Assembly (NCBI GenBank): GCA_039000165.1
Contig: JAWBTW010000002.1
Location: 3,245 to 67,244, forward strand
Direction: 5' to 3'
Length of the DNA: 64,000 nucleotides
Origin: Candidatus Aenigmatarchaeota archaeon
GTDB taxonomy: Archaea; Aenigmatarchaeota; Aenigmatarchaeia; CG10238-14; SCSR01
The position numbers and the translations under genes are program-made. Below the pieces are notes generated by a model. It did not search any database, had not been told where the DNA came from, and worked only from the letters and a program-made list of their open reading frames with translations. Shown piece after piece: positions 1-64,000 of this stretch; positions within the stretch are counted from its first letter, which is position 1; each line of letters starts with the position of its first letter.

Positions 1-889
1 TTTTGGTCTGCTTGGACCGAACGGAGCAGGAAAAACAACTTTTATTTCAATGCTTTGTACTCTATTGAAACCAACAAAAGGAACAGCAAAAGTTAACGGT
101 TTTGATATAATTAAAGAGCAAAGGAATGTTAGAAAATCTATAGGTATAGTTTTTCAAGACCCTAGCCTAGATAACAGATTAACAGCAAAAGAAAACTTAG
201 AAATGCATGCTCGCTTGTATAGCGTGCCAAAAGAAGAAAGAAAGAAGAGAATAGAAGAAGTTTTAAAATTAGTTGGACTTTATGAAAGAGCTAACGAGCT
301 TGTTAGAAATTATTCTGGAGGAATGAAAAGAAGGTTAGAAATAGCAAGGGGTTTGATACATTACCCAAAAGTTCTTTTTTTAGACGAGCCTACTTTAGGT
401 TTAGACCCTCAGACAAGAGAACACATTTGGGAATACATAAAGAAACTAGCTGAAAAAGAAAACATTACAATTTTACTAACAACTCATTACATGGAAGAAG
501 CTGATGCTTTGTGTGATAGAGTGGCTATAATGGATTATGGAGAAATAAAAGTTTTAGATACTCCTGAAAATTTGAAAAATAGTTTGGAAGGAGATGTCAT
601 AACCTTAGAAGTAAAAAATGCTGAAAAATTTTTGGAAAAAGTTAAAAAGTTAGATTCGATAAGGAAAGTTCAAGTTACAGAAAAGAAAATTAGTATGACC
701 GTTAAAAATGCTGAAAAGTTTACACCAAAGTTATTAGAATTTGCTAGGAAGAATAAATTTTTTGTCGAGTCTATAAGCATAAGAAAACCTAGCCTTGGAG
801 ACGTTTTTCTCCATTATACAGGAAGAGAAATCAGAGAAGAAACAGAAGAAAGCAAAGAAATGATGAAAAGGAGAGCGAGAATGATATGA
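1..889 (+). CDS. ABC transporter ATP-binding subunit (5'-truncated at window edge)
   Basis: The frame is already open at nt 1 inside the Walker A motif (FGLLGPNGAGKTT). It carries the ABC signature YSGGMKRR and Walker B LFLDEPT. Its stop overlaps the start of the downstream permease (ATGA). Confidence 0.85.
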   Translation, partial: FGLLGPNGAGKTTFISMLCTLLKPTKGTAKVNGFDIIKEQRNVRKSIGIVFQDPSLDNRLTAKENLEMHARLYSVPKEERKKRIEEVLKLVGLYERANELVRNYSGGMKRRLEIARGLIHYPKVLFLDEPTLGLDPQTREHIWEYIKKLAEKENITILLTTHYMEEADALCDRVAIMDYGEIKVLDTPENLKNSLEGDVITLEVKNAEKFLEKVKKLDSIRKVQVTEKKISMTVKNAEKFTPKLLEFARKNKFFVESISIRKPSLGDVFLHYTGREIREETEESKEMMKRRARMI

Positions 890-1629
890 GTGAGCTTGAA
901 GGAATTTACACAATATGGCTAAGAGAAATTAAAAGGTACTTGAGAGATAGAGCAAGAATTGTTAGTTCTATAGTTCAACCTTTGCTTTTCTTGGTTGTTT
1001 TGGGTGGTGGCTTTTCTTTTGTTAGGATAAGCGAGTTAAACTATCAAACTTTTTTGTTTCCTGGTATAGTTGTAATTTCCTTAGTTGGTGTTTCAATAGC
1101 TTCAGGAATTTCTGTTATATGGGATAGAGAATTTGGCTTTCTAAAGGAAATTCTCGTTTCTCCTATTTCAAGAACTTCCATATTTGCTGGAAAAGCTTTG
1201 GGAAGTTGTACAGTAGCTTTAATTCAAGGTATTATCATCCTAAGCCTATCATTTATCTTAGGAATTCATGTTACTTTCTACTCATTCTTAATTACCATAG
1301 CTCTAATGGCTGTAATTTCCTTAGGCTTAGTAAGTGTTGGTTTAATAATAGCTTCTTTGATAGAAACGATGGAAAGTTTTGGGTTGATAATGAATTTCAT
1401 AATATTTCCGTTAATTTTCTTAAGTGGTGCTTTTTTCCCTATACAAGAAGCTCCTGAGTGGCTTAAGTTTATCTCTTATTTAAACCCTTTAACTTATGGA
1501 GTAGAGGCTGTAAGGTTTATTTTAATCGGTTTATCTTCTATTCCATTTTATACAAGCTTAGTTGTTATTTGTACTTTTTCTTTTACCATGATTTTACTAG
1601 GTGGAGTTGCGTTTAGCAAGCAAAAATAA
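886..1629 (+). CDS. ABC-2 family transporter permease
   Basis: About six predicted TM helices. Translationally coupled to the upstream ATPase. Typical ABC-2 length of 247 aa. Confidence 0.7.
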   Translation: MSELEGIYTIWLREIKRYLRDRARIVSSIVQPLLFLVVLGGGFSFVRISELNYQTFLFPGIVVISLVGVSIASGISVIWDREFGFLKEILVSPISRTSIFAGKALGSCTVALIQGIIILSLSFILGIHVTFYSFLITIALMAVISLGLVSVGLIIASLIETMESFGLIMNFIIFPLIFLSGAFFPIQEAPEWLKFISYLNPLTYGVEAVRFILIGLSSIPFYTSLVVICTFSFTMILLGGVAFSKQK

Positions 1630-1639
1630 CTTTATTTGT

Positions 1640-2059
1640 TTAACTTTCTATTCTTATTTTCTTCGAAACAGAAGCCAAAAGTGTGTTGTTGTAAACAAGC
1701 TGTACGTTTATTTCATGTTCTCCAGGAGCAATTCCTGTACAAGCGCTACAATAAGGTGCTCTAAAATAAAAATCGAACAAATTTTCTCCTTTTCTCAAAT
1801 TAACAACCTGGTTTGAAGAAATATAGTCTCCATACCTTCCTTTAATTCCAAAAACTTTTATTTCCACATCTTCCAAATCCTTGGAAGAAAAGAATGAAAC
1901 ATTTACTTTAATTTCTTCGCCTTGAGTATAAGCTTCTTTATCAGTAAAGATTTCTAACTTGTTTTCAAATTTTTCGGTTAAATTTTCTTCTGGCTTTAAA
2001 AAATACACTAGCAAAAAGAGCGAAACAAAAAATAAAAGTATTGTAGCTAAGACTTTCAT
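1640..2059 (-). CDS. small secreted/membrane-anchored protein (N-terminal hydrophobic signal)
   Basis: The N-terminus MKVLATILLFFVSLFLLVYFL is signal-like. No recognisable domain. Confidence 0.4.
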   Translation of the reverse strand: MKVLATILLFFVSLFLLVYFLKPEENLTEKFENKLEIFTDKEAYTQGEEIKVNVSFFSSKDLEDVEIKVFGIKGRYGDYISSNQVVNLRKGENLFDFYFRAPYCSACTGIAPGEHEINVQLVYNNTLLASVSKKIRIES

Positions 2060-2064
2060 AAAAT

Positions 2065-3066
2065 TTATTTATCTTGAAGAGCTATTAAAGTTGGTTTTTC
2101 TTTTCTCAAAAAGCCTAAGCTACATTCTATATCTGTAAGCAAATCGCGTAAGTGATTTTCCAAACTTTTTTCTTCCTCTTTTTCCAGTTCACTCAACTTT
2201 TCATTTACACCAAGAGCTTCTGAAAAGTTTTCAAAAATTTTTAAGGATTTTTCATACAAATCCCTTAGCCCAAAATTTTTTAGAAGCTTGTTCAGAGGTT
2301 CCCAACTTAACTTGTACTCCCTAAAATTACTGTCAAAAGCTAAGGCTGACTTTAATTTCTCGTAATATTCTTCAATTTCGCTTACATCTTTTGGCTTTAC
2401 CAAAGCATACTCTCCTGACTCTAAGTAAAGGGAAAGAATCTCATCATAACCTAAAAATTTCTGGCTTAACTTTCTTAAAAATAAGCTCGGGTTACTTTCT
2501 CTGCTTATATTCTTTATAAGAACTCTTATAACTTTTTGATGAATTTTTTCAAGCTCAAGAGGTTTACCACTTATGCCAAAAGTTTGTATGGTTAGTTTCT
2601 TTACATTTTCCCAAAGCTCTTGACAAACCTTAAATCCTTCTAAGCTTCTGTAATCTTCGAAGCTTGATTTTATCTCATGATCAAAAACATAGCCTAAATT
2701 TTCCAAGTAGTTTAAAGTCGTTCTTTCGACCCACTTTCCTATCCCAGTAAAAACTTCTCTCGTTTCTTTTAAATTTTCATCTTCTCTAAAAGGGTTTTCA
2801 ACATTCTCAAGGTAGAACGCATAAGGCTGAAAAAAAGAAATTACACAAGCGCTATACTGTTTTAATCTTCTCTCATCCAAGCTGTAAGAATTTATAAAAA
2901 TTTTAAACTCTCTCTCGTCGAAGTAACCAAAAGTATTTTCAAACTCGCTATTACTTAAATCAGCAAGAATTACTTTTGAAGTATTGGTAAGAGAAAGAAT
3001 GCCTGAAGTAAATGAAAGAACATCATTCTTCACTTTATTTACTAGGTCTTCCGTAAAACTCACCAT
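2065..3066 (-). CDS. hypothetical protein
   Basis: Long ORF with coding-like composition and no motif recognised. Confidence 0.35.
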   Translation of the reverse strand: MVSFTEDLVNKVKNDVLSFTSGILSLTNTSKVILADLSNSEFENTFGYFDEREFKIFINSYSLDERRLKQYSACVISFFQPYAFYLENVENPFREDENLKETREVFTGIGKWVERTTLNYLENLGYVFDHEIKSSFEDYRSLEGFKVCQELWENVKKLTIQTFGISGKPLELEKIHQKVIRVLIKNISRESNPSLFLRKLSQKFLGYDEILSLYLESGEYALVKPKDVSEIEEYYEKLKSALAFDSNFREYKLSWEPLNKLLKNFGLRDLYEKSLKIFENFSEALGVNEKLSELEKEEEKSLENHLRDLLTDIECSLGFLRKEKPTLIALQDK

Positions 3067-4339
3067 CTATTTTACTTTTTGTTAGTTCTTCAATTTTATC
3101 CAAAAAATTTTTCTTTACTACTTCTTTCTCATCCAACTCAGGAACTTTTTCTTTCAACCTAAGATAGATAGAAGAAGCTAAACTTTTAATTTTTTCTTCC
3201 TCAGTTGCGAGTTTAAGCTTCAATACATACTCGTCTAAACCAAAAAAGCTTTTAGAATAGATTGGAGAAAGGATTGAAAGCAGACTTTCTACATAATTGA
3301 GAAACTTTAATTTATTTCCAACCAGATCTTTCCCTTTTTGGATTTCTCTTTCTGTTTCACTTAAACTTAAGCACAGTTTAATAATTTCCATCTCATTTTC
3401 TGGTACCCTTAAGAAATAAGTTATATTCAATAAATCCCATCTTTTAAGGAAGTGTGCAACTATCTTCATGCCCTCGTATCCATTGTAATTCTCTCCCTTT
3501 CTTCTAACCTCAGGTAAACAAACAAAAAATTCATCAAAAACTTCAGGTTTATCAGAAACAAAAATTCTAAAACCAGCTTGTGAGGAAGGAGCTGAATCGC
3601 TTCTTGGATTATCTGTCATAAAAATTGAAAACTTACTTTTGCACCTATAAAAATTTAAAAATTTTTCAAAAGCTTCGGCTTTCTTAAAGTTAAGTCTTGG
3701 TAAAATTATTCCTGTAAACCTATTGTTCTTGTCAAAATTGTAAACAGAACCGAAACAATTTTCTTTTAAAATTCCCAACCTTTCAGCTAAGTATCTCACA
3801 GCTTCTAAGTAAGCTCCAGAGTTAAGTCCTACAGAATAACCTAAGTCTTTGATTTCATTCAAACCTTCAAAAGAATAAGGAATTTTTTCAAATTCTTTTG
3901 CAGCATTTTTTGCAGCCTCGTTCAAATCTTCTTTTTTTAAGTTAAGCTCAGCTAACCTTTTGCCGAATTTTTTGACTAACTTTTTAATGTCTAATTCGCT
4001 TACGTTTAAAAAAGAAGAAACTTTGCCGATTTGACCCATGAGCTCTTTCAATTCGTTTATTTCTTTGCTTTGAAGTGGTAAGCCTTCCAACCATAACGTT
4101 GAAAGATTTTTTGAACCTTCTGGGTTAAGTGTATCATCAACGTCAAACATTATTGCTTTTAAAGAGTTTGAAAAAGTCCCACCCCAACTCTTTTCAATAA
4201 AAAATACAGAACTTAAACTTGGGTCAAAAAATAAGTCTTTCTCAAGATAAAGCTCGCTTAAGACTTTTTTATAATTTTCTCTTTCATTAAAACTTGAAAG
4301 GCTCTGCATTTTTCCACAAACTTTTGAGGTAAACATCAA
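3035..4339 (-). CDS. hypothetical protein with N-terminal HAD-like DxDxT motif
   Basis: IMFDVDDTLNP matches HAD motif I (hhhDxDxT). The rest is unassigned. The start may be an internal Met, since the first 50 nt overlap the TrmB gene. Confidence 0.35.
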   Translation of the reverse strand: MMFTSKVCGKMQSLSSFNERENYKKVLSELYLEKDLFFDPSLSSVFFIEKSWGGTFSNSLKAIMFDVDDTLNPEGSKNLSTLWLEGLPLQSKEINELKELMGQIGKVSSFLNVSELDIKKLVKKFGKRLAELNLKKEDLNEAAKNAAKEFEKIPYSFEGLNEIKDLGYSVGLNSGAYLEAVRYLAERLGILKENCFGSVYNFDKNNRFTGIILPRLNFKKAEAFEKFLNFYRCKSKFSIFMTDNPRSDSAPSSQAGFRIFVSDKPEVFDEFFVCLPEVRRKGENYNGYEGMKIVAHFLKRWDLLNITYFLRVPENEMEIIKLCLSLSETEREIQKGKDLVGNKLKFLNYVESLLSILSPIYSKSFFGLDEYVLKLKLATEEEKIKSLASSIYLRLKEKVPELDEKEVVKKNFLDKIEELTKSKIDGEFYGRPSK

Positions 4340-5075
4340 AAACTTTAACTAAGGAGGCATCACTAGACCATACTGAAGTAAACCTAAAACTTTCTTTTTT
4401 CATTTCGGTATCAAGTCTTAGCAAAATTTCCCTACCATCTATATCAATCATTCTTGGGTGCAAATTTGTCTTAAAAACTCTTATCTCTACTCCATGATCG
4501 TTAAACCATTTTGCTCTTCTGTAGTTTGACTCGTTTATTCCCCCTATCGCAATAGTTCTAATTTTTACTCCTCTTCTTATACAAGAATCAACAGCCTCAG
4601 CAAGGTTAGAAGTCCAAGAAAAATCTCTGCTTACAACATAAGCATAACTTTTTGCTCTATCAAACATATCACAAAGCCTATCTATGAAATCTTTCCATCC
4701 TTTTCCTTGAGAAGTCCAGATTCCATTCAAAACTTGACTCTCAATTCTTGGCTTAAGAATAAAAGAAATTTTTTCTACTTTTTCTTTAGCTTCTCTTATT
4801 TTTCTTTCGTTCTCTTCTATTAAATTTCTAAGCGAAACTTCTGGACTAACTGCCTTAAATTCTTTCGGTCTTATACTATAAACTTCTACCAATTGCCTTT
4901 CGGCTAGCCTCTCAAGAACTTCATAAATTTTTGATTGAGGAACTTTTGACTCTCTACTTATCTCACTTGCTTTAGAAGGACCAAGAAAAACTAAAGCGGA
5001 ATAAACTTTGGCTTCATAATCGTTCATACCAAAGTTTTTAAGTAAATTCACAAGTTCTTCGCTACTTATCTCCAC
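4287..5075 (-). CDS. TrmB-family transcriptional regulator
   Basis: N-terminal wHTH (NDYEAKVYSALVFLGPSKASEISRESKVPQSKIYEVLERL), typical of TrmB, plus a C-terminal effector-like domain. Confidence 0.65.
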   Translation of the reverse strand: MEISSEELVNLLKNFGMNDYEAKVYSALVFLGPSKASEISRESKVPQSKIYEVLERLAERQLVEVYSIRPKEFKAVSPEVSLRNLIEENERKIREAKEKVEKISFILKPRIESQVLNGIWTSQGKGWKDFIDRLCDMFDRAKSYAYVVSRDFSWTSNLAEAVDSCIRRGVKIRTIAIGGINESNYRRAKWFNDHGVEIRVFKTNLHPRMIDIDGREILLRLDTEMKKESFRFTSVWSSDASLVKVFDVYLKSLWKNAEPFKF

Positions 5076-5118
5076 AAATTAAAAGTAAACTCAAGAATAT
5101 AAAAATCTTTTGAATTTT

Positions 5119-5167
5119 ACCACTTGAGTGGTGAATCTAAGAAAACTACAGAAGTGGTAAATTCCAC
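5119..5167. promoter_or_regulatory. two inverted repeats (ACCACTTGAGTGGT and GTGGTAAATTCCAC) in the divergent promoter region between the TrmB-family gene and gene 5236
   Basis: Palindromes seen directly in the sequence. Candidate operator for the adjacent TrmB-like regulator. Confidence 0.35.
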
Positions 5168-5235
5168 GAGTTTTTGTCAAACTATAGTACCATAACTATA
5201 TCATACTTCTTCTTTCAAGCTTAAGTCGTGAGAAA

Positions 5236-5538
5236 ATGAAAGTTGTCAAATTTTTGAAAGGCTACTTTAAACCTTTACCATTATTGGGTGGACTTCTTGG
5301 GTCTGGAGCACTTTACTGGGCAGGTTTTTGTGTGGGCTTTTTGAAAGAAAGTATACCAAACCTTTTACCAAGTTTGGCTAGCGGAAACTATCATCAACTT
5401 TTTTATAATTCCTTTCAAACTGCTTACAACTACGCTGCCCAACTTGGCTTGATTGGGGGAATAAGCGGAACCATTCTCACAAGACATGGTTTGGATTATC
5501 TTGGCAAAAAAATTTGGAAGAAAAAGGAGGTGAAATAA
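5236..5538 (+). CDS. small membrane protein (Gly-rich TM segments)
   Basis: ORF with hydrophobic glycine-zipper-like stretches. First of four co-directional small genes. Confidence 0.35.
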   Translation: MKVVKFLKGYFKPLPLLGGLLGSGALYWAGFCVGFLKESIPNLLPSLASGNYHQLFYNSFQTAYNYAAQLGLIGGISGTILTRHGLDYLGKKIWKKKEVK

Positions 5539-5843
5539 TGGGAATAATTGATTGGTTAAAAACTCCTGAAGGAGCTTTTGTTATTGCTTTGCCTATAGGC
5601 TACTTTGGAGGGAAATGGCTAGAAGGAAAAATTACAGATTACTTACAAAAAAACAGAGAAGTGATGAGAGAAAATATAAAACAGGCTATAAGAGAAGGTT
5701 TAAGTGGTAACCCTGAACCAACCTATTCTTTAATCACGAAAGAAATCCAAAAATTGGAAAACAAACTTGAAAACTTGATTTTAAGCCAATACCAAGAGCT
5801 TAGCTCAAGAATTTCGAAACTTGAAAAATATAAGAAAGAGTGA
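5514..5843 (+). CDS. small membrane/coiled-coil protein
   Basis: One TM segment followed by a coiled-coil-like tail. Overlaps its neighbours. Confidence 0.3.
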   Translation: MEEKGGEIMGIIDWLKTPEGAFVIALPIGYFGGKWLEGKITDYLQKNREVMRENIKQAIREGLSGNPEPTYSLITKEIQKLENKLENLILSQYQELSSRISKLEKYKKE

Positions 5844-6205
5844 TAAAATTGAACAAAAACTTGAAAGATCTAGAAAAAACTCTTTATGTTTTTTCTAGGA
5901 TAAAGGAAATTTTGCCCCAAGTAATAAAAGAATTTGAAGAAGATAAGACAAACTATAACCTAACAGAAGATTTCAAGAAAAACTTTGACTTTTCTTTAGA
6001 TGGCTTTATTGATTTTTTCTTCCCGAATAGCGAAGTTAGCAATTATCTGAAAGCTATGAAAAATGTAGAATGGCCTATTGCCATAAAATTCCTTTCACAA
6101 TTTCTTGAAGGCTATCTAGAAGCTAAGTACAGCAAAGAAAAAACTGTAGAAGAAGTTGTTAAGGACTTTATTGTTAGAAAATTTTTTGATTACATAAAGG
6201 GATAA
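5840..6205 (+). CDS. hypothetical protein
   Basis: Start overlaps the upstream stop by 4 nt. No motif. Confidence 0.3.
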   Translation: MIKLNKNLKDLEKTLYVFSRIKEILPQVIKEFEEDKTNYNLTEDFKKNFDFSLDGFIDFFFPNSEVSNYLKAMKNVEWPIAIKFLSQFLEGYLEAKYSKEKTVEEVVKDFIVRKFFDYIKG

Positions 6206-6207
6206 AG

Positions 6208-6600
6208 TTGAATTTCTTTAAAGAGCTAAGTTACGAAGAAGAATTAATTAAGTTAAGATTAACCGATAACCTAATCAAATACTATCAAGAAAACCCAGAA
6301 AAAAGAGAAGAAGTAGTTAACAAACTTAAATCGCTTAGGAATAAAATAGTGAGCGATGACGAGATTAGAAGCTTCTACAAAGAAAACTTTCTAGCATGGA
6401 TAGAAAAAAATATTAAACGCTTAGAAAACGATAAAAACTTAAGCCTTTTAGAGTTTGGCATTCCGTTCTTCACTTTTCTCCTCGGTTTTGAAACAAGAGA
6501 TAAGCTTGGGAATTTTCTCGAGAAGTATAACAGAGAAATTGCTGCAGATGTTGCTCAAACTATAAAGGAAGAATTAGGTAGAAAGTATGGACAAAGGTGA
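6208..6600 (+). CDS. hypothetical protein
   Basis: Co-directional small ORF. No motif. Confidence 0.3.
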   Translation: MNFFKELSYEEELIKLRLTDNLIKYYQENPEKREEVVNKLKSLRNKIVSDDEIRSFYKENFLAWIEKNIKRLENDKNLSLLEFGIPFFTFLLGFETRDKLGNFLEKYNREIAADVAQTIKEELGRKYGQR

Positions 6601-7051
6601 AAAGTTCGAAATCTTAATCGAAAAACTCTACAGAAAAATGGGCTATAAAGTTGAGAGAAGAAAAGTTTTAAGAGGAATGAGCGGAGCTTATCATGAAATT
6701 GACTTATACGCTTACAAAAATTTTTTGAGCAAAAAAATAGCAATAGAGTGCAAATGGAGAGAAAACTTAGAAGTTGGTAAAAAAGAACTTGCGAACTTTT
6801 TCTTAGTTTTACAAGACACAAAAATTAAAGAAGGGCATATGGTAACAAACTCTTTCTACTCTAAACAAGCAAAAGTTTTGGCAAAAAGTTATGGGATAAA
6901 ACTTATTGATGGGGGAATGCTGAAAAAACTCTTGAAGAAATATTCGCTAGATGCTGAGCTTCCCTTACAAGACTTTTCCTTCACAAAAATTTTAGAGAGT
7001 TTAATTTTTCCTGCGATTGATTTTCTTAACTACAACGGAATAATCTACTAA
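6587..7051 (+). CDS. Mrr-like restriction-endonuclease-fold (PD-(D/E)xK) domain protein
   Basis: YHEIDLYAY...IAIECKWRE matches the Mrr_cat D...(E/D)xK pattern. A paralogous domain occurs in gene 19361. Confidence 0.5.
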   Translation: MDKGEKFEILIEKLYRKMGYKVERRKVLRGMSGAYHEIDLYAYKNFLSKKIAIECKWRENLEVGKKELANFFLVLQDTKIKEGHMVTNSFYSKQAKVLAKSYGIKLIDGGMLKKLLKKYSLDAELPLQDFSFTKILESLIFPAIDFLNYNGIIY

Positions 7052-7482
7052 GCAATACTTTTGAAAGACTCTTCTAAACTTTCTATCTTTTTCTTTATAA
7101 CATTCATTTGTTTTTGGACTTCTGACTTTCTCTGAAGCAAAGCTGCTTTTTTCTCTTCTAACGTTTTAATCGACTGTTCTACTTTTGCTTTTTCGTTTCT
7201 TAATTTTTTTAGCTCTTCTAGCGTTTGATTCAAGTTTTTAAGTATGTCAGAAGAAAGTTCTTTTTCCAATTTTTTCCCTGTTTCTTTCAGAACTTTTATT
7301 TGCTTTTTTATTTCCTTAACAAAAGTTTCCATACCTTTTATTTTTTCTACTTTTGGTTTAGCCACTTTCTTCTTCTCTTTTTTCTTCTCTGTTTTTTTAA
7401 CTTCTGCTTTCTTTTCTTCTTTAACCTCTATTTTTTCTTCTTTCTCCTCCTTTTTTAAGGAAGGAGCTGGAATTTCAAACAT
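7048..7482 (-). CDS. Lys/Glu-rich coiled-coil protein
   Basis: Highly charged heptad-like sequence. Overlaps the upstream membrane protein gene by 8 nt. Confidence 0.4.
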   Translation of the reverse strand: MFEIPAPSLKKEEKEEKIEVKEEKKAEVKKTEKKKEKKKVAKPKVEKIKGMETFVKEIKKQIKVLKETGKKLEKELSSDILKNLNQTLEELKKLRNEKAKVEQSIKTLEEKKAALLQRKSEVQKQMNVIKKKIESLEESFKSIA

Positions 7483-8929
7483 TTTTCACCTCCTTAATCT
7501 CCAGATACTTTCTTCCATCCTCTTCTTTAACTACAGCTTCAACCCAATAAGTGCCTCTATCAATTAGTTTATCATAAGTTCCGTAAATTATTGCACTATC
7601 ATCTTCTAACTTGTAAATATGAGGAATTCCGATAGCATGAAGTGCAACGCTAGCTTTTACTCTTACTATATCTCCAACGTTAAACTTCTTAACTATATCT
7701 TCTATTTTCTTTACTTTTATTTTCTTTGGAACAGCCAACTTAAGAACTTCAGGCTTAACTTCCACTTTTGGAACTTCAAGCCTAACCTCTTCAGGTTTAA
7801 TTTCAGGTTTGGTTGGCTTTTCTTCTAGCACAACTTTTTCCTTCAAAGCCTCTTCTGGCCTGACAATTCTCGGTTTTTCCTCTTCCTCTTTTGGTCTTGG
7901 TGGTTTTGGCTTTGGAAGTTTTATCGGCTTAAAAACAACTTTTTGCTTAACAAAAATTCCTATCAAAGCAATTGCTAGAGCAATTACTACTCCTAAGTAA
8001 ATGAAAGTGAAATCCAAAGCTCTTTCTACTTCGCAACTTCTTTTTTCAACTATTGGCAAGCAAACATAACCAGTTTCATTCCCGCAAACGTACCTTATTC
8101 TGCTTTGCTCATTATTCACGCAAGCAGTCCAATCAGTATCGGAAGGACAAAGAGGACAAGAGGGAATTGGTATAGCCACTTCTTCTTTGTAAGTTCCTAT
8201 TGAAAATAAACTTAAACCCCAACATTGTGAATAGTAATAATAGTAATCAGAATCTTCGTGAATTAGCATTGTAAAAAGTTTTTCCCAACTTTTTTCCTTG
8301 AATTTAAACATAGAAATAATAGAAGCGTTATTTATTCCTTTTTCTCTGAACCAACTCTTTTCAACCTTGAACTTAAACTTTAGCCTGAAAATATCTTGAG
8401 AACTTGAAATAATTTGAATGTAAGTGTAATCGTTTTCGGAAGAAGAGTTAACGTAAGCTGGTTTTTCAAAAAGTCTTTCTATAGTAAGGTTAAGCTCGTT
8501 CAAGTTTGTTTTTGTTTCGACTATTAGAGCAATTATGCTTAGACTTTTTTCAGAAGGAATTTCAACATAAACTGGAATAAAAGAGGAGAGATTTTTAAGG
8601 ACTAAGGAAAAATTGTAAGGCGAAATTGAAATGTTGGGAGGAATATAAATTGTTGGTCCTCCGCCTCCTGGTGGACCTGGGCAAATACCACAGTCTTGTG
8701 GACAATTGCTACAAGTTTCTCCATTTTCACAAACCTCATTGCCACACACATTTGGTTCGAAAACTTTAACGTTTATAGGTGTTTGACCTGAATGAAAAAG
8801 TTGAGCGTAAACTGAAGATGGTACTGTAAGAAATAGTATCAAGAAAAACAAAATGGTTTTTTTCATAATTATATTTTCTCCTTTGAGGTTAAAATAATTA
8901 AAAAACCAAAACGCATATAAGCTACTCAT
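7475..8929 (-). CDS. single-pass membrane protein with Cys-rich extracellular domain and Pro/Lys/Glu-rich cytoplasmic tail
   Basis: Signal peptide, a Cys cluster (CGNEVCENGETCSNCPQDCGICPG), a TM segment at about aa 310-330, KPE repeats and a roughly 75-aa C-terminal domain. Confidence 0.5.
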   Translation of the reverse strand: MSSLYAFWFFNYFNLKGENIIMKKTILFFLILFLTVPSSVYAQLFHSGQTPINVKVFEPNVCGNEVCENGETCSNCPQDCGICPGPPGGGGPTIYIPPNISISPYNFSLVLKNLSSFIPVYVEIPSEKSLSIIALIVETKTNLNELNLTIERLFEKPAYVNSSSENDYTYIQIISSSQDIFRLKFKFKVEKSWFREKGINNASIISMFKFKEKSWEKLFTMLIHEDSDYYYYYSQCWGLSLFSIGTYKEEVAIPIPSCPLCPSDTDWTACVNNEQSRIRYVCGNETGYVCLPIVEKRSCEVERALDFTFIYLGVVIALAIALIGIFVKQKVVFKPIKLPKPKPPRPKEEEEKPRIVRPEEALKEKVVLEEKPTKPEIKPEEVRLEVPKVEVKPEVLKLAVPKKIKVKKIEDIVKKFNVGDIVRVKASVALHAIGIPHIYKLEDDSAIIYGTYDKLIDRGTYWVEAVVKEEDGRKYLEIKEVKNV

Positions 8930-8943
8930 TCGAATTATAAAAA

Positions 8944-9534
8944 GTGAGAGATGTTAAAAAGTCTATTTTTTTACTATTAACTTTCTTTTCTTTAATAAGT
9001 TATCCAGCAAAAGCAGGGCTAATGGTTGTTAAAGGAAGTTTACAACTTAAACCCTTAGATTCCATAGAAGTTTGTGATGCTGCTTGCGTGTTCTCAACCT
9101 ATTCTTCTCCAATAAGTTGTAGAGTAGAAGGAAGTAAAGAAATAAATAAATTTTTAGAACCTTTAGAGTCTTTTCAGTTAACCGAAAATATTCTGGATTG
9201 TCCTTCGGAGCCTGAAGCAAGAAGGGAATGTATAGCTTCAAATTGCTCTTTAACTTCAAACAAAGCAAGGCTTGTTTGCTTAAAGTTTAAGGGTCCTCTT
9301 GAGTTCACTTTCAAGCCTAGCTTTGAACTTTACCCAGAAAAAATAGAATACAGAGGGGCTATAAAAGCAGTTTGTCAGGCTGGAGCTGCCACAACAGTAG
9401 AGCCTTTAGATTTTTGGGTTAATTTCTATCCATTAAATTTATTCCCACTACTTTTAGGAATATGTACAATTGTTTTAGTGTTAATTCTACTATTCTTTTT
9501 AGTAAAAAAAGGTAAAGTAAAAATTGTTCCTTAA
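8944..9534 (+). CDS. secreted protein with C-terminal TM anchor
   Basis: Signal peptide ending AKA, Cys-containing ectodomain, C-terminal hydrophobic anchor plus a basic tail. Confidence 0.45.
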   Translation: MRDVKKSIFLLLTFFSLISYPAKAGLMVVKGSLQLKPLDSIEVCDAACVFSTYSSPISCRVEGSKEINKFLEPLESFQLTENILDCPSEPEARRECIASNCSLTSNKARLVCLKFKGPLEFTFKPSFELYPEKIEYRGAIKAVCQAGAATTVEPLDFWVNFYPLNLFPLLLGICTIVLVLILLFFLVKKGKVKIVP

Positions 9535-9540
9535 GTTATC

Positions 9541-10116
9541 TTACTCACAAATAGCGTTTCCTGCTGTTGCGTTGACACAGTACCAATATGTAGTCTCGTA
9601 AGTTCCGCTTGGAATTCCTGCAGGCACATCTAACCAAAACGCTAAGTAACAAGCATCGTTTTGGTTAAGTCCATGACAAGGTGTAGAAGCTCCACCGATA
9701 GGCTCATAGGTAGTTGTTAATGGATAGTTCCCATCTGTGTTGTAAAGATTTTCTCCGCTTTGAGTGGTATTTGCTTCGTGTGTCAGATTGCCCAAACCTA
9801 TCTTGTAGGTATTAAAGGATAAATCTCCGGTAGCTTTATGCCACAGGTTCACAGGACTTGTAGCGGCAGTAATAGTGATAGAATAATTTGTTGGTGTTCC
9901 AGAATTACCAATAGCTTTATTGTTGTTTGTGCCAGGAGAAACTTGACCGAACCTTATTCCGCCTCCAAGCTCGGGAGATAAGGTTATCGAAATGATTTGG
10001 CCTACTGTTGCATTTATTTTTACACTACTTGAATATACGTCGGATTTTACTGCATAAGCTAGTACCAGAAATACAATTGCTGGAATAATATATCTAAGTT
10101 TTATTTCTACTACCAT
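9541..10116 (-). CDS. secreted Cys-containing surface protein (paralogue of 10161)
   Basis: N-terminal TM/signal, many N-x-S/T sequons. The C-terminal module CYLAFWLDVP...YWYCVNATAGNAICE is shared with the next gene. Confidence 0.45.
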   Translation of the reverse strand: MVVEIKLRYIIPAIVFLVLAYAVKSDVYSSSVKINATVGQIISITLSPELGGGIRFGQVSPGTNNNKAIGNSGTPTNYSITITAATSPVNLWHKATGDLSFNTYKIGLGNLTHEANTTQSGENLYNTDGNYPLTTTYEPIGGASTPCHGLNQNDACYLAFWLDVPAGIPSGTYETTYWYCVNATAGNAICE

Positions 10117-10160
10117 GAATAAAATTTGGTTTTTTTATCTTATAAGGATTATCACTAATG

Positions 10161-11021
10161 TTAACAATCACCACAAATGGAAGAACCTCCTCCTTCATAG
10201 ACAGCACAAAAACAATACCTTCTTTCAAAGTATTGGGAAGAAGTACCTTGTTCTACATCTATAAAATACCTCACCCAGCAACTATTTCCTGGAAATATTG
10301 CACTACAATTTACCGAAGAATTACCCATAATTTTCCATTCACTTGATAAAGTAGTGTTGGAAGAAAACCCTTCAAGCTCGCTTGTTCTACTTGAAGATTC
10401 ATTTATGTATATACTTGAATGAGTTTCGTTTATTCTGTGGTAAAAATCAGCGTTTATGTTTGAGGAAGTACCAAGTGTTAGGTTATACTGCGTTCCGCCA
10501 TTAGGCAAACCTGAGTTGTTCAAAGCAGGTTTACCCACAGTTCCAGGATTAACCAAACCAAAGGATATGCCTTCTATCAAAGCTTGGGAAATTGTTAGCT
10601 CAATATACTTGCTAACATTAAAAGTTGTTGAATTGGTAGCAATATTTCCAGAAGTATCGTTTGCTGTAACATTAATAACCCAGATTCCAGCAGGCTCCCC
10701 TCCAGCTAGAGTATAATTTTTCTCCCAAACAGAACAATTTTCACCACAAGATATAAGAGTATTAAACATAAGTTCATTTGTTAAAACCAGTGTTCCATTA
10801 CTAGCGGTTAGGTTTAACCAAACGTATTGAACATCATTTTCTGTATCACTAACATTTACTCTTATTATAACTTTTTCATTTATTTTGAAGACTGAAATCT
10901 CTACCAAAGATTCGTTAAACGTTAGTGGGATTTCAACAAAAGGAATAGCGTTTATGCTTACAAAAAAAATAAATGAAAAGAATAAGACGAAAAATAAAAG
11001 CTTTTCTTTCATACCACTCAA
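10161..11021 (-). CDS. secreted Cys-containing surface protein (paralogue of 9541)
   Basis: Signal peptide, many N-glycosylation sequons. The C-terminal module CWVRYFIDVE...YCFCAVYEGGGSSICGDC is paralogous to that of 9541. Confidence 0.45.
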   Translation of the reverse strand: MSGMKEKLLFFVLFFSFIFFVSINAIPFVEIPLTFNESLVEISVFKINEKVIIRVNVSDTENDVQYVWLNLTASNGTLVLTNELMFNTLISCGENCSVWEKNYTLAGGEPAGIWVINVTANDTSGNIATNSTTFNVSKYIELTISQALIEGISFGLVNPGTVGKPALNNSGLPNGGTQYNLTLGTSSNINADFYHRINETHSSIYINESSSRTSELEGFSSNTTLSSEWKIMGNSSVNCSAIFPGNSCWVRYFIDVEQGTSSQYFERRYCFCAVYEGGGSSICGDC

Positions 11022-11118
11022 TTTTAATTATTTTTTTGCTCAGAAATATATTTGCGTTTTAAACTCCAATAAATATATGAGAGTTATTCAGGTTATTTAA
11101 CTTATAAAGTGAAAAGTA

Positions 11119-13602
11119 ATGACTTGTATAACAAGACTAACTTTACAAGGTTTTAAAAGTTTCAACAAGAAGATTTCAATTCCTTTTCTTAGGGGTTTCA
11201 ATATAATTTGTGGCCCAAACGGAAGCGGAAAATCTAACATAGTAGATTCTGTATGCTTTGTTTTAGGAAGAATTTCGGCTAAAAGTTTAAGAGCAGAAAG
11301 GCTTCATGAACTTATTTTTCACGGTGGAAATGGAAAGGCTCCTGCTCAGTACGCTTCTGTAACTTTATACCTTGACAATTCAAATAAAGAATTTCCTTTT
11401 GATGAGCCAGAAATTTCTATAACAAGAAAAGTTAACAGAAAAGGAGTTTCCGTTTACAAGCTTCAGGGAAGAACTACAACAAGAGAAAAAATTCTAGAAA
11501 TTCTTTCAGCAGCAAGAATTAGACCAGATGGACATAATATAATACTGCAAGGTGATGTAACAAATATAATAGAAATGAGCCCAATAGAAAGAAGATTTAT
11601 AATAGACGAAATTTCTGGCATAGCCGAATATAACGATAAAAAAGAAAAAGCTCAAAGAGAATTGGAAGCTGTAGATCAAAAGCTCAAGGAAGCAGAAATA
11701 ATAATAACAGAAAGATATGAGATTTTTAAAAAGCTAGAAGAAGAAAGAAATACTGCCATAAAATATCAAACTTTACAAAAACAGCTACAAACTCTCAAAG
11801 CTTCCTTAATTTTTAGAAAAATAAAGAATTTTGAAGAAATGATAAAAACTTTAGATCAAGAAATAGCAAAAGGGGAAGAAGAAAATAGAAAAGTTCAGGA
11901 AGAACTTGAAAGAATAGAGGAAGAGCTTGAGAAAAAAGAAAGAAGTATAAGAGAGCTTGCTGACAAGCTAATTCAGTTATCAAAAAAGGTTGAAATAGAA
12001 AAAGAAATTTCTTACCTGAGAACGAAAATTCTTTTCAACAAGGATAAGCTTGACTCAAACTTGAAAGAAATCGAAAGGTTGGATAGATTAATAGAGAAGC
12101 TACAGGCTTTTGAGGTTAGAGAAGAAGAAATACCCGCAAGTATAAAAGCAATTTTAAGTCTTAACTTGAAGGGAGTGCTCGGAACCTTGAGAAACTTAAT
12201 AAAAACTTCTCAAGAATATCAGCTTGCTGTAGAAATTGCAGCAGGCCATCATCTTAACGATATAATAGTAGAAAATGACGAGATAGCAAGTTTTTGTATA
12301 GACTACCTTAAAAGGGAAAAAATAGGAAGAGCGACTTTTATTCCTTTGAATAAAATAAAACCGAAAAAGCTTGATGAAAAATCTTTTAAAATAAAAGGAG
12401 TTTTGGGAAGCGTTTCAAAAGTTGTTAAATGCGATCAAAAAATTTTACCTGCGATAGAATTTGTTTTTGGAGATACCCTTCTAGTTGAAAATTTAGAAGT
12501 TGCGAAAGCTGTGGGAATAGGAAAAGTTAGAATGGTAACTCTAGACGGTGATTTGATAGAAAGAAGTGGAGCGATGACAGGAGGTTATTTGATAAGAAAA
12601 CATCCTAGAATAGCTGTAGAAACTGCTAAGGAAGAGGTTGAAGAATATATCAAACTTAAAAAAAAGTTGGAAGAAGAAAATGAAACCTTAAAAAAAGAAA
12701 TAAAAGAACTGGAAGAAAAATTGAAAAACTATTCTCAAGCGGAGGAAACCAAAGAAATAATCAATTTAGAAAAAATTAAAATAGATTCCGAGTTTGAGCT
12801 CGACAAGCTTAGAAACGAAAGAAAAAGAGCTTATGAAAAAAGACTTAATATCCAAACAAAGCTAAACAAACTAAAAATTCAAAAAGCAAAGGTTGAAGCT
12901 GAGCTTGAAACTCTAAAAGTAGAAGCTTTACAATATGGTGATATCAAACCTATAGAAAAGGGAATAAAAGCTTTAGAGGAAGCTATAGAACAAACCATAA
13001 GGGAACTTAACTCTTTGGGCGCAGTAAACTTTAAAGCCATAGAACAATACGAGAAATTTAAAGCTGAGTTCGACGAATATAAGAGAAAGTACGAGAAGAT
13101 ACTTGAAGAGAAAAAAGCTGTTTTGGATATGATTGAAAAGATAGAAGAAAAAAGAAGAGAAGTTTTTAATAAATGTCTAAAAGAATTGAGCGAGAAGTTT
13201 AATCAAATATTTAAGAAAATGACAGGTGGTAGCGCAAGTCTTGAGTTAGAAAATCCTTTAGACCTAGAGTCAGGACTTATAATTCAAGCAAACCCAGGAG
13301 GGAAAACCTTACTGAACATAGACTCGCTTTCAGGAGGGGAAAAGACCCTAACTGCTTTAGCTTTTATCTTTGCAATTCAAAGCTATAGACCTGCTCCTTT
13401 CTACATTTTAGATGAGGTTGATGCTGCTTTGGATAAAGAGAATTCTAAAAAAGTTGCTGAACTCATAAAATCTCTTTCAAAAGAAGCTCAGTTTATTGTT
13501 ATAACTCATAACGATGAGACTATTAAATATGGTGATAGGGTTTATGGTGTGACTATGGACAAGGGAGAGTCAAAAATATTAGGGTTGGAGATGCCAGGAT
13601 GA
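11119..13602 (+). CDS. smc: SMC chromosome segregation ATPase (short form, 827 aa)
   Basis: Walker A GPNGSGKSN, hinge-like segment around aa 340-480, signature LSGGEKTLTALAF, Walker B FYILDEVDAALD. ScpA follows directly. Confidence 0.85.
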   Translation: MTCITRLTLQGFKSFNKKISIPFLRGFNIICGPNGSGKSNIVDSVCFVLGRISAKSLRAERLHELIFHGGNGKAPAQYASVTLYLDNSNKEFPFDEPEISITRKVNRKGVSVYKLQGRTTTREKILEILSAARIRPDGHNIILQGDVTNIIEMSPIERRFIIDEISGIAEYNDKKEKAQRELEAVDQKLKEAEIIITERYEIFKKLEEERNTAIKYQTLQKQLQTLKASLIFRKIKNFEEMIKTLDQEIAKGEEENRKVQEELERIEEELEKKERSIRELADKLIQLSKKVEIEKEISYLRTKILFNKDKLDSNLKEIERLDRLIEKLQAFEVREEEIPASIKAILSLNLKGVLGTLRNLIKTSQEYQLAVEIAAGHHLNDIIVENDEIASFCIDYLKREKIGRATFIPLNKIKPKKLDEKSFKIKGVLGSVSKVVKCDQKILPAIEFVFGDTLLVENLEVAKAVGIGKVRMVTLDGDLIERSGAMTGGYLIRKHPRIAVETAKEEVEEYIKLKKKLEEENETLKKEIKELEEKLKNYSQAEETKEIINLEKIKIDSEFELDKLRNERKRAYEKRLNIQTKLNKLKIQKAKVEAELETLKVEALQYGDIKPIEKGIKALEEAIEQTIRELNSLGAVNFKAIEQYEKFKAEFDEYKRKYEKILEEKKAVLDMIEKIEEKRREVFNKCLKELSEKFNQIFKKMTGGSASLELENPLDLESGLIIQANPGGKTLLNIDSLSGGEKTLTALAFIFAIQSYRPAPFYILDEVDAALDKENSKKVAELIKSLSKEAQFIVITHNDETIKYGDRVYGVTMDKGESKILGLEMPG

Positions 13603-14285
13603 ATCAAGAAGAAAATATTTTGGAGTTAATTCTTAAGAAAGAAAGTTGGGAAGAAGTTATTTACCACATAGTGAGCATAGAAAATCTTAATCCTTGGGAT
13701 ATAGATTTGGTTAGACTTGCGGATAGCTTTTTAAGGTATATCCAAAAGATTCAGGAACTTGATTTCAGAATTCCTGCGAAAATTGTTTTTGTCGCTGCAG
13801 TCCTCTTGAGACTTAAAGCTGATTACTTATCATTATTCGAAGAAGAAGAAAGTGTAGAAGAGATTGCTAAAGCCGAACCTTTCGTTGACTTAGGGATAGA
13901 TCCAAATTTAATTCAATTAGGTTTACCTATGAAAAGAATACCAAAGAGACAAGTAACGCTAGAAGAACTTATCAATGCTTTAAGGAAGGCTTTAGCGGTA
14001 AGGGAAAGAAAGATTGAAAGAAAGATTATGTGGAGAGCTAGAATTCAGGCCCAAATAAGCGAAGAAGACATAACAAAAAAGATTAATCATGTAATGAACG
14101 AAATCGACGAGCTTATCCAGAAATTAAAAGTTAATAAAATAAAGTTTAGCCAGATAGTTGAAGATTGGAACAGAGATCAAATAATCGACCATTTTGTTCC
14201 CTTGCTTCATTTAGAGCAAAATGAAAAAGTAGTTACTGAGCAAGAAGATTTTTTTAAGGATATTTTCATAACCAAAAAATCATGA
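13599..14285 (+). CDS. scpA: segregation and condensation protein A (kleisin)
   Basis: Start overlaps the smc stop. ScpA-like N-terminus (LELILKKESWEEVIYHIVSIENLNPWDIDLVRLADSFLRYI). Confidence 0.7.
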   Translation: MNQEENILELILKKESWEEVIYHIVSIENLNPWDIDLVRLADSFLRYIQKIQELDFRIPAKIVFVAAVLLRLKADYLSLFEEEESVEEIAKAEPFVDLGIDPNLIQLGLPMKRIPKRQVTLEELINALRKALAVRERKIERKIMWRARIQAQISEEDITKKINHVMNEIDELIQKLKVNKIKFSQIVEDWNRDQIIDHFVPLLHLEQNEKVVTEQEDFFKDIFITKKS

Positions 14286-14347
14286 GTAAGCTTAAGTTAG
14301 TAAGTTAATTTAAGCTTAAAGTTCATTATATAAGTTCAGGTGAGCAA

Positions 14348-14635
14348 ATGAGTTTTCTTAAAGAATTCATCGATTTTATGAAAAAACAAAACGTAATAGC
14401 AGTAGCTTTAGCTTTTGTCTTAGGTATTGCAACAGCCCAACTAGTTCAAGCACTAGTAACAGACATAATAACTCCAATATACGCTCCGTATCTTGATTTT
14501 TTAAACCCAGAATTGGCCATAGAGATAGGAAAATCTAAGTTTTTAATAGGAGATTTTATAAGACAGCTAGTTAATTGGGTTGTTATTTTGCTAGTAGTTT
14601 TCATAATAGGAACAAAAATAGCAAAAACTAAGTAA
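14348..14635 (+). CDS. mscL: large-conductance mechanosensitive channel
   Basis: MSFLKEFIDFMKKQNVIAVALAFVLGIATAQLVQALVTDIITP has the MscL TM1 signature. Length 95 aa. Confidence 0.8.
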   Translation: MSFLKEFIDFMKKQNVIAVALAFVLGIATAQLVQALVTDIITPIYAPYLDFLNPELAIEIGKSKFLIGDFIRQLVNWVVILLVVFIIGTKIAKTK

Positions 14636-14814
14636 TTTTTTCTTGTTTTTTTAATTTTTTTGAAAAAAAATCAAATAACTCTACCAGTTTCAAGTTCCGA
14701 GAAAAAAGCTTCCTTTTTTTGCTTATTGGATTTACTTTAAATATTAATTAATTATCCAAAAAAGGAGAAAACAATTATTTTAATTTTATATTAATTGACT
14801 CATATAAAAAATCT

Positions 14815-15969
14815 TTAATTTTTAAGAATTAAGGAGATTTGCCTTCCTCTAATTGCTTGAAACTTTTCTTCTGCCTCTTTATTTAATTTTTTAATCTTTT
14901 TTGTCATTTCTTTCACCATTTGCCGGATTTGTTCTGCCGCCTCTTTCATTTGTTTTTCTCTTTCTTTCTCTATTTCTTTTGTTAACATTTCAGTTTTGTA
15001 TCTTAATCCATATTCTTTGAGTAATTTTGGGAAACTAGTGTATTCGCTATCTATATGAGCTCCACCAACAATAACCATAGATCTAGCTTTAGGATTATTC
15101 GCATGAATTTTTGCTATCAAACGAGCCCAATGTTTTTCTCTTTCGTTAAAATAAATATTCCTAAGTTCTTCATTCTCGTAGAATTCTAACTTTTCCTCTA
15201 ATTCTTTTCTCTTTTTATCAGCTAAACCATAAATCTTCTCTAAATTTTCAGGACTAACTTCCCCTACTCCTAAAAGTTTCGAAAGATAAATTCTTCCTAC
15301 TCTTTCAAATTCATAAATAGGTATAGGTTTGTAAAACAACTCTCTAACTCTTTCAAGTTGTTTTTCAGCTATGTCTACATAACCTCTATCCAAGTAGTGC
15401 TTAGCTTGTATCATTAAGAAAAGAAACTCATTAATTCTTTGGATAATCATTTTTAAACTTATAGTTTTTTCAAAAATTTTAACAGCATTCTGTAACGAAT
15501 AAGGTTCCTCCATAGGCACAATTTTACAGCCAACTTTTCTTGCTAGTTCATAAATTTTTTTAAACTTCTCACTTATTTCCTTATCTTCTTCGAAACCTTT
15601 TTCGTCAATTTCCAAAAAAAGATAATCAGGTTTATTTTTTTCAATTAAGTACAATTCCTTTTCTATTTCTTTTTGGTACAGTTGTGGTGGACCACTGAAA
15701 GACATATCTTGAGCATACTCGTGAACCTCTCCTACAAGTAGGATATCATAAGGCTGAGAATACTTAAATACCTTTTTAGCTTTTCCAACAATTTTTGAAC
15801 TTTTTGAAAGAATCCCAACAACAAAAAACAAGAAAAACACAAAAATGCTCAAGATTAGGTTTTGATTTTGAAAAAAACTATTATGAAGAACAAAAAAACT
15901 TGTAAAGCTAGAGAAAAAAACTATAAAAATCAAAAAGAAACATAACAAAACTAGTAGAACTTTTTTCAT
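14815..15969 (-). CDS. TraB/GumN-family membrane protein (tentative)
   Basis: N-terminal TM helices. ILLVGEVHE, LFLEIDE and VIVGGAHI resemble TraB family motifs. Confidence 0.4.
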   Translation of the reverse strand: MKKVLLVLLCFFLIFIVFFSSFTSFFVLHNSFFQNQNLILSIFVFFLFFVVGILSKSSKIVGKAKKVFKYSQPYDILLVGEVHEYAQDMSFSGPPQLYQKEIEKELYLIEKNKPDYLFLEIDEKGFEEDKEISEKFKKIYELARKVGCKIVPMEEPYSLQNAVKIFEKTISLKMIIQRINEFLFLMIQAKHYLDRGYVDIAEKQLERVRELFYKPIPIYEFERVGRIYLSKLLGVGEVSPENLEKIYGLADKKRKELEEKLEFYENEELRNIYFNEREKHWARLIAKIHANNPKARSMVIVGGAHIDSEYTSFPKLLKEYGLRYKTEMLTKEIEKEREKQMKEAAEQIRQMVKEMTKKIKKLNKEAEEKFQAIRGRQISLILKN

Positions 15970-16219
15970 TTTTTCACTTTTCTATTCCAAACCTTTCTAA
16001 ACTTTTGTAATTTTTGATTATTTTTTCAGCTTCGCAACAAATTTTTTCTGCTTTTTTATAAAAATGTTCACTTCCAAAGAGAAATTTTTCAATCGAATGT
16101 AACTTCTCGTAGAAAATTATCAAGAATTTGTAAACTCTCAGTTTTGTTAGTTCCATCATAATTAAAATTTTGATTTCTATGCTTAAATTTTTCAAAAAAA
16201 ATTAAATATTTAAGAGAAA

Positions 16220-16726
16220 ATGAACCTAAAAGCTTTACTTGAAGCTGCACTATTCGTTTCTGACAAACCTTTAAGCCTGGAAAAACTTTCAAAAGTAGTT
16301 GGAATATGCTCAGAAGAAGAAGTTAAAAAGCTTTTAGAGGAGTTAAAAAAAGAGTTAAGTAAAGAAGAGAGAGGTATAGAATTGGTTGAAACACCAGAAG
16401 GCTTTGAGTTGAGAGTTAAAAAAGAGTATAGGGAAAAAGTTGCTAAGCTTGCTCCTTTTGCTGATTTAAGTAATGGAATGATGAGAACTTTAGCAATAGT
16501 TGCTGTGAAGCAGCCTATAAAACAGTCTTTAATAGTAAAGTACCAAGGAAACAAGGCTTATGGTTATGTAGAAGCTCTAGAAAAAAAAGGTTTAATTAAA
16601 ACAGAAAAAGCCGGAAGAACAAAAATTATCACAACTACACCTGAATTTGAAAGATATTTTGGAAAAAGTACAGAGGAATTAAAAAAGATTCTAGAAGAAA
16701 AAGTTTTAAGGGAAAAGAAAATATGA
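16220..16726 (+). CDS. scpB: segregation and condensation protein B
   Basis: LLEAALFVSDKPLSLEKLSKVV plus wHTH repeats typical of ScpB. 168 aa. Confidence 0.7.
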   Translation: MNLKALLEAALFVSDKPLSLEKLSKVVGICSEEEVKKLLEELKKELSKEERGIELVETPEGFELRVKKEYREKVAKLAPFADLSNGMMRTLAIVAVKQPIKQSLIVKYQGNKAYGYVEALEKKGLIKTEKAGRTKIITTTPEFERYFGKSTEELKKILEEKVLREKKI

Positions 16727-16730
16727 AAAA

Positions 16731-17222
16731 TTATTCTTGGTCTGGATACTTTTCCACTTCTTTTTTCTTTATTTCAAGCTTAACTCCTGCTTTTTTAAAG
16801 AATTTTTTTGTCAAAGCTGAGTCGTGATAGTCTTTTTCTGCTACCACTCTTTTAATTCCTGCATTTATTATCATCTTTGCGCAGGTAAAGCAAGGTACAA
16901 ATTTCACGTACAGAGTTGCATCTTTCGTGGAAACACCATGCAAAGCAGCTTGAACTATTGCGTTTTGTTCAGCATGAGTAGTTCTTATACAATGTTTTTT
17001 CTTTTTCCCTGTTACTGGATCTATAGTTTCAGTTAATAAGTGCCCAACATCATCGCAATGTGGTAAACCAGAAGGTGCCCCTACATAGCCTGTAGTTAAA
17101 ATTCTTTTATCCTTGACTATAACTGCCCCGTTTCTTCCTCTATCGCATGTTGCTCTTGTGCCAACAACTTTCGCAATCTCCAGAAAATAATCATCCCAGC
17201 TTGGTCTTTTATATTTCTTCAT
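16731..17222 (-). CDS. dCMP/cytidine deaminase family protein
   Basis: Zinc-binding HAEQNAI and PCFTCAKMIINAGIKRV motifs. Confidence 0.8.
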   Translation of the reverse strand: MKKYKRPSWDDYFLEIAKVVGTRATCDRGRNGAVIVKDKRILTTGYVGAPSGLPHCDDVGHLLTETIDPVTGKKKKHCIRTTHAEQNAIVQAALHGVSTKDATLYVKFVPCFTCAKMIINAGIKRVVAEKDYHDSALTKKFFKKAGVKLEIKKKEVEKYPDQE

Positions 17223-17301
17223 AATCTTTTTTTAAGAAAAAAGAATTATTTAAAACTTTGCTTAGGTCAAAGCTTTAACTTTATTTTTTCTCAAATTTTA
17301 T

Positions 17302-19200
17302 TTGATTAAAATGAGTGGAGAAATAACAAGTTTGGATTTGAGGTTTTTGGTAAAAGAGCTTAAAGAAGCCTTAGAAGGAGGAAAAATTCAAGGGATTAAA
17401 CAAGAAGGCAAAACATTTTTATTCGAAATATACAAAAAAGAAAGGTTTTTTCTTAAAGTTTTGCTTGATAAAGCAATTTATTTAACCAAAAAGAAGGAAA
17501 AATTCGAAAAAGCAACGAGTTTTTGTATGCAACTTAGAAAACATTTGTTAGGAAAAACTATAAGGAACGTTTTCCAAGTTGGTTTTGATAGAATTGTTGA
17601 GTTGGAAATTGATGGCTTAAGCTTAATTTTTGAAATTTTCGGGAATGGAAACTTAATTTTAGCAAATTCTTCTGGCTTGATAATAACTGCTTTCGAAAAA
17701 AGAGAGTGGAAAGATAGAAAAATAATACCAAAAGCTCTGTACAAGTACCCACCTTCTTGTATAAATCCTTTCGATAAAAACTTTTTTGATTTCCAAAAGT
17801 TTTTGAAAGAAAAAAAGAGCGAAATAGTCAAGGTTTTAGCTTCGGATTTTGGTTTATCAAGAAAGTACGCAGAAGAAATTTGTGAGAGATTAGGGTTTAA
17901 AAAAGAAAAAATCTGCTCAGAATTGGATCAAAGTGAAATTGATAAGCTGTTTAGATTTTTTGAAGAACTTAAAAATGTTGAGATTAAGCCACATGTTATT
18001 CTAGAAAATAAAAAAATTATCGATTTTTTTCCTTTTGAAACAGAGAAATTTAAAAAAAATGAAAAAATTTACTTTGAAAACTTTAACCAAGCTATCGAAA
18101 GTTATTTCGAATTTTCCTTAGAATCTAAAAAGTTGGAAGAAAGATTAGAAGAATTTATGAAAAAAGAAGAAAAAATTAGAAGAATTTATGAAAAACAAGT
18201 AGCTCAGCTTGAAAAATTGAAAAAAAATTACGAAAAATACAGCAAAATTGGGAAAATCCTTTACGAAAAATATCAGTACTTCGATGTTTTTCTAAAGAAA
18301 ATCGCTGAATTTATAGAAATGAAGCTAGGTTGGGAAGAGATTAAAGCAAAAATTAAGGCCTTCGATACAGAAAAAATTCTAAAAGAAATCGATGAAACCA
18401 AAGCTACCATAAACTTTTTAATCGATGGAAATGAAATCCAGCTCGATTTTAGAAAAAGTTTAGAGGAAAATGCAAACTTTTATTTTGAAAAAGCAAAAAA
18501 AGTGAAAGAAAAGATTGAAAAATTGAAAAAAGCTCTTGAAAAAATAGAAATTGAAAAAGGGAAAAAAGAGGAAGAGAAGAAAAAAGAATGGTATGAAAGG
18601 TTTAGATGGTTTATAAGTAGTGATAATTTCTTAGTTATAGCCGGTAAAGATGCTAAAACTAACGAGGAAATAGTGAAAAAATACGCTAAAGAACAAGATA
18701 TAATCCTTCATGCAGACATTCATGGAGCACCTTTTGTTCTGATAAGAAATGAAAAGAAAAAAGAAGTACCATTAGAAACTATAATGGAAGCAGCAGAGTT
18801 TGCTGCCAGCTATTCAAAAGCATGGTTTTTGGGTTTGGGTAGCACAGATGTTTTTTATGTAAAGCCTGAACAAGTTGTAAAGGAAGCTTTACCCTTAGGA
18901 AGTTTCAAGATTAGAGGAAAAAGAGAATGGCTTAAGAAGGTTCCACTCAGGGTTTCGATTGGGCTAAAAATTGAAGATGGTATAAAAATCATAGCCGGAC
19001 CAGTAACAGCAATAAAAAAACAAACTCCTTATATAGTTACTCTTTGTCCAGGAGATATTAACTCAGAGAAGTTAGCTAAGGAAATAAAGAGGGAGTTTTT
19101 ATTAAAAGTTCCTTTTGAAGTAAAAAGCTTGGTTGAAAAAATAGATCTGGAAGAAATTAAAAGGCATATTCCTTACGGAAAGGGAAAATTGGTTCTATGA
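17302..19200 (+). CDS. NFACT-family protein (archaeal Rqc2/NEMF/FbpA homologue)
   Basis: NFACT-N like N-terminus, long coiled coil, NFACT-R/DUF814 signature DIILHADIHGAPFVLIR. Confidence 0.75.
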   Translation: MIKMSGEITSLDLRFLVKELKEALEGGKIQGIKQEGKTFLFEIYKKERFFLKVLLDKAIYLTKKKEKFEKATSFCMQLRKHLLGKTIRNVFQVGFDRIVELEIDGLSLIFEIFGNGNLILANSSGLIITAFEKREWKDRKIIPKALYKYPPSCINPFDKNFFDFQKFLKEKKSEIVKVLASDFGLSRKYAEEICERLGFKKEKICSELDQSEIDKLFRFFEELKNVEIKPHVILENKKIIDFFPFETEKFKKNEKIYFENFNQAIESYFEFSLESKKLEERLEEFMKKEEKIRRIYEKQVAQLEKLKKNYEKYSKIGKILYEKYQYFDVFLKKIAEFIEMKLGWEEIKAKIKAFDTEKILKEIDETKATINFLIDGNEIQLDFRKSLEENANFYFEKAKKVKEKIEKLKKALEKIEIEKGKKEEEKKKEWYERFRWFISSDNFLVIAGKDAKTNEEIVKKYAKEQDIILHADIHGAPFVLIRNEKKKEVPLETIMEAAEFAASYSKAWFLGLGSTDVFYVKPEQVVKEALPLGSFKIRGKREWLKKVPLRVSIGLKIEDGIKIIAGPVTAIKKQTPYIVTLCPGDINSEKLAKEIKREFLLKVPFEVKSLVEKIDLEEIKRHIPYGKGKLVL

Positions 19201-19407
19201 ACTCTTCTTGGATTCTAAGAATAGAGGTCCTCTATAGCCACATTTTCTACATTCATAGACTTGACCTAACCAAGGCAAATAGTTTAACTCTTTACTTTTA
19301 CAAAAAGCACATCTCAAAACTCTTTTAAGCATATTTATTAGTTGAAAGTTAAAGATTAATTTGATGGTTTTCGTAGTAAAAGCTGATGGAAGAAAGGAAG
19401 AGTTCAA
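19195..19407 (-). CDS. small zinc-ribbon protein
   Basis: CAFCKS...CRKCGY four-Cys arrangement in 70 aa. Overlaps both neighbours, so uncertain. Confidence 0.3.
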   Translation of the reverse strand: MNSSFLPSAFTTKTIKLIFNFQLINMLKRVLRCAFCKSKELNYLPWLGQVYECRKCGYRGPLFLESKKSS

Positions 19408-20191
19408 AAAAGAAAAAGTTATAAGAACATGTTTAAGGATGGGAGCTTCTCAAGAACAGGCAGAAATAATAGCTAGAGAAATCGAGAAAAGAATCCGTGA
19501 AGAAATAGAAACAAGAAAAATCCTTAAGATGATTTTCAAGTTCTTACAAAAATTTAAACCAGAAATAAAGCATCAAATAGACTTGAGAGAGGCTATTTCT
19601 CTACTTAATCCTAAACCCGATTTTGAGAGGTTTGTTCAACTTCTTTTAAAAGAGCACGGTTATGAAGTTATTCCAAATCAAATAGTTGAAGGATATTGCG
19701 TTGACCATGAAATTGATGCTATAGCAAAAAGAGACGGTCAAACATTCTTAGTTGAGATTAAACATCATGTTAACCACCATGGTTACACTGGAAAAGATGT
19801 TTTTCTTGAGGCCCAAGCTATTCTTGAAGATTTGAAAGAAGGAAGAAAAGTAGGCAAAAATTCTTTAGATTTAACCAAAATTTTAATAGTTTGCAATACT
19901 AAATTTTCTGACCATGCAAAAAAGTACGCTTTATGCAAAGGGATTGATTTTATAGGCTGGAATTATCCAGAAGAAAAAGGCCTTGAAAGGCTTATAGAAG
20001 AGAAAAAACTTTATCCTATAACCATTCTGAAAGGCCTGGATGAAAGGACAAAAGAAAAAATAACAAACGCAGGAATAATTTTGCTCAAACAACTCATTGA
20101 AGAAAGAATAGAAGAGCTTAGAAATAAAACAAAAATACCCAAGAAAAAATTGCTAGTTTTAAGACAGAAAGCTAAGGAAATCTTAACTTGA
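19361..20191 (+). CDS. ATP-cone domain fused to Mrr-like restriction-endonuclease-fold domain
   Basis: N-terminal ATP-cone pattern (VVKADGRKEEFKKEKVIRTCLRMGASQEQAEIIAREIEKRI) followed by GYCVDHEIDAIAKRDGQTFLVEIKHH, a PD-(D/E)xK pattern. Confidence 0.55.
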   Translation: MMVFVVKADGRKEEFKKEKVIRTCLRMGASQEQAEIIAREIEKRIREEIETRKILKMIFKFLQKFKPEIKHQIDLREAISLLNPKPDFERFVQLLLKEHGYEVIPNQIVEGYCVDHEIDAIAKRDGQTFLVEIKHHVNHHGYTGKDVFLEAQAILEDLKEGRKVGKNSLDLTKILIVCNTKFSDHAKKYALCKGIDFIGWNYPEEKGLERLIEEKKLYPITILKGLDERTKEKITNAGIILLKQLIEERIEELRNKTKIPKKKLLVLRQKAKEILT

Positions 20192-20226
20192 TAAATTTTA
20201 ATTTAACTTAAAAAAATAATTAAATT

Positions 20227-20688
20227 ATGGAAAAAAGCTTCTATCTGGTAATTATTTTAACCATAATTATTACCGCCTTTTTTGAAATAATATTTCAACT
20301 AACCTATAAAACGAATCCTGCCATTTCTTATATACAATTCTACTCAACTTTTACGGTCCTTGGTTTTTTAGCTTCCTTTACATCTTTGAGGATGTATAAA
20401 GTTTTTTTCAAAACTAAAGAAATTTCTACAGTTAACTTTATGCTAGAACCTAAAAAGCTAAAGGAAGAAATTAAATTTTTACGTAGTTCGCTAATCGTAG
20501 TTTTTATAGGTTGGATTTGTTATGTTGTAGAAATGTGTGTAGAGAATGTTTTCCCAGAGTTATTTTTTAAGTACGAAATAGTTTTTTCAATCTTGTACAA
20601 TTCCTACATTTTTTCCTCTATTTTGCTAGCTCTTACTCTTATTGCCATCTTAAACAATTGGAGGAGGAGGATTTCGGCTTATGCTTGA
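20227..20688 (+). CDS. polytopic membrane protein
   Basis: Four to five hydrophobic helices. Confidence 0.35.
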   Translation: MEKSFYLVIILTIIITAFFEIIFQLTYKTNPAISYIQFYSTFTVLGFLASFTSLRMYKVFFKTKEISTVNFMLEPKKLKEEIKFLRSSLIVVFIGWICYVVEMCVENVFPELFFKYEIVFSILYNSYIFSSILLALTLIAILNNWRRRISAYA

Positions 20689-21124
20689 AAAAGTAAAGAG
20701 TTTTACTTTTTTCAACTTAATTTTTATGCTCGCTATTATTGTGATAAGCGCATTGATAGAATATTACAATGTTCGGTATTTTTTCAACTTCTTAGCTTCT
20801 TTTGCCATTATAATTATTTCAAGTATAGCAGCATACTTCGGTAAAAAGTTTTTAGAAAATTTTGAAAAAAATGAACAGTATGTAGCTACTCTAATATTCA
20901 TACACCCAAAGATTAGAGAAAGTTTTAAGATAATGTTTTTAGCTACTTTTGTTTTCGGAATAATGTGGAGCTTTTTACTATTGAGATTTGTTTTTTCCTT
21001 ACAGAACATTTTTCAACATTTAATTGTGATACTAGATATAGCTCACCTGTTTTCAACTTACTTTGTGCCTCTTTCTATAGCTTATTTTTTCAAAAACCTT
21101 TATGAAATAACAAAAAGTGATTGA
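20681..21124 (+). CDS. polytopic membrane protein
   Basis: Hydrophobic helices. Overlaps the upstream gene by 8 nt. Confidence 0.35.
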   Translation: MLEKVKSFTFFNLIFMLAIIVISALIEYYNVRYFFNFLASFAIIIISSIAAYFGKKFLENFEKNEQYVATLIFIHPKIRESFKIMFLATFVFGIMWSFLLLRFVFSLQNIFQHLIVILDIAHLFSTYFVPLSIAYFFKNLYEITKSD

Positions 21125-21496
21125 ATGGAATTAAAAAGCGAATTAGAAGGGGTGTTAAAGGAAATAAAAATGATAGAAGGAGTTAGAGGAGCAATAATAG
21201 CTAAAAATGATGGACTACTGATAGCTTCTTACCTTCCTTCTGGTCTTAACGCTAAGCTTCTAGCTGCTTTGGCTGCAGCAATAACAAAAAGCTCTTTCGT
21301 ATCGACAAAAGAACTTGGAATGGGAAGCTTTACTCATACAATAGTAAAAGCTTCTAACGGTTATTATGTGTGTTTCCCTGTTGATAGCGAGATGATTTTA
21401 GCATGTTTACTTGAAAAAGATGCTAACTTAGGGATGGTTTTGATAAAGATGGAAAAGAGTATAAAGGAAGTGGTGAATGTACTAAGAAGTATTTAA
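21125..21496 (+). CDS. Roadblock/LC7 domain protein
   Basis: GVRGAIIAKNDGLLIAS...AALAAAI is the typical Roadblock/LC7 pattern. 123 aa. Confidence 0.6.
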   Translation: MELKSELEGVLKEIKMIEGVRGAIIAKNDGLLIASYLPSGLNAKLLAALAAAITKSSFVSTKELGMGSFTHTIVKASNGYYVCFPVDSEMILACLLEKDANLGMVLIKMEKSIKEVVNVLRSI

Positions 21497-21679
21497 TAAA
21501 CTGAAACATTTACACTTGCTATTTTTCCTTCTTCTATCTTAACTTTTCCAATAAAATAAAAATTTTCTCTTTGGTTTGGAGAAATTTTTGGGAAAAAGGC
21601 TGTGAGGGAAGAAAAAAAGTTTAGTATTAGTAAAAAAAGAAAAACAAACAAAATTACGAGCAAGAGTTTCATGTTATCA

Positions 21680-22084
21680 CTAGAACTTTGCTATAACATC
21701 ATAGCTCCCAGCATAAGCTAAGCCGCAGAAGCTTCCGTTTTCTTGTATTTGAGAAGGAAGTACTTTGAAAGCATAGCCCCAAGTGTCGTTGTAGTAAACA
21801 GAAGTTTTACAAGTGCTGAAAGTAATGTTTTCTGGGATCTCAAGATAAGTCCCAGTTGATTTGTAGTAGCTAGGTAAAGTGCCTTCTGGAACTAACCATA
21901 TTTCTTTTGGTGGCCATACGTATTCTCCAAGCTTAAAATTTATACTCCCTCTTATCATTCCAAAAGAAGCTAACAATTCCTTGTTCCCTATCTCTACTAT
22001 TTCGCCTTCCCTTATGCTAGCTTTAAGGGAATGTACCGCTGGTATCAACAAAAGAAAAAACAAAGCCAAACTTATCCTTTTCAT
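21680..22084 (-). CDS. secreted protein
   Basis: Signal peptide MKRISLALFFLLLIPAVHS. Confidence 0.4.
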   Translation of the reverse strand: MKRISLALFFLLLIPAVHSLKASIREGEIVEIGNKELLASFGMIRGSINFKLGEYVWPPKEIWLVPEGTLPSYYKSTGTYLEIPENITFSTCKTSVYYNDTWGYAFKVLPSQIQENGSFCGLAYAGSYDVIAKF

Positions 22085-22128
22085 ACTTTATGAGTTTATT
22101 GGAAAATGGATAAAAGTTTCTTACCTCT

Positions 22129-22755
22129 TTAAGTAGTAAATTTCAAATTTTTTGATTCATACTTACAAAATTTCACGATTGGACACAAATAGCATCTTGG
22201 TTTTGCTCTACAAATTTCTTTACCAAATTCAACAAAAAGACTATTTATTATTAGCCTATACTTTTGGGGAACAATTTTGTGTAAATCTTCCCTTATTTTT
22301 TCTGGTTTATCATTTTTTGTCCATCCTAATCTTTTTGAAATTGTAGCTACATGCGTATCAACAGCAATTACTGGCATACCGAAAGAATAAGAAAGAACAA
22401 CATCAGCAGTTTTTGGACCAACTCCTGGAAGTTTCATAAGTTCATTTCTTGAAGAAGGAACCTTTCCCTCATACTTTTCAATAATAATCTTGCTCACTTC
22501 CTTGATTCTCTTTGCTTTTTGTCTGTAGAAACCTACTTCTTTAATCAAATTTGCAATTTCTTTTTCATCCAACTTCAAAATTTTTTCTGGGGTATCTGCT
22601 TTTGAGAAAAGTTTTCGCCAGGCTTGAGAAGTTTTCTCATCCCTAGTTCTTTGTGAAAGAATAGTACCGATAAGAAGCTTAAAAGGCTCTTCTCTCCAAG
22701 GCTTAATCTTGTATTTTTCGTTGAGTATGGTAATTATTTTCTCAACACTGCTCAC
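22129..22755 (-). CDS. nth: endonuclease III (HhH-GPD DNA glycosylase with 4Fe-4S cluster)
   Basis: HhH motif LMKLPGVGPKTADVV, catalytic D, and C-x6-C-x2-C-x5-C cluster (CRAKPRCYLCPIVKFC). Confidence 0.85.
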   Translation of the reverse strand: MSSVEKIITILNEKYKIKPWREEPFKLLIGTILSQRTRDEKTSQAWRKLFSKADTPEKILKLDEKEIANLIKEVGFYRQKAKRIKEVSKIIIEKYEGKVPSSRNELMKLPGVGPKTADVVLSYSFGMPVIAVDTHVATISKRLGWTKNDKPEKIREDLHKIVPQKYRLIINSLFVEFGKEICRAKPRCYLCPIVKFCKYESKNLKFTT

Positions 22756-22763
22756 AAGAATAA

Positions 22764-23054
22764 TTATTGTTCAGAATATAAAATTTGCATCATTTGATGA
22801 TATATCTTGAGAAATCTTTTTCCTTTTTCTGTTATTTGGTAAGTTATAGGTGAATTTTTCTGCTCGAGTAAACCACAGCTTAAAACCCTTCTAAGGTAAC
22901 GTTCAAGTTGAGTAAAGCTTAAGTTGGCCTTGTACATTATATGTGTTTTGTTTATTGGTCTTGAGGCGAGAGATAGTATATCTGCTATTATTTTAAATTC
23001 TTCTCTACGCGTTTCTTTCTCTTCTTTTGCAAGATTGTTTTTTAAATAAAGCAT
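22764..23054 (-). CDS. small winged-helix DNA-binding protein
   Basis: 96 aa with wHTH-like pattern. Weak. Confidence 0.3.
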   Translation of the reverse strand: MLYLKNNLAKEEKETRREEFKIIADILSLASRPINKTHIMYKANLSFTQLERYLRRVLSCGLLEQKNSPITYQITEKGKRFLKIYHQMMQILYSEQ

Positions 23055-23179
23055 TTTTTGAATTTGGGTTCAAAGATTTTTAAGCTTTTTGGGTAAAAAA
23101 GATTTAAGAGCAAGACTTATTTTATTATTATTGTTTTTATGGTTAAGCAAATCTATATTATATTCTCCAGAAATGTTTA

Positions 23180-25987
23180 GTGGTAATTATGGTTTTTGAG
23201 CTACTCAATCCCCAACTGAGAAAAATTATAGAAAAAAGGTTTAAGCAACCAACCTTACCACAAAAACTTGCAATTCCACCTATTTTAGAAGGAAAAAATG
23301 TCTTAGTTATTGCGCCTACAGGTACAGGAAAAACTGAAAGTTGCATGCTTCCTTTATTTCATTTTCTTATGGAAAAAAAACCTAAGCCTATAAGTATTCT
23401 TTACATTACTCCCCTAAAAGCCCTTAATCGAGACCTCCTTGAAAGGCTTTTATGGTGGTGTAATGAAATTGGAATAGAGGCTTCTGTTAGACATGGTGAT
23501 ACAAGCTCTTATGAAAGAAAGTTGCAAGTAGAGTTTCCTCCTTCTCTACTTATAACAACTCCGGAAACTTTACAAGCAATTTTGCCTGGGAAAAAAATAA
23601 GGGAACATTTGAGTAATGTAAAATGGGTAGTAATAGATGAAGTGCATGAAATAGCTGACTCAAAAAGAGGAACGCAATTGAGTCTAGCCCTAGAAAGATT
23701 GAGAGAAATTTGTAAAGACTTTCAGGTTATAGGGTTAAGCGCAACCGTAGGTTCACCAGAAAAAGTTGCAAAGTTCATATCGCCTAACAAACCGATAGAA
23801 ATTATAAAAGCGACTTTTCCAAAAGGGATGAAAATAAAGGTAGTATATCCAAAGCCTGAGCTTAAAGACAAAAAAATAAGCGAGAAAATAGTTGCTTCTC
23901 CAGAAACTGCTGCAAGACTTAGGTTTATAATGGAAATGATCAAAAAATCACGTTCAGCTTTGACCTTTACTAACACAAGAGAGTTTGCTGAAATTTTAGC
24001 ATCAAGAGTTAAAGCAATAGATAAAAACTTTCCCGTAGGTGTTCATCATTCAAGCCTGAGCAAAGAAGTTAGAATCAAAACTGAGAAAGAATTCAAGCAA
24101 GAAAAAATAAAAGCAATAATCTCAACAAGCTCTTTACAACTTGGAATAGATGTGGGTAGCGTGGATTTAGTTCTTCAGTACATGAGCCCTAGACAAGTAA
24201 CACAACTAATTCAAAGAGTTGGAAGAAGCGGACATGAAGTTGAAAGAATGGCTAAAGGTATAGTAATTTCAACAGATGAAGATGATATTTTTGAGTCTGC
24301 AGTAATAGCAAGAAAAGCCTTAAAAGAAGAGCTTGAAGAATTGAAGTTTTATGAAAATTCTTACGATGTTTTAGCTCATCAAATAGTTGGCCTAACCCAT
24401 GATTTCTGGAAAATAGAAGTAGAGAAAGCTTACCAAATAGTAAAAAGAGCATTTCCTTACAGGAATTTGAGCTACACAGAATTTTTAGAAGTTTGTAAGC
24501 AACTTCAACAACTCGGTTTGATATTCTTAGATAAAGAAATAAGGAAGAAAAGAAGAGGTTTTGAATATTACTTTTCACAACTTTCAACGATTCCTGACGT
24601 GAAACAATACAAAATATTTAACGCCTTAGACAACAGTTTTGTTGGAGTCTTAGACGAGGAATTTGTTGCCTTGCATGCTCAAGTCGGGAATAGTTTTATA
24701 GTTAAAGGTGAGGCTTGGAGAATTCTTGATATTAAAGAGGATAAGATATTGGTAGAGCCAACTGTTGATGTAGAAGCTGCCATTCCTGCATGGGAAGGTG
24801 AGCTGATTCCTGTACCTTTTGAAGTTGCTCAAGAAGTTGGAAGGTTAAGAAGCCTAATTGCAAACCTGCTTGAAAAAGGAGAAGAAGAAACAACCAAAAA
24901 AATTTTGGAGCTTTATCCTGTGGATGAAAATTGCGCTAGGGAGATGATAGAAACAATAAAAAAACAGCTAAATTATGGTGTTATTCCAGATGATCGAACA
25001 ATTCTTGTAGAAGATTATGAGAATACTATAATAATTCATGCTTGTTTTGGTTCCTTAATTAACGAAACTCTTGGTAGGTTTATTTCTGCCTTATTAGCAC
25101 CAAGGATTGGCTCGGTAGGTTTGAAAACTGATCCGTACAGAATAATCCTTCAGCTACAGATTAAAAATCTTGAAGTTATTAAAGAAATAATTTTCAATTC
25201 CAATCCGAAATTATTAAGAAGTTACCTAGAAATTAGTCTGACAAAAAGTGATTTGTTCGAGTGGAAGTTTGTTCACGTGGCAAAAAGGTTTGGTGTAATA
25301 GCAAAAGATGCAGAATATGGAAAAACTACAATAAAAAGAATAATAGAAGATTATGTTGGTTCACCTATATTCAAAGAAACATTAAAAGAATTGGAAACAG
25401 AGAAGCTTGATATAGAGAAAACCAAAGAAATACTCAAAAAAATCCAAACTGGAGAAATAAAAGTGGTTTTTAAGCAAGGATTATCATTCTTAGGAAAAGT
25501 TGGTTTAAGACATAAGTATTTGGAAGTTCTTGGTCCCTCAAAACCCGAGCAAGAAATTTTTAGACTTTTTAAACAAAGACTTCTAAGCACCAAATTAAGA
25601 TTTGTTTGTTTGAATTGTGGAGAATGGAGCCAAACTTTTGTTTTAAAGAATGTTCCTGAAGACTTGAAATGTAAAAAATGTGAAGCTAGATTGCTTGGAA
25701 TAACTAGAAGTACTAATCAAAAAATATTGAAGATAGTAAAGAAAAAGTTAAGAAACCTTGGGATAACAAAAGATGAGGAAAAACAACTTGAAAGAATAAG
25801 AAAAACTGCAGATTTGTTCTTAACTTATGGTAAAAAAGCTGCTTACTGTTTGGCAGGGAAAGGTATAGGTCCGGACACCGCAATAAAAATATTGTCAAAG
25901 TTTCATAAAAATGAAGAGGAACTTTTCAAAAGCATATTGGAAGCGGAAAGGAATTACTTAAAGACAAGAAGGTACTGGAGTGTTTAA
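23180..25987 (+). CDS. lhr: Lhr-like ATP-dependent DEAD/DEAH helicase
   Basis: Q motif plus Walker A APTGTGKT, DEVHE box, SAT, QRVGRSGH (motif VI). Roughly 930 aa Lhr-core architecture with a Cys4 near the C-terminus. Confidence 0.8.
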   Translation: MVIMVFELLNPQLRKIIEKRFKQPTLPQKLAIPPILEGKNVLVIAPTGTGKTESCMLPLFHFLMEKKPKPISILYITPLKALNRDLLERLLWWCNEIGIEASVRHGDTSSYERKLQVEFPPSLLITTPETLQAILPGKKIREHLSNVKWVVIDEVHEIADSKRGTQLSLALERLREICKDFQVIGLSATVGSPEKVAKFISPNKPIEIIKATFPKGMKIKVVYPKPELKDKKISEKIVASPETAARLRFIMEMIKKSRSALTFTNTREFAEILASRVKAIDKNFPVGVHHSSLSKEVRIKTEKEFKQEKIKAIISTSSLQLGIDVGSVDLVLQYMSPRQVTQLIQRVGRSGHEVERMAKGIVISTDEDDIFESAVIARKALKEELEELKFYENSYDVLAHQIVGLTHDFWKIEVEKAYQIVKRAFPYRNLSYTEFLEVCKQLQQLGLIFLDKEIRKKRRGFEYYFSQLSTIPDVKQYKIFNALDNSFVGVLDEEFVALHAQVGNSFIVKGEAWRILDIKEDKILVEPTVDVEAAIPAWEGELIPVPFEVAQEVGRLRSLIANLLEKGEEETTKKILELYPVDENCAREMIETIKKQLNYGVIPDDRTILVEDYENTIIIHACFGSLINETLGRFISALLAPRIGSVGLKTDPYRIILQLQIKNLEVIKEIIFNSNPKLLRSYLEISLTKSDLFEWKFVHVAKRFGVIAKDAEYGKTTIKRIIEDYVGSPIFKETLKELETEKLDIEKTKEILKKIQTGEIKVVFKQGLSFLGKVGLRHKYLEVLGPSKPEQEIFRLFKQRLLSTKLRFVCLNCGEWSQTFVLKNVPEDLKCKKCEARLLGITRSTNQKILKIVKKKLRNLGITKDEEKQLERIRKTADLFLTYGKKAAYCLAGKGIGPDTAIKILSKFHKNEEELFKSILEAERNYLKTRRYWSV

Positions 25988-26018
25988 AGATAAATACCTA
26001 GTTTGATTAAATTAAATT

Positions 26019-26423
26019 ATGGAAGAACTTGAGATGATACTTAAGTTGCTTCTCTCTGTTTTTCTTGGTAGTTTGATTGGTTATGAAAGACAAATAAGGG
26101 CAAAGCCTGCAGGTTTAAGAACTCATATGCTGATTTGTTTGGGTTCAACTCTTTTAACGATAATGTCTTTAACTGCTTTTCCTAATGCTGACACTTCAAG
26201 AATGGCAGCTTATATAATAGTTGGAATAGGTTTTATCGGTGGTGGCACAATTTTCCAGTTCAAAGATAAGGTTATTGGTCTAACCACAGCAGCCTCTTTA
26301 TGGGTTGTTGCTTCGATAGGAATAGCTGTAGGTGTGGGTTATTATTTGTTAGCAAGTATATCCACTTTGATAGTTTACATAATTCTAAGACTTAGTGTGA
26401 TAGAAAACGGAATAAAAGGATAA
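26019..26423 (+). CDS. mgtC: MgtC/SapB family membrane protein
   Basis: LLLSVFLGSLIGYERQ...AGLRTHMLICLGSTL is the conserved MgtC N-terminal signature. Confidence 0.7.
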   Translation: MEELEMILKLLLSVFLGSLIGYERQIRAKPAGLRTHMLICLGSTLLTIMSLTAFPNADTSRMAAYIIVGIGFIGGGTIFQFKDKVIGLTTAASLWVVASIGIAVGVGYYLLASISTLIVYIILRLSVIENGIKG

Positions 26424-26454
26424 AAATTTATTTATCCCATGCCTTAAAAAAAAT

Positions 26455-27099
26455 ATGGCTGTTTTTGTTGTAAGCATAGATGGACCAGACTTTTGTGGAA
26501 AAACTACTATAGCTAATATAGTCACTGAACTTTTGAGAAGGAAGTATAAGAACTTGAAGATAAAAAGAACCGAATTACCAACAAGCTTTGTTACGGGAGC
26601 TTTTACTGATATCTTAAGAAGTATGAAAGAAACTCCTGCCCAAGAAGTGTTCGCATTAATATATGCAGCAGACCACCTATTTCACTACTTAAACACGATC
26701 AAACCTTTAGAAGAGTTGAAAGAAAATTTTCTTGTCATTCAAGAAAGATCTTTACTCACTACTTATATCTATCAAGGAATTTTAGGAAAAGTAGATTTTT
26801 CTTGGTTGGACGAGATAAATAAGTATGACAAGAATTTACCAATCTTAACTCTAATACTTAAAGTTCCTACAGAGGAGCTTAAAAACAGAAAATACTTGAG
26901 TAAAAGGTTATTCGACTTTTTTGAGGAAGTAAATTATCTTGAAAAACAAGCTGAAATTTACTACAACCTTCCAGAGGAATTGGTCAAAAAGTTTAACGTA
27001 GAGTATGTAGAAGCTAATGTTGAACCCTTAGAAGTAGCAGAAAGATGTACAAAAATAATAAGCGAAAAAATTGAAAAATTATTTAACTTCAAGGCTTGA
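26455..27099 (+). CDS. thymidylate kinase-like P-loop kinase
   Basis: P-loop IDGPDFCGKTT and tmk-like region IYAADHLFH. Family-level only. Confidence 0.5.
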   Translation: MAVFVVSIDGPDFCGKTTIANIVTELLRRKYKNLKIKRTELPTSFVTGAFTDILRSMKETPAQEVFALIYAADHLFHYLNTIKPLEELKENFLVIQERSLLTTYIYQGILGKVDFSWLDEINKYDKNLPILTLILKVPTEELKNRKYLSKRLFDFFEEVNYLEKQAEIYYNLPEELVKKFNVEYVEANVEPLEVAERCTKIISEKIEKLFNFKA

Positions 27100-27513
27100 C
27101 CAAAAAGTTCTTTTCTTTTTCAACCATTTATAGTAATCCTTGATAATTTTTGCATGATCAAAAGCGAGGTTTTTTAAGTTTATTTTTTTAAGTTCGTACC
27201 AGTCAACATCTTGAGCATCTCCTCCTGCTTCTAGTTCGCCACCGGCAACTTCAGCAACAAAAACTATTGAAACTGTATGTCCTCTAGGATCTCTTTCTGG
27301 ATCTGAATACACACCTAAAATCTCTTTCGGTTTGACAACAAGAGAAGTTTCCTCCTCAACCTCTCTTATCAAAGCTTGTTCAACTTTTTCTCCCTCTTCA
27401 ACCAATCCGCCAGGAAGAGCGAGCATTCCTTCAAAAGGTTCTGAAGCTCTTGTTATCAAAAGAATTTTATTTCCTTTTTCAACTATCGCATCAACTGCTA
27501 AATTAATTCCCAT
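27079..27513 (-). CDS. NUDIX hydrolase
   Basis: Nudix box GGLVEEGEKVEQALIREVEEETSL. Confidence 0.8.
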   Translation of the reverse strand: MGINLAVDAIVEKGNKILLITRASEPFEGMLALPGGLVEEGEKVEQALIREVEEETSLVVKPKEILGVYSDPERDPRGHTVSIVFVAEVAGGELEAGGDAQDVDWYELKKINLKNLAFDHAKIIKDYYKWLKKKRTFWSSLEVK

Positions 27514-27535
27514 ATTTTATATTTTGATTTTTAAT

Positions 27536-27892
27536 TTAAAATCGTTTAGTTTCGAACTTCTTGAATTTTTTTTCATTTTTCATCATTTTTTTCAGGTACT
27601 CCTTTTCAATGTCTAGGTTTAGAAGTTGGTCCGCAAGTTTAAGGAAGTAGACGAAAACATCTATTATTTCTTCTTTCAATTTGTTGTATTCTTTTTTTGG
27701 GATTTCTTTTGAGAAGTTGAACTCTCTTAAAATTTTTTTAACAGTATTAGCAAATTCCCCAACTTCTCCTGCTAAAGCTATTGTACCATACTGCAAATGC
27801 TTAATTTTTTCTTCTTTCAAAGATTTAGACCAGTCCCAGCCATGTTTTCTATCAAAATCTCTTTGAAACTTTGCAATTTCTTTCAAATTCAT
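27536..27892 (-). CDS. MazG-like nucleotide pyrophosphohydrolase
   Basis: MazG NTP-PPase motif ALAGEVGEFANTVKK in about 118 aa. Confidence 0.65.
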   Translation of the reverse strand: MNLKEIAKFQRDFDRKHGWDWSKSLKEEKIKHLQYGTIALAGEVGEFANTVKKILREFNFSKEIPKKEYNKLKEEIIDVFVYFLKLADQLLNLDIEKEYLKKMMKNEKKFKKFETKRF

Positions 27893-27893
27893 A

Positions 27894-27964
27894 TGGGCCC
27901 GAGGAGAGTCGAACTCCTTTCTTCGCCGCGTCAGGGCGACGTCCTACCGTTAGACTACGGGCCC
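27894..27964 (-). tRNA. tRNA-Val (anticodon GAC)
   Basis: Reverse complement folds as a cloverleaf: acceptor GGGCCCG/CGGGCCC, anticodon loop CUGACGC, T-arm AGGAG-UUCGACU-CUCCU. No encoded CCA. Confidence 0.85.
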
Positions 27965-28021
27965 ATAATATCTCTTAATTATTCATAATCGCGATTCTTT
28001 AAAAAAATTTCTATGACAAAT

Positions 28022-28846
28022 TTAAACAAAATTTTTTATTAGCATTCCTTTCTTCTTTCTTTTATCATAACAGTAAATTTTTTTAAACCCAACTTCTTTC
28101 AATCTTTCTAAAGCTTCTTTTATCCTATCTCCAGTCCTTTCTGGTAAATGAGCATCTGAACCTATTGTTACAATTTTTACACCAGAATCTAAACAAAGTT
28201 TGAGAAATTCGTAACTTGGAAAGAAATCGTTAACTCCATGAAAAAACCCAGAAGTATTAATTTCAATTCCTGTATCGTTAGTAAGTAAAGCTTCTATTAC
28301 TTTCTCTACAAACTTTCTGTATTTCTCAAAAGGTAACTCTTTTCCGAAAAATTTTGTTGCATTTTTTCTTATGCAATCTGGATGAGCTAAAACATCGAAA
28401 AGATTACTTTCCACAGTTTCGATAACCCTATCGAAGTATATTCTATAAGCTTCTTGTAAGCTCTTGTTCTTAAAAAACCTAATAGAATCTTCAAGACTAC
28501 CAGCTATTAAAATATTGCCAACATAATGAACAGAACCCAAAAGAAAATCGAACTCATGCTCGCCCAAAACTTTTTCTATTTTTTCATGTTCAGAAGCCCA
28601 ATAATCCACTTCTAACCCAAATTTTATTTTCACTCTAAATTCTTTTTTTGCCTTTTCTATGTTCTCAAAATGTTCTGGTATTTGATGAAGAAGTATGCTT
28701 TCCCCTGGAGAGTTAAGTTTAAATATGTTGAAATGATTCGTGAAAGCGATTTCCTTAAGATTCTTTTCATTAGCGACTTTGCAGTAATCTTCAACTTTGC
28801 CTTTGGCATCTTGAGTATAATCTGTGTGAATATGATAATCTATCAT
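28022..28846 (-). CDS. PHP-domain phosphoesterase (histidinol-phosphatase family)
   Basis: N-terminal MIDYHIHTDYT metal-binding motif and PHP-domain histidines. Confidence 0.65.
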   Translation of the reverse strand: MIDYHIHTDYTQDAKGKVEDYCKVANEKNLKEIAFTNHFNIFKLNSPGESILLHQIPEHFENIEKAKKEFRVKIKFGLEVDYWASEHEKIEKVLGEHEFDFLLGSVHYVGNILIAGSLEDSIRFFKNKSLQEAYRIYFDRVIETVESNLFDVLAHPDCIRKNATKFFGKELPFEKYRKFVEKVIEALLTNDTGIEINTSGFFHGVNDFFPSYEFLKLCLDSGVKIVTIGSDAHLPERTGDRIKEALERLKEVGFKKIYCYDKRKKKGMLIKNFV

Positions 28847-28888
28847 TAATTATTTCTGCTGATTAAGAAATAATAAAACTTATAAACA

Positions 28889-28974
28889 CGCCCGGGGCGG
28901 GATTTGAACCCGCAAGAGCCAAAAGGCTCCCTAGCTTAGCAGGCTAGTGCACTACCAGGTTGTGCGACCCGGGC
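28889..28974 (-). tRNA. tRNA-Ser (anticodon GCU)
   Basis: Reverse complement: acceptor GCCCGGG/CCCGGGC, anticodon loop CUGCUAA, long variable arm, T-arm GCGGG-UUCAAAU-CCCGC. Confidence 0.85.
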
Positions 28975-29096
28975 TTAAACGATATTTACCTAATTCAATT
29001 TTTAATTTTTTCACTGAAATTTAAATTTGTTTAAGCTTTTTAAAAATAAGAATCCTTATATTATTTTAAATACAAATTTTATAAGGAGGAATAAAA

Positions 29097-29399
29097 ATGC
29101 CTATAACAGTTAAAGATATTCAAGAGATGTTTGGAAAGGATGTTTTCACAGGAAAGGGTTTTTATTGTGGAAAAGTTTCAGACGTTGAGCTTGACCTTTC
29201 AAGGTTCAAGATTAGAGCTTTAGTAATAGAAGCTGCAAAAGAATCTTTTCTTGCTAAATTGGTTGGGAGTAAAAAAGGCTTAGTAGTTCCTTACAGTATG
29301 GTTCAAGCAGTTGGTGACATAGTAATTATCAAGCACATTCAGACACCAGAAGTTAGCGAAGAAGGAGAGATGGCCGAAACACAAACTGGAGCTGTATGA
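29097..29399 (+). CDS. PRC-barrel domain protein
   Basis: 100 aa with an archaeal PRC-barrel-like pattern (VSDVELDLSRFKIRALVIE...VPYSMVQAVGDIVIIKH). Preceded by a GGAGG RBS. Confidence 0.6.
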   Translation: MPITVKDIQEMFGKDVFTGKGFYCGKVSDVELDLSRFKIRALVIEAAKESFLAKLVGSKKGLVVPYSMVQAVGDIVIIKHIQTPEVSEEGEMAETQTGAV

Positions 29400-29662
29400 A
29401 CGAAGGAAAAAAACCACAAAGAACAAAGGATTTAATTTGGAGTAAAGCTGGAGATGTTTATCTCCTTCTTGATAAGGATACTAACGAAACTTATACTCTT
29501 GATCCAATAGCTTTTCTTGTTTGGATTCAGTGTGATGGAAAATCCGACATAGAGCAAATAGTTGACGTTTTCTCAGTAAACGGAAATAGAGATATAGTTA
29601 AGGCTGCTATTCTCGGGATTTTGGAAAAATTACAAAAATCTGGTTTAATCAAGTGGGTTTAA
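29396..29662 (+). CDS. PqqD-family (RiPP recognition element-like) protein
   Basis: 88 aa. YLLLDKDTNETYTLDPIAFLVWIQCDGKSDIEQIV...LQKSGLI matches the PqqD/RRE pattern. Start overlaps the PRC-barrel stop (ATGA). Confidence 0.6.
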   Translation: MNEGKKPQRTKDLIWSKAGDVYLLLDKDTNETYTLDPIAFLVWIQCDGKSDIEQIVDVFSVNGNRDIVKAAILGILEKLQKSGLIKWV

Positions 29663-29798
29663 AAAAAATAAAAAGAAAAAGGAAGAATCACCAAAACTCT
29701 TCTTCCTCTTCCTCATCCCAGTCGGCATCTTCTAATGGGTCTGGTATATCCTCGTCCATACCATCGCCCCTTTTTAAATGCACCAAAAAAGGTGCATT

Positions 29799-30947
29799 TT
29801 ATCTAATTATATCGATTCCCAATGTTTCGCTGACTTCCTTGACAACTGGTCTTTCGTAAGTTACTGGACCTAGAATGTAAGGTGATTTTACTCCTGTAAT
29901 TATTGCAATAACTTGAACCTTTCCTTCAAATTCTGGTAAAATTCTAGCTCCCCAGAAGACTTGGGCGCTTGGGTCTAAGTGTTGAGAAACAGTTTCTCCT
30001 ATTATGTTTACTTCTTCTAGCTTAAGATCTGGCCCACCTGTGATGTGAATCAAAGCTCCGGTTGCTCCTGTGTAATCAACTTCTAACAAAGGATTGAGCA
30101 AAGCTTTTGTTATAGCGTCTCTTGCTCTATCTGAGCTGTTACTTTCACCAACACCTATTGCAGCAACTCCTCCTGTGTGCATTACTGCTTTAACGTCTGC
30201 GTAATCTAAGTTCACTAGGCTTGGTAAAGTAATGGTTTCGGTTATTCCTTTGACCATGCTTGCTATTAGTTCATCAGCTACCGCAAAAGCTTGCTGTATG
30301 GATAAGTTACCAGCATACTTCAAAAGTTTATCGTTCTCTATTACTATAACGGTATCTGTAACTTGTCTAAGAGCAGCCAAGCCTTGCTCTGCTTTTGAAA
30401 TTCTTGCCCCTTCTAGCTTGAAAGGCATAGTAACTACTGCTATAACAATTGCCCCCATACTTTTAGCAATCTCACAAACTACTGGTATACTTCCTGTACC
30501 TGTTCCTTTTCCCAATCCTGCTATGGCAAAAACTAGGTCGGCTCCTTCCAAAGCTTCTTTAATTTCGTTTCTTGATTCTTCTGCACACTTTCTTCCAATT
30601 TCTGGATAACCACCACAACCTAAACCTTTTGTTAACTCCTTTCCTATCAAAATTTTCTTGTCAGCTTTTCCTACTGCTAAATGTTTTGCGTCTGAATTTA
30701 AAGAAACAGTTGTTGCTCCTTCTATTCCCATTTCTGTTAATCTTGTCACAGCATTTTGACCTGCTCCTCCGCATCCTACTACAACAATTTTCGCTTTCTT
30801 AACTGAAAATCCAAACTCTTGCTCTGCTAGTTTATAATAATCAACACTAGAAAACGTTGCTCCTGAAGTTGATTCTAACCTAAACCTGGTTTGAGGAGAA
30901 TCCTCGCCGAATGTTCTCTTCAAAGCGCTTTGAACAATACTTTCCAT
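29799..30947 (-). CDS. ftsZ: cell division GTPase FtsZ (tubulin/FtsZ family)
   Basis: N-terminal GTP-binding motif VVVGCGGAGQNAV, tubulin signature AGLGKGTGTGS, T7 loop region. About 50-aa N-terminal extension. Confidence 0.85.
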   Translation of the reverse strand: MESIVQSALKRTFGEDSPQTRFRLESTSGATFSSVDYYKLAEQEFGFSVKKAKIVVVGCGGAGQNAVTRLTEMGIEGATTVSLNSDAKHLAVGKADKKILIGKELTKGLGCGGYPEIGRKCAEESRNEIKEALEGADLVFAIAGLGKGTGTGSIPVVCEIAKSMGAIVIAVVTMPFKLEGARISKAEQGLAALRQVTDTVIVIENDKLLKYAGNLSIQQAFAVADELIASMVKGITETITLPSLVNLDYADVKAVMHTGGVAAIGVGESNSSDRARDAITKALLNPLLEVDYTGATGALIHITGGPDLKLEEVNIIGETVSQHLDPSAQVFWGARILPEFEGKVQVIAIITGVKSPYILGPVTYERPVVKEVSETLGIDIIR

Positions 30948-31059
30948 TCCAATCCTCCCATTTTCAACAAAATATATTTTGTTTCATCGAAAACCATTTA
31001 TAAAGGTTTTCCACTATTTTATCTTAGAATTAGTCAAGTCTAAGTTGTAACTAATTCAA

Positions 31060-31114
31060 ACCCGTACAAGACCCGTAATTTAACCCGTAAATTTTAACCC
31101 GTGTTTAAACCCGT
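31060..31114. promoter_or_regulatory. array of five phased ACCCGT motifs (11-14 bp period) upstream of ftsZ
   Basis: ACCCGT at 31060, 31071, 31083, 31097 and 31109, each in an A/T-rich context, 113-167 bp upstream of the ftsZ start codon. Confidence 0.4.
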
Positions 31115-31404
31115 AAAATTCTTTTATTCTAAGTTATTTAAATTGATTATTGTAGAATTTTCTATATTTTTTTGTAACTATTTTTGTTAAACTTTTATGT
31201 TAAGCAAAAATTTTTTTGAAAAAATTTCCCACATAAGTTTAAAGATTTTTGAGGAGGAAAATCTAAAAAAGGTGAGAAGGTTGGGCAACCGTCAAAACTT
31301 TGAAGCAAGAGGATGAAGATTTCTTTAGTTTTATCGCTATTCTTGACGATCGCGGAAGAATTGATGCAATTTGTTTGCGAAGAAGTGAAAAAATGCAAGA
31401 AAGA

Positions 31405-31452
31405 ACTTAAAATTTTTGGGAGGGAAAGGGGTTCAAATCTCCCCCAGAGCGT
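31405..31452 (+). other. orphan tRNA 3'-half-like element (T-arm plus acceptor 3' strand)
   Basis: GGGAG..AGGGGUUCAAAUCUCCCCCAGAGCG has a canonical T-loop with flanking stem and acceptor strand. No complementary 5' acceptor, D-arm or anticodon arm in cis. Confidence 0.3.
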
Positions 31453-31483
31453 AAAAATTTAACTATATTATTAAAAAAATTAA

Positions 31484-32791
31484 GTGATGGAGATGGAATT
31501 TACTGAGATAGAAGAAGTGTTGAAAAAGGGGAAGGAAGGAAAAGTTTTTATTAGAGGTTGGGTTTATGGAAAGAGAAGCTCTGGAGGGATACTGTTTTAT
31601 ATAGTAAGAGATGGTTCTGGCTTCATTCAATGCACTCTTAAAAAAGAAAAGTTTGATGAAAAAACTTTTAAAGATTTGGAAAAACTAACTTTGGAATCAG
31701 TAGTTGAAATAGAAGGAACCTCTAAAAAAGAGCCAAGAGCACCTGGAGGTTATGAAATTGCTGTTGAAAAAGTTAAGGTTATCCACAAATCCTTAGAGGG
31801 ATTTCCTATCGCAAAAAAATACCACGGGCCAGAATTTTTGCTTGATTATAGACACTTATGGTTAAGAAGCGAGAAAATGCAAACGATTCTTAAAATAAGG
31901 TCAAAAGTCTTACAAATAGCAAGAGAGTGGCTTCTTTCTCATGGCTATAAGGAATTTCATTCACCAAGTCTAACAGGAGCAGCATGCGAAGGAGGAGCAA
32001 CACTCTTTGAGGTAAATTATTTTGGAAAGAAAGCTTACTTAACTCAAAGCTGGCAACTTTATGCTGAGGCTGCAATCTCAAGCCTAGGAAAAATTTTTAC
32101 TGTAGCTCCTTCATTTAGAGCTGAAAAGTCAAGGACAAGGAGACATTTAACAGAGTTTTGGCATCTTGAAGTTGAAGAGCCATTTTGTGATTTGGAACAA
32201 ATTATGAAAGTACAAGAAGAATTTATAACCCATATTTGTCATACTCTTGCAAAGGAAATGCCTGAAGAGTTAAAGAAGCTTGGAAGAGACCCTCAAGACT
32301 TACTTAAGATCAAACCACCTTTTCCAAGGATAACTTATGATCAGGCAATAGAAATGCTTCAAAAAGATGGAGTTAAAATTAAGTGGGGTGATGACATAAC
32401 ATGGGTTTTGGAAAAAAAGTTAGCTAGCAAGTTTGATGTTCCTTTCTTCTTAACTCATTTTCCGAAAGGAGTTAAAGCTTTTTACCATAAACCTGATCCT
32501 AAAAGGCCTGAAGTTACTTTAAGTGCAGACATGCTTGCTCCAGAAGGTTATGGAGAAATTATTGGAGGTGGCCAAAGAATTCATGATTTAGAAGAATTGA
32601 TTCAAAGAATAAAAGAAGAAAAACTTGACCCAAAAGCCTACGAGTGGTACATAGATTTAAGAAGATACGGCTCAGTACCGCATGCAGGTTTTGGTTTGGG
32701 AATAGAAAGGTTTATAATGTGGATCTGCAAGCTCAAACATATAAGAGATGCTGTACCATTTCCAAGGTTAATAAACAGAATTTATCCTTAA
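31484..32791 (+). CDS. asnS: asparaginyl-tRNA synthetase (class IIb; AspRS not fully excluded)
   Basis: OB-fold N-terminus, LLDYRHLWLR, motif 2 PSFRAEKSRTRRHLTEFWHLE, motif 3 GFGLGIERFIMW, and a C-terminal ...AVPFPRLINRIYP tail as in archaeal AsnRS. Confidence 0.75.
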   Translation: MMEMEFTEIEEVLKKGKEGKVFIRGWVYGKRSSGGILFYIVRDGSGFIQCTLKKEKFDEKTFKDLEKLTLESVVEIEGTSKKEPRAPGGYEIAVEKVKVIHKSLEGFPIAKKYHGPEFLLDYRHLWLRSEKMQTILKIRSKVLQIAREWLLSHGYKEFHSPSLTGAACEGGATLFEVNYFGKKAYLTQSWQLYAEAAISSLGKIFTVAPSFRAEKSRTRRHLTEFWHLEVEEPFCDLEQIMKVQEEFITHICHTLAKEMPEELKKLGRDPQDLLKIKPPFPRITYDQAIEMLQKDGVKIKWGDDITWVLEKKLASKFDVPFFLTHFPKGVKAFYHKPDPKRPEVTLSADMLAPEGYGEIIGGGQRIHDLEELIQRIKEEKLDPKAYEWYIDLRRYGSVPHAGFGLGIERFIMWICKLKHIRDAVPFPRLINRIYP

Positions 32792-32826
32792 ATTTTCTTT
32801 AATCATAAAAACAAATTGATAATTAA

Positions 32827-32910
32827 GGGCTCGTCCGGTAACCTGGATAGCCGACTGCGCTTCGGTTTTGAGGAAACGCAGTAGTGAGGGTTCAAATCCC
32901 TCCGAGCCCA
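32827..32910 (+). tRNA. tRNA-Arg (anticodon UCG) with a 10-nt intron at 37/38
   Basis: Acceptor GGGCUCG/CGAGCCC, T-arm GAGGG-UUCAAAU-CCCUC, anticodon stem CUGCG/CGCAG enclosing 17 nt. Exon CUUC pairs with intron GAGG, leaving an AAA bulge and a 6-nt loop (BHL). The intron is at 32866-32875. Confidence 0.75.
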
Positions 32911-33755
32911 CTTTTTATTCTTTCTTTCAACCTGCAAAAGCTACATATTCTCATGCTTGTTGGTTCTTTGCAGATTTCACACTCTTTTAAATCAAAAGAT
33001 AAGTTATTCTGTAAAATTCCTGCAACTGAAATTACGCTTTGTAAAAAGTTTTCTCTAAAGTTTGGTTGCCAGCTTGAAATTTCTTTAATAAGCTTGTACC
33101 ATTTTTCTCTTTTTCTGTCCATTTTTTGTTTAAGGATTACGTAAGGACAAACATCTTCTTCAACAAAAGGGATTCCTTCTTTCTTGCAAAAATCTTTTGT
33201 TTCTTCTTGGCTAACAAAGAACAAGGGTCTTATTCTAGTTAATTGCTTATTTCTGCCTTCAAGCTTAGGTAAAAACTTTGAAATCCAAAAGATGTTTTTG
33301 CTTAGCATGTTTTTAAAGAAGAAAACCAAAAAATCATCTGCATTATGTCCTGTACAAAGCTTTGTTGCTCCTTCCTCTCTTGGAATTTTGTTCATAAGAT
33401 ATCTTTTAACCATTCCGCAAAAGCTACAAATTGGTCTTTCTAAATTTGTTAATTTTTCGAAATCTATCCCAAAATTTTTAACATTATAAACCTTGAGCTT
33501 AACCTTGCATATGCTTGCTTGTTTTTTCACTATGTTAAGAACAGTTTTTGGTATAAAATCGCCAAGAATTAAATGAAAAGCGTTTATCTCACAATCTATT
33601 TTATTTTCTTTTACGTATTTTGAAAGCAAAAAGCAAACAGTAGCGCTGTCTTTTCCTCCGCTTAAAGCAACAAAAATTTTGTCTTTGTTCTCGATTAGCT
33701 TGTATTTTGAAATTGTTCTGAAAACCTTTTTCTCTATTTCAAGCATAACTCTCAT
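32892..33755 (-). CDS. PP-loop ATPase, tRNA thiolation family (TtcA/TtuA/NcsA-like)
   Basis: PP-loop SGGKDS, plus N- and C-terminal Cys pairs (CSFCG...; CEICKEP...CSFC). Its 3' end overlaps the tRNA-Arg 3' end on the opposite strand. Confidence 0.65.
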   Translation of the reverse strand: MRVMLEIEKKVFRTISKYKLIENKDKIFVALSGGKDSATVCFLLSKYVKENKIDCEINAFHLILGDFIPKTVLNIVKKQASICKVKLKVYNVKNFGIDFEKLTNLERPICSFCGMVKRYLMNKIPREEGATKLCTGHNADDFLVFFFKNMLSKNIFWISKFLPKLEGRNKQLTRIRPLFFVSQEETKDFCKKEGIPFVEEDVCPYVILKQKMDRKREKWYKLIKEISSWQPNFRENFLQSVISVAGILQNNLSFDLKECEICKEPTSMRICSFCRLKERIKSGLGGI

Positions 33756-33848
33756 AATAAATTACAGACAAAGAAATTAATGTGTTTAAGTTAGATTATA
33801 AAAGGGGAGCTTAAAAATTTTAAAAAATCTTTTTAAATTATAAGTAAG

Positions 33849-33923
33849 GCCCCTGTAGTCTAGCCCGGTCAAGGATACTGGCCTCTCGAGCCGGAGACCC
33901 GGGTTCAAATCCCGGCGGGGGCA
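33849..33923 (+). tRNA. tRNA-Glu (anticodon CUC)
   Basis: Acceptor GCCCCUG/CGGGGGC, anticodon stem-loop CUGGC-CUCUCGA-GCCGG, T-arm CCGGG-UUCAAAU-CCCGG. Confidence 0.85.
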
Positions 33924-33954
33924 TTTAAGATAACAAAAAAACTAATTCTAATTA

Positions 33955-34521
33955 ATGAAAAAGAAAGATAGAAGGAATGTTGCTGGTATCCTAATTTTTG
34001 TAGCAAGCGCGCAATTCATCATAGCTCTAAAGATTGCAGAAGCTTTATACCCTAACTATAACGTTTCTTCAAATTATATCAGTGATTTAGGAGTTGGGCC
34101 TTCTGCTTTCATTTTTAACTCTTCCGTTTTTCTGCTCGGCTTTTTAGCTTTAATTTCTGCTTATTTTCTTTTAATAGAAAAAGAACGAAAAGATTTTCTA
34201 TTTTGCTTAGTTTTGGCGGGAATCGGTGCTATGGGGGTTGGAATTTTTACTGAAGACTTTGGCTTATTACATACCATCTTTTCTTTCATCACATTTTTCT
34301 TTGGAGCTCTAGCTTCTATCTTTTCTTACAAAACCCAAAAATCAACCTTTTCTCTCCTATTTTTATTGCTTGGTTCTATTTCCCTTATTTCCTTGATTCT
34401 TTTTGGTTTAGGAGCTGACCTTGGTTTAGGAAAAGGTGGAATGGAAAGGATGATAGCCTATCCTATTTTAATCTGGGCTTTAGGTTTTGGTGCTTATACA
34501 GCTAAGGAAAAATACTTTTGA
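33955..34521 (+). CDS. polytopic membrane protein
   Basis: Five to six TM helices. No catalytic motif recognised. Confidence 0.4.
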   Translation: MKKKDRRNVAGILIFVASAQFIIALKIAEALYPNYNVSSNYISDLGVGPSAFIFNSSVFLLGFLALISAYFLLIEKERKDFLFCLVLAGIGAMGVGIFTEDFGLLHTIFSFITFFFGALASIFSYKTQKSTFSLLFLLLGSISLISLILFGLGADLGLGKGGMERMIAYPILIWALGFGAYTAKEKYF

Positions 34522-34595
34522 AGAAGTTTAAATTTTTTGACAAAATATTTTTAAAGGATAAAACGATTTATTAATTTGACTTGAGTTAGATTTAG

Positions 34596-34691
34596 GCAGG
34601 GGTCGCCTAGCCTGGTCGATGGCGCAGGGCTTAGAAAATTAGGAAACCCTGTGGCTTAGTGCCTTCCTGGGTTCAAATCCCAGCCCCTGCA
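34596..34691 (+). tRNA. tRNA-Leu (anticodon UAG) with a 10-nt intron at 37/38
   Basis: Acceptor GCAGGGG/CCCCUGC, long variable arm, T-arm CUGGG-UUCAAAU-CCCAG. Anticodon stem CAGGG/CCCUG encloses 17 nt. Exon CUUA pairs with intron UAGG, with an AAA bulge (BHL). The intron is at 34636-34645. Confidence 0.8.
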
Positions 34692-34725
34692 CAAAAATAA
34701 GATTAACAGTAAGAATTAACTACAC

Positions 34726-35709
34726 TTAGCTACTAAAACTTCTCCAGTATTTTATGGCTATGCATTCGTTTAGTTCAAAATTTTTAAAAACTTCAAAAGT
34801 TTCCAATAGTTTTCTTAGTGGTGTTTTTAAACAATTTCCAACAACCAACTTTGGAAAAAAACCGCAAGGACTAACATCCCCATTCGCATAAATTGAAAAA
34901 ACACCATCGCCCATAGGACATTTGAGACGATAAAACTGATCCATAACATTTCCGAACCTTAATTTTTTTAACTTACGATAAATCCATCTTTCTTCTTTAG
35001 GGCTAAGCATTATCTCCAAACTTTCTTTGTTTTCTGGAATAAACCTCATTATTTTCCAAGCGCTTGGTTTAATTTTTTTCTTTATAAACTTAGCAAGTTT
35101 AGGAATCTCTCTGTAATTTAACTTTGTAGGGACGGTTATTATTCTTACTCTTATTCCATTTTCTTTAAGTATTTTAATACTTTCCAAGACCCTATCCCAA
35201 ATATCAGCATTTCTCATCAAGTTATGTCCTTTTTTCATCCCATCTAAACTGACACTTACATAACTTACACAATTTTTTAGTTGGTTTGCCAACTCTTCGG
35301 TCATAGTAGTTCCGTTAGTTGTTATGGAACATGAAGCTCTTTTATAAGTGTATTTCAGAATTTTAATCAAATCTTTTCTTAAAGTTGGTTCACCACCACC
35401 AAAGCTTATGTGTAGTACACCAACCCCAAATACTTGATTAAGGATTTTTGAGAAAGAATTGAAAGGTAGTTCAAAAGGTCTATACCTGTTATGACAATGT
35501 CTGCATTTTAAGTTACACTTATAAGTTAAATCGATAAAAGCTTCGAAAAAATTATTTTCAAATTTAGGCTTAATTATCTTCACTCTGTTTGTACGAAGAA
35601 ATTTAATTAGTTGGTTTTTGTTCAAAAGAAAAAATTCAAAACAGGAGGGGTCATAGCCAATTCCCCCTTCCTTTAAAAGTTTTACCCATTTAGTTTCCCC
35701 ATTTTTCAA
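34726..35709 (-). CDS. radical SAM protein with C-terminal SPASM/twitch-like Cys cluster
   Basis: CNLKCRHC (Cx3Cx2C) with GGGEP. C-terminal CPMGDG...SPCGF...GNC auxiliary cluster pattern. About 55-aa N-terminal extension. Confidence 0.75.
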   Translation of the reverse strand: MKNGETKWVKLLKEGGIGYDPSCFEFFLLNKNQLIKFLRTNRVKIIKPKFENNFFEAFIDLTYKCNLKCRHCHNRYRPFELPFNSFSKILNQVFGVGVLHISFGGGEPTLRKDLIKILKYTYKRASCSITTNGTTMTEELANQLKNCVSYVSVSLDGMKKGHNLMRNADIWDRVLESIKILKENGIRVRIITVPTKLNYREIPKLAKFIKKKIKPSAWKIMRFIPENKESLEIMLSPKEERWIYRKLKKLRFGNVMDQFYRLKCPMGDGVFSIYANGDVSPCGFFPKLVVGNCLKTPLRKLLETFEVFKNFELNECIAIKYWRSFSS

Positions 35710-35768
35710 CAGCTTTCACCTTGCTCTTTTTCTCTTTGAAAACAAGCGGCGAACAACATCTCTTCATT

Positions 35769-36404
35769 TTACCTCACCTGTTTTTTAAATTTTTTAAGGT
35801 CATCGAAAGTATCTATCTCCAATATTGTATGGGGAGTATAAAAATAAAAAATGCTATAGTTATGCGCTAGCAACAGGATTGCTAAGTCTGAATATTCAAA
35901 ATTATCTTCTATTTTCTCTTCTATTTTTTTCAAAATACTTACGTTCCATATGGAAAGTGAAGTCGTAGGTTTAATATATTTCAGAGAACTTACTTTAACA
36001 GTTCTTCTCCTACCTTTTGCATGAAACAAGCAAGCTGGCTGGAGCTTTTTGTAAACTTTTATGCTTTCTCTTATTACCTCACTTGGTTGGATTATGTCAG
36101 AAGGTAGGACTAAAACATCTTTCCCAGACTTAATATTTATTATTTCAAGCATATTACGAACACAATAATCAGAACTTCCTACAAAATAGTTTATCTTTTT
36201 TTGTTGTAAGTAGGGAATGAAAGCTTCATGCCTATATCTGAGGCAAACTACTATGTTTGATTTTTTAATTCCACTTTCTAACAAACTATCAAGAGCATAA
36301 TCTATCAATTTTTTGTTGTTGATTTCAATTAAAGGCTTTGGTATTTCATAAGTAAGTGGTCTTAATCTTTCCCCTTTTCCACCTGCCATTAAAATTGCCA
36401 GCAT
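35769..36404 (-). CDS. nucleotidyltransferase (sugar-phosphate NTP-transferase / MobA-like fold)
   Basis: N-terminal LAILMAGGKGERLRPLT signature. Confidence 0.55.
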   Translation of the reverse strand: MLAILMAGGKGERLRPLTYEIPKPLIEINNKKLIDYALDSLLESGIKKSNIVVCLRYRHEAFIPYLQQKKINYFVGSSDYCVRNMLEIINIKSGKDVLVLPSDIIQPSEVIRESIKVYKKLQPACLFHAKGRRRTVKVSSLKYIKPTTSLSIWNVSILKKIEEKIEDNFEYSDLAILLLAHNYSIFYFYTPHTILEIDTFDDLKKFKKQVR

Positions 36405-36418
36405 AACTTATCTTAACC

Positions 36419-36889
36419 CTATTTATACACTACTATTTTTGTTGTCTCAAAAGCATCTTCCACAACTTTTTTGGGTTCTATTCCCCATTCTTTAATTAAG
36501 TCATGCGTTATATAGATGAAATATCCTTTATCCATTAGGTTTAGAGCTATAGTTACAAGATAGTAGGGATTAAAATTCACCAAAATTGCCTTGTTTAAAA
36601 GTTCTCCTGCGTATTCAGTAGGAAAGATTATTAGTTTCAACCTGTGCTTTGAGTATGGTGCAGGGATTTCAATTTCTTTTATGAAATCATCTATTGCCTT
36701 CTTCAATTTTTTACCTTCAAACACATCGATATAAATCTTAGCAACGTTTACTCTAAACCAATAGCCTTTCCATTCAGCATCAAAATGTGTCTTGCTTATA
36801 TCTTCGAACCTTATTCCTGGGAATTTTTTTCTTAAATTTTTTTTAACAAGATTTTTAATTAACATCTTCCCAATTAAAGTTAGATACAA
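36419..36889 (-). CDS. hypothetical protein
   Basis: ORF co-directional with the NTP-transferase. No motif. Confidence 0.3.
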   Translation of the reverse strand: MYLTLIGKMLIKNLVKKNLRKKFPGIRFEDISKTHFDAEWKGYWFRVNVAKIYIDVFEGKKLKKAIDDFIKEIEIPAPYSKHRLKLIIFPTEYAGELLNKAILVNFNPYYLVTIALNLMDKGYFIYITHDLIKEWGIEPKKVVEDAFETTKIVVYK

Positions 36890-36985
36890 AAAAAGATAAA
36901 AAATTTTCTTTTGATTTGAGAGTTAAACTTAAATCTCAATCTTTAAGTTAAATTATTTGTTTACCAATTTATTAGAGGTGAGAAA

Positions 36986-37756
36986 TTGCCAAGAAGAAAG
37001 GGCTTGCCTGAATGGGGAGAGCTCGTTTTATGTACTGTTCAAAGAATCTCACCTTATGCTGCTTGGTGCAAGCTTGAAGAGTATCCAGAAGCTGAAGGGA
37101 TGATTCATGTCTCTGAAGTTAGCGGAAAATGGGTTCATGATATTAGAGAATTTGTCAAAGTTAATAAGCAATATGTTGCTAAAGTTGTGAAGATAGACTA
37201 TCAAAAAAAGTTTGTAAATTTAAGCCTGAAAAGAGTCAGCGATGAAGAAAAAAAGGAAAAAATGAATTCTTACAGAAAAGAACAAAGAGCAGAAAAAATT
37301 TTAGAACAAGTAGCAAAAGAGTTTGGAAAAACTCTGGAGCAAGCTTATCAAGAGGTTGGATTTCTTTTGCAGGAAAAGTTTGGCAGCATTTATTCTGCTT
37401 TTGAGGAAGCAAGAAAAACACCTGAAATTCTTGAGAAAAAAGGAGTAGCTAAGGAATGGGTAGAAGCTTTAACTAAAGCTATAGAGAAGAGTTTCAAGGA
37501 AAAAGAAGTTAAGATAAAGGCTGAGCTTGAACTCAAAAGCTATGCAAGCGATGGAATAAAAAGAATTAAGGAAATTCTTTTGAACTTACAAAAAAACGGA
37601 ATAAAAGTGAAGTACATAAGCGCTCCTCGCTATAGAGTTGAAATTGAAGGCAAAAACCCGAAAAATCTTGAGAAAAAGCTTGTAGAAAACTTGGAAAACG
37701 CTTTAAGGGAAATAAAGAAAGCAGAAGGAGAGGGGAACTACAGGTTAATAAAATGA
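36986..37756 (+). CDS. eif2a: translation initiation factor aIF-2 alpha subunit
   Basis: S1 domain (LPEWGELVLCTVQRISPYAAWCKLEEYPEAEGMIHVSEVS) and conserved downstream helical and alpha-beta domains. Followed by nop10 as in most archaea. Confidence 0.9.
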   Translation: MPRRKGLPEWGELVLCTVQRISPYAAWCKLEEYPEAEGMIHVSEVSGKWVHDIREFVKVNKQYVAKVVKIDYQKKFVNLSLKRVSDEEKKEKMNSYRKEQRAEKILEQVAKEFGKTLEQAYQEVGFLLQEKFGSIYSAFEEARKTPEILEKKGVAKEWVEALTKAIEKSFKEKEVKIKAELELKSYASDGIKRIKEILLNLQKNGIKVKYISAPRYRVEIEGKNPKNLEKKLVENLENALREIKKAEGEGNYRLIK

Positions 37757-37908
37757 AGATGAGAAAGTGTAATTCTTGCAAAACCTATACTTTTAAGGAA
37801 AACTGCCCAAAATGTAATCAAAAAACTGTTTCGCCTCTACCGCCTCCTTATTCGCCAGATGACAAGTATGGAAAATACAGAAGAAGGTTAAAGAGTGAAA
37901 TGATTTAA
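37753..37908 (+). CDS. nop10: H/ACA ribonucleoprotein subunit Nop10 (51 aa; absent from ORF track)
   Basis: MKMRKCNSCKTYTFKENCPKCNQKT...PPPYSPDDKYGKYRRRL has the Zn-ribbon and DKY..YR motifs. ATG overlaps the eif2a stop (ATGA). Confidence 0.8.
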   Translation: MKMRKCNSCKTYTFKENCPKCNQKTVSPLPPPYSPDDKYGKYRRRLKSEMI

Positions 37909-37940
37909 ATATATTTGTTAAAAAGAAAATATGTGATATT

Positions 37941-38735
37941 ATGGCAACTTGGATAAGAGAACTTGAAAAACCAAAGCTGAAAAATCCTTTGTTTATCGAA
38001 GGTCTGCCAGGAGTAGGTAATGTTGGAAGAATCGCAGCAGGTTACTTAGTAGAAGAATTGAAAGCAAAAAAATTTGCAGAACTTTATTCTTCACATTTCA
38101 TGCCTTTTGTTCTGCTTCATCAAAGCTCTGCAGTGCATGTTTTAAAAAACGAATTTTACTACTGGAAGGCTAAGGAAAAAAACCAAAGGGACTTGATAAT
38201 ATTAATAGGAGATAGTCAAAGTGTTGACCCAGAAGGACATTATGAAATTGTTAACACTATCCTAGACTATATTGAGAAGTTTGGGGTAAAAGAAATAATA
38301 ACTTTGGCAGGCCTAAGCATAGGAGAAATGGTAGAAAAACCAAAGGTTGTGGGAGCAGTAAGTGATGAGGAAATGATTAAAAAATATCGAAAGTACGAGA
38401 TTGACTTCGAGGCAGGAAGTAGAATCGGAACAATAGTTGGTGCTTCTGGCTTGATGATAGGTTTGGGAAAAATAAGAGGGATGAAAGGGGTTTGTCTTTT
38501 GGGAGAAACAGTAGGCTTCCCCATAATTCCAGACCCGAAAAGCGCAGAAGCTTTGTTAAGAGTTGTAGTTAAAATACTGAACGTAAAAATAGACACGAGC
38601 AAAATAGAGAAGAAAGTGAAGGAAATGGAAGAGTTTATAAAGAAAATTGAAGATGTGCAGAAAAGGGCTTTAGGACAACTTCTTAAGCCTATGGAAAAAC
38701 CAGGAAAAGAAGAGAAGCTTAGTTATATAGGTTAA
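37941..38735 (+). CDS. PAC2-family proteasome assembly chaperone-like protein (COG1938)
   Basis: LFIEGLPGVGNVGRIAAGYLVEEL is the PAC2 N-terminal signature. Conserved position after nop10. Confidence 0.7.
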   Translation: MATWIRELEKPKLKNPLFIEGLPGVGNVGRIAAGYLVEELKAKKFAELYSSHFMPFVLLHQSSAVHVLKNEFYYWKAKEKNQRDLIILIGDSQSVDPEGHYEIVNTILDYIEKFGVKEIITLAGLSIGEMVEKPKVVGAVSDEEMIKKYRKYEIDFEAGSRIGTIVGASGLMIGLGKIRGMKGVCLLGETVGFPIIPDPKSAEALLRVVVKILNVKIDTSKIEKKVKEMEEFIKKIEDVQKRALGQLLKPMEKPGKEEKLSYIG

Positions 38736-38739
38736 GAAA

Positions 38740-39330
38740 ATGGCAACAAAACTTTTAATACCTAGAGAGCAATATTTGGCATCTGGAATTCATATAGGAA
38801 TGAAGCAAAAGACTAAGGATATGAAGGAGTTTATATACAAAATAAGAGAAGATGGTCTATGCATTCTAAACCTAAAAAAGGTTGATGAAAGGATAAGAGT
38901 TGCCGCAAAATTTCTAGCCAGGCATAGAAAAATTCTTGTAGTAAGCAGAAAATCTGCAGTCCAAGAAGGAATAAAGAAGTTTGCAGAAATTATAGGAGCA
39001 AAAGCCATTGTTGGAAGGTTCATGCCAGGAACTTTAACGAACCCTTCTTACAAAGAATACTATGAAGCAGAGGTTGTTTTTATTTTTGACCCTTTGATAG
39101 ACTATCAAGCTTTGAAAGAAGCAGTAAAGGCAAGAATTCCTGTAGTTGCTCTTTGTGACACTATAAACGAAACTAAGAATATTGACTTAGTAGTTCCTGC
39201 TAACAACAAAGGGAAGAAGGCCTTGGCAACTATTCTTTGGCTTTTGGCAAGAGAAATACTCAAAGAAAGGAAGGAGATAAAAGCTGACTCAGAGTTTACT
39301 TACAAAGTTGAGGATTTTGCCAAAGCTTAA
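38740..39330 (+). CDS. rps2: 30S ribosomal protein S2 (uS2)
   Basis: LLIPREQYLASGIHIGMKQKTKDMKEFIYKIREDGLCILNL is the archaeal uS2 N-terminus. 196 aa. Confidence 0.9.
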   Translation: MATKLLIPREQYLASGIHIGMKQKTKDMKEFIYKIREDGLCILNLKKVDERIRVAAKFLARHRKILVVSRKSAVQEGIKKFAEIIGAKAIVGRFMPGTLTNPSYKEYYEAEVVFIFDPLIDYQALKEAVKARIPVVALCDTINETKNIDLVVPANNKGKKALATILWLLAREILKERKEIKADSEFTYKVEDFAKA

Positions 39331-40040
39331 ACTCTTAGAACTTCTATCCCGTTTTCTCTTATAACAAAAGGGTGAATCAAAGTAGAATGCTTGCTTCTTC
39401 TCATCTTTCTTATGGTCAAAGTTCTTTGATACTCTTTTGCGATATAAACAAAATCAAGCTTAATTATAGTATCGACAACAAATTCTAGAAATTGCAACCT
39501 GCTTACTCCTGCTTCTGACTCTGGAACTTCTGAGATAAAAATTGTGGTCACACCTCTTTCTTTTAAAGCATCTACTAGCGAAACAACTTCAGAGCGTATC
39601 ATATATTTATCTTTAAACATCATCTCTATTGCTGAGATGGAATCTATAACAAGTCTTTTCGCCTTAATTTTATCCACAGCCTCAAGAATTTTTTGAACTA
39701 TTTGATAAAACCCCATTGAAAGAACTTCCTTTTTCTCCACAGGATGCCAAACCCTTTTTATTCTTAAAGGAAGCCATAAAAGCTTGTTCTTTTTTTCAAA
39801 AGGCTCTAAATCCCAGCCAAAAGTTTCTTCTATATCTTTTTTTATATCCTCGACTCTCTCCTCAAAAGTTACGTAGACTGCAGGCTCGTTTTTTAGCAAG
39901 CCATCGTACAAAAATTGAACTGAAAAAAGAGTTTTACCGCTTCCTGTTTTTCCACTAACCATTATAGAAGAAGAGCGAATAAAGCCTCCTCCCATTAGTT
40001 CGTCCAAACCTTTAATTCCTGAGGAAACTCTTTCTGCCAT
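39327..40040 (-). CDS. KaiC-like RecA-superfamily ATPase
   Basis: GIKGLDELMGGGFIRSSSIMVSGKTGSGKT Walker A plus a KaiC/RadB-like core. Single domain, 237 aa. Confidence 0.75.
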   Translation of the reverse strand: MAERVSSGIKGLDELMGGGFIRSSSIMVSGKTGSGKTLFSVQFLYDGLLKNEPAVYVTFEERVEDIKKDIEETFGWDLEPFEKKNKLLWLPLRIKRVWHPVEKKEVLSMGFYQIVQKILEAVDKIKAKRLVIDSISAIEMMFKDKYMIRSEVVSLVDALKERGVTTIFISEVPESEAGVSRLQFLEFVVDTIIKLDFVYIAKEYQRTLTIRKMRRSKHSTLIHPFVIRENGIEVLRV

Positions 40041-40118
40041 AATATTAATTTCTTTTTCCTTTCTCTTATTTTTAAACTAAAAGAAAAATTTATAAGTTGT
40101 TGGGCTAATAAAAATATA

Positions 40119-40376
40119 GGCGAGCTAGCCAGGTAGCTTCGGCTTTGCATCAAAGCAAAGCTGAGGAAGTTCCCTCCATCCCTTAAGGTGCTGCGCAAGC
40201 AGCAGGCTGAGAAGCCTCTGCCAGAATCAGAAACGAGACCTTTTAGCTTCGCTAACCATGATGCGAAAGCTGAGTTGGGGCTAAAAGGATGAAACGGTCT
40301 GGCAGGCCTGGGATGCAAGTTTGAAACGCTTAGACAAATGCTACCAAAACATAAGAGGGGCTATGGCTAGCACGCC
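40119..40376 (+). ncRNA. rnpB: candidate RNase P RNA (minimal form)
   Basis: GC-rich noncoding island. The 5'/3' ends pair (GGCGAGCUAGCC / GGCUAGCACGCC, P1), followed by a P2-like strand and a P3 hairpin GCUUUGC-AUCAAA-GCAAAGC. Then comes a CR-I-like GAGGAAGUUCCCUCCAU, a GNRA-capped hairpin UGCUGC-GCAA-GCAGCA, and a CR-V-like CAGAAnC region near the 3' side. Confidence 0.5.
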
Positions 40377-40466
40377 TTTCTTTTTTCAATTTTAAAAAGA
40401 AAAAAAGCTAAAAATTTTTAAATTCTTTAAAAAACCTTTTTAAACTCATTTTTCCTACTCATTTTA

Positions 40467-41123
40467 ATGAGTCTTTCGATAATGGGAATACTTTACGATT
40501 TTGACGGAACCATAGTAAAATCAGATAAGTTTATAAGAGAAACTTATTACGAGATTTGTAAAGAAATGGGAATAAAACCTAGCTTGAGTTACAGAATGTT
40601 GCAACGCTTACACTATGACTGGAAAAAATTTTTGAGAAGGCAAAAAATAGATCCAGAAAAAGCAGAAGAAGCTTATAAAAATAAAACTGATAAAATAAAA
40701 GTCATACCAGAAGTGAAAAAGGTTCTGAAGTACAATAAAAAACATGGAAAAATTCAAGGTATAGTAACTCATTCTCCAAGAAGTGCTGTTGAGGAAATAG
40801 CCAGAAAAAATAAAATTGAAGAGTATATAGACGGAATGATAACTTGGGATGAAATAGAGGAAAGAAACTTAAGACCAAAACCTGAGCCTGATGCTTTGGT
40901 TTGCTTGGCAAGAGACTTAAATTTAGAAACAAAAAAATGTCTTTATGTGGGAAACAGCAAGGAAGATATTATCGCTGGAAAAAGGGCTGGCATGTTAACC
41001 TTAGGGTTTTGTTGTGAACGTGATTTAAGAGTTATAGCAAGATTAAGAGCAGCAAACCCGTACTTTGGTGTTATAACTTCGCCTCAACATCTTTATATAT
41101 ATTTCCAACGTCTAATTTTTTAG
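40467..41123 (+). CDS. HAD-superfamily hydrolase (phosphoglycolate phosphatase-like)
   Basis: Motif I LYDFDGTIV, motif II VTHS, motif IV LYVGNSKEDIIAGKRAG. Confidence 0.7.
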   Translation: MSLSIMGILYDFDGTIVKSDKFIRETYYEICKEMGIKPSLSYRMLQRLHYDWKKFLRRQKIDPEKAEEAYKNKTDKIKVIPEVKKVLKYNKKHGKIQGIVTHSPRSAVEEIARKNKIEEYIDGMITWDEIEERNLRPKPEPDALVCLARDLNLETKKCLYVGNSKEDIIAGKRAGMLTLGFCCERDLRVIARLRAANPYFGVITSPQHLYIYFQRLIF

Positions 41124-41242
41124 TATGAAAAGAAAAAATTTGGAAGAACTTGAGTTTGTAAAGTTCCTGAGAATTTCTGAAGAATTCATCCAAAACTTTA
41201 TGGAGGAAGAAAACGTTTATTATTACCCAAACTAGTGGTGCT

Positions 41243-41407
41243 ATGGCAAGAAGAGAAAAACTATACATGCCTATGGGGGCAGGAGGTTTACTCAGATATC
41301 CTGAAGAGGAAAAAGAAGTTATAAAGATAAAACCTGAACATGTTGTTTACATAGTTATTGCTATAATTCTTATGGAAATAATTCTCAGGATTGTTTTTCC
41401 AATTTAG
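41243..41407 (+). CDS. secG: preprotein translocase subunit Sec61beta/SecG-archaeal (54 aa; absent from ORF track)
   Basis: MARREKLYMPMGAGGLLRYPEEEKEVIKIKPEHVVYIVIAIILMEIILRIVFPI has the conserved GAGLIRY..E motif, then a single TM. Confidence 0.65.
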   Translation: MARREKLYMPMGAGGLLRYPEEEKEVIKIKPEHVVYIVIAIILMEIILRIVFPI

Positions 41408-41445
41408 CAAAAATTAATTCTTTTAAAACTTGAAAATAAATTAGT

Positions 41446-42276
41446 ATGATTTGGCTTGGTCCTGCTGGAATTCCTACAGTAGCAAAGGATAGAAGCACAC
41501 TAGGAGGAATTAGAACTGTTTCTGAGCTTAAGCTTAACGCTATGGAAATAGAGTTTGTTAGAAACGTTTATTTGAGCGAGAAAGCTGCAGAAGAAGCTGG
41601 AGAATTAGCAGAAAGCTTAGGAATAAAGCTTTCTGTTCATGCTCCTTACTTTCTTAACCTTTGCTCAGCAAAAAAGCAAACTGTAGAAGCGAGCAAAAAA
41701 TTTATTCTTGATTCCATGGATAGAGCTGAAAGGCTTAAAGCTGAGGTTGTGGTTGCTCACTTAGCTTATTATTCTGGTTTAGAAAAGGAAAAGGCTTTTG
41801 AAATAGTAGAAAGAGAAGTTAAAGATATTTTGGAAAAAGCAAAAGAAAAAGGAATAAAAAAAGTTTTGCTTGCAGGAGAAACTACAGGAAAAGTAAGTCA
41901 GTTTGGAACTTTGGAAGAATTGGTTAAGTTGAGCAAAAGAGTTAAAGGTTTCACTTTAGTTCTAGATCCTGCTCATATATTTGCGAGAAATTGCGGAAAA
42001 ATAGATTACAAGAGAATTTTTGATGAAGTAGAAGAACTAAAACTTAAGCACTTGCACATGCATTTTTCTGGCATAAAGTTCACTCCTGTTAAAGCGACAG
42101 GTTTTGGTAACGAGAAAGAGCATGTTCCTATGGATAATTCACCACCTTTTGAGCCTTTAGCAAAAGAAATTTTGAAAAGAAAGCTTAACGTTACCATAAT
42201 TTCTGAATCGCCGATATTAGAGCAAGACAGCTTAAAGATGAAAAAAGTATTTGAAAGTTTGGGTTATAAGTTTTAG
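41446..42276 (+). CDS. nfo: endonuclease IV-like TIM-barrel (AP endonuclease family 2)
   Basis: HAPYFLNLCS, E/H metal-ligand pattern, 276 aa. Confidence 0.6.
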   Translation: MIWLGPAGIPTVAKDRSTLGGIRTVSELKLNAMEIEFVRNVYLSEKAAEEAGELAESLGIKLSVHAPYFLNLCSAKKQTVEASKKFILDSMDRAERLKAEVVVAHLAYYSGLEKEKAFEIVEREVKDILEKAKEKGIKKVLLAGETTGKVSQFGTLEELVKLSKRVKGFTLVLDPAHIFARNCGKIDYKRIFDEVEELKLKHLHMHFSGIKFTPVKATGFGNEKEHVPMDNSPPFEPLAKEILKRKLNVTIISESPILEQDSLKMKKVFESLGYKF

Positions 42277-42277
42277 T

Positions 42278-42787
42278 ATGAAAAGTAAGCTAGAAGAATT
42301 GATTGAGAGATTTAGCGAAGAGGTTTTTAAACCATCTCTTTATGATAGCAAGTTGGTAGAAGAAATAATTGAAAAATCAAGAAGCGAAAGTTTTGATAAA
42401 TTTTCAAAGTATTTTGAAAAGAGTGGATTAAAAAAAGAGGAGAGAAAAGCAGTAAAAGATTTTCTTGAAAAATTTTGTAAAAAAACTGGCTATGCTTGGA
42501 AGCCTGGGTTATGTAGATACATTCCGAAAGTTGTTGAGCTAGCAAAACAAACTTTGAAAGAGTCTTGTGCAAAAAATTATTTTTATGAAATTGTCTTGAA
42601 AAATTATGATGATAGGCATTTCTTCTTGCTGATGCTTTCTTTTGAAGGAAAAAAATTTGTTGTTGACCCTACAGGAGTTCCTGAAAAAGAAAGGACATGG
42701 GCTTTTCCAGACGATATAAAACCTTATTTTGGTTTAATAGAAAAGGCAAAGGGTTTTCATAAAGTAGTTTATCAAAATTCACTCTGA
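42278..42787 (+). CDS. hypothetical protein
   Basis: ORF directly after nfo. The start is taken at the first ATG after the nfo stop. Confidence 0.3.
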   Translation: MKSKLEELIERFSEEVFKPSLYDSKLVEEIIEKSRSESFDKFSKYFEKSGLKKEERKAVKDFLEKFCKKTGYAWKPGLCRYIPKVVELAKQTLKESCAKNYFYEIVLKNYDDRHFFLLMLSFEGKKFVVDPTGVPEKERTWAFPDDIKPYFGLIEKAKGFHKVVYQNSL

Positions 42788-43471
42788 GAATTTTTTGAGA
42801 ATTAAAGTGAAAAGAAAGCCGAAGATAAAGCCACCAACATGGGCAAAAAATGCTATACCACTTCCTATTCCTCCAAGAAAGCTTATAGTACCAAAGAGAA
42901 ACTGAATAAAAAACCAAAAGCCTATGACTATGAAAGCTGGGATTCTTACAAACATATAGCCAAACCTTGTTAAAATCGTTTCTCTTGGGAAAAGAAGCAA
43001 GTAAGAGCCTAGAATTCCTGAAATTGCTCCGGAAGCTCCTATTGCAGGAATTTCTGAGTTTAAGTTTGTTATGTAGTGAAGGAAAGTTGCTCCTATTCCT
43101 GAGAGAAAGTAGAGCAAAAGAAACTTTATTTTTCCTAGCTTATCCTCAACGTTATCACCAAAAATCCAAAGGTACCACATGTTTCCAAAAATGTGGTCTA
43201 TGCCGCCATGCAAAAACATAGAAGTGAAAATCATTGCTATCGATGAAAAAGAGAAAAAAGAAAATTTTGCTGGAATAAAACCATACCTTATGTAAACTTC
43301 TGGAATTAATACACGCTCGCCTTCAATAACATAAGGAACTTCTTCTGAAGTTAGGCTCCAGATAAAAATCGAAACGTTTAGAATTATTAAAAGAATTGTT
43401 AAAATTGGGAAAGTTTTTCTTGGAGCTGAGTCTGCAAAAGGAAAGAATTGACCTTTTTTGCTTTTAACCAT
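42779..43471 (-). CDS. rhomboid-family intramembrane serine protease
   Basis: Catalytic GASGAISG (GxSG) and the H in a C-terminal TM, plus the MFLHGGIDHIFGNMWYLWIFG motif. Confidence 0.8.
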   Translation of the reverse strand: MVKSKKGQFFPFADSAPRKTFPILTILLIILNVSIFIWSLTSEEVPYVIEGERVLIPEVYIRYGFIPAKFSFFSFSSIAMIFTSMFLHGGIDHIFGNMWYLWIFGDNVEDKLGKIKFLLLYFLSGIGATFLHYITNLNSEIPAIGASGAISGILGSYLLLFPRETILTRFGYMFVRIPAFIVIGFWFFIQFLFGTISFLGGIGSGIAFFAHVGGFIFGFLFTLILKKFSE

Positions 43472-43612
43472 ACTGTAGATTTGCTTTTCAAAAATAAAAA
43501 TTTTAAAAATTTGTTACAAGTTTGCGTCGTAAGAATTTTAAAGTAAAAGGAAGTTAACCTTAAAAAAAGAAAGATTTTAATACATTTTTTTTAAAATTAT
43601 TTTAGGGAGAAA

Positions 43613-44134
43613 ATGTCGATAAGAAGTACTTTTTACGAGGAATTAGTAAGATACGGAATAGATCCTTTAGAAGTGGTTAAAATCGAGTTTAAGAAAAGTA
43701 GGAAAGGAACTAAAGTAGTTGTTCATACAACGAACAAACCGATTAATATATCCGACCCCTATTTTGTAACGCTAGCTAAAGCGACAGCCTTACAAGTTCC
43801 GTTAGAAAAACTTTTTTCCAGGGATTACTTACTTAAAAGGCTTTACGGAATAATCACCGTTTTTGAAGGAAAGGAAATGCCGTTTTCTGAATTTCTCCTT
43901 TTGAACGCAAAGGTATCAACAGAAGAAATAGCCAAAAGGTTGGAAGAGTTAGAAAGAAAGTATTCCGTGGATAAGCATTTGAAAGATTACAAGGAAGGGT
44001 TGAAAATAAGAATTTATAAAAAATTAGCCTTAACTTGCGGTATATCCTTTAGAGATTTCGAAAAAGATAACGAAGACAGCACTACTGAAAACCTGATAGA
44101 TGTTTTAGCCCATTACTATTATCAAAGCACGTAA
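43613..44134 (+). CDS. hypothetical protein
   Basis: ORF. No motif. Confidence 0.3.
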   Translation: MSIRSTFYEELVRYGIDPLEVVKIEFKKSRKGTKVVVHTTNKPINISDPYFVTLAKATALQVPLEKLFSRDYLLKRLYGIITVFEGKEMPFSEFLLLNAKVSTEEIAKRLEELERKYSVDKHLKDYKEGLKIRIYKKLALTCGISFRDFEKDNEDSTTENLIDVLAHYYYQST

Positions 44135-44997
44135 GACAAATAATCCAAGAAACCGCTAAGCTTAAGGATTTCTTCGATATAATTTTTAAAATTCTCTCTT
44201 TCGGCCCTTATTTTCAAGGAATTCCCCACACTTAGAAGTTCTCTGTATGTTCTTTTCATCAAAGACTCTTCTATTTTCTTTTTTTGGCCGTTTGAGGCAA
44301 GCACTATTCTTTTTATTCCCTCTTCTGGAATCTCGTTCAATAAAATTTGCTTTGTTTCTTTATTTCTTAGAAGTTTTTGTAAGATTGAAGGATCGTTATA
44401 AGAGTCAATAACGCAGAAAGTTAGGAAACCAAGCTCCTCACTAGAATTTGGAGAATACTTAAATTCCCAAGCCTTTGTGAAAGTTATCAAAGCTTCTTTA
44501 AAACTTTTAACCAAATTCTTCATTTGCTCGTTGTTAACAAAGTACCAATACCTGAGAAGGTTTGCTCCGTTCCTGTAATCAAGGTAGGTTTTAACTCGAG
44601 AAAGGCTGTCGCTTACTTCAATCCATTCCTGAGGCAGAAAAATTAACTTGTTTTCCCTTTGATTTTTGATGCTTGGAATCGTTTCGTAAATCATTTTCTT
44701 TACTGGTTGAAGAAAGTTTTCATATAAGTTATGCATTACAAAAAGTTCTTTTTGCATTGCTGGAATCTCTGTTACAAGTTGGGATGTTAGTTCTTCCAAC
44801 TTTTTGAACTGAGTTGAAATGCTTTCGTACAAGGGTAAAGAGACTTCATAGCCTCTATCTTCGCTTAGGTAAGCGTCAAGCCATGTTCTGTCCCAAAAAA
44901 CATCCAAAGAAGAAATTATCTGGTAAAAGCTTCTTTCATCTTCCAAGTATTTCTCCAGCAAACCCCAATTTTCAAACTTTATTTTTTCTTCTTTCAT
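44122..44997 (-). CDS. hypothetical protein
   Basis: ORF. No motif. Confidence 0.3.
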   Translation of the reverse strand: MKEEKIKFENWGLLEKYLEDERSFYQIISSLDVFWDRTWLDAYLSEDRGYEVSLPLYESISTQFKKLEELTSQLVTEIPAMQKELFVMHNLYENFLQPVKKMIYETIPSIKNQRENKLIFLPQEWIEVSDSLSRVKTYLDYRNGANLLRYWYFVNNEQMKNLVKSFKEALITFTKAWEFKYSPNSSEELGFLTFCVIDSYNDPSILQKLLRNKETKQILLNEIPEEGIKRIVLASNGQKKKIEESLMKRTYRELLSVGNSLKIRAERENFKNYIEEILKLSGFLDYLSYVL

Positions 44998-45092
44998 TCT
45001 TTAACCTTTTTTAAAATGAAAAAGATAACTCTTTTTTAACTTATATAAGGAAGTAAGTTTTTTAAAAGTTTCTGTTTGCTGACTTTTTTTAA

Positions 45093-45108
45093 TGTTAGAC
45101 GTCTAACA
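45093..45108. repeat. 16-bp perfect palindrome TGTTAGACGTCTAACA, copy 1
   Basis: Exact copy. Sits in the divergent intergenic region between genes 44122(-) and 45194(+). Confidence 0.9.
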
Positions 45109-45193
45109 GAAAAGCAGCCAACAAACATTTCATAGATTTTTTTGGAATATTCCATACATAACTTATAAATACTTTATGGAATATCCTTAAATT

Positions 45194-45490
45194 ATGGAAA
45201 AAACCTTTGAAGAAATGCTTGAAAGCGTAAGAGTAAAGAAAGTCTCTCAACTTACAGCAAAAGTTTTTGAAATTATTCATTCTAGATGGCCCACAAATCC
45301 GCTAGAAGTTGCTGAGATTTTAGGAGATAAAGGAAAAGAGAAAACGCTTTCTGCAAAGTACCTTTACCATTTTCGCAAGCTTAAGGAAATGGGGTTAATA
45401 GACATGAAAAAAGTTGGAAACACTTACATAGCATGGCCTACTGAGATTGAAAAGCTTAGGGTTGTGCATGAATTATTAAAAGGGTTGTGA
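45194..45490 (+). CDS. small winged-helix protein (putative regulator)
   Basis: 98 aa with a wHTH-like pattern. First gene after palindrome copy 1. Confidence 0.4.
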   Translation: MEKTFEEMLESVRVKKVSQLTAKVFEIIHSRWPTNPLEVAEILGDKGKEKTLSAKYLYHFRKLKEMGLIDMKKVGNTYIAWPTEIEKLRVVHELLKGL

Positions 45491-45499
45491 GGTGAGAGA

Positions 45500-46036
45500 A
45501 TGGGGATAGCTGTTATGTTGAAAAAACTTTTGCTTGGAAGGGCTTTTTCTGCTGAAGAAGGAAGGGTTACGATTTTGGGAAGATATAACGTAACTTTAGT
45601 GGAAAGTTGTGGATTTGCGTATCTTCATCAGAAAATATTTGAAGAACTTGGAGAAAAAAAGGCTTTTAAAATTTTAATGGAAGCTACAGAAATTGCAATC
45701 GAAAACGCAACAAAAGCATTTGGACTAGTACCTTTTTTTATGAGCATAGAAAAACTTTTACCTTTAACAGATTTTTATGGATTAGGGAAATTTAGCGTAA
45801 TTCACAAAGAAGAAAATGAAAAAAAAGTTGTATTGTTAATTAAAGTTGAAAATTCTCCACTTACAGAATATGCCAAACAAAAATGGGGAAAGAATTCAAA
45901 AATATGTAAAATAGTAGAAGCAAATTTAATTGTGACGGCTAAACTTATCTACAAAAAAACACCAAAAGTAGAGGAAATTTCCTGCTACACTAAAGGTGCT
46001 CCTTATTGTACATTTCGTGTAGAAATAGAAAAGTGA
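45500..46036 (+). CDS. V4R-domain (small-molecule binding) protein
   Basis: About 178 aa with a C-terminal CYTKGAPYCTFRVE Cys pair typical of V4R domains. Confidence 0.45.
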   Translation: MGIAVMLKKLLLGRAFSAEEGRVTILGRYNVTLVESCGFAYLHQKIFEELGEKKAFKILMEATEIAIENATKAFGLVPFFMSIEKLLPLTDFYGLGKFSVIHKEENEKKVVLLIKVENSPLTEYAKQKWGKNSKICKIVEANLIVTAKLIYKKTPKVEEISCYTKGAPYCTFRVEIEK

Positions 46037-46041
46037 TTTCT

Positions 46042-47493
46042 ATGATTGAAAAAATAGCATCTTGGTATGTTAAAAGAAAAAGAAATGAAATAGCAAAAAA
46101 AGTGAGAAAAGCAATGCTTTCCATTCCATTCTACAAACAACAAATTAAAAAAAATTCAATCGATTTACATGAAGTAAGAGAAATCAACTCAATAGAAAAA
46201 CTTGATAAATTTCTTCAAAAACATAAAATAAATTGGTTAGAATCTACCGAACTAATGAGAAATGATTTTTCTTCTCATTTAAGTCTCGCTCCTACAAATA
46301 AAAGAATATGGGTGCAAGTATCTTCTGGCTATAGTTTGGTAGAAAAATTGAGAAGTGGAGAAAATTTTTTAGAAAGTGTACAAAAATTTAAAAGAAAAAA
46401 AGTAGCCTTTACTCAAAAAGATTTAGAACTTGTGATAAAAGAAGTTTATCTACGTGGGGCTAAAAGAATAGCCTCAAATGATTCGATACCAACTATTTCT
46501 ATTTTTTCCAGAATGTATATTTATGGTGGTTCAGGAACATATCCTTTTGCAGCTCTTGTAAGAGTATCACAGAAGTTTCCTTTAAGAATTTTACCCTACG
46601 GTGAACCGTTAAGCCAGGAACAACTTTGTGATTATGTACTTGATTCCGTAGAGAATAACACTAACTGGATAATCACTACACCATCAATTTTAAGCGACAT
46701 AGGTAGATTTATGGTAGAAAATAATCTAAGGTACAGGAATCTAAGGTATGTAGGTATGGGTGGATTTAAACCAAGTAAAGAAGTTGTAAATCTAGGACAT
46801 GAAATAGGAGCTAAAATAATTATAGACGCTTACAGTGTTCAAGAATGTATGCCACTCGGTTGTATAGCCTCTGGAACTATATCAAGTGAAGACAAAAATT
46901 GGGAAACTAATGAAGGATTAATGGTTATGGGAAATTTGTGTCATGTAAGAGTAGTCGATAAAAATGGGGAAAACGTTAGTGAAGGTGAAGAAGGAGAAAT
47001 AAGAATAACTTCACCCTTTGAAGGAACGTTTTTAATTGACTATGCTCCTGGTGATATCGGTAAACTTTTAAGTTATACTTCTAGTGTCAGTTTAGATAGT
47101 TCTAGGGTAAATCTTCCTTTTCCTTTACTTTCCTATGACATAAGAAGAAAAGAAGAAAATGAATATGTAAAGATAAAAGAGTATCCAGTTTCTGTTGGCA
47201 TTCTAAAAGAAATCTTAACATCTTATGTTGATTATAATTTTGCGATTTGCAAGCCACAAACAAAGGGAGAACTGCTAATATTAATTCCAAGTAATATTGA
47301 AGAGAGAAATTATGAAGAAATGTGTAAAAAGATAAGATATACAGTTTGCCCTTTACGATATAGCCTCCTTAGATTCAAAAAAATAGACGAGAGTAAACTT
47401 AAAAAAATTGTTTTCCCAAGTTTACACCACAAGCCACACAATCTTATCCTCTCGCCCTCAAAAGAACTAGAAAGTGAGCTCTATGCCAGCTAG
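46042..47493 (+). CDS. divergent adenylate-forming enzyme (PaaK/F390-synthetase/LuxE-like ANL superfamily), tentative
   Basis: SSG.. P-loop remnant (VQVSSGYS), YAPGDIG (Y.TGD-like) and GEIRITSP. The start is chosen at ATG 46042 after the V4R stop; the ORF track starts at 46006. Confidence 0.4.
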   Translation: MIEKIASWYVKRKRNEIAKKVRKAMLSIPFYKQQIKKNSIDLHEVREINSIEKLDKFLQKHKINWLESTELMRNDFSSHLSLAPTNKRIWVQVSSGYSLVEKLRSGENFLESVQKFKRKKVAFTQKDLELVIKEVYLRGAKRIASNDSIPTISIFSRMYIYGGSGTYPFAALVRVSQKFPLRILPYGEPLSQEQLCDYVLDSVENNTNWIITTPSILSDIGRFMVENNLRYRNLRYVGMGGFKPSKEVVNLGHEIGAKIIIDAYSVQECMPLGCIASGTISSEDKNWETNEGLMVMGNLCHVRVVDKNGENVSEGEEGEIRITSPFEGTFLIDYAPGDIGKLLSYTSSVSLDSSRVNLPFPLLSYDIRRKEENEYVKIKEYPVSVGILKEILTSYVDYNFAICKPQTKGELLILIPSNIEERNYEEMCKKIRYTVCPLRYSLLRFKKIDESKLKKIVFPSLHHKPHNLILSPSKELESELYAS

Positions 47494-48187
47494 CTTAACT
47501 GATTTGCTCTGGGAAATCTATCCATTTTTTTACGACTCCCTAAACAACTTTGCTCCATACAAAAAAATGATAAGAGATACTGCTGAAAGCTTAAACTTTA
47601 GTAAAGGGAAGAAATTTCTTGACGTTGGTTGCGGAACAGGAAATTTGATTCAATATCTAGTTAAAAATTCTAAGGAAATCGAGGTTTGGGGTATAGATGC
47701 TTCAGAGCAAGCGCTTAAAATTGCCTCAAAAAAAATTAAAAATTCAAACGCTAACGTCAAGCTTTGCCAGTACTATTTTGAAGAAAAGCTTCCTTTTAAT
47801 GATAACTACTTTGACGGAATCGCTGCTGTTAACTTTATAAACTACTTAAGCCCAAGCTCTTTACAAAATTTTGTAAGGGAAGCGAGGAGAATTTTAAGAA
47901 AGGGGGGAAGGCTAAGCTTAGTCTACACAAGCGAAGTAGAATACTTTAAGGGAAAAAGCGGCTTTAAGTACTCTTTAAAAGAAAAACCGAAACAAACGAT
48001 TTTATCCCTTCCTTTCTGCGTGGCTGTTGGCTTGATGAACATTCCCATGAAATTAAAAGTCAACCTTATCCCTTATTCTAAAACTTATGTAGAAAAACTT
48101 CTTGAGGAAAACAACCTCAAGATCCTTAACACAAAAACAACTTATTATTCTCATAGTACCTTGCTAACAACTAGCGAAAAAATTTAA
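47474..48187 (+). CDS. class I SAM-dependent methyltransferase
   Basis: Motif I LDVGCGTGNL. Motif post-I and II spacing is typical. Confidence 0.75.
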   Translation: MSSMPASLTDLLWEIYPFFYDSLNNFAPYKKMIRDTAESLNFSKGKKFLDVGCGTGNLIQYLVKNSKEIEVWGIDASEQALKIASKKIKNSNANVKLCQYYFEEKLPFNDNYFDGIAAVNFINYLSPSSLQNFVREARRILRKGGRLSLVYTSEVEYFKGKSGFKYSLKEKPKQTILSLPFCVAVGLMNIPMKLKVNLIPYSKTYVEKLLEENNLKILNTKTTYYSHSTLLTTSEKI

Positions 48188-48194
48188 AAAACTT

Positions 48195-48827
48195 TTGGAA
48201 TATTCCAATTTATCTTTTAACAAACAAATTAATTATATGTTTGAACCTCCAAAAGGTTATGAAAAATATTGCGAACCAACTTTTTTGTGCGAATCTAACC
48301 TGCCAGAAATAAAAGAGCTAGCCCAAGCTTTAGCAAAAGATAAAAAAACTCCTGAAGAAGCTGCTAGAGCATTTTTTTATTGGGTAAGGGATAATGTTGC
48401 TTGGAAAGTAGAAGAGATAGTTGGTGCTAAGGAAACGCTAAAAAGAAACCCTATGCATGGAGTATGTGCAGATAAAGCTAATCTCTTCATAGCTCTTTGC
48501 AGAGCTGTTGGAATTCCTGCAAGGTATCTTTTAATATTTAGATGTCAGCTTAACGCTAAGGTAAAGGATTTTCCAAAAAAAGTTGGGCATGTAGCTGCTA
48601 AAGTTTACTTAAACAATGAATGGAAAGTTGTAGATCCAACTTTTGGAAAGGATACGGAAAAGCTAATTCCTTTAAGTGAGTTTGACAGACCAAGCTGGAA
48701 AAGAATTGCTGGAGTCTTGAGAGTAAGAGAGCTTTCTGTTTCCTTAGCTTTATTTTCCATGCTTATTCTAAGGTTTAGTCGCTCTAGCCTAAAGATGAAA
48801 GAATTGATAGAAAGTTTGAGAAAATGA
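48195..48827 (+). CDS. transglutaminase-like cysteine protease-fold protein
   Basis: GVCADKANLFIALCRAVGIPARYL has the catalytic Cys context. Downstream GHVAAKVYL...WKVVDPT supplies His and Asp. Confidence 0.6.
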   Translation: MEYSNLSFNKQINYMFEPPKGYEKYCEPTFLCESNLPEIKELAQALAKDKKTPEEAARAFFYWVRDNVAWKVEEIVGAKETLKRNPMHGVCADKANLFIALCRAVGIPARYLLIFRCQLNAKVKDFPKKVGHVAAKVYLNNEWKVVDPTFGKDTEKLIPLSEFDRPSWKRIAGVLRVRELSVSLALFSMLILRFSRSSLKMKELIESLRK

Positions 48828-48839
48828 AAAGGTTGTTAA

Positions 48840-48855
48840 TGTTAGACGTCTAACA
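48840..48855. repeat. 16-bp perfect palindrome TGTTAGACGTCTAACA, copy 2
   Basis: Exact copy, 13 bp after the transglutaminase-like gene stop. Confidence 0.9.
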
Positions 48856-48990
48856 ATTTCTAAACTAACCACTTCCACAAAGGTTTGAAAACAATTTTTT
48901 TGTTTTCTATTTTTAATTGATCTTCATAATCCCAGGTTATCACTAGCAAATCCTTGCATTTAAGCAAGGAGGATGCTTTAAAATTGTTAA
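48856..48990 (-). pseudogene. 5'-truncated 3'-terminal fragment of a COG1373/DUF4143 AAA ATPase paralogue
   Basis: Reverse strand translates in frame to KASSLLKCKDLLVITWDYEDQLKIENKKIVFKPLWKWLV*. This matches the C-terminus of gene 50356-51639 (KASKELKCKDLLVITWDYEGQQKIKNKKIVFKPLWKWLLVDFF*). About 85% nt identity over roughly 110 bp. Confidence 0.6.
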
Positions 48991-48999
48991 ATGTCTAAC
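48984..48999. repeat. degenerate copy (13/16) of the TGTTAGACGTCTAACA palindrome
   Basis: TGTTAAATGTCTAACG, 12 bp downstream of the serS stop. Confidence 0.5.
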
Positions 49000-49010
49000 G
49001 TATAAAAAAC

Positions 49011-50291
49011 TCATTCACCCAAAACCTCAATTCCGTTCATGTAAGGAACCAAAACTTTTGGAATTTTCACGCTCCCGTCTTTTTGCTGGAAGTGTTCGAG
49101 AATGGCTAGCATGGTCCTGCTTGTCGCTAAGGCAGTAGAGTTTAAAGTATGGACAAAACCTTTTGGTTTTTCTCCTTCCTTTTCTCTAAACCTAATGTTA
49201 AGCCTTCTTGCTTGGTAATCTGTGCAATTAGAGTTTGAGCCTATTTCCCTAAACTTTCCGTCAACCATCCAAACCTCTGTATCGTACTTTTTTGCCGCTA
49301 CTGTTCCTATATCTCCTGTGCAAACGTTTACTACACGGTAATGCAAACCTAAAGCTTGATAGAGCTCCTCACAATTTCTTTGCAGCTCTTCGTGCAAATC
49401 CCAGGAATCTTCTGGCAAGCAAAAAATGAATTGCTCAACCTTGTTAAACTGATGCATCCTGAAAAATCCTTTCGTGTATTTTCCGTGCGTACCTATTTCT
49501 TTTCTAAAACATGGACTTATTCCAACAAACTTCAAAGGCAAGTCTTTTTTATTTAAAATTTCATTCATGAACATTGCTCCTATAGGATGCTCAGAAGTTG
49601 CTATCAAGTATAAATCTTCATTCTCTATTTTGTAAGTTACCATTTCAAAATCGCTTGGGTCTATCATTCCTTCGTAAGCTTTTCTGTTTATCATGAAAGG
49701 AGGCTCTACAGGAATATAGCCTTTTTTAATCATAAAATCTAGAGCAAACTTTTGAATGGCTAGATCGAGCAAAACCAATTCTTTTTTTAAGTAGAAAAAG
49801 CCTGCCCCAGCAACTTTTGCTGCCCTTTCTTGATCTACCAAACCCAACTCTAAAGCAATTTCTAGATGATTTTTTGGTTTAAAGTTAAACTTTGGTGGGG
49901 AACCAACTCTTCTTATTTCAACATTATCGTTTTCATCTTTACCAAAAGGTACAGAATCGTGCAAAATGTTCGGTAGCTTGAGCAAAATATCCCTTACTTC
50001 TTTTTCCAGTCTGCTCGACTCTTCTTCCATTCTTTTTATTTCGTCATGGATTTTCTTAGCTTCGTTTAAGATTTTGCTTGTATCCTTGTTTTCTTTCTTC
50101 AACCTTGAAATTTCTAAAGTAAGTTTGTTCCTTCTGTTTCTCAGCTTGTTTATTTCTGTTTTGAGGCCACGCAATTTCTTGTCAAGCTCTAAAAGCCTTT
50201 CGAACATTTTCAATTTTTCCGGGTCTTGCCTCTTTTCCAAATTTTTCCTTACAAACTCTGGCCTCTCTCTTATCAATTTAATGTCAAGCAT
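49011..50291 (-). CDS. serS: seryl-tRNA synthetase
   Basis: N-terminal coiled-coil arm (MLDIKLIRERPEFVRKNLEKR...), class II motifs FRKE and GSNSNCTDYQARRLNIRF. 426 aa. Confidence 0.9.
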   Translation of the reverse strand: MLDIKLIRERPEFVRKNLEKRQDPEKLKMFERLLELDKKLRGLKTEINKLRNRRNKLTLEISRLKKENKDTSKILNEAKKIHDEIKRMEEESSRLEKEVRDILLKLPNILHDSVPFGKDENDNVEIRRVGSPPKFNFKPKNHLEIALELGLVDQERAAKVAGAGFFYLKKELVLLDLAIQKFALDFMIKKGYIPVEPPFMINRKAYEGMIDPSDFEMVTYKIENEDLYLIATSEHPIGAMFMNEILNKKDLPLKFVGISPCFRKEIGTHGKYTKGFFRMHQFNKVEQFIFCLPEDSWDLHEELQRNCEELYQALGLHYRVVNVCTGDIGTVAAKKYDTEVWMVDGKFREIGSNSNCTDYQARRLNIRFREKEGEKPKGFVHTLNSTALATSRTMLAILEHFQQKDGSVKIPKVLVPYMNGIEVLGE

Positions 50292-50339
50292 GTTTTTACC
50301 TTAATTTCAATTAATTAAAGGTTGCTCAAATATTTTCTT

Positions 50340-50355
50340 TGTTAGACGTCTAACA
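50340..50355. repeat. 16-bp perfect palindrome TGTTAGACGTCTAACA, copy 3
   Basis: Exact copy. Abuts the AAA ATPase stop codon and lies 49 bp upstream of the serS start. Confidence 0.9.
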
Positions 50356-51639
50356 TTAAAAAAAGTCAACCAATAACCATTTCCACAAAGGCTTAAAAAC
50401 AATTTTTTTGTTTTTTATCTTTTGTTGACCTTCATAATCCCAGGTTATCACTAGCAAATCTTTACATTTAAGTTCTTTGCTTGCCTTTATTAAAGACCTA
50501 ATTTCCCTTTTCTCAACCTCATCTTTACTAGAAGCATAAGTAACTTGAATTAGTTGATTGATTTTTAAACCTTTTTTCACGGCAAAATCTACCTCAAAAT
50601 CGTTCGATTTGAAGTAAAAAATTTCATCAACTTTTCCTTCAAACTTTTTTCTCAAAAGAGAAATAGCTACCAAGTTTTCCATTTTTTTCCCAAAATCTTT
50701 TGAAAACCTTGGTTCAATCGCAAAGTAAACATTATCTACCAAATAAATCTTTGCAGGATACTTTGCTCTTTCTCTGTACTTTAAAGAAAATCTTTTTATC
50801 GGAAAAACAAACAAAGCCTCTTCCACATACCTCAAATAATTCGCTAAGGTTTTTTTGCTAACTTTCAAGCCGATCGATTTCAATTCTTTTTCAATTTTTG
50901 TTAATGAGATATAGGAGGAAGAGTTTGCTATGCAATACCTAACAAAATAATCCATAAGTGTAACATTTTTTATTTTAAACCTTTCTATCAAATCCTTAAA
51001 AAATACGGTAGTAAAATAGGTTCTTGCTATTTCAATTTTCTTGTTTTTCTCGTCAGCAAGAAGAATTTCAGGATACCCTCCAAAATCAAGAAATTCTTTC
51101 AAAAGCATTAAAATTTCACCAACCTTTGCCTTAGAAATTTCTTCCCTAACTACAAACTTTTTTAGCTTAAGAAACTCTTTAAAGGTAAAAGGAAAAATTA
51201 TATAAGGAATACACCTTCCCCTTAGCTCGGTTGAAATCTCTCTGCTTAAAAGTTTTGAAGAAGAACCAGAAATTATTATTTTATATTTTTGGAAATTGTG
51301 CAAAGTTCTAACGAACGAAGGCCATTCTTCTAACTCTTGAATTTCGTCCAAGAAAAGAAAAACTTGATTTTTAAACAGTGAATTTACTTCCTTTAAAAAC
51401 TCAGAAACACCAATTTTTCTTACTCTTGGGTCGGTAAAATCTATGTAAACAACATTATCTTTGGAATTATTCTTTTCAAAGAGCTCTTTTATTAGCTGGA
51501 ACATAAAATAGGTTTTACCAGCTCTTCTTGGTCCTATAAGGGAAACTATGTGCTTGTTTATCCATACCTTTAAATCTCTCTCGATTATATCTTGCGGTAG
51601 TTCTTTCTCTTTCCACTCTAGTAAAACCTCTCTTAGCAT
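50356..51639 (-). CDS. AAA+ ATPase, COG1373/DUF4143 family
   Basis: Walker A GPRRAGKT, Walker B FLDEIQ, C-terminal DUF4143-like region. 427 aa. Confidence 0.75.
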   Translation of the reverse strand: MLREVLLEWKEKELPQDIIERDLKVWINKHIVSLIGPRRAGKTYFMFQLIKELFEKNNSKDNVVYIDFTDPRVRKIGVSEFLKEVNSLFKNQVFLFLDEIQELEEWPSFVRTLHNFQKYKIIISGSSSKLLSREISTELRGRCIPYIIFPFTFKEFLKLKKFVVREEISKAKVGEILMLLKEFLDFGGYPEILLADEKNKKIEIARTYFTTVFFKDLIERFKIKNVTLMDYFVRYCIANSSSYISLTKIEKELKSIGLKVSKKTLANYLRYVEEALFVFPIKRFSLKYRERAKYPAKIYLVDNVYFAIEPRFSKDFGKKMENLVAISLLRKKFEGKVDEIFYFKSNDFEVDFAVKKGLKINQLIQVTYASSKDEVEKREIRSLIKASKELKCKDLLVITWDYEGQQKIKNKKIVFKPLWKWLLVDFF

Positions 51640-51709
51640 AAAAGAAATATAGGAAACAAAAATATATATTTTTTGTTTCCCTTAGGGAAATTTTAGAAAG
51701 TTGGTTTTT

Positions 51710-51725
51710 TGTTAGACGTCTAACA
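51710..51725. repeat. 16-bp perfect palindrome TGTTAGACGTCTAACA, copy 4
   Basis: Exact copy, 71 bp upstream of the AAA ATPase start codon. Confidence 0.9.
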
Positions 51726-51754
51726 CAAAAAATCCTTATTTATACTTTTAAATG

Positions 51755-51991
51755 CTAACTTTCGTTTAAATTTTCATAATTTTTATTCTCTCCAAATTTC
51801 TTTTTTCCTAATAAATAGCCTAGAATAGCTCCATAACAAAAAGCAAAATCTTTTTCTTTTCCTTCTGCTAGCTTTATTCCGAACTTTAAGCCTTTGATAA
51901 AAGAATCCAAGTATTCTTTTCCTTCTGCCTCTTCAAAAAATTTTTCCATCAAAACTTTTGTAAAATTTAAGTATCTTTTTTCTTCTTCCAC
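51755..51991 (-). CDS. hypothetical small protein
   Basis: 78-aa ORF. No motif. Confidence 0.25.
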   Translation of the reverse strand: MEEEKRYLNFTKVLMEKFFEEAEGKEYLDSFIKGLKFGIKLAEGKEKDFAFCYGAILGYLLGKKKFGENKNYENLNES

Positions 51992-52040
51992 AAAGAAAAA
52001 ATGAAAGAAAAAGTATTTAAGTACTTGAAAAAACTCAAAA

Positions 52041-52346
52041 TTATTCCATCTTTTTCCCTTCTTTATATCCTCTTAAAAGCTTCTCCATCTCTTTTTCATA
52101 TTCTTTTCTAAGCTCAGAAATCTTGCCCAAATAATCTAGCGTTAAAGACCTTATTTTTTCCTGAGCTTCGCTTCTACCTTCTAAAAACTCCCTAAACAAA
52201 GAATAAGCTATGTTACCAGCCAGAAGAGAAGAAATCAGACTTTCCCAATTCCTCACGTAATCCAAATCCTTCTTTATTTCTTCAAAACTTCTCATACTTT
52301 TAAAATAAAGAATAAATTTTAAAAAACTATTCTTTCTTAACAACAA
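52041..52346 (-). CDS. hypothetical small protein
   Basis: 101-aa ORF, overlapping the upstream KaiC-like gene end by 20 nt. Confidence 0.3.
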   Translation of the reverse strand: MLLRKNSFLKFILYFKSMRSFEEIKKDLDYVRNWESLISSLLAGNIAYSLFREFLEGRSEAQEKIRSLTLDYLGKISELRKEYEKEMEKLLRGYKEGKKME

Positions 52347-53055
52347 TTCCTTTATTAGTAATTTCTATGGGATAAATGTCAGTTCCATGCTTAGTGTGAC
52401 GCATCTTTCTTATAAGCAAGCTTCTTGGTGTTCCTCCTCCTGTAAATTCCAAATAATGCAAAACTATTACTGCATCTACTATAAATTCCTCAAAACCAAA
52501 TCTTGATAAGGCTTTTGTTGCTTCTGGTATCTCTCCAACTATCAAGCTTGTTACTCCATACTGTTTTAACCTCATTATTAGCTCGAAAACCTTTGCCCTT
52601 AGCTCAGTAGGGTCAGAAGCCTTTGCAGCAAAAGCTACCAAGCTTAAACCATCTAGAACAAAACGAGTAGCGTTTACTTCCTTTATCCTCTTAAAAATTT
52701 CATAATCCAAATCATCACAAGATTTAGGAAAAACATACTCTATTATACATCTTCCTTGTTGAATGTAAGGCCTGAAGTCCATCCCAAACTGCAAAGCTTG
52801 CGAGATTATATCTTCTGCTGGCTCTTCCAAGGTTATGTAAACTACATTTTCACCCTTTTGCAAGCCATGCCAAATGTATTGAGTACAAAAAATCGTTTTT
52901 CCTGTTCCTGTTTCTCCTGCTATCAAAACTGCTGAGCCTTTAACAAAACCTCCTTCTATTAGTCTATCCAAACCAGGAATTCCTGTTTCTACCCTTTCAG
53001 GTTTTCCTTCCTCTTTTGGTTTTTCAGAAACTTTTTTCATCTTTTTCTTCATCAA
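52327..53055 (-). CDS. KaiC-like RecA-superfamily ATPase (second copy)
   Basis: GIPGLDRLIEGGFVKGSAVLIAGETGTGKT Walker A plus a KaiC-like core. 242 aa. Confidence 0.75.
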   Translation of the reverse strand: MMKKKMKKVSEKPKEEGKPERVETGIPGLDRLIEGGFVKGSAVLIAGETGTGKTIFCTQYIWHGLQKGENVVYITLEEPAEDIISQALQFGMDFRPYIQQGRCIIEYVFPKSCDDLDYEIFKRIKEVNATRFVLDGLSLVAFAAKASDPTELRAKVFELIMRLKQYGVTSLIVGEIPEATKALSRFGFEEFIVDAVIVLHYLEFTGGGTPRSLLIRKMRHTKHGTDIYPIEITNKGIVVKKE

Positions 53056-53151
53056 AATAAAATTTAGTTTTTTGGGTTAATAAATTTAAAGAAAAAAGAA
53101 AAGAAAGATAATCTTGATTATTTATTTTTAGGCTTTGGATAATTCAACTGT

Positions 53152-53643
53152 TTATGCTGATTCTACAGGACCTGTAATTCTTGCTGTAAAGTCGTGAGAT
53201 ACGTCACCTGTAGTATAATACTTCCCTGATACGTCAATTGTGTAGCAATCACCAACAGCTACGGAATCTGGATCTGCGCTGGTTATGTCTACTGTTATCT
53301 CTGCGGTTTGACCTGTCTGTAAAGTTGTATCTGCACCTGGCCAAGTTGCTGTATCACCTGTTGGCGACATACTAAAAGTTAGAGGAGAAGCAGCCTTAAA
53401 AGTTATAGCCTCTGGCAAACCATTCGTTATTCTCATCTGCAATCTATTTCCGTTTGCTATCTGTGTTACTTTTATATAACTTCTATCAGTAGAAAAACCT
53501 CCTGGAACAGTTACTTGTGTTCCTGTCCATCTGCAAGGCTTTGTTAGCCCTAGAGCATACAAAGCAGCTACTACGATTATCACTATTAGGATTGCCCATC
53601 CATAAGTCATCAAATACTCCAAAGCGGTTTGTCCTTTCCTCAT
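53152..53643 (-). CDS. archaeal type IV pilin-like protein (class III signal peptide)
   Basis: MRKGQTALEYLMTYGWAILIVIIVVAALYALG has the KG|Q prepilin-peptidase site plus a hydrophobic helix (DUF361-like). Confidence 0.65.
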   Translation of the reverse strand: MRKGQTALEYLMTYGWAILIVIIVVAALYALGLTKPCRWTGTQVTVPGGFSTDRSYIKVTQIANGNRLQMRITNGLPEAITFKAASPLTFSMSPTGDTATWPGADTTLQTGQTAEITVDITSADPDSVAVGDCYTIDVSGKYYTTGDVSHDFTARITGPVESA

Positions 53644-53685
53644 TTTCTCACTAAAATTGAATTTCTTTTTCTTTAAATATAAGCT

Positions 53686-54684
53686 TTATGCTGGCAAGAA
53701 AAACAGGTTTGCTAACAAAAGCCTTGCTCCAATAAAAACCAAAAGCCCTACAGCGATTAAAGCAAAAACAAATTTTATTCCTGCCTTTTCCTTTCCTGCC
53801 TCTATTAAACCAATAATTATTCCTCCAAAAGTTGTTGTTATGATAATGGCTGCCATGGAAAAGTTAAAGATAAATTGAGGATCAATAGAAGGAGCAGCAA
53901 ATTTAATTATGCTTAATCCTCCTACTGCAGAAGTTTCAGGCATCTCTATTCCTGCGCTAACCCTTATTATCATCTCTACTAAATGAGTTGAAATTGCATA
54001 AAGCAAAGGAGCACCAATAGCTACAGCAAAAAGAATAAACATTCCGTACATAGCAACATTAGCCCTTACTTCTTTTCTTAAAGATTGAGTTTGTCTTGCA
54101 TCGTTTGCAGTTTCATCAAGCAAAGTAGCTAGTTCTCCTCCTGAACGCAAGCCTTCAACTATAAGCCTTATAGCTCTGTTAAGCATTTTCGACTCAATCC
54201 TCTTAGGAATTTCAAGCAAAGCGTCCTCTATGGTTCTTCCTGTTAAAGCTTCCTTTGCCGCCCTTTTTATTTCTATTTCTAAGGGCCCAAACTCAGGTCT
54301 TGCAGCAAGAAGCAAAGCTCGATCAGGAGTAATTCCTGCCCTAATGTTTGCTGCCATTAGTTGCAAGGCATCTGGTAAAATTTCATCAACAAAAGAAGCC
54401 TTCCTGTCAGCTATTAGAATTAGAATAGCATGCTCAACCAAAACAAAAACACAGAGAAAACCAAGAAAAGCAATTATAAAGTAGAGAAAATTTATGAAAC
54501 CGATCAAGAAAAGGGAAAGGCTTATTATGAAGCTGAGGAAAATTTCTACCAATAAAGTAAAGCCGATAAAAATATCAACGCTAGTTGGAATTCCACAACA
54601 AACAAGTTTTCTTTCTAGATATTCTCTATAACCTTTTGGCATCGCTCTTCCGATTTTCCTGTAAATCTTAACAAAACTTATCAT
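53686..54684 (-). CDS. TadC/FlaJ-like pilus assembly membrane protein (T2SSF domain), C-terminal half-equivalent
   Basis: T2SSF-type cytoplasmic domain between TM blocks. Separated from the upstream T2SSF gene by 1 nt. Confidence 0.65.
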   Translation of the reverse strand: MISFVKIYRKIGRAMPKGYREYLERKLVCCGIPTSVDIFIGFTLLVEIFLSFIISLSLFLIGFINFLYFIIAFLGFLCVFVLVEHAILILIADRKASFVDEILPDALQLMAANIRAGITPDRALLLAARPEFGPLEIEIKRAAKEALTGRTIEDALLEIPKRIESKMLNRAIRLIVEGLRSGGELATLLDETANDARQTQSLRKEVRANVAMYGMFILFAVAIGAPLLYAISTHLVEMIIRVSAGIEMPETSAVGGLSIIKFAAPSIDPQFIFNFSMAAIIITTTFGGIIIGLIEAGKEKAGIKFVFALIAVGLLVFIGARLLLANLFFLPA

Positions 54685-54685
54685 C

Positions 54686-55594
54686 TTATACCTCCAGGCT
54701 TGGCCTCCTAACTTTTATCAAACCAATAAACATGAATTGGAAGATTATCAAGAATCCCAAAATTAGGTATAGGAAAATGTCTAAGGGCAGGAATGAAAGA
54801 CCAAAGAAAGAAGAAAGAATTATTATGAAAGTTATTCCTAGAGTTGGAATAATAACTGCAGTCATCAAATACATCAAAGCCATAGGATTAAGCTGAGCTC
54901 CATACCTTCTAATCTCAATTCTCTGGTCTATTGCTAAGCCATTAACTATTTCTCTTAAAGTTGTTGCTATGTCTGAGCCAGCTCTCATTCCATTAACTAG
55001 TTGCCAAATAACCCTTCTAAAGTAGAGAGAAGGATTCCTAAAAGACATGTTTTCCAAAGCTTCTATCTCAGAAACTCCTGCGTTTATTTCCTTTACTGCT
55101 TCTTCAAATTCTTCTGAAACCAAACCATAATCTCCTGCAGCAACAGAAACCATAGCGTTAAAAAGAGTAACTCCTGACCTAACTTGAATCAGCAAATGCC
55201 TTAAAGCATAGAGCAAATCTCTTTCCAAAAGCCTTATTTTCTTAATCAAGAGCATTTTTGGGTAAAGAATTACGTAATAAAAAACAAAGAAAGTTATTCC
55301 TATATCTAGGGAAAGCATGGTAACAAGATAAGTTGGAGTAAAGGCAGCTAAAGGATTTAAAGGATTAGAAATTATCCCCAAGAAAATTGTTATGAAAATC
55401 ATTAGAGCAAAATAAAAAAATGCGGTAAAAATTGCTAAGGCAATGTATTCCCTAGGGTTCAAATCAACCTTTGCTTGTTTAAGCTCATAACTTAAAGAAG
55501 GAAAAAGCTTTGCCATCTCTTTGCTTACTCCAAAAAACTTCCTTGCATAATTCAAAGCTACTTCTGTTTTGAAAGGAAGTAGGGGAATCCTCAA
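54686..55594 (-). CDS. TadB/FlaJ-like pilus assembly membrane protein (T2SSF domain), N-terminal half-equivalent
   Basis: T2SSF-like domain plus TM helices. Start overlaps the ATPase stop by 4 nt. Confidence 0.65.
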   Translation of the reverse strand: MRIPLLPFKTEVALNYARKFFGVSKEMAKLFPSLSYELKQAKVDLNPREYIALAIFTAFFYFALMIFITIFLGIISNPLNPLAAFTPTYLVTMLSLDIGITFFVFYYVILYPKMLLIKKIRLLERDLLYALRHLLIQVRSGVTLFNAMVSVAAGDYGLVSEEFEEAVKEINAGVSEIEALENMSFRNPSLYFRRVIWQLVNGMRAGSDIATTLREIVNGLAIDQRIEIRRYGAQLNPMALMYLMTAVIIPTLGITFIIILSSFFGLSFLPLDIFLYLILGFLIIFQFMFIGLIKVRRPSLEV

Positions 55595-58500
55595 GTTTTC
55601 AACTCCTTCATCAAATCTCCTAACAATCTCTCTGGACTAATATTAGCTTTTATTGCACTTATTATTTTTTCTGGTTCAGAATAATACTCAGAAATAACAA
55701 AACCAACAGTATTGACAGTATTAATATTGTGCCTAACTAACCAATCAAGAACCATTTGCCTTTGAGCAAGCTCTTGAGCTATTTCTTGATCTGTCATTCC
55801 TGTGTAAAGCCTTAAGTCGTCCATTATTCTCATGCTTGTCTTGAAAGGAATAATTTCATCCTTATCTGCTCTCCACCTAAACAAAGTGTTAAGCTGAACT
55901 CCTCTTTCACTTGGAATAATTTCAGAAACTTGAAAAACTCTCCTTATTCCTTTTCTTCTGTCTCTGTGCATTGCTAGTATAATATGCAAAGCTTCTAAGA
56001 GCATTTCTGGCACGTTTATCGGTGGATTAACTAATCTTCTAACAGTTTGCTCTGCAGTGTCTGCATGCAAGGTTGAATAAACTGAATGACCAGTGTGCAT
56101 AGCTTCGAACAAAACTTCTGCTTCCCTTGCCCTTCTTATTTCTCCTACTATTATTCTGTCTGGCCTCATTCTCAAAGCGTTTACCATTAAATCTAACATA
56201 GAAACTTCTCCCTTTCCTTCAGGGTTCGGCTCTCTTGTTGTTAGAGGGACCCAGTGCAAGAAATCTGGCAACTGAATTTCTCTTGTGTTGTGCGCTATTA
56301 TATTGTTACAAACAAAACTTTCATTTCCTGGAACACTTATATCATAAACATAACCTTCAAACTCTCTTTCCTTTATTTCCTTTACTCTATCCCAAAAGAT
56401 GTCGTTACTAGCTAACTTTATTAAAATTTCATTTCCACCATCGTTTGCAATCTTACTCACAATTTCTTTCAACAATTCTCTCCCTATGTTAGATTTCATG
56501 TAATTTCTGTGCCAAGATTTCCATCCCTTATAACTTCTTTTTACTCCAACCTCTTCTTTTAACAATTTTTTAAGTCTGAGATAAAAGTGCTTTGGCAAAG
56601 GAACTACATCAGAAACATCATGGACTTTTTTATGCAACAAACTAAAAAGTTTTTCGTTGTTTTTCTCTTGCAAAAATCCAACTTCATAAAAGAAAGTTTT
56701 TAAAAATTTTGAACCAGAGATTGTTGCTTGATAAGTATTATCCTTAAACTTTTTTCCTATTCTTAAAGGAATTCCAAACCTTAGCAAAAGTGTTTGAATA
56801 TCTTTTAGAAGATTGAATGAAACAGAAGAAACTGCAACATCCTTTGACCTTACCCAACCATCTCCTGAAAAGTATCCTTTTAAAAATGCTGCTAGCTCTT
56901 CTTTTTCCAGACCAAAAACCCAACTTGGAACTCTTTTAGTATAGACATTTCCTTCTAACCCTAAAACTTCTTTGAAAAATGTTTTAAACAGTTTTGAATT
57001 AAGCATCAAGGAAATTTTATCACTATGCAATTTACAACCCATTCTAAACCTTTTTGCAATTTTCCTAATAATTTTTTTACTTTCCTCATCAGTAACAGAA
57101 AAAATAACAGAATTTCTATCGTAACAGCCATCTGCAAGCCAAAGCCCAGCTACTAATGCTAAATCTTTATTTACGCTAACTTTTAAAGGTAAGAAAGAAC
57201 CGCTTCTAGATTTTATTTTTCCTTTTCTTGGTTTAACGTTTAGCTTCTGCAGCACTTCAGCTTTCAAAACTCCTTTTTTTAAGTAATAGTAAGCTTGTTG
57301 CTTTGATAAAAGTTTTGATTCTACCAGCTTTTTAAAGTTTTTTCTAATAAATTCTTTGTCCACTTCAACAAAACATCCTTTGAATTTCTCAAGCTCTAAG
57401 GAAAGGTCAAAAACTTTCTTTTTTCCTTCATAAGGGAGTATTCTTGGTACTGCAATAAAACTTCCAACTTTTATTTCTTTTCCAGGAATTGGCACTATTT
57501 CACCGTTTTCGTTCAAACCAAAAAGAGAATGATCTTCTGTAACTGAAATCTTTCTTCCGCTAGCTAAAATTATATCTAAAACTTTCTTTTTTACTTTATG
57601 CCTAATAAAGTGGGAAGGTAGAGCAAGCTTAATTTTTCCATCTTTATCCATGGAAAAAATTTTTATGTTATCTTTGTTTTCAACTTTTTCTTCACCATCG
57701 GGGAGTAAAGAATCTATTAGTTCGCCAATAGCCTTTCTAAAGATTTCTCCTTTCCTTTCAAAAAGGATTTCACAATCGCCAGTGACGCTATCCTCTATCG
57801 AAACAATTCTATGGTTTGGTGGAATGAAAGTTGTTAAAACGTTCAGAATAGAAGTTTTTCCTGTTGCAGTCCCCCCAGAAACTATTATGTTCATTTCATA
57901 ATGAATGGCAAGCCAAAGCAAGGAAGCTACCTCTTTGTTTATTGTATTGTTTCTTATCAAGTCAGTTATCGTCCAAGGTTTTCTCGCAAATTTTCTTATC
58001 GTAATAGTATTTCCTTTTGTTGAAATCGGGAATAAAGTTGCGTTAACTCTGTCTCCTGTTGTTAGGTGCGCATCCATCAAAGGGTTTAAACTAGTTATTT
58101 GCCTTCCAACTTTCCTTCCTATCATGCTTGCATAGTTGTAAATTTCCAAATCACTTTTTATTACTATGTTAGTCTTAAGCCAACCATACTTTTTATGATA
58201 AACCCACAAAGGCTCTTGAGAATTGTTTATAACTATTTCTTCCAGATTTTCATCCTTAAGCAAAACTTCAACTTTTCCCAAGCCTAGCATCTCATGAACT
58301 AAAGTACCTGCCAAAATTCTTTTTTCTTCCTCAGAAATTCTTGGTAATTGTCTTTGAATTAGTTCTAAAGCCTTGTTGAAAAACCTTTGCTTCAAATCTT
58401 CCATCACTCTTGGGTCAAGAATTTCCTGAACTTTCACTCCAACTTCAGTTATTAACCTTTCCCTTATAGCAGATAAAACTGCTAGGGTTGCTTCCTCAAA

Positions 58501-58611
58501 CTTTGGTAAAGAAACTTCATAAATGGGAACAAATTCACCTTCTATTTTAACTATGTTAACCTCTGCAGGCACACCTTCTGCAACAAGCTTATAGCTATCC
58601 AATATTCTCAT
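55591..58611 (-). CDS. type IV pilus/archaellum-type secretion ATPase (TadA/FlaI/KlbA-like) containing an intein
   Basis: Walker A GGTATGKTS. Extein Asp box RIVSIED|TREIQLP is interrupted. Walker B DRIIVGEIR and a His box are present. The 505-aa extein is normal for the family. Confidence 0.85.
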   Translation of the reverse strand: MRILDSYKLVAEGVPAEVNIVKIEGEFVPIYEVSLPKFEEATLAVLSAIRERLITEVGVKVQEILDPRVMEDLKQRFFNKALELIQRQLPRISEEEKRILAGTLVHEMLGLGKVEVLLKDENLEEIVINNSQEPLWVYHKKYGWLKTNIVIKSDLEIYNYASMIGRKVGRQITSLNPLMDAHLTTGDRVNATLFPISTKGNTITIRKFARKPWTITDLIRNNTINKEVASLLWLAIHYEMNIIVSGGTATGKTSILNVLTTFIPPNHRIVSIEDSVTGDCEILFERKGEIFRKAIGELIDSLLPDGEEKVENKDNIKIFSMDKDGKIKLALPSHFIRHKVKKKVLDIILASGRKISVTEDHSLFGLNENGEIVPIPGKEIKVGSFIAVPRILPYEGKKKVFDLSLELEKFKGCFVEVDKEFIRKNFKKLVESKLLSKQQAYYYLKKGVLKAEVLQKLNVKPRKGKIKSRSGSFLPLKVSVNKDLALVAGLWLADGCYDRNSVIFSVTDEESKKIIRKIAKRFRMGCKLHSDKISLMLNSKLFKTFFKEVLGLEGNVYTKRVPSWVFGLEKEELAAFLKGYFSGDGWVRSKDVAVSSVSFNLLKDIQTLLLRFGIPLRIGKKFKDNTYQATISGSKFLKTFFYEVGFLQEKNNEKLFSLLHKKVHDVSDVVPLPKHFYLRLKKLLKEEVGVKRSYKGWKSWHRNYMKSNIGRELLKEIVSKIANDGGNEILIKLASNDIFWDRVKEIKEREFEGYVYDISVPGNESFVCNNIIAHNTREIQLPDFLHWVPLTTREPNPEGKGEVSMLDLMVNALRMRPDRIIVGEIRRAREAEVLFEAMHTGHSVYSTLHADTAEQTVRRLVNPPINVPEMLLEALHIILAMHRDRRKGIRRVFQVSEIIPSERGVQLNTLFRWRADKDEIIPFKTSMRIMDDLRLYTGMTDQEIAQELAQRQMVLDWLVRHNINTVNTVGFVISEYYSEPEKIISAIKANISPERLLGDLMKELKT
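56287..57789 (-). mobile_element. intein (501 aa) with LAGLIDADG homing-endonuclease domain in the secretion ATPase
   Basis: Block A SVTGDCEIL (Ser1), block B TEDH, two LAGLIDADG motifs (LVAGLWLADGCY, LAAFLKGYFSGDGWV), C-terminal ...IIAHN followed by +1 Thr. Inserted at the conserved IED|T site. Confidence 0.8.
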
Positions 58612-59258
58612 TTTCTCATCCTTAGCTCAGGTTCGCCTATTGCAGGATAAAAAATTTCAGCCAAACCATGATCTTCCAAAATCTTTGCCCATTCTTCTAT
58701 AACTTCTTTGCTTACATTAAACATTTTTTCCAGCTCGCTAAACTTTACTCTTTTCTTTTCCTTTATAACAGCAAGTATTCTGTCTATATCAGTTTCCATC
58801 ATGCTCGGAACTTTTTCCACAGTAGAGACTTTTTCAGAAACTGCTTCTGCCATGAGCTTAGCAAGAGATTTTATTATATCGTCTCGAGCAATTATTCCTA
58901 CAATATTATTCTTTTTATCAACTACAGGAAGCCTTTTAACTTTGTATAAACTCATCAATAAAACAGCTCTATCTAAACCATCCTCTTCATTAGCTACTAT
59001 AACAACTTTTTTCATTATTTCCTTTACTTTTGTCACACCTTTTTCTTTTAAGGCTCCTTCATCTATTGCTAACAAATTTTTCTTTCCTACCAAATCCAAA
59101 ATGTCTGCTTCTGTTATTATTCCAACTATTTTTCCTTCTTTAACAACAGGTAAGCCTGAAACTTTTGATTCTGCAAGAATTTTTACAACTTCCATTATGC
59201 TTTGTTCAGGAGAAACTGTAATAACATTTTTTGACATAACATCCTTTACTTTAAGCAT
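58608..59258 (-). CDS. CBS-domain pair protein
   Basis: Two CBS repeats (VMSKNVITVSP...SGLPVV; VKEIMKKVVIVANEE...KRLPVV). C-terminal about 70 aa possibly wHTH. Stop overlaps the ATPase start. Confidence 0.75.
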   Translation of the reverse strand: MLKVKDVMSKNVITVSPEQSIMEVVKILAESKVSGLPVVKEGKIVGIITEADILDLVGKKNLLAIDEGALKEKGVTKVKEIMKKVVIVANEEDGLDRAVLLMSLYKVKRLPVVDKKNNIVGIIARDDIIKSLAKLMAEAVSEKVSTVEKVPSMMETDIDRILAVIKEKKRVKFSELEKMFNVSKEVIEEWAKILEDHGLAEIFYPAIGEPELRMRK

Positions 59259-59296
59259 ACTTATCTAATAATTAATTTGATTTTCTTAATTAAAAT

Positions 59297-60310
59297 TTAG
59301 CAAGGATTAAGCAAAGGATTCCCAAAAAGTTGATATTTCATTAAACGTTGCTGATCGTCAATTTCATTATCAATTCTAAACCAGTTTGGTACATCTGGGT
59401 TGTTTATCCAATAACAACTCAAATCTTCTGACCGAATCGAAGAGTTCCAGTAAAGAAAATCTACAACAGTCCTGTTTGGCTGAGGTTCTATACCTAAAGC
59501 TTTTAACTTTTGAATATTAACAAAACTTTCCAACCCTATTAACATTGAACTCTGATAATTTGCTACCAGCCTTCCTTCCAGTCTATCTAAAAAGCTTGGC
59601 CCGTATAGCGAAGAATGAAAATACCCATTTTCTGCATCGTTAGCTAAATTTTCGAAATGATAGTTTCCTGAAGAATCTTGATAAGTATGATTGCTTTCAA
59701 AAGGACACTTCCAAATTGTTTTTCTATATCTTCCATTGGTATATAAAGGTGCTAAAGGATCCTCTAAACCTTCAATAGAAATCAAAACTTCCTTTTGCCC
59801 ATTTCTATAAATCCTTATTGTTTCAGTGTTATCAGAAATGTTTATCGTGAAATTTATTCTGAAAAGGATGTTGAAACTATCAAAAGGCTTTATTTCTATT
59901 TCGCTTGTGTTTAGCTTGAATTTAAAAGTTTTGTTTGCTTTTTTCTCTATTTCTTCCATCCAGTAGGTTATGCTATTATTGTACATGATATCATTTCTGC
60001 TTCCTTCTAGGGTTCCATTTTGAGCTAGTTCAAAAATTTTTTCTATAGCTTTACCTTGTTCAAAAGGTTTTCCTCCTAAAGTAACGTTATCAACAGCTGC
60101 GATCAAAGCCCTTTTTGCTGAAATTCTTAAAGCTCTTTCTATATCCTCTTCTATATTTTTTGCAAAATAGTGCAATTGGTCAGAAATAATTTTTTCTGCT
60201 GCATCTTTCCTTAAGGAATAGGAAATGTTTAAGTAAGTGAGTAGAATTGCTACTACCGAAGCTACAATCAAAACTGAAATTATAGTATAGATTAAACCTT
60301 TCATGCCCAC
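59297..60310 (-). CDS. pilin-like/membrane-anchored protein
   Basis: N-terminal MGMKGLIYTIISVLIVASVVAILL has a KG-hydrophobic class-III-like signal. Many N-x-S/T sequons. Confidence 0.4.
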   Translation of the reverse strand: MGMKGLIYTIISVLIVASVVAILLTYLNISYSLRKDAAEKIISDQLHYFAKNIEEDIERALRISAKRALIAAVDNVTLGGKPFEQGKAIEKIFELAQNGTLEGSRNDIMYNNSITYWMEEIEKKANKTFKFKLNTSEIEIKPFDSFNILFRINFTINISDNTETIRIYRNGQKEVLISIEGLEDPLAPLYTNGRYRKTIWKCPFESNHTYQDSSGNYHFENLANDAENGYFHSSLYGPSFLDRLEGRLVANYQSSMLIGLESFVNIQKLKALGIEPQPNRTVVDFLYWNSSIRSEDLSCYWINNPDVPNWFRIDNEIDDQQRLMKYQLFGNPLLNPC

Positions 60311-63213
60311 ACCTTTATTTCAAGATTAGTCAAACCCCAAAGAGAAGGAACTGCTGCAACGTACAAAGTTTCGAACAAAATCTCTGGAGTTATCATTATG
60401 TCTATTGGGTTATTCTCGGTTCCTGGCCACCAATTTCTATCACTAATATCTAAGGGATTTTCTGGCAAGTCAGGTGGTCTGATAAAGTTCAATTGGTTTA
60501 AAAGCATAAGAAAAGCATAGTCAACTGCGTTATGTGTAACGTTTAAATCTTGAACTCTTCCCAAAGTTGCGTTAAATTTAGGAACGTTTCTTCCTATTAC
60601 TACCGCATAAGAACCGTCTGCAGTTCCATCATGATCTCTATCATAGTAAACAGTTATGTTTCTCCCTTCTATGTAAGGAAAAACGATTGAGGAATAAGCT
60701 GTATAAGACTTAAAGCTTGCTGTATAAATTACTCTATCACGAGAGGAGCAAATGCTACTAGTATTAGTTGGGCCTAAGCCTAAAACAAGCCCAACAGTAT
60801 TGTTTTCACCAGATTTTATATAGCTAGGAGAAAACTGAATGCTGAAAGGATCACCAAGGTAAACGTAATTGCTTCCAAAAGAGTCTAAACTCCAAGTAAT
60901 ATTCCAGTTATGAGCTGAGTTGTTAACATAAACCTTTCTTGACCAGAAATCAGAAGAATAGGAAGTTCTTATTACATCTAAAACTTTTACTTGTTGAGGA
61001 ACAAAAAATGTTCCATTACAACCAAAAGGGTTTGTTTCAACTTTTAAAGAAATTTCCCCGTATTCTTCTTTTGCTTCAGGTTCGTAGTAGAATTCTATGT
61101 AAGAGTCTGGATAAAGATAATTTCCTTTAAAAACTTCCCCTGTTATGTTTATTCTTTGAGCGACATAAGCTCCTGCAAAATATTCTGCAAACTGCTTGTA
61201 AATTCTTTTTAGTTCTTCATAATCATTACTTTGAGCGTATCTTACTGCTCTACAATCAGCTGTACTTCCATTTGGTAGTGTTACTTGACCTATCCAAGTA
61301 TTTGAAGAACAATTCCAACAGGCTATTCTTTGAAGAGTATATTCGTCTGCCTCGTCGCCAAAAGCAACAGCAAAAACTACATAACCTTTATTTCTTGCTT
61401 CACACGCTTTATATACACTACAATTTACAGGATTATCCCATGGTGATGGACAAGAACCGCAAGATGTCATTCTATTTGCAATACCGTCGCTCATCACTAA
61501 CATACCTCTAAACTTTTCAGAAGAACTTAAAGTATCTAGCATTTGGATTGCCATATTTATTCCGCAACATATACAAGTGGTAGACAAAGGCCTATAAGAA
61601 TTAATTTGATTAATAAGCTGAGTTGTATTATTAGTCAAACTAAGCACTCGGTCTACATCCTGGCTATAACTTACTAACCCAACTCTATTACCAGAGACAT
61701 TTAAAACTGTATAAACAAAATCTCTATCAACTTCCCTTGCCATATCCATTTTTTGTCGACAATATCTTCTTTGAACGTCGCAATTTGGAAAACCTATATA
61801 TGGGCATCTTCCTCGACTATACCTGCAATAATAACTCCAGCAAAAGTTGCCAATAAATCTTATACCGCACCATTCGTTTGTATAATTGAAATTAGTAGAA
61901 TCGCCTAAGACATCAACGCCTTCCATACTTCCTGAAACATCAGTTATCAAAACAGCATCAGCCAATCCTACACCACCATAAGCTTGAAACTCTTCACTTC
62001 CAAACCTTATCGGCACAGTTCTGTTGCTAACATTTCCTTTCAAAGCATTTATTCCACCAAATTTTTCAGAAATATTTTCAAAACTTAAATCAATAGTTAC
62101 TTCACCAGTAGCGTTCGTTCTGTTAAGTTCTATTCCACCTATGTTTAAAAACATCTCAATTCCTATTCCATCGGGAGTTGTTAAGTTACTATAATAGTGT
62201 AAATGAATTCTCATTCCATTAGTTTCATCTAAGGTTCCTGGCAAGTAAAAAGAATCATAAAGGTTTATCAAACCATAAATTCCTGGGAAATAATACCTAT
62301 AAACATTTTTTCTAGGAGAAGCAAATTCCGTAGTATCATAAGTAACTTTTATATAGCCACCTCCGATAAACTGCTCGTTTATATCAGGAGAGGTAAAGTT
62401 TATGTCAAAAGCAGTCTCATTGCCATAACCTTTGTTTATTTGGTTCAAACAGTGTTGCCCGTTACTTTCATTAATAACAAAGCTATCTACTGCAAAATAA
62501 CCAGAAGAAGTTTTGTTAAAAATCCCACAAAAAGTTTTGTTCACATAAAGAGTAAAATTGCTCCCAAAAGTCCCCTCTATATAAATTGAGGAAATGTTAG
62601 CATCCAAAGGAATATCTCTAATTATTGCTGTTATGTTTCCTTGACCAACAAAACCTCCAAAGTAAAAGTAAGAAGCTGTGTTTTTCCCTAAAATTTTTTC
62701 CAAATAAGCCCTTGCAGTATATCCTTCTACTGGTTTGCCAACAGCATAACCTGAAACTGTTGTTTTTGAAACCGAAAGCAAGCTTTTTACTGGTTTGCTC
62801 CTATTTGCTAAAGAAGTTCCATCCATAGAAACTTCATAACCCAAATTCTCAGGAATAGTTAGGTTAAGAATCGATTCTGTTATGTTTTTTGCCATGTTTT
62901 TTGCTTCTTCAGTTCCGTTAACCCACAAGCTTCCTATAACATCTAGCAAACTTTTATCCATATCTTCCTCTCTCAAAATTCCTTGATCTTTCAAATCCTT
63001 TATCGCAGGAAACTTATCTACAACATAAGAAACTTTTGTTTTTGTTAAGAGTTCTAAGGAATCTTGTGCAAGGTAGTGAAACCTTTCATAAGTTTGATGC
63101 TGAACAAAAGAAGTCGTTCCTATAAAAGAAACAACTATAGCAAAAATTACTAATAAAGAAATTGCCAGAATTGCCTCTAATGAAAAAACCTGACCTTTCA
63201 TTTTTATCGCCAT
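60301..63213 (-). CDS. large pilin-like protein with von Willebrand factor A domain (candidate tip adhesin)
   Basis: N-terminus MAIKMKGQVFSLEAILAISLLVIFAIVV is a class III signal. MIDAS motif LITDVSGSMEG. 970 aa with numerous glycosylation sequons. Confidence 0.6.
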   Translation of the reverse strand: MAIKMKGQVFSLEAILAISLLVIFAIVVSFIGTTSFVQHQTYERFHYLAQDSLELLTKTKVSYVVDKFPAIKDLKDQGILREEDMDKSLLDVIGSLWVNGTEEAKNMAKNITESILNLTIPENLGYEVSMDGTSLANRSKPVKSLLSVSKTTVSGYAVGKPVEGYTARAYLEKILGKNTASYFYFGGFVGQGNITAIIRDIPLDANISSIYIEGTFGSNFTLYVNKTFCGIFNKTSSGYFAVDSFVINESNGQHCLNQINKGYGNETAFDINFTSPDINEQFIGGGYIKVTYDTTEFASPRKNVYRYYFPGIYGLINLYDSFYLPGTLDETNGMRIHLHYYSNLTTPDGIGIEMFLNIGGIELNRTNATGEVTIDLSFENISEKFGGINALKGNVSNRTVPIRFGSEEFQAYGGVGLADAVLITDVSGSMEGVDVLGDSTNFNYTNEWCGIRFIGNFCWSYYCRYSRGRCPYIGFPNCDVQRRYCRQKMDMAREVDRDFVYTVLNVSGNRVGLVSYSQDVDRVLSLTNNTTQLINQINSYRPLSTTCICCGINMAIQMLDTLSSSEKFRGMLVMSDGIANRMTSCGSCPSPWDNPVNCSVYKACEARNKGYVVFAVAFGDEADEYTLQRIACWNCSSNTWIGQVTLPNGSTADCRAVRYAQSNDYEELKRIYKQFAEYFAGAYVAQRINITGEVFKGNYLYPDSYIEFYYEPEAKEEYGEISLKVETNPFGCNGTFFVPQQVKVLDVIRTSYSSDFWSRKVYVNNSAHNWNITWSLDSFGSNYVYLGDPFSIQFSPSYIKSGENNTVGLVLGLGPTNTSSICSSRDRVIYTASFKSYTAYSSIVFPYIEGRNITVYYDRDHDGTADGSYAVVIGRNVPKFNATLGRVQDLNVTHNAVDYAFLMLLNQLNFIRPPDLPENPLDISDRNWWPGTENNPIDIMITPEILFETLYVAAVPSLWGLTNLEIKVWA

Positions 63214-63713
63214 ACTATCATCTGCATCATAGCCAAATCTCTATTTCCGTTAAAGTCTATCAGGAAATACCTCTTTATTGAAACTACAATTTTTGGGTTG
63301 TTCGGAAAGCTTCCTATCTCATAAGGGTTTGCTGGGTCGAAATCCTCTCCTGTAATGTTAGCAAATCTTATGTATAAATTGTAGCCACCAAAACCAAGAC
63401 TACTTTTAATTTTATCTATACCTGCACTCAAAAATTTTGAAATTTTCTCTTCGCTCACTATATATTCTGTATCTCCTGCCAAACCAAAAGCTTTCACGTT
63501 ATTTGAATCCCAATCTTCTGGTACTCCTTTGCTTCTTATAAGCAGGTCAGAAGCCCTTTGCAATTTTTTATCGAGCATGTTAATTTCATAAGCATAACTT
63601 GCCTGTTCAACTAACTGATTGGTTATCAAAAGCCAAATTGTAAAAACACTAACAAAAAATATTAAGCTCATGAAAACATCAAAAGTGAAAACTTGAGCTT
63701 TTTTCTTAAGCAC
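63204..63713 (-). CDS. pilin-like protein (class III signal peptide)
   Basis: MLKKKAQVFTFDVFMSLIFFVSVFTIWLLI is a KKA|Q-type prepilin-like N-terminus. Confidence 0.5.
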   Translation of the reverse strand: MLKKKAQVFTFDVFMSLIFFVSVFTIWLLITNQLVEQASYAYEINMLDKKLQRASDLLIRSKGVPEDWDSNNVKAFGLAGDTEYIVSEEKISKFLSAGIDKIKSSLGFGGYNLYIRFANITGEDFDPANPYEIGSFPNNPKIVVSIKRYFLIDFNGNRDLAMMQMIVWR

Positions 63714-64000
63714 TTATGTTCACCATCCCATTAATATTTTTAATTAAATTTTTTCCAAAAGTAAAGTTTCCATTAATATTGCTTGTGATTAATGCAACGG
63801 AATAGGAAGTTTTTGTTGTGTTTATGGTTAAAACATTTCCGTAAATGGTTATGTTATAAATAAACGTCCCTATTTTTTCAGGCAAGTAATATTCTTTTGA
63901 AAATCCGTCTCCACTTAAATGAGCTAAATTTATTTGATTTGCAGCCTCATCACCTATTCTCTGAACCTCAAAAATCATGCTTTGCTCTTGAATTTGAGTA
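63706..64000 (-). CDS. pilus-operon protein, 5' end beyond window (partial)
   Basis: The ORF frame remains open to the window edge. Co-directional with the pilin genes. Confidence 0.3.
   Translation of the reverse strand, partial: TQIQEQSMIFEVQRIGDEAANQINLAHLSGDGFSKEYYLPEKIGTFIYNITIYGNVLTINTTKTSYSVALITSNINGNFTFGKNLIKNINGMVNISA

What the first reader, a model, noticed from the sequence alone, without database searches (positions are those of the whole stretch)
19361..20191. ATP-cone domain fused to an Mrr-like PD-(D/E)xK nuclease domain
The ATP-cone is an allosteric nucleotide-sensing module (NrdR, RNR).
- Here it is followed by a domain whose HEID...EIK motif pattern matches Mrr-type restriction endonucleases. 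The same domain stands alone in gene 6587-7051.
- A nucleotide-regulated nuclease could be a defence or dNTP-pool-responsive effector.
- This fusion is uncommon.
Basis: partly seen in the sequence, partly recalled or inferred. Interest (0 to 1): 0.5.

Follow-up and report, generated by a model that had tools for sequence, protein, structure and literature searches.

The report
ATP-cone-gated AF1548-family nuclease gene
The gene is real and encodes a three-part protein (a nucleotide-sensing ATP-cone, an intact cutting domain and a DNA-binding tail) that belongs to a very large family found in archaea and bacteria; the family is catalogued but has never been tested, and it looks like a housekeeping or stress enzyme rather than an anti-virus weapon.

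Summary
**Observation confirmed.** Window 19361/19364-20191 (+) encodes a 275/276-aa protein. All three of its domains score above Pfam's thresholds:
- ATP-cone, aa 4-62
- Mrr_cat PD-(D/E)xK nuclease, aa 86-192

**Conservation.** Catalytic D119, E132 and K134 are invariant in 151/151 sequences. Cone residues K7, G10, K19 and K/R76 are nearly invariant.

**The fusion is not uncommon.** 130 of the 150 best 50%-identity cluster representatives carry all three domains. A profile search finds at least 2449 clusters in DPANN archaea, CPR bacteria, Bacteroidota, Chlamydiota and Nitrosopumilaceae.

**A defence role is not supported.** There is no PADLOC hit and no phage hit. The neighbours are housekeeping genes and GC content is uniform.

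**Context.** In one bacterial subfamily the gene sits in co-directional stress islands. In about half of the loci it lies directly upstream of a beta-CASP nuclease, often followed by an AMP-phosphorylase-like enzyme and PRPP synthetase.

**Best reading.** It is an adenine-nucleotide-gated DNA endonuclease for nucleic-acid turnover or salvage. The family is catalogued but biochemically uncharacterised.

The parts
19364..20191 (+). Complete gene for the 275-aa ATP-cone / PD-(D/E)xK / HhH protein. The mechanical ORF starts one codon earlier, at TTG 19361. The stop codon TGA is at 20189-20191.
   Evidence: ORF list; 100% identical to GenBank protein P0001, 275 aa; homologue N-termini align to the ATG start; codons checked.
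19367..19600 (+). ATP-cone domain, aa 3-80: a beta-hairpin (E4-6, E12-14) followed by helices 17-26, 31-44, 51-62 and 67-80. Candidate nucleotide-binding residues are K7 (19379-19381), K19 (19415-19417), T51 (19511-19513) and R76 (19586-19588).
19610..19954 (+). PD-(D/E)xK (Mrr_cat-type) nuclease core, aa 84-198. Catalytic residues are E89 (19625-19627), D119 (19715-19717), E132 (19754-19756) and K134 (19760-19762). H136 is conserved, and this clade has a His-rich KHHxxHH stretch.
19955..20011 (+). Conserved connector, aa 199-217 (GW.YP....L...IE...LY), with invariant W200. The conserved motif continues with P219 at the start of the next segment.
   Evidence: Invariant columns W200 and P219 across 127 divergent sequences.
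20012..20185 (+). AF1548-like C-terminal helix-hairpin-helix domain, aa 218-275. It is a probable DNA binder without sequence specificity.

Best explanation
The gene encodes a stand-alone, constitutively maintained member of the AF1548 nuclease family.

**Shown**
- An intact PD-(D/E)xK active site (E89, D119, E132, K134).
- A RAD51-N-like HhH domain at the C-terminus.
- A complete ATP-cone at the N-terminus. It joins the first catalytic helix through a short, highly conserved linker (L..P.PDFE; LGP.G.FE in other clades).

**Inferred mechanism**
- The HhH domain holds DNA without sequence specificity.
- The nuclease cuts DNA with Mg2+.
- The cone binds ATP, dATP or ADP. As in ribonucleotide reductases and NrdR, it converts the adenine-nucleotide state into a change of oligomeric state or domain packing that switches cleavage on or off.

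**Inferred role**
The likely role is nucleic-acid turnover and nucleotide or pentose salvage tied to energy or nucleotide stress, not restriction of foreign DNA.

**How sure each layer is**
- Architecture: about 0.95.
- Active nuclease: about 0.8.
- Cone binds an adenine nucleotide and gates activity: about 0.65.
- Salvage or stress role: about 0.35.
For: **Architecture and fold**
-. pTM of 0.89 for a three-domain chain suggests the domains pack rigidly.

**Active site and cone ligands under purifying selection**
- Across 26-55% identical sequences.

**Three-domain form is the family norm**
- 130 of 150 representatives.

**Distribution**
- Small-genome DPANN archaea and CPR bacteria (Aenigmatarchaeota, Nealsonbacteria, Daviesbacteria), Bacteroidota, a Chlamydiota plasmid and Nitrosopumilaceae.
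- DPANN and CPR organisms are generally held to depend on nucleotide salvage (background knowledge).

**Operon evidence in the bacterial-type subfamily**
- 31 of 59 loci with enough downstream sequence carry a beta-CASP/RMMBL nuclease downstream on the same strand, usually directly adjacent.
- It is followed in 13 loci by an archaeal-type nucleoside/AMP-phosphorylase-like enzyme (TIGR02645 589 bits > 434.6; AMP_phos 480 bits, below its cut-off) and in 10 loci by PRPP synthetase.
- The surrounding islands contain Usp, PFK, 2-hydroxyacid dehydrogenase, Hsp20, MgtC and P-type ATPases.

**Housekeeping setting in the window**
- Neighbours are ScpB, dCMP deaminase, NFACT, EndoIII, Lhr, thymidylate kinase, NUDIX and FtsZ. 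GC content is uniform.
Against: - No biochemical data exist for any member. AF1548 is only a structural-genomics entry.
- The beta-CASP / phosphorylase / PRPP-synthetase partners are absent from the window and from all the related DPANN archaeal loci tested. The salvage role is therefore transferred from a roughly 30-35% identical subfamily.
- The arginine of the RNR/NrdR 'KR' motif is not conserved here (A8). The cone scores only just above Pfam's threshold, so a non-canonical ligand or a purely structural role is possible.
- The ATP-cone-less AF1548-type members (9 of 150 representatives) show that the nuclease can exist without the cone.
- Contexts in archaea and CPR bacteria are variable and give no consistent partner.
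- A beta-CASP/RMMBL neighbour could point to RNA rather than DNA as the substrate.
Confidence: 0.45

Rival explanations
1. It is a DNA-repair or recombination nuclease. On this reading the enzyme is structure-specific (flaps, junctions or damaged DNA), the RAD51-N-like HhH domain recruits it to DNA, and the cone restricts cutting to cells with adequate ATP or a suitable dATP level.
For: - In Aenigmatarchaeota-like genomes the gene keeps company with ScpB, an EndoIII-type HhH-GPD glycosylase, an HTH_45 protein and an Lhr helicase (window, L011, L012).
- A DNA-alkylation-repair gene and NUDIX lie near it in L097.
- The fold resembles NucS/EndoMS, Hjc and Bax1.
- The C-domain superposes on RAD51-family N-domains.
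- JGI labels members 'Holliday junction resolvase-like'.
Against: - The synteny is seen only among proteins at least 57% identical to the query, so it may be inherited gene order. It is absent in L010, L097, L099, L100 and L101.
- None of the neighbours overlaps the gene in the same direction or is translationally coupled to it.
- Bacterial operons point to catabolic enzymes, not repair enzymes.
Confidence: 0.25
2. It is an anti-virus or anti-plasmid effector. On this reading it is a Type IV-like or abortive-infection nuclease whose cone senses the nucleotide-pool disturbance caused by infection (for example dATP or ATP depletion) and releases indiscriminate DNA cleavage.
For: - The nuclease core is of the Mrr_cat type and resembles AspBHI/MspJI, FokI, Shedu SduA and the ligand-gated Can2, Card1 and NucC nucleases.
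- Some bacterial copies lie on plasmids or in accessory islands.
- In L010 the gene is next to HEPN/nucleotidyltransferase and AbiEii modules.
Against: - No PADLOC model matches, whereas the stand-alone Mrr_cat gene in the same window does match.
- No homologue was found in the phage collection.
- There is no methyl-DNA reader or Mrr_N domain.
- Length, domain order and motifs are the same across thousands of clusters. Such uniformity is thought to be untypical of defence genes (background knowledge).
- It occurs in minimal CPR genomes, in one case next to dnaA.
- The window neighbourhood is housekeeping and compositionally uniform.
Confidence: 0.1
3. It is a nucleotide-responsive DNA-binding regulator, functionally like NrdR. 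On this reading the PD-(D/E)xK fold and HhH domain bind DNA, and the cone controls occupancy, with little or no cleavage in vivo.
For: - The cone is structurally closest to NrdR cones.
- PD-(D/E)xK folds are sometimes recruited as non-catalytic DNA binders (background knowledge).
- A conserved small zinc-ribbon gene lies divergently adjacent in close relatives. Zinc ribbon plus cone is the NrdR recipe.
Against: - All four catalytic residues are invariant over the whole family. This is not expected for a non-enzymatic binder.
- The NrdR model TIGR00244 scores 15.9 bits against a cut-off of 124.65.
- The zinc-ribbon gene is on the opposite strand. It is adjacent only in the closest relatives and lies about 1.9 kb away in L012.
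Confidence: 0.05

Closest known systems
AF1548 of Archaeoglobus fulgidus (PDB 1Y88; Pfam PF04471 + PF22357; COG1787 group)
   Same: - The same D...ExK residues were predicted catalytic (PMC1821046, PMC1874628).
   Different: - AF1548 as crystallised has no ATP-cone; the alignment starts at query residue 91.
- The window protein and 87% of the best cluster representatives carry the cone.
- AF1548 has no assigned function, so membership explains the fold but not the role.
ATP-cone regulatory domains of NrdR and of ribonucleotide reductases (PF03477)
   Same: - Same fold, and same conserved Lys/Gly/Lys/Thr pattern at the start of the hairpin and helices.
- In RNR and NrdR the cone binds ATP/dATP and acts through oligomerisation (background knowledge; PMC4390871 for RNR).
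   Different: - The output module is a nuclease, not a reductase or a zinc-ribbon repressor.
- The second residue of the 'KR' pair is not conserved.
- Ligand and effect are untested.
- No paper found in the searchable library describes a cone controlling a nuclease.
Mrr and other Type IV / Mrr_cat restriction nucleases
   Same: They share the Mrr_cat catalytic domain family, and GenBank uses the label 'restriction endonuclease'.
   Different: - There is no N-terminal Mrr_N-type DNA reader.
- No defence-model hit and no defence neighbourhood.
- The Mrr_cat score is weak (31.9 bits) compared with the genuine Mrr-like gene at 6587-7051 (72.4 bits).
Ligand-gated PD-(D/E)xK nucleases of CRISPR/CBASS signalling (Can2, Card1, Cdn1, NucC)
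   Different: - The sensor is an ATP-cone rather than a CARF domain or a cA3 pocket.
- The presumed ligand is a bulk metabolite (ATP/dATP) rather than a dedicated second messenger.
- There are no CRISPR or CBASS genes nearby.

Membership tests
ATP-cone (PF03477) | Sequence reaches the curated Pfam gathering score | tested here: met
   27.4 bits against 25.8 for the window protein. Distant homologues score 29.5 (L009) and 32.5 (L008).
ATP-cone (PF03477) | Beta-hairpin followed by a four-helix bundle, superposable on solved cones | tested here: met
   [not shown]
ATP-cone (PF03477) | Conserved basic residues that contact nucleotide phosphates | tested here: inconclusive
   K7, K19 and K/R76 are nearly invariant. 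The Arg after K7 is not conserved. The mapping to RNR/NrdR ligand residues rests on my recollection of those structures, not on a superposition made here.
ATP-cone (PF03477) | Binds ATP/dATP and changes activity or oligomeric state | not testable with these tools
   This needs binding and activity assays.
PD-(D/E)xK / Mrr_cat (PF04471) | Pfam gathering score reached, and E...D...(D/E)xK motif present and conserved | tested here: met
   31.9 bits against 21. E89 in 147/148 sequences; D119, E132 and K134 in 151/151.
PD-(D/E)xK / Mrr_cat (PF04471) | Alpha-beta-beta-beta-alpha-beta core fold | tested here: met
   [not shown]
Mrr proper (Type IV methyl-dependent restriction enzyme) | N-terminal winged-helix DNA-reader domain (Mrr_N) in front of Mrr_cat | tested here: not met
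   The N-terminus is an ATP-cone and there is no Mrr_N match. No mREase_IV match in PADLOC.
AF1548-like proteins (1Y88; PF22357 C-domain) | Nuclease core plus AF1548-type C-terminal domain, alignable end to end with 1Y88 | tested here: met
   [not shown]
Known anti-phage defence systems (PADLOC-DB 2.0) | Match to a defence-protein model and/or placement among defence genes | tested here: not met
   No family at E <= 0.1. The window neighbours are housekeeping genes. No phage homologues.
NrdR | Zinc ribbon fused N-terminally to the ATP-cone; TIGR00244 equivalog score | tested here: not met
   TIGR00244 scores 15.9 bits against a cut-off of 124.65. There is no zinc ribbon in this polypeptide.

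The most novel reading that the evidence does not exclude
The family could be the first case of an ATP-cone acting as an energy-charge or dATP switch on a nuclease. On this reading it opens a regulated 'self-digestion' route: DNA or RNA is cut by the nuclease and a beta-CASP enzyme, then passed to an AMP-phosphorylase-like enzyme and PRPP synthetase, so that cells recycle nucleic acid into nucleotides or pentose phosphates during starvation, hypoxia or dormancy. In DPANN archaea and CPR bacteria, which are thought to lack de novo nucleotide synthesis, the stand-alone enzyme would then be a core gatekeeper of nucleotide supply.
Probability: 0.2. Interest if true: 0.7.

Novelty: new variant of a known kind. 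Interest (0 to 1): 0.4.

Why it matters
**What is known about the parts.** ATP-cones are understood only as regulators of ribonucleotide reductase and of its repressor NrdR. PD-(D/E)xK nucleases gated by small molecules are known only from CRISPR and CBASS signalling.

**What this family would add.** A cone-gated nuclease would couple the cell's adenine-nucleotide state directly to nucleic-acid cleavage.

**Why it is worth testing.**
- The family is large: thousands of 90%-identity clusters.
- Its architecture is strictly conserved.
- It is common in the reduced genomes of DPANN archaea and CPR bacteria.
- No paper found in the searchable library describes its function.
- A homologue structure exists (1Y88), and culturable carriers exist (Pontibacter actiniarum, Criblamydia sequanensis), so the hypothesis is directly testable.

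**Limits.** This particular gene is an ordinary, already deposited member. The domain combination is already recorded in Pfam and GenBank annotation.

Tried and rejected
1. **Genome-contig scan.** I ran it with the single protein. An alignment query would have been the better choice.
2. **Alignments A3 and A4.** With 127 and 58 sequences they were too divergent for the search for related loci. Only the bacterial-type subfamily A5 could be scanned. The broad context survey therefore covers that subfamily and not the DPANN clade.
3. **afdb50 fold library.** It was unavailable.
4. **The listing of cluster members.** It gave almost no taxonomy.
5. **Literature.** Seven searches found nothing on a cone-nuclease fusion (AF1548; ATP-cone with endonuclease, restriction endonuclease, nuclease plus defense, universal stress protein or Mrr; and the GenBank product name). 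A search for the PDB code 1y88 led to papers that, like the one read, treat AF1548 only as a predicted nuclease.
6. **Bacterial operon partners in the archaeon.** tblastn for beta-CASP, TP-family, PRPP synthetase, Usp, P-type ATPase and others found nothing in the window or in L004-L007 and L010-L012 at E <= 1e-3.
7. **A downstream operon.** I considered that the tightly packed downstream genes (two membrane proteins and a Roadblock/LC7 protein, 20227-21496) form an operon with the nuclease. I rejected this because the cassette is missing in the close relatives L004 and L007, while the nuclease and its flanks remain.
8. **A defence island.** I considered and rejected this.
9. **A recent duplicate.** I considered that gene 6587-7051 is a recent duplicate of the nuclease domain. 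I rejected this because identity is only 25% and the protein belongs to a different subfamily.

Full report
**1. What is in the sequence**

Window 19361-20191 (+) is an uninterrupted ORF of 276 codons that starts with TTG. The second codon is ATG. The 275-aa product from that ATG is 100% identical to a GenBank protein from a Candidatus Aenigmatarchaeota metagenome-assembled genome, labelled 'restriction endonuclease' (P0001). The window is therefore DNA of a DPANN archaeon with about 30% G+C.

Pfam finds three domains, each above its curated threshold:
- ATP-cone, aa 4-62: 27.4 bits against 25.8.
- Mrr_cat, aa 86-192: 31.9 bits against 21.
- AF1548-like_C, aa 218-275: 32.2 bits against 23.9.

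The third domain was missed.

**2. Is the domain assignment solid?**

The region from aa 91 to 272 matches the crystal-structure protein AF1548 (PDB 1Y88) with E = 4.7e-33.

An AlphaFold2 model built from 60 homologues is very confident, with mean pLDDT 95.7 and pTM 0.89. Its matches in the PDB are as follows.
- Catalytic core: it resembles AspBHI/MspJI, NucS, FokI, Can2, Card1 and Hjc.

A profile of only the first 84 residues of 44 divergent family members finds NrdR (E = 4e-4) and RNR cones among natural PDB proteins. The better-scoring hits in that search are designed helical repeats and are spurious.

**3. Conservation**

I examined the query plus the 150 best representatives of 50%-identity clusters, which are 26-56% identical to the query.
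- Catalytic residues: D119, E132 and K134 are present in 151/151 sequences and E89 in 147/148.
- Cone residues: K7 is present in 132/140, G10 in 135/140, K19 in 133/140 (the other 7 are R), T/S51 in 140/142 and K/R76 in 144/144.
- The linker between the last cone helix and the first catalytic helix (P84, F88, E89) is itself nearly invariant.

From memory of RNR and NrdR structures, K7, K19 and K/R76 correspond to phosphate-binding positions, and the Arg that follows the first Lys is not kept here. That mapping is a lead, not a test.

**4. How common is the fusion?**

It is very common.
- The word-indexed search found 831 90%-identity clusters. The top 120 are all 256-291 aa long (all but one 273-291) and at least 55% identical to the query.
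- The exhaustive search of 50%-identity representatives found 964 hits at E <= 1e-3 and 214 at E <= 1e-30.
- Of the best 150 representatives, 130 have all three domains and 9 lack the cone (the AF1548 type). The rest look truncated.
- A profile search returned at least 2449 clusters at E <= 1e-10 among only 8000 scored candidates.

Source names include Aenigmatarchaeota, Candidatus Nealsonbacteria and Daviesbacteria (CPR), Bacteroidota and Bacteroidia. Other carriers are a Nitrosopumilaceae MAG, a 'Robiginitalea' MAG, and plasmids of Pontibacter actiniarum and Criblamydia sequanensis, where the protein is annotated 'ATP cone domain-containing protein'.

The statement that the fusion is uncommon is therefore not supported. 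The combination is already catalogued, but nothing in the searchable literature describes it. AF1548 itself appears only as a predicted nuclease with catalytic D38, E51 and K53 (PMC1821046, PMC1874628, PMC3424549).

**5. Genomic context in the window and in archaeal relatives**

The gene lies among housekeeping genes:
- Upstream: ScpB, dCMP deaminase and NFACT.
- Downstream: two small membrane proteins, Roadblock/LC7, an EndoIII-type glycosylase, an HTH_45 protein, an Lhr helicase, MgtC, thymidylate kinase, NUDIX, PHP and FtsZ.

G+C content is flat across the region.

The membrane-protein/Roadblock cassette is absent in two close relatives (L004, L007), although the nuclease and its flanks remain. 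It is therefore not a functional partner.

The order ScpB ... nuclease ... EndoIII - HTH_45 - Lhr recurs in L011. In L012 ScpB, the nuclease, EndoIII and Lhr recur in the same order without HTH_45. Both proteins are 57-59% identical to the query. That order is not seen in L010, L097, L099, L100 or the CPR locus L101, where the gene follows dnaA.

No PADLOC model matches the protein, and tblastn finds no homologue in 50,697 phage records.

**6. Genomic context in the bacterial-type subfamily**

Clustering puts the Pontibacter, Criblamydia, 'Robiginitalea' and Nitrosopumilaceae proteins in one subfamily. I analysed 80 loci.

The flanking genes are almost all co-directional with the nuclease. The partners found by tblastn are counted; the others are from ORF clustering. 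All are annotated.

| Neighbour | Count |
|---|---|
| beta-CASP/RMMBL metallo-nuclease downstream on the same strand | 31 of the 59 loci with at least 1.2 kb downstream; 28 of these within about 550 nt by tblastn coordinates |
| Usp gene upstream | 24 of 57 loci |
| Archaeal-type nucleoside/AMP-phosphorylase-like protein (TIGR02645, 589 bits > 434.6) | 13 loci |
| PRPP synthetase | 10 loci |
| P-type ATPases | 17 loci |
| 2-hydroxyacid dehydrogenase | 9 loci |
| PFK | 8 loci |
| MgtC/DUF4010 | 8 loci |
| Hsp20 | 6 loci |

The same four-gene run, nuclease - beta-CASP - phosphorylase - PRPP synthetase, is annotated on both plasmids. In L098 a P-type ATPase is inserted into the run.

This looks like an energy, hypoxia or metal stress island that contains a module for breaking down nucleic acid and recycling nucleotides. 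None of these partners is present in the window or in the DPANN archaeal loci tested.

**7. Interpretation**

What is shown:
- A complete cone.
- A catalytically intact PD-(D/E)xK core.
- A RAD51-N-like HhH domain.
- Rigid predicted packing of the domains.
- Family-wide purifying selection on both the catalytic and the cone residues.

What is inferred:
- The HhH domain tethers the enzyme to DNA.
- The cone reads ATP, dATP or ADP and gates cleavage, most probably through oligomerisation as in RNR and NrdR.

For the physiological role, I favour regulated nucleic-acid turnover or salvage under nucleotide or energy stress. The reasons are the bacterial operons and the enrichment in salvage-dependent DPANN and CPR lineages.

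A repair or recombination role is the main rival, on the strength of the local synteny with EndoIII, Lhr and ScpB. Defence, and an NrdR-like non-catalytic regulator, are less likely for the reasons given under the rival explanations.

**8. Comparison with what is known, and novelty**

The protein is a member of the AF1548-like branch of Mrr_cat nucleases, and all tested membership features were met. It also carries a bona fide ATP-cone.

It is not Mrr proper, because it has no Mrr_N reader domain. It is not NrdR. It does not belong to any PADLOC defence family.

Functionally, the nearest analogies are the cone-regulated RNR and NrdR, and the ligand-gated nucleases Can2, Card1 and NucC.

This gene is an ordinary, already deposited member. 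The family as a whole is a known sensor joined to a known effector in a pairing that has not been studied. I therefore rate it 'new variant of a known kind', with moderate interest (0.4).

Noticed in passing
window 19195-19332 (- strand): An unannotated 45-aa zinc-ribbon ORF (CxxC...CxxC) lies in the 160-nt gap between NFACT and the nuclease gene and is transcribed divergently from the nuclease. It is conserved at 63-86% identity, in the same adjacent divergent position, in L004-L007. L012 also has a copy (59% identity, about 1.9 kb away, called as a gene there). It is probably a missed small gene. Zinc ribbon plus ATP-cone is the NrdR recipe, which may or may not be a coincidence.
   Followed up: partly
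window 6587-7051 (+): This is a stand-alone 154-aa Mrr_cat protein (72.4 bits). It matches the PADLOC ZorD nuclease module and Type IV mREase models. Its start overlaps the end of the upstream unknown ORF 6208-6600. This gene, not the target, is the defence-like nuclease of the window. Its partners were not examined.
   Followed up: partly
window 26034-26423 (+); L005, L007, L011, L100; nine bacterial loci (for example L029 2970-4310): An MgtC-family gene, fused to DUF4010 at least in L029 and L011, lies within about 8 kb of the ATP-cone nuclease in 14 of 99 loci from both domains of life. Cation or heavy-metal P-type ATPases lie nearby in 17 of 80 bacterial-type loci. A possible link to Mg2+/ATP homeostasis is unexplained.
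   Followed up: partly
L013 (Pontibacter plasmid NZ_CP021236) 1972-6597; L014 (Criblamydia plasmid NZ_LK031773) 6995-11602; L098 6001-12855: A conserved co-directional run is present: ATP-cone nuclease, beta-CASP MBL, archaeal-type thymidine/AMP-phosphorylase-like protein and PRPP synthetase. It sits inside islands with Usp, PFK, lactate-dehydrogenase-like, phosphoketolase, acetate kinase, glycogen phosphorylase and Hsp20 genes. It looks like an undescribed stress or dormancy nucleic-acid recycling module.
   Followed up: partly
L013 2829-4196: The beta-CASP neighbour scores best against the NCBIfam model for the type VII CRISPR protein Cas14 (376 bits, below the 800-bit cut-off) and next against aCPSF1. 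It is therefore an aCPSF1/Cas14-like ribonuclease-type beta-CASP outside any CRISPR context.
   Followed up: no
window 20227-21496 (+): A cassette of two small multi-pass membrane proteins plus a Roadblock/LC7 protein is present in the window, L005 and L006. It is absent at the same site in L004 and L007. This is a recent insertion or deletion between close Aenigmatarchaeota relatives.
   Followed up: yes
L009 3815-4645 (Nitrosopumilaceae MAG): The thaumarchaeal copy clusters with the bacterial-type subfamily rather than with the DPANN archaeal copies. It is flanked by P-type ATPases, Hsp20 and a PHA-synthase-like gene. This suggests transfer of the stress-island version between domains.
   Followed up: no
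L012 12332-12837: The Lhr-type helicase downstream of the nuclease in this relative carries an intein (the Intein_splicing Pfam match lies between the DEAD and Helicase_C matches).
   Followed up: no

Follow-up and report, generated by a model that had tools for sequence, protein, structure and literature searches.

A CdpB1-like PRC-barrel gene and a PqqD-like RRE-fold gene form a conserved pair, recurrently convergent with ftsZ, in Aenigmatarchaeota

Introduction

What does a protein of the PqqD type do next to a relative of the archaeal cell division machinery? The FtsZ divisome of archaea is still being catalogued, and CdpA, CdpB1–3 and CdpC were added between 2023 and 2026, almost entirely in haloarchaea. 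In Euryarchaeota the FtsZ ring is organised by polymers of CdpB1, a PRC-barrel protein, and CdpB2; CdpB1 binds SepF and CdpB2 and helps to organise the Z ring. In the stretch of DNA analysed here (the window, 64 kb in its full length, with a G+C content of 33%), a gene for a PRC-barrel protein overlaps a gene for a PqqD-like protein, and the two face ftsZ. The initial annotation regarded this combination as undescribed; indeed, the literature searched gave no paper with both "PqqD" and "PRC-barrel", and the recent divisome papers make no mention of an RRE-type partner or an acidic microprotein.

Here, we describe the gene pair, its conservation, its linkage to ftsZ and a candidate microprotein gene behind ftsZ, and we weigh what the PqqD-like protein may do.

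Results

Gene organisation of the locus

The features of the locus are as follows (positions in the window).

29054–29069, plus strand: TATA-like promoter box CCTTATATTATTTTAA, 5′ of the PRC gene, putative; conserved among the 15 loci aligned upstream of the gene
29084–29089, plus strand: Shine-Dalgarno sequence AGGAGG of the PRC gene, from the upstream alignment
29097–29399, plus strand: CdpB1-like PRC-barrel gene, 100 aa, with a conserved core of 83 aa and a variable acidic tail
29388–29391, plus strand: GGAG inside the PRC gene, 4 nt 5′ of the ATG of the PqqD-like gene, read from the sequence
29396–29662, plus strand: PqqD-like (RRE-fold) gene, 88 aa
29688–29759, minus strand: acidic micro-ORF, 23 aa, MDEDIPDPLEDADWDEEEEEEFW, inside the gap of 136 nt and on the same strand as ftsZ
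29776–29799, minus strand: hairpin AAAUGCACC-U6-GGUGCAUUU, in the spacer that separates ftsZ from the micro-ORF, with its start at the ftsZ stop codon
29799–30947, minus strand: ftsZ, 382 aa, convergent with the PRC/PqqD-like pair

The two overlapping plus-strand ORFs were thus placed correctly in the initial annotation, and their overlap by ATGA at 29396–29399 agrees with the coupling proposed there. The TATA-like block lies about 28–43 nt before the PRC start codon in the upstream alignment of 15 loci and probably represents an archaeal promoter. GGAGG is present 7–9 nt before the PRC ATG in 15/15 of these loci, and the GGAG inside the PRC gene is a putative coupling signal for the PqqD-like gene. 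The PRC and PqqD-like genes are therefore read as one, presumably self-contained, bicistronic operon. Directly 5′ of the pair, a tRNA-Ser gene is found in many loci.

Convergence with ftsZ, also part of the initial annotation, holds in the window. The stop codons of the PqqD-like gene and ftsZ are separated by 136 nt, and the gap, rather than being empty, holds a conserved micro-ORF of 23 aa. The position of the hairpin at the 3′ end of ftsZ is occupied by other hairpins and T-runs in relatives, as read from their sequences, and a scan of the spacer between ftsZ and the micro-ORF in the window and five loci gave no Rfam match.

The PRC-barrel protein is most similar to CdpB1

Residues 8–79 of the PRC protein match Pfam PRC (PF05239) with E = 7e-10 and 39.2 bits, above the curated cut-off of 21.2, so the domain call made earlier is correct. 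Its likeness to CdpB proteins had also been noted and can now be narrowed to CdpB1: the best relative of solved structure is CdpB1 of Archaeoglobus fulgidus (8onw_A, E = 4.6e-12; about 41% identity over 75 residues), and in 8qzo_A the first domain (CdpB1) is matched with 46.7 bits vs 3.0 bits for the CdpB2 half. Chain identities in 8onw and 8qzo were taken from the text of the structure paper on the residues built for CdpB1 and CdpB2. No CdpB2 chain was among the solved-structure matches at E ≤ 1. Judged by these matches, the PRC protein is an orthologue-grade relative of CdpB1, closer to it than to the paralogue CdpB2.

A search for homologues gave 250 sequences, of which the named ones are from Aenigmatarchaeota; the JGI label on them is "sporulation protein YlmC with PRC-barrel domain". 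The core of 83 residues is highly conserved and dN/dS of the gene is 0.02–0.13. The short acidic tail varies and has a loose [LMI]-P-E-E-G-E motif. The AF2 monomer model has a pLDDT of only 56.9, with residues 68–100 below 50, which may reflect an obligate swapped dimer. Neither a second PRC barrel nor SepF was found in the 64 kb window (PRC HMM over 77 ORFs; Pfam on ten small ORFs).

The PqqD-like protein has an RRE fold

The PqqD domain called in the initial annotation is likewise real: Pfam PqqD (PF05402) is matched over its full profile length by residues 22–85 (E = 8.7e-9, 36.0 bits vs a curated cut-off of 23.4). An AF2 model, built on an alignment of 27 sequences, reached a pLDDT of 91.5 and a pTM of 0.81. 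It contains three strands (14–18, 21–26, 31–35) and three helices (37–45, 52–59, 65–81) and, in addition, two short terminal strands. In a Foldseek search with this model the best PDB match was TbiB1 with its leader peptide (E = 1.4e-4, TM 0.68), and the other top matches were a lasso-peptide B1 protein with leader, TruD/LynD, PqqD, CteB, ThcOx and the RRE of PbtF; all of the top 20 are RRE-type or related winged-helix domains. The model thus firmly points to a true RRE fold.

Mapped onto the model, the invariant residues fall into two groups. Helix 1 and the following CDG turn make up the general PqqD signature, and the block F-[SA]-V-[ND]-G-N-R-D-I-[VI]-K-A-A-I, which is specific for this family, covers the loop between helices 2 and 3 (VNGNRD) and the start of helix 3. 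Helix 1, the helix 2–3 loop and helix 3 include elements that line the canonical peptide cleft. The protein of the window has a pI of about 5.3 and a net charge of about −1.5, and most members of the family are acidic to neutral (pI about 5.3–6.4).

Among 1.84 billion representative proteins, a profile search returned only 4 clusters at E < 1e-10, after which there is a steep fall in score to generic PqqD proteins (E ≥ 7e-8). This marks a tight, lineage-specific family. One of the next-best generic PqqD matches lies amid ABC transporters and the rest are on short contigs. PqqD proper, the PQQ chaperone, was considered and rejected: the protein scores 18.2 bits vs a cut-off of 46 for TIGR03859, and pqqA, pqqB, pqqC and pqqE are absent from the window and the related loci. 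The ScmD equivalog gave 28 vs a cut-off of 100.

The pair is conserved in Aenigmatarchaeota

Conservation of the pairing in related genomes, on which the initial annotation had made its proposal depend in advance, was examined in 35 loci, obtained by scanning a single genome of each GTDB species with the PqqD-like alignment, and in three metagenome loci. In all 38/38 PqqD-like loci of this first set a PRC gene is located directly upstream on the same strand. The order of the PRC and PqqD-like genes is kept in further loci, including metagenome contigs, and even the most divergent member of the PqqD-like family (P0244) has a PRC gene in front of it. For both proteins, the named homologues all belong to Candidatus Aenigmatarchaeota (DPANN), with one record labelled Micrarchaeota. 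At the junction, the distance between the two genes is −4 to +5 nt in many cases, and nearly all loci stay within about 25 nt.

The dN/dS of the PqqD-like gene is 0.01–0.09. Relative to the nearest relative, L004, dS is already about 1, yet the PqqD-like protein is 98% identical, and among eleven neighbouring proteins only FtsZ (99%) is higher. Conserved order, junction and constraint of the pair are far beyond chance. A Rosetta-stone search among the longer PqqD-profile matches revealed no fusion of PRC and PqqD.

Recurrent linkage of the PRC gene to ftsZ

The ORF at 29799–30947 contains the Pfam domains Tubulin and FtsZ_C and matches TIGR00065 with 411 bits. Linkage to it was counted in species loci with at least 2 kb of downstream flank (n = 25), convergent genes being those within 1.5 kb. 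By this count ftsZ is convergent with the pair in 16/25 species loci, and 9/25 are without ftsZ nearby. The adjacency to ftsZ noted at the outset is thus recurrent, but it is not a fixed property of the pair. In one clade the pair faces a convergent aIF5A gene and a histone gene instead of ftsZ, with aIF2-alpha, ribosomal protein S2, RtcB and archease as neighbours; in L001 ftsZ is 4 kb away and in the other orientation, and on one contig of 238 kb it is about 13 kb from the pair.

In a scan of metagenomes with FtsZ, 39 distinct loci had at least 2 kb of sequence downstream; they are distributed as follows.

8 of 39: PRC and PqqD-like genes, convergent with ftsZ
11 of 39: PRC gene alone, convergent with ftsZ, with neither an ORF of at least 50 aa nor a weak PqqD similarity in between
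1 of 39: PRC gene upstream of ftsZ
19 of 39: neither a PRC nor a PqqD-like gene at ftsZ

The PRC gene thus converges on ftsZ in 19/39 of these loci. Since Zhao et al. found a PRC gene near genes of the FtsZ system in only 1/524 genomes, its recurrence here is informative, and a recurrent linkage of the PRC gene to ftsZ is firm. In a neighbour-joining tree of FtsZ, which is indicative only because it is based on a single very conserved protein, clades with the PRC gene alone are interspersed among those with both genes. This suggests that the PqqD-like gene may have been lost or relocated repeatedly. The lineages with PRC and ftsZ but without the PqqD-like gene at that place argue that the partner is dispensable or relocatable. 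The PRC columns of lineages with and without the partner differ only weakly, at residues 6, 11–12, 24, 46, 51 and 56.

An acidic micro-ORF follows ftsZ

An equivalent of the micro-ORF was found behind ftsZ in 71/81 distinct related loci, compared with 0/81 reverse-complement and 0/81 shuffled controls. The copies in the loci inspected start with ATG or GTG, have an upstream Shine-Dalgarno sequence of the GGAGG or GGGG type and share the motif [DE][DE]x[WYFP]-D-P-[LFM], behind which come an acidic run and a C terminus that is hydrophobic or aromatic. Close pairs differ in 78 synonymous vs 76 nonsynonymous codons, by our expectation more synonymous change than non-coding sequence would show. The peptide is 18–40 aa long across loci and extremely acidic (net charge about −14.5), and its sequence has no Pfam match. 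In L054, and apparently also in L052, a longer protein carries a related motif at its N terminus, together with a hydrophobic segment that probably spans the membrane.

Where ftsZ is located away from the pair, as in L001, the micro-ORF accompanies ftsZ; it was not found near the pair in loci of the aIF5A type. In the window it lies 25 nt from the PqqD-like gene, in convergent orientation. Its link to the PRC/PqqD-like pair is only positional: it tracks ftsZ. From these features we regard its product as a candidate divisome microprotein.

The radical SAM gene nearby is confined to an indel

The initial annotation had hinted at a link to an ORF 5 kb from the pair (34726–35709). This ORF is real and encodes a protein with Radical_SAM and SPASM domains by Pfam, but it is syntenic in no relative. 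An alignment with L004, with flanks of 86–91% nucleotide identity, revealed that 34693–36944 of the window is an indel of 2.25 kb, which carries the rSAM gene, a nucleotidyltransferase gene and an ORF of 156 aa. None of the first 38 loci contained the rSAM-SPASM gene, and its product is below every NCBIfam equivalog cut-off (at best 96 bits vs 395). A RiPP link via this gene was therefore rejected; being confined to an indel and absent from relatives, the gene does not support a RiPP pathway. The pair occurs in four synteny types; in none of them is a maturase, protease or transporter/exporter conserved beside it, nor are genes for a precursor peptide and a tailoring enzyme conserved with the PqqD-like gene.

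Discussion

The pair described here combines two known types of protein, an orphan RRE protein being the partner of a PRC barrel of the CdpB type. As a tentative explanation, to which we give somewhat less than an even chance, we propose that the two form a complex in which the RRE protein clamps a short peptide and acts, independently of any RiPP pathway, as an adaptor of a CdpB1-like division scaffold. That the pair is a conserved bicistronic operon of Aenigmatarchaeota is firm; it has its own putative TATA-like promoter, a strong Shine-Dalgarno sequence and a translationally coupled second gene. Both proteins would be made in a fixed ratio and form a complex. The PqqD-like protein is a free-standing RRE fold, which would have no remaining connection to peptide-modifying enzymes. 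In its canonical groove, which runs between strand 3 and helix 3, it would hold a short linear peptide as an added strand and would thus serve as adaptor or regulator on the scaffold. The ligand of first preference would be the tail or a terminal segment of the PRC protein itself; the [WYF]-D-P-[LF] motif of the acidic microprotein encoded behind ftsZ would be the third in order of preference.

Complex formation, peptide binding and a role of the pair in division are what we infer; gene structure, conservation, folds, the missing RiPP genes and the genomic linkage of PRC and ftsZ are the observations beneath. The proposal is favoured by the presence of the pair in every PqqD-anchored locus, with genes that overlap or are a few nt apart in most of them, and by the constraint on the PqqD-like protein, which is still 98% identical to that of L004 at a dS of about 1. 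It is also favoured by the affinity of the PRC protein to CdpB1, a binding partner of SepF and CdpB2, and from the linkage of PRC and ftsZ in 16/25 species and 19/39 metagenome loci. Further points in its favour are the RRE fold, whose top structural matches were solved with bound leader peptides, the invariant residues in helix 1, the helix 2–3 loop and helix 3, and the lack of conserved RiPP genes nearby. On the other hand, in 9/25 species loci the pair is away from ftsZ, among genes for aIF5A, aIF2-alpha and ribosomal proteins, and in related lineages the PRC gene is convergent with ftsZ with no PqqD-like gene there. These observations argue against a division adaptor, as do the missing PRC-PqqD fusion, the weak signal in the PRC columns of lineages with and without the partner, and the fact that neither SepF nor CdpB2 was found in the 64 kb window.

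The main rival of a division adaptor is a housekeeping job outside division, for example in translation or RNA processing, with the PqqD-like protein as a chaperone or adaptor and the neighbourhood of ftsZ as incidental synteny in a compact genome. PRC barrels are also present in RimM-type factors. One clade has the pair facing aIF5A and a histone gene and close to aIF2-alpha, ribosomal protein S2, RtcB and archease, and many loci have tRNA-Ser directly 5′, all of which would suit such a job. It would also fit the report of Zhao et al. that PRC genes frequently neighbour genes of translation and RNA processing, from which other housekeeping roles were suggested. However, the PRC protein is specifically CdpB1-like, and many species, among them lineages that have no PqqD-like gene, show its convergence with ftsZ, a persistence that is hard to explain by drift alone. 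We consider a housekeeping function rather unlikely, though a serious contender. Regulation of transcription is a different matter. The RRE fold is a winged helix-turn-helix, and the PqqD-like gene abuts the 3′ region of ftsZ; together with a weak match to the winged helix of TBPIP/Hop2 (E = 0.21) this could indicate a DNA-binding regulator of its own operon, or of ftsZ and the micro-ORF across the shared intergenic region. But the pI of about 5.3 and the net charge of about −1.5 argue against DNA binding, most members of the family are acidic to neutral (pI 5.3–6.4), the significant structural neighbours are peptide-binding RREs and not DNA-binding wHTH proteins, and the gene lies where the 3′ ends of convergent genes meet and not at a promoter. 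A regulator is therefore very unlikely.

More specific than the adaptor proposed above is the idea that the RRE-fold protein binds the acidic microprotein specifically, the two being an RRE-peptide pair without a modifying enzyme, which couples the peptide to the CdpB1-like scaffold. The conserved N-terminal [WYF]-D-P-[LF] of the microprotein is of aromatic-Pro-Leu character and in this resembles the leader motifs that lasso B1 RREs bind; B1 RREs are the top structural matches of the PqqD-like model, and in loci like that of the window the two genes are convergent at a distance of only 25 nt. Against this stand the presence of the micro-ORF in lineages where the PRC gene stands without a PqqD-like partner at its locus, its absence near the pair when ftsZ is elsewhere, and one genome with the pair that has no canonical micro-ORF behind ftsZ. 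Such specific binding seems improbable to us. Least credible of all is an RRE of a RiPP or PQQ-like pathway that presents a precursor to the rSAM-SPASM enzyme or another maturase. What speaks for it is the fold itself, the Radical_SAM and SPASM protein 5 kb off and the small peptide gene adjoining the PqqD-like gene. This reading is already largely refuted by synteny: the rSAM gene is part of an indel of 2.25 kb that is absent from L004 and the first 38 loci, the pair has no conserved maturase, protease or transporter as neighbour, and the micro-ORF tracks ftsZ and not the RRE gene. Moreover, the rSAM protein reaches 96 bits vs 395 at the best equivalog cut-off, and the PqqD-like protein is far under the cut-offs of PqqD and ScmD.

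Comparison with known systems shows how far the likeness goes. Like CdpB1 of Haloferax volcanii and A. fulgidus (PDB 8ONW, 8QZO), the PRC protein is a single PRC barrel of about 90–100 aa with a short acidic tail; its gene is next to ftsZ in many species. The CdpB1 system differs in that the fixed operon partner here is an RRE-fold protein and not a second PRC barrel, and in that no gene for CdpB2 or SepF was found in the window. A small PRC barrel linked to ftsZ and sepF is also found in Firmicutes, where YlmC/YmxH is encoded in the ylm operon together with sepF, downstream of ftsZ. We know of no RRE partner of YlmC/YmxH. That family is bacterial, and the PRC protein reaches only 23 bits of TIGR02888 vs a cut-off of 44.2; the CdpB structure paper predicts that YlmC forms filaments like those of CdpB. 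The PqqD-like protein resembles PqqD and the lasso-peptide B1 proteins TbiB1 and TfuB1 in its three strands and three helices, its size of about 85–90 aa and its free-standing nature. It departs from them in the invariant loop F-[SA]-V-[ND]-G-N-R-D, in the extra short strands at both termini and in its context, which is housekeeping in a reduced genome, with no precursor, maturase, protease or transporter conserved nearby. The micro-ORF product shares with MciZ and SidA, peptides associated with bacterial FtsZ, a very short length and a gene that accompanies division genes; it has no sequence similarity to them and is extremely acidic and archaeal.

A bolder form of the proposal would be that an RRE domain has moved out of natural-product biosynthesis and now serves, under strong constraint, as a core subunit of an FtsZ-associated machine in archaea, where it would be a peptide clamp linking the CdpB1-like scaffold to a short linear motif. 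We regard this as unlikely. In its most striking version the ligand would be the previously unannotated acidic microprotein, whose acidic end, finishing in an aromatic residue, would resemble a tubulin tail. For RiPP biology, the locus would be a clean case of an RRE under strong purifying selection without a biosynthetic pathway, which bears on genome-mining tools that use PqqD-like genes as markers of RiPPs. Interest in the locus would rise substantially if the RRE were shown to bind a divisome peptide.

The locus is a second and much broader case of a CdpB-type gene that is genomically tied to ftsZ, now in DPANN archaea, and it brings to light a candidate microprotein beside ftsZ that is missed by standard gene callers. 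With a lineage-specific partner of a well-understood peptide-binding fold, the question of what CdpB1 connects to becomes directly testable.

A micro-ORF downstream of ftsZ

In the window, ftsZ (29799-30947, − strand) is convergent with a pair of genes on the + strand, which encode a CdpB1-like PRC-barrel protein (29097-29399) and a PqqD-like protein with an RRE fold (29396-29662). Two features lie between ftsZ and this pair:

29776-29799, − strand: hairpin AAAUGCACC-U6-GGUGCAUUU, beginning at the ftsZ stop codon, ahead of the SD sequence of the micro-ORF
29688-29759, − strand: conserved acidic micro-ORF (23 aa), immediately 3' of ftsZ

The micro-ORF is preceded by an SD sequence; its product carries a [WYFP]-D-P-[LFM] motif, then an acidic stretch, and has an aromatic C-terminus. 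Such an ORF follows ftsZ at 71 of the 81 related loci, versus 0 of 81 controls (reverse-complement and shuffled sequences of these loci). The micro-ORF is unannotated and lacks a Pfam family. On the + strand, the sole T-runs downstream of the PqqD-like gene are located past the micro-ORF, and therefore the transcript of the PRC/PqqD-like pair may cross the micro-ORF in antisense.

RNA genes and other genes of the window

The RNA genes include:

28889-28974, − strand: tRNA-Ser(GCU), immediately upstream of the PRC gene and divergent from it
32827-32910, + strand: tRNA of 84 nt (Rfam, 46.6 bits), missed by ARAGORN
40120-40375, + strand: archaeal RNase P RNA (135.8 bits)

A tRNA is found at the equivalent position upstream of the PRC gene in L001, L006, L013 and L018. 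The tRNA at 32827-32910 has a 19-nt overlap with the 3' end of a PP-loop ORF (32892-33755, − strand). The ORF at 39995-40318 (− strand) sits mostly over the RNase P RNA and is probably spurious. Further protein-coding genes include:

6587-7051, + strand: Mrr-type restriction endonuclease (4e-20)
21125-21496, + strand: protein with a Roadblock/LC7 domain (5e-14)

Several adjoining small ORFs without a family occupy 5236-6600.

Differences between related loci

A segment of 2.25 kb (34693-36944), which holds the genes for an rSAM-SPASM protein and a nucleotidyltransferase together with an ORF of 156 aa without known family, is absent from L004, the closest relative, where the flanks align to the window at 83-91% nucleotide identity; it is a strain-specific indel. 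Conversely, L004 has about 1 kb of extra DNA (9970-11036) relative to window positions 31362-31428, encoding an AsnRS-like paralogue, which is 36% identical to the window AsnRS and is also present in L011 and L013.

The space between ftsZ and the micro-ORF also differs. A conserved element of 70-100 nt is present there in 26 of 85 related loci, as in:

L001, 11490-11590: conserved element

It is also found in L006, L010, L013, L051, L058, L060, L061, L069, L090, L094 and L109; the window has a 39-nt spacer instead. The core, CACUUC...CACACUCUGGAC...GAAGA, is invariant, and a long-range helix has outer pairs that differ between lineages, with just 8 pairs supported and one compensatory change (RNAalifold). 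The element has no match in Rfam.

In the related lineages L072, L076-L080, L087, L096, L097, L099-L102 and L110, ftsZ and the micro-ORF converge on the CdpB1-like PRC gene, and no PqqD-like gene follows PRC. Downstream of PRC in these loci there is no ORF of at least 50 aa with PqqD similarity, nor any weak PqqD similarity. In an FtsZ tree, these clades are intermingled with pair-bearing clades.

The micro-ORF was not found downstream of ftsZ in L054, where a longer ORF of 140 aa (~3635-4055) takes its place; L052 is apparently similar. The L054 ORF starts with a motif related to that of the micro-ORF (MDENIQRNPFED), followed by a hydrophobic segment that is probably transmembrane, and the longer ORF of L054 and L052 may be a membrane-anchored form of the same short motif.

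Follow-up and report, generated by a model that had tools for sequence, protein, structure and literature searches.

Introduction

To our knowledge, the regulation of FtsZ-based cell division in archaea is known only from haloarchaea (CdrS/CdrL). The DPANN archaea are genome-reduced and mostly symbiotic. Direct repeats of about 11 bp that vary in copy number and allow the cooperative binding of several protomers occur as PhoB/OmpR-type boxes, as SARP heptads, as the parC iterons of ParR, and as the metbox arrays of MetJ. At the RNA level, the GGA sites of CsrA and the (G/U)AG repeats of TRAP are G-containing repeats located in unstructured A/U-rich RNA, which are flexibly spaced and vary in copy number; we know of neither CsrA nor TRAP in archaea.

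In Haloferax volcanii, the CdrS motif precedes transcription starts by 41-110 nt; at ftsZ1, it is found at -50 (PMC8406309). CdrS itself is reported from all the major groups of archaea, with the exception of DPANN (PMC7439475). In Methanococcus maripaludis, the fla promoter has four 6-bp EarA sites that directly precede its BRE (PMC5512572).

In this study, we describe a tandem array of a short motif upstream of ftsZ. It was found in a stretch of 64,000 nucleotides, in the following termed the window, which archaeal RNase P RNA and the relatives of its FtsZ place in Candidatus Aenigmatarchaeota, a DPANN group of very small archaea that are uncultured. The protein collection searched contained no record for the FtsZ of the window, and searches of the literature on archaeal or Aenigmatarchaeota ftsZ promoters, on repeats and on CdrS yielded no description of such an element. 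The features of the locus are listed in Table 1.

Table 1 Features in and around the ftsZ upstream region of the window
Feature	Position	Strand	Remarks
ftsZ, 382 aa, Tubulin and FtsZ_C domains	29799..30947	-	closest named relatives Candidatus Aenigmatarchaeota
Shine-Dalgarno sequence GGGAGG, 6 nt before ATG	30954..30959	-	GGAGG or GGTG conserved in all relatives
HP3, perfect 18-bp palindrome AACAAAATATATTTTGTT	30966..30983	.	
27-mer GGTTTTCGATGAAACAAAATATATTTT, composed of the HP2 3' arm and half of HP3	30969..30995	-	invariant bar 3 positions in six loci
HP2, GAAAACC - TTTATAAAT - GGTTTTC	30989..31011	-	sense-RNA hairpin or BRE/TATA-like 'mid' promoter
HP1, inverted repeat GAATTAGT-N15-ACTAATTC	31027..31057	.	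just after the last unit, overlapping the tail of this unit
Tandem array, five units	31055..31116	-	29 distinct related loci carry homologous arrays (1-8 units)
Predicted transcription start region, motif TTTTAC followed by G on the first repeat unit	31110..31118	-	predicted from its distance to the TATA-like box
Distal promoter-like element, TATA-like TTTAAATA (31135-31142), before it A-rich AATAATCAA (31143-51)	31135..31151	-	
Remnant of AbrB/SpoVT-like ORF, 21 aa	31300-31362		71% identity
Remnant of class II aaRS-like paralog, 29-aa piece	31343-31426		
tRNA 3'-half-like piece	about 31413-31452		
Class II AsnRS/AspRS-type gene	31484..32791	+	

The tandem array in the window

The array is located in an intergenic region of 536 bp (30948-31483). 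On the + strand, the hexamer ACCCGT starts at 31060, 31071, 31083, 31097, and 31109, which corresponds to spacings of 11, 12, 14, and 12 bp and to a distance of 113-167 bp upstream of ftsZ; these positions were reproduced exactly as given in the original prediction, and the copies are indeed embedded in A/T-rich flanks (AAACCCGTA, AGACCCGTA, TAACCCGTA, TAACCCGTG, and again AAACCCGTA). Read in the ftsZ sense, the array has the sequence TTAC-GGGTTTAAAC AC-GGGTTAAAATTT AC-GGGTTAAATT AC-GGGTCTTGT AC-GGGTTTGAA. With both strands of the 64 kb considered, there is just one further ACCCGT, the sixth, at 41056 within an ORF.

An enrichment over randomised sequence, which had been named as a condition of the original prediction, held for the clustering of the motif and failed for its overall frequency. 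When the window was simulated 150 times with a first-order Markov model, the densest 60-bp stretch contained one ACCCGT in 146 runs and two in a single run, compared to the observed 5, whereas the total of 6 copies is close to the expected 4.5, so that the count is not unusual and the clustering alone is. Tandem Repeats Finder (TRF) classifies the array as a weak tandem repeat with a period of 12, 3.7 copies, and a score of 53. The proposal that the copies are phased on one face of the DNA does not apply to this array: for a helical turn of 10.5 bp, the phase angles of the sites are 0, 17, 69, 189, and 240 degrees, with a resultant R of 0.17, and the sites fit a period of 12.25 bp instead.

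The unusual length of the intergenic region and the orphan tRNA fragment within it, to which the array had been linked, are both real, yet they have a separate origin. In a related locus (L023), the equivalent space is occupied by an AbrB/SpoVT-like ORF of 63 aa, a class II aaRS-like paralog of 313 aa, and a tRNA-Asn. Since this cassette is intact in L023 and present in pieces in the window, the long spacer and the tRNA fragment are attributed to gene decay that is separate from the array. The AbrB/SpoVT-like ORF, which is divergent from ftsZ in L023, was considered as a candidate regulator and rejected; it is confined to the lineage of L023 and the window and has decayed to 21 aa in the latter.

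Conservation and specificity of the array

Upstream regions of ftsZ were obtained in two sets, the first by protein-based look-ups (loci L001-L008 and L040) and the second by a metagenome scan with an ftsZ-adjacent 27-nt sequence (31 loci), the scan pattern having been chosen as near-invariant in six loci that had been found via the FtsZ protein alone. All 29 distinct related loci carry the array at the same position and on the same strand relative to ftsZ. The conserved unit in the ftsZ sense is H-GGG-T-T-W-A-A, i.e. GGGTT(W)AA, which reads TT(W)AACCC on the + strand of the window, and it is present in 1-8 copies per locus with a median of 5. In the 127 GGG-aligned units of these 29 arrays, the base preceding the G-run is A in 52, C in 38, T in 32, and G in only 5 cases; the G-run is exactly three long in 96% of the units and is followed by T (124/127), T (108/127), and W-A-A.

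The bases flanking this core differ by lineage. TCGGGT is the form found in the lineage of L010, L021, and L028, TAGGGT or TTGGGT that of L006 and L009, and GTGGGT that of L012 and L020, and already the closest relative (L040, FtsZ 96% identical) mixes ACGGGT, TAGGGT, and AAGGGT. Thus, the claim of a recurring motif linked to ftsZ is borne out, but not the choice of ACCCGT as the unit: a C precedes GGG in less than a third of the aligned units, and the hexamer is the flavour of one lineage of a GGGTTWAA-type unit. The homogeneity of the flavour inside each array points to turnover by duplication. The distance from GGG to GGG in the relatives is most often 11 (24 times), 12 (16 times), 13 (11 times), or 10 nt (7 times), with a further 13 cases at 20-21 nt, which are those with a decayed middle copy, and a total range of 6-33 nt. 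The modal spacing of 11-12 is near a helical turn and is equally that of a tandem duplication of an 11-12-nt unit. Only one or two GGG units are left in L016, L024, L025, L026, and L033.

The loci compared are deeply diverged. Their FtsZ proteins are 84-96% and their AsnRS proteins 61-72% identical, and at third codon positions ftsZ is only 49-50% identical to that of L001 and L007; because the lineages are this deep, the persistence of the GGGTT core is not a matter of mere inheritance. The array also accompanies ftsZ irrespective of the upstream gene (window, L001, L004, L006, L007, and L008): asnS is divergent from ftsZ in the window, L001, and L004, an asnS-tRNA arrangement is co-oriented with ftsZ in L006 and L008, and a different ORF is located upstream of ftsZ in L007. 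In the relatives, the array keeps one orientation and is anchored at either end.

For other arrays, both strands of 425 kb were scanned, comprising the window and 39 loci and thus ftsZ neighbourhoods plus about 64 kb, with a cluster defined as at least three GGGT[TAC] spaced 6-16 nt. This search for further arrays, which the original prediction had suggested as a check for the genome, returned a uniform answer, as every cluster of at least three units in the 425 kb is an ftsZ array located upstream of the gene in the ftsZ sense, and no second target was present on either strand of the sampled DNA. The distance from the final unit of the clusters to the 27-mer is 71-73 nt; it falls to 54-55 nt where the HP1 loop contributes one more GGG to the count. 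Elsewhere in the window, GGGTTWAA occurs at chance level (8 other copies compared to 8.15 expected overall). A scan of a genome collection with the pattern GGGTTAAAN{0,7}GGGTTAAAN{0,7}GGGT gave, among the matches listed, unrelated bacteria and no DPANN genome.

Taken together, these comparisons support the view that the array is genuine, linked to ftsZ, and subject to selection. Its long conservation and its absence elsewhere in the sampled DNA make it very likely that it serves a dedicated on/off or dosage control of cell division.

Promoter-like elements and dyads upstream of ftsZ

In the ftsZ sense, the region is composed of the distal TATA-like box, a spacer of 19-25 nt, TTTAC-purine coinciding with the first unit, the array, HP1, HP2, HP3, the Shine-Dalgarno sequence, and the ATG; as a composite, this control region spans about 200 bp. 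The distal promoter-like element is located 20 nt upstream of the first ACGGGT in the window and is retained in the relatives in the form (A)A(T/A)(G/C)N-TTT(T)A(A/T)(A/G), the distance from its TATA-like box to the first GGG unit being mostly 22-23 nt. The RNase P RNA promoter of the window has a matching geometry, with TTTATAAG followed by 23 nt and then the G that starts the RNase P RNA. We infer that the distal element may act as a promoter and that transcription probably starts at the first unit, where TTTAC followed by a purine is present in most relatives.

Two further conserved TATA-like elements are found closer to the ATG, one formed by the HP2 loop with its GAAAACC arm and one at the centre of HP3. 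The HP2 BRE/TATA-like 'mid' element predicts a leader of about 26 nt, similar to that of the PRC-barrel gene. The units are located 45-105 bp upstream of this element, yet downstream of the distal one, and as judged from the sequence, each of these elements may be the ftsZ promoter. The conserved Shine-Dalgarno sequence implies that the ftsZ mRNA is leadered. A scan for bacterial-type promoters and terminators, which is unsuited to an archaeon, gave nothing above expectation.

Of the three dyads, HP1 is missing from L001, L016, and L024; in the majority of the relatives, its folding energy is -8 to -12 kcal/mol. Its upper stem co-varies by clade (TAGA/TCTA versus TAGG/CCTA), and a strand test revealed no preference for the sense RNA, the antisense being slightly better in 15 of 26 sequences. 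HP3 may be either a hairpin just before the Shine-Dalgarno sequence or a site of the operator or TATA-like type. Among the distinct sequences, 9 close it with A-U and 9 with G-C, whereas these two bases are unpaired in 10, and HP3 was the sole helix predicted by MAFFT and RNAalifold for the stretch from the last unit to the ATG (-1.5 kcal/mol).

HP2 is the one result that discriminates between a reading of the region as RNA and a reading as DNA. Its mean folding energy is -11.1 kcal/mol as sense RNA versus -8.0 kcal/mol as antisense (reverse complement), with the sense being better in 25 of 28 sequences, and the gap is large where the 5' arm is altered, as in L033 (sense -13.7, antisense -0.5 kcal/mol, with 5 G.U among 14 pairs), L024 (-9.3 and -2.9), L012 (-9.6 and -3.8), L032 (-11.6 and -5.8), L016 (-9.2 and -3.8), and L008 (-11.8 and -6.8). 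The substitutions in the 5' arm, at least 10 in number, are all A>G or C>U and hence wobble-preserving in ftsZ-sense RNA, a test that reduces to the statement that only transitions are seen, since any transition in this A/C-rich arm keeps the pairing, and in which the 3' arm is fixed by the 27-mer search pattern. In L001 and L033, the arm is without the BRE-like sequence, yet the helix is extended into CGAUGA. In a covariance-model alignment, 85% of the cells pair compared to 59% when slid by one column; the pair counts for HP2 are understated, as the ungapped alignment sets its arms in differing registers and the covariance model left the register unchanged. Because the 5' arm of HP2 lies upstream of the 'mid' TATA-like box, a sense transcript that contains HP2 must start farther upstream, and the distal element would be the obvious candidate for this start.

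The leader as a whole is not stabler than its shuffles (fold z = +0.5), and the array is mostly unpaired in both the MFE and the centroid structure. A search of positions 30900-31520 against Rfam gave chance-level hits only, the best with E = 0.079 and far below the gathering score. Two further candidates were rejected: a uORF (MKQNIFC*) starting in the 27-mer, which is without a Shine-Dalgarno sequence and too near the TATA-like box for a leaderless start, and a K-turn/C-box reading of CGAUGA, for which no consistent C-stem could be drawn.

A proposed transcribed ftsZ leader and alternative readings

The original prediction of an ftsZ regulatory element thus stands with respect to the link to ftsZ and to selection, while the binding of a transcription factor to double-stranded DNA, as it was then envisaged, is one of two live readings. 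The other, which we favour tentatively and in the knowledge that it may well prove wrong, is that the repeats belong to a transcribed leader of ftsZ, in which they would act as a multi-site landing pad for a regulator. Transcription would begin at the distal promoter with the predicted start on the first unit, and the ftsZ leader would be long, with about 165 nt in the window. The array would form its unstructured, G-tract-bearing 5' end, followed by HP1-HP3 and then the Shine-Dalgarno sequence. The units would constitute a multi-copy pad on which a sequence-specific factor acting in trans, probably a protein that binds RNA, could land, and this factor would set the stability or the translation of the ftsZ mRNA. 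The copy number would shift between 1 and 8 by slippage or duplication while selection retains the GGGTT core. Transcription of the array, the action of the effector on RNA, and ftsZ dosage as the output are all deduced, and should be read as predictions. Spacings of 8-16 nt and the toleration of decayed copies fit independent sites on RNA better than a rigid cooperativity on DNA.

Against a leader counts the nearer 'mid' BRE/TATA, which would leave the array as untranscribed upstream DNA, and also the presence of T5-T6 runs inside the putative leader in many relatives. A test for the avoidance of T-runs as a sign of read-through had no power, as T5 runs are enriched in the coding-region control of this clade. 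The array ends 96 nt upstream of the Shine-Dalgarno sequence (31055 versus 30959), with HP1-HP3 in between, and overlaps neither the ribosome-binding site nor a terminator. As a more specific form of the leader reading, the GGGUUWAA array could confer post-transcriptional control of division in Aenigmatarchaeota, with the units titrating or recruiting an RNA-binding factor or serving as standby or decoy sites for the ribosome and with the copy number tuning FtsZ dosage; we regard this conjecture as rather unlikely in its particulars. If true, it would represent a Csr/TRAP-like logic that is new for archaea.

The alternative that the array is a set of double-stranded DNA sites for a transcription factor or an architectural protein, which would either activate the HP2 core promoter or repress or roadblock the distal one, is a credible possibility, albeit one that we place on the doubtful side. 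The array is located at about -88 to -141 from the predicted start of the HP2 core promoter, and this 'mid' element yields a leader of standard, Shine-Dalgarno-led type. The modal spacing of 11 bp and the double units of 20-21 bp are near the helical repeat, the unit recurs as an inverted pair around the 'mid' TATA-like box (GAAAACCC ... GGGTTTTC), and there are archaeal precedents in EarA (PMC5512572) and CdrS (PMC8406309). Evidence to the contrary comes from the lack of phasing in the window and the wide spacing in the relatives, from the gap of about 45 bp between the nearest unit and the BRE-like element, which are not adjacent, from the absence of a second target in the 425 kb, and from the HP2 5' arm of L001 and L033, which drops the BRE-like sequence and retains the wobble pairing. 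No transcription-factor gene is consistently found nearby: a Pfam search of 20 ORFs of the window revealed no regulator next to ftsZ, the wHTH protein detected (HTH_45) being 8 kb away, and CdrS is reported to be absent from DPANN (PMC7439475).

A hypervariable tandem repeat without function, kept by slippage and flanked by the only functional sequences, would be in line with a TRF score that is no higher than that of many other weak repeats in the window, with the fast turnover of copy number and flavour and their homogenisation within arrays, and with the five loci that are down to one or two GGG units. We nevertheless consider it improbable, since the array occupies the same position in 29 of 29 lineages in which only about half of the ftsZ third positions are identical, since its core is near-invariant at a depth where neutral sites are near saturation, and since a comparable cluster was not found elsewhere in the 425 kb.

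In the window, the strand with the ftsZ sense has five G3 tracts in surroundings poor in C, and many relatives have 4-8 tracts; these could also be taken as a G-quadruplex in the non-template DNA strand or in the RNA leader that modulates transcription or translation. This is very unlikely given loops of 8-11 nt, a mean G4Hunter score of 0.63 with a maximum of 0.88 in a 25-nt window, which is below the usual cut-off of 1.2, and the presence of fewer than four GGG tracts in 7 of the 29 arrays, with mostly GG in L025. A G-run of exactly three together with the conserved TTWAA points to sequence-specific recognition and not to stacking.

We give equally little credence to a divergent non-coding RNA on the + strand that would start at HP2 as BRE-TATA-BRE, contain AACCCGUA repeats, and end at a T7 run (about 31166-31172). 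HP2 is symmetric in its BRE/TATA-like character, so that its invariant arm would serve the antisense direction, and HP1 folds slightly better in this direction, but the wobble pattern of HP2 suits sense RNA only, the antisense fold has a z of -0.1, and neither an Rfam match nor a target complementarity was found. Finally, a replication origin, iteron, or centromere-like element, with Orc1/Cdc6 ORB-type or ParR-type 11-bp iterons beside an AT-rich unwinding region, can practically be dismissed in spite of the direct repeats of about 11-12 bp, the very AT-rich stretch next to them, and the unusual length of the intergenic region, as Orc1/Cdc6, Rep, and partition genes were not found near ftsZ (among the ORFs of the window tested and at five loci over 10-20 kb), all units are direct and none is inverted around an unwinding element, the units are, as we take it, unlike ORB or mini-ORB motifs, there is no skew switch at 31 kb, and the long spacer is accounted for by gene decay.

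Comparison with known systems

The array, the three dyads, and the 27-mer together are conserved, exclusive to ftsZ in the sampled DNA, and easily recognised, and they provide a handle on the control of division in DPANN. The array is usable as bait for its regulator, the element can be scored in metatranscriptomes for mapping the ftsZ transcript, and the variation in copy number represents a natural dosage series. Should an ordinary transcription factor prove to be the regulator, the array would be no more than a new operator from a phylum that has received little study.

Among the operators with repeats of about 11 bp, those of PhoB/OmpR, SARP, ParR, and MetJ keep a strict spacing, whereas the units described here are 6-33 nt apart, with a mean of 12.25 in the window, and no partition or two-component genes are located nearby. 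The sites of CsrA and TRAP overlap or sequester the Shine-Dalgarno sequence or a terminator, whereas the array is nearly 100 nt or more from the Shine-Dalgarno sequence and its transcription is a prediction.

The two archaeal systems are nearer in setting. EarA sites resemble the array in being several clustered copies of a short motif, which in the case of EarA precede a single archaeal promoter and govern a single operon; they differ in that they adjoin the BRE, whereas here the nearest unit is about 45 bp away and the array is preceded by a promoter-like element of its own, and in their motif, which is TACATA for EarA and GGGTTWAA for the array. The CdrS site is an archaeal cis element tens of nucleotides upstream of an ftsZ promoter that ties ftsZ expression to a dedicated regulator (PMC8406309; PMC7439475), and the array may be such an element as well. 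CdrS, a ribbon-helix-helix protein, recognises a single, roughly symmetric motif and has a regulon of 18 sites, whereas the element described here is an array of 1-8 direct repeats found, in the sampled DNA, only at ftsZ, and no ribbon-helix-helix gene is located near ftsZ. The array is of the multi-site cis-regulatory kind and, CdrS being reported to be absent from DPANN, may be the DPANN-side solution to the control of ftsZ.

The ftsZ upstream region

What is left of a decayed gene cassette lies at 31290-31455 (+ strand), in the spacer between ftsZ and the class II gene resembling asnS (asparaginyl-tRNA synthetase). The cassette is intact in L023, a related locus retrieved by a metagenome scan with a 27-mer, and its decay in the window explains the unusual length of the intergenic region upstream of ftsZ. 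The remnant comprises pieces of three genes (see table), and no 5' partner was found near the acceptor complement (GCTCTGG) of its tRNA-like piece. The 27-mer itself, GGTTTTCGATGAAACAAAATATATTTT, is located between the array of GGGTT-type units and the ftsZ start codon; it is more highly conserved than the third codon positions of ftsZ, with just three variable positions among the loci found by protein similarity. An ATG within it opens an upstream ORF of 7-12 codons (MKQNIFC...), the significance of which is doubtful.

Features in the window and in two related ftsZ loci
Feature	Position	Strand	Remark
27-mer	30969-30995	-	
AbrB/SpoVT-like ORF remnant	31300-31362	+	21 aa left, 71% identity
Class II aaRS-like paralog remnant	31343-31426	+	29-aa piece
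tRNA 3'-half-like piece	about 31413-31452	+	
tRNA	32827-32910	+	Rfam, 46.6 bits; missed by ARAGORN
tRNA-like gene, L006	9567-9657		91 nt, directly downstream of asnS
tRNA-like gene, L008	9547-9637		91 nt, directly downstream of asnS
PRC-barrel gene and overlapping PqqD-like gene	29097-29662	+	convergent with ftsZ
GTTAGACGTCTAAC, exact	45094, 48841, 50341, 51711		
GTTAGACGTCTAAC, two mismatches	48986		
98-aa ORF	45194..45490		helix-turn-helix-like sequence
Seryl-tRNA synthetase	49011..50291		
AAA_14/DUF4143 ATPase	50356..51639		
Protein genes preceded by a TATA-like 8-mer and without SD, examples	7475..8929, 16731..17222, 22764..23054		

tRNA genes

ARAGORN detected no tRNA-Asn in the window; in five related loci (L001, L006, L007, L008, and L023), tRNA-Asn adjoins asnS. 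The tRNA identified in the window by Rfam may contain an intron or be atypical in some other way. The tRNA-like genes of L006 and L008, to which ARAGORN assigned odd anticodons ('gtta', 'aaa'), look like tRNA-Asn with an intron. Both loci also encode an Lhr-type helicase with an internal intein carrying a LAGLIDADG domain.

Putative promoters and a probable operator

Many protein genes of the window have a TATA-like 8-mer ending 21-25 nt before the start codon and lack a Shine-Dalgarno (SD) sequence, which suggests that many of this genome's mRNAs are leaderless. A clear GGAGG is found in a minority of genes, including ftsZ and the PRC-barrel gene. The perfect 14-bp palindrome GTTAGACGTCTAAC, with four exact copies versus 0.09 expected, is probably the operator of a transcription-factor regulon unrelated to the ftsZ array; its copies are intergenic and surround the 98-aa ORF, for which Pfam gave no match, the seryl-tRNA synthetase gene, and the ATPase gene.

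Gene neighbourhood of ftsZ

GGGTT units are absent upstream of both the PRC-barrel gene and the PqqD-like gene. This pair stays near ftsZ in the relatives L004 and L007 and, since archaeal division proteins include PRC-barrel proteins (CdpB), looks like forming a small division gene neighbourhood together with ftsZ.
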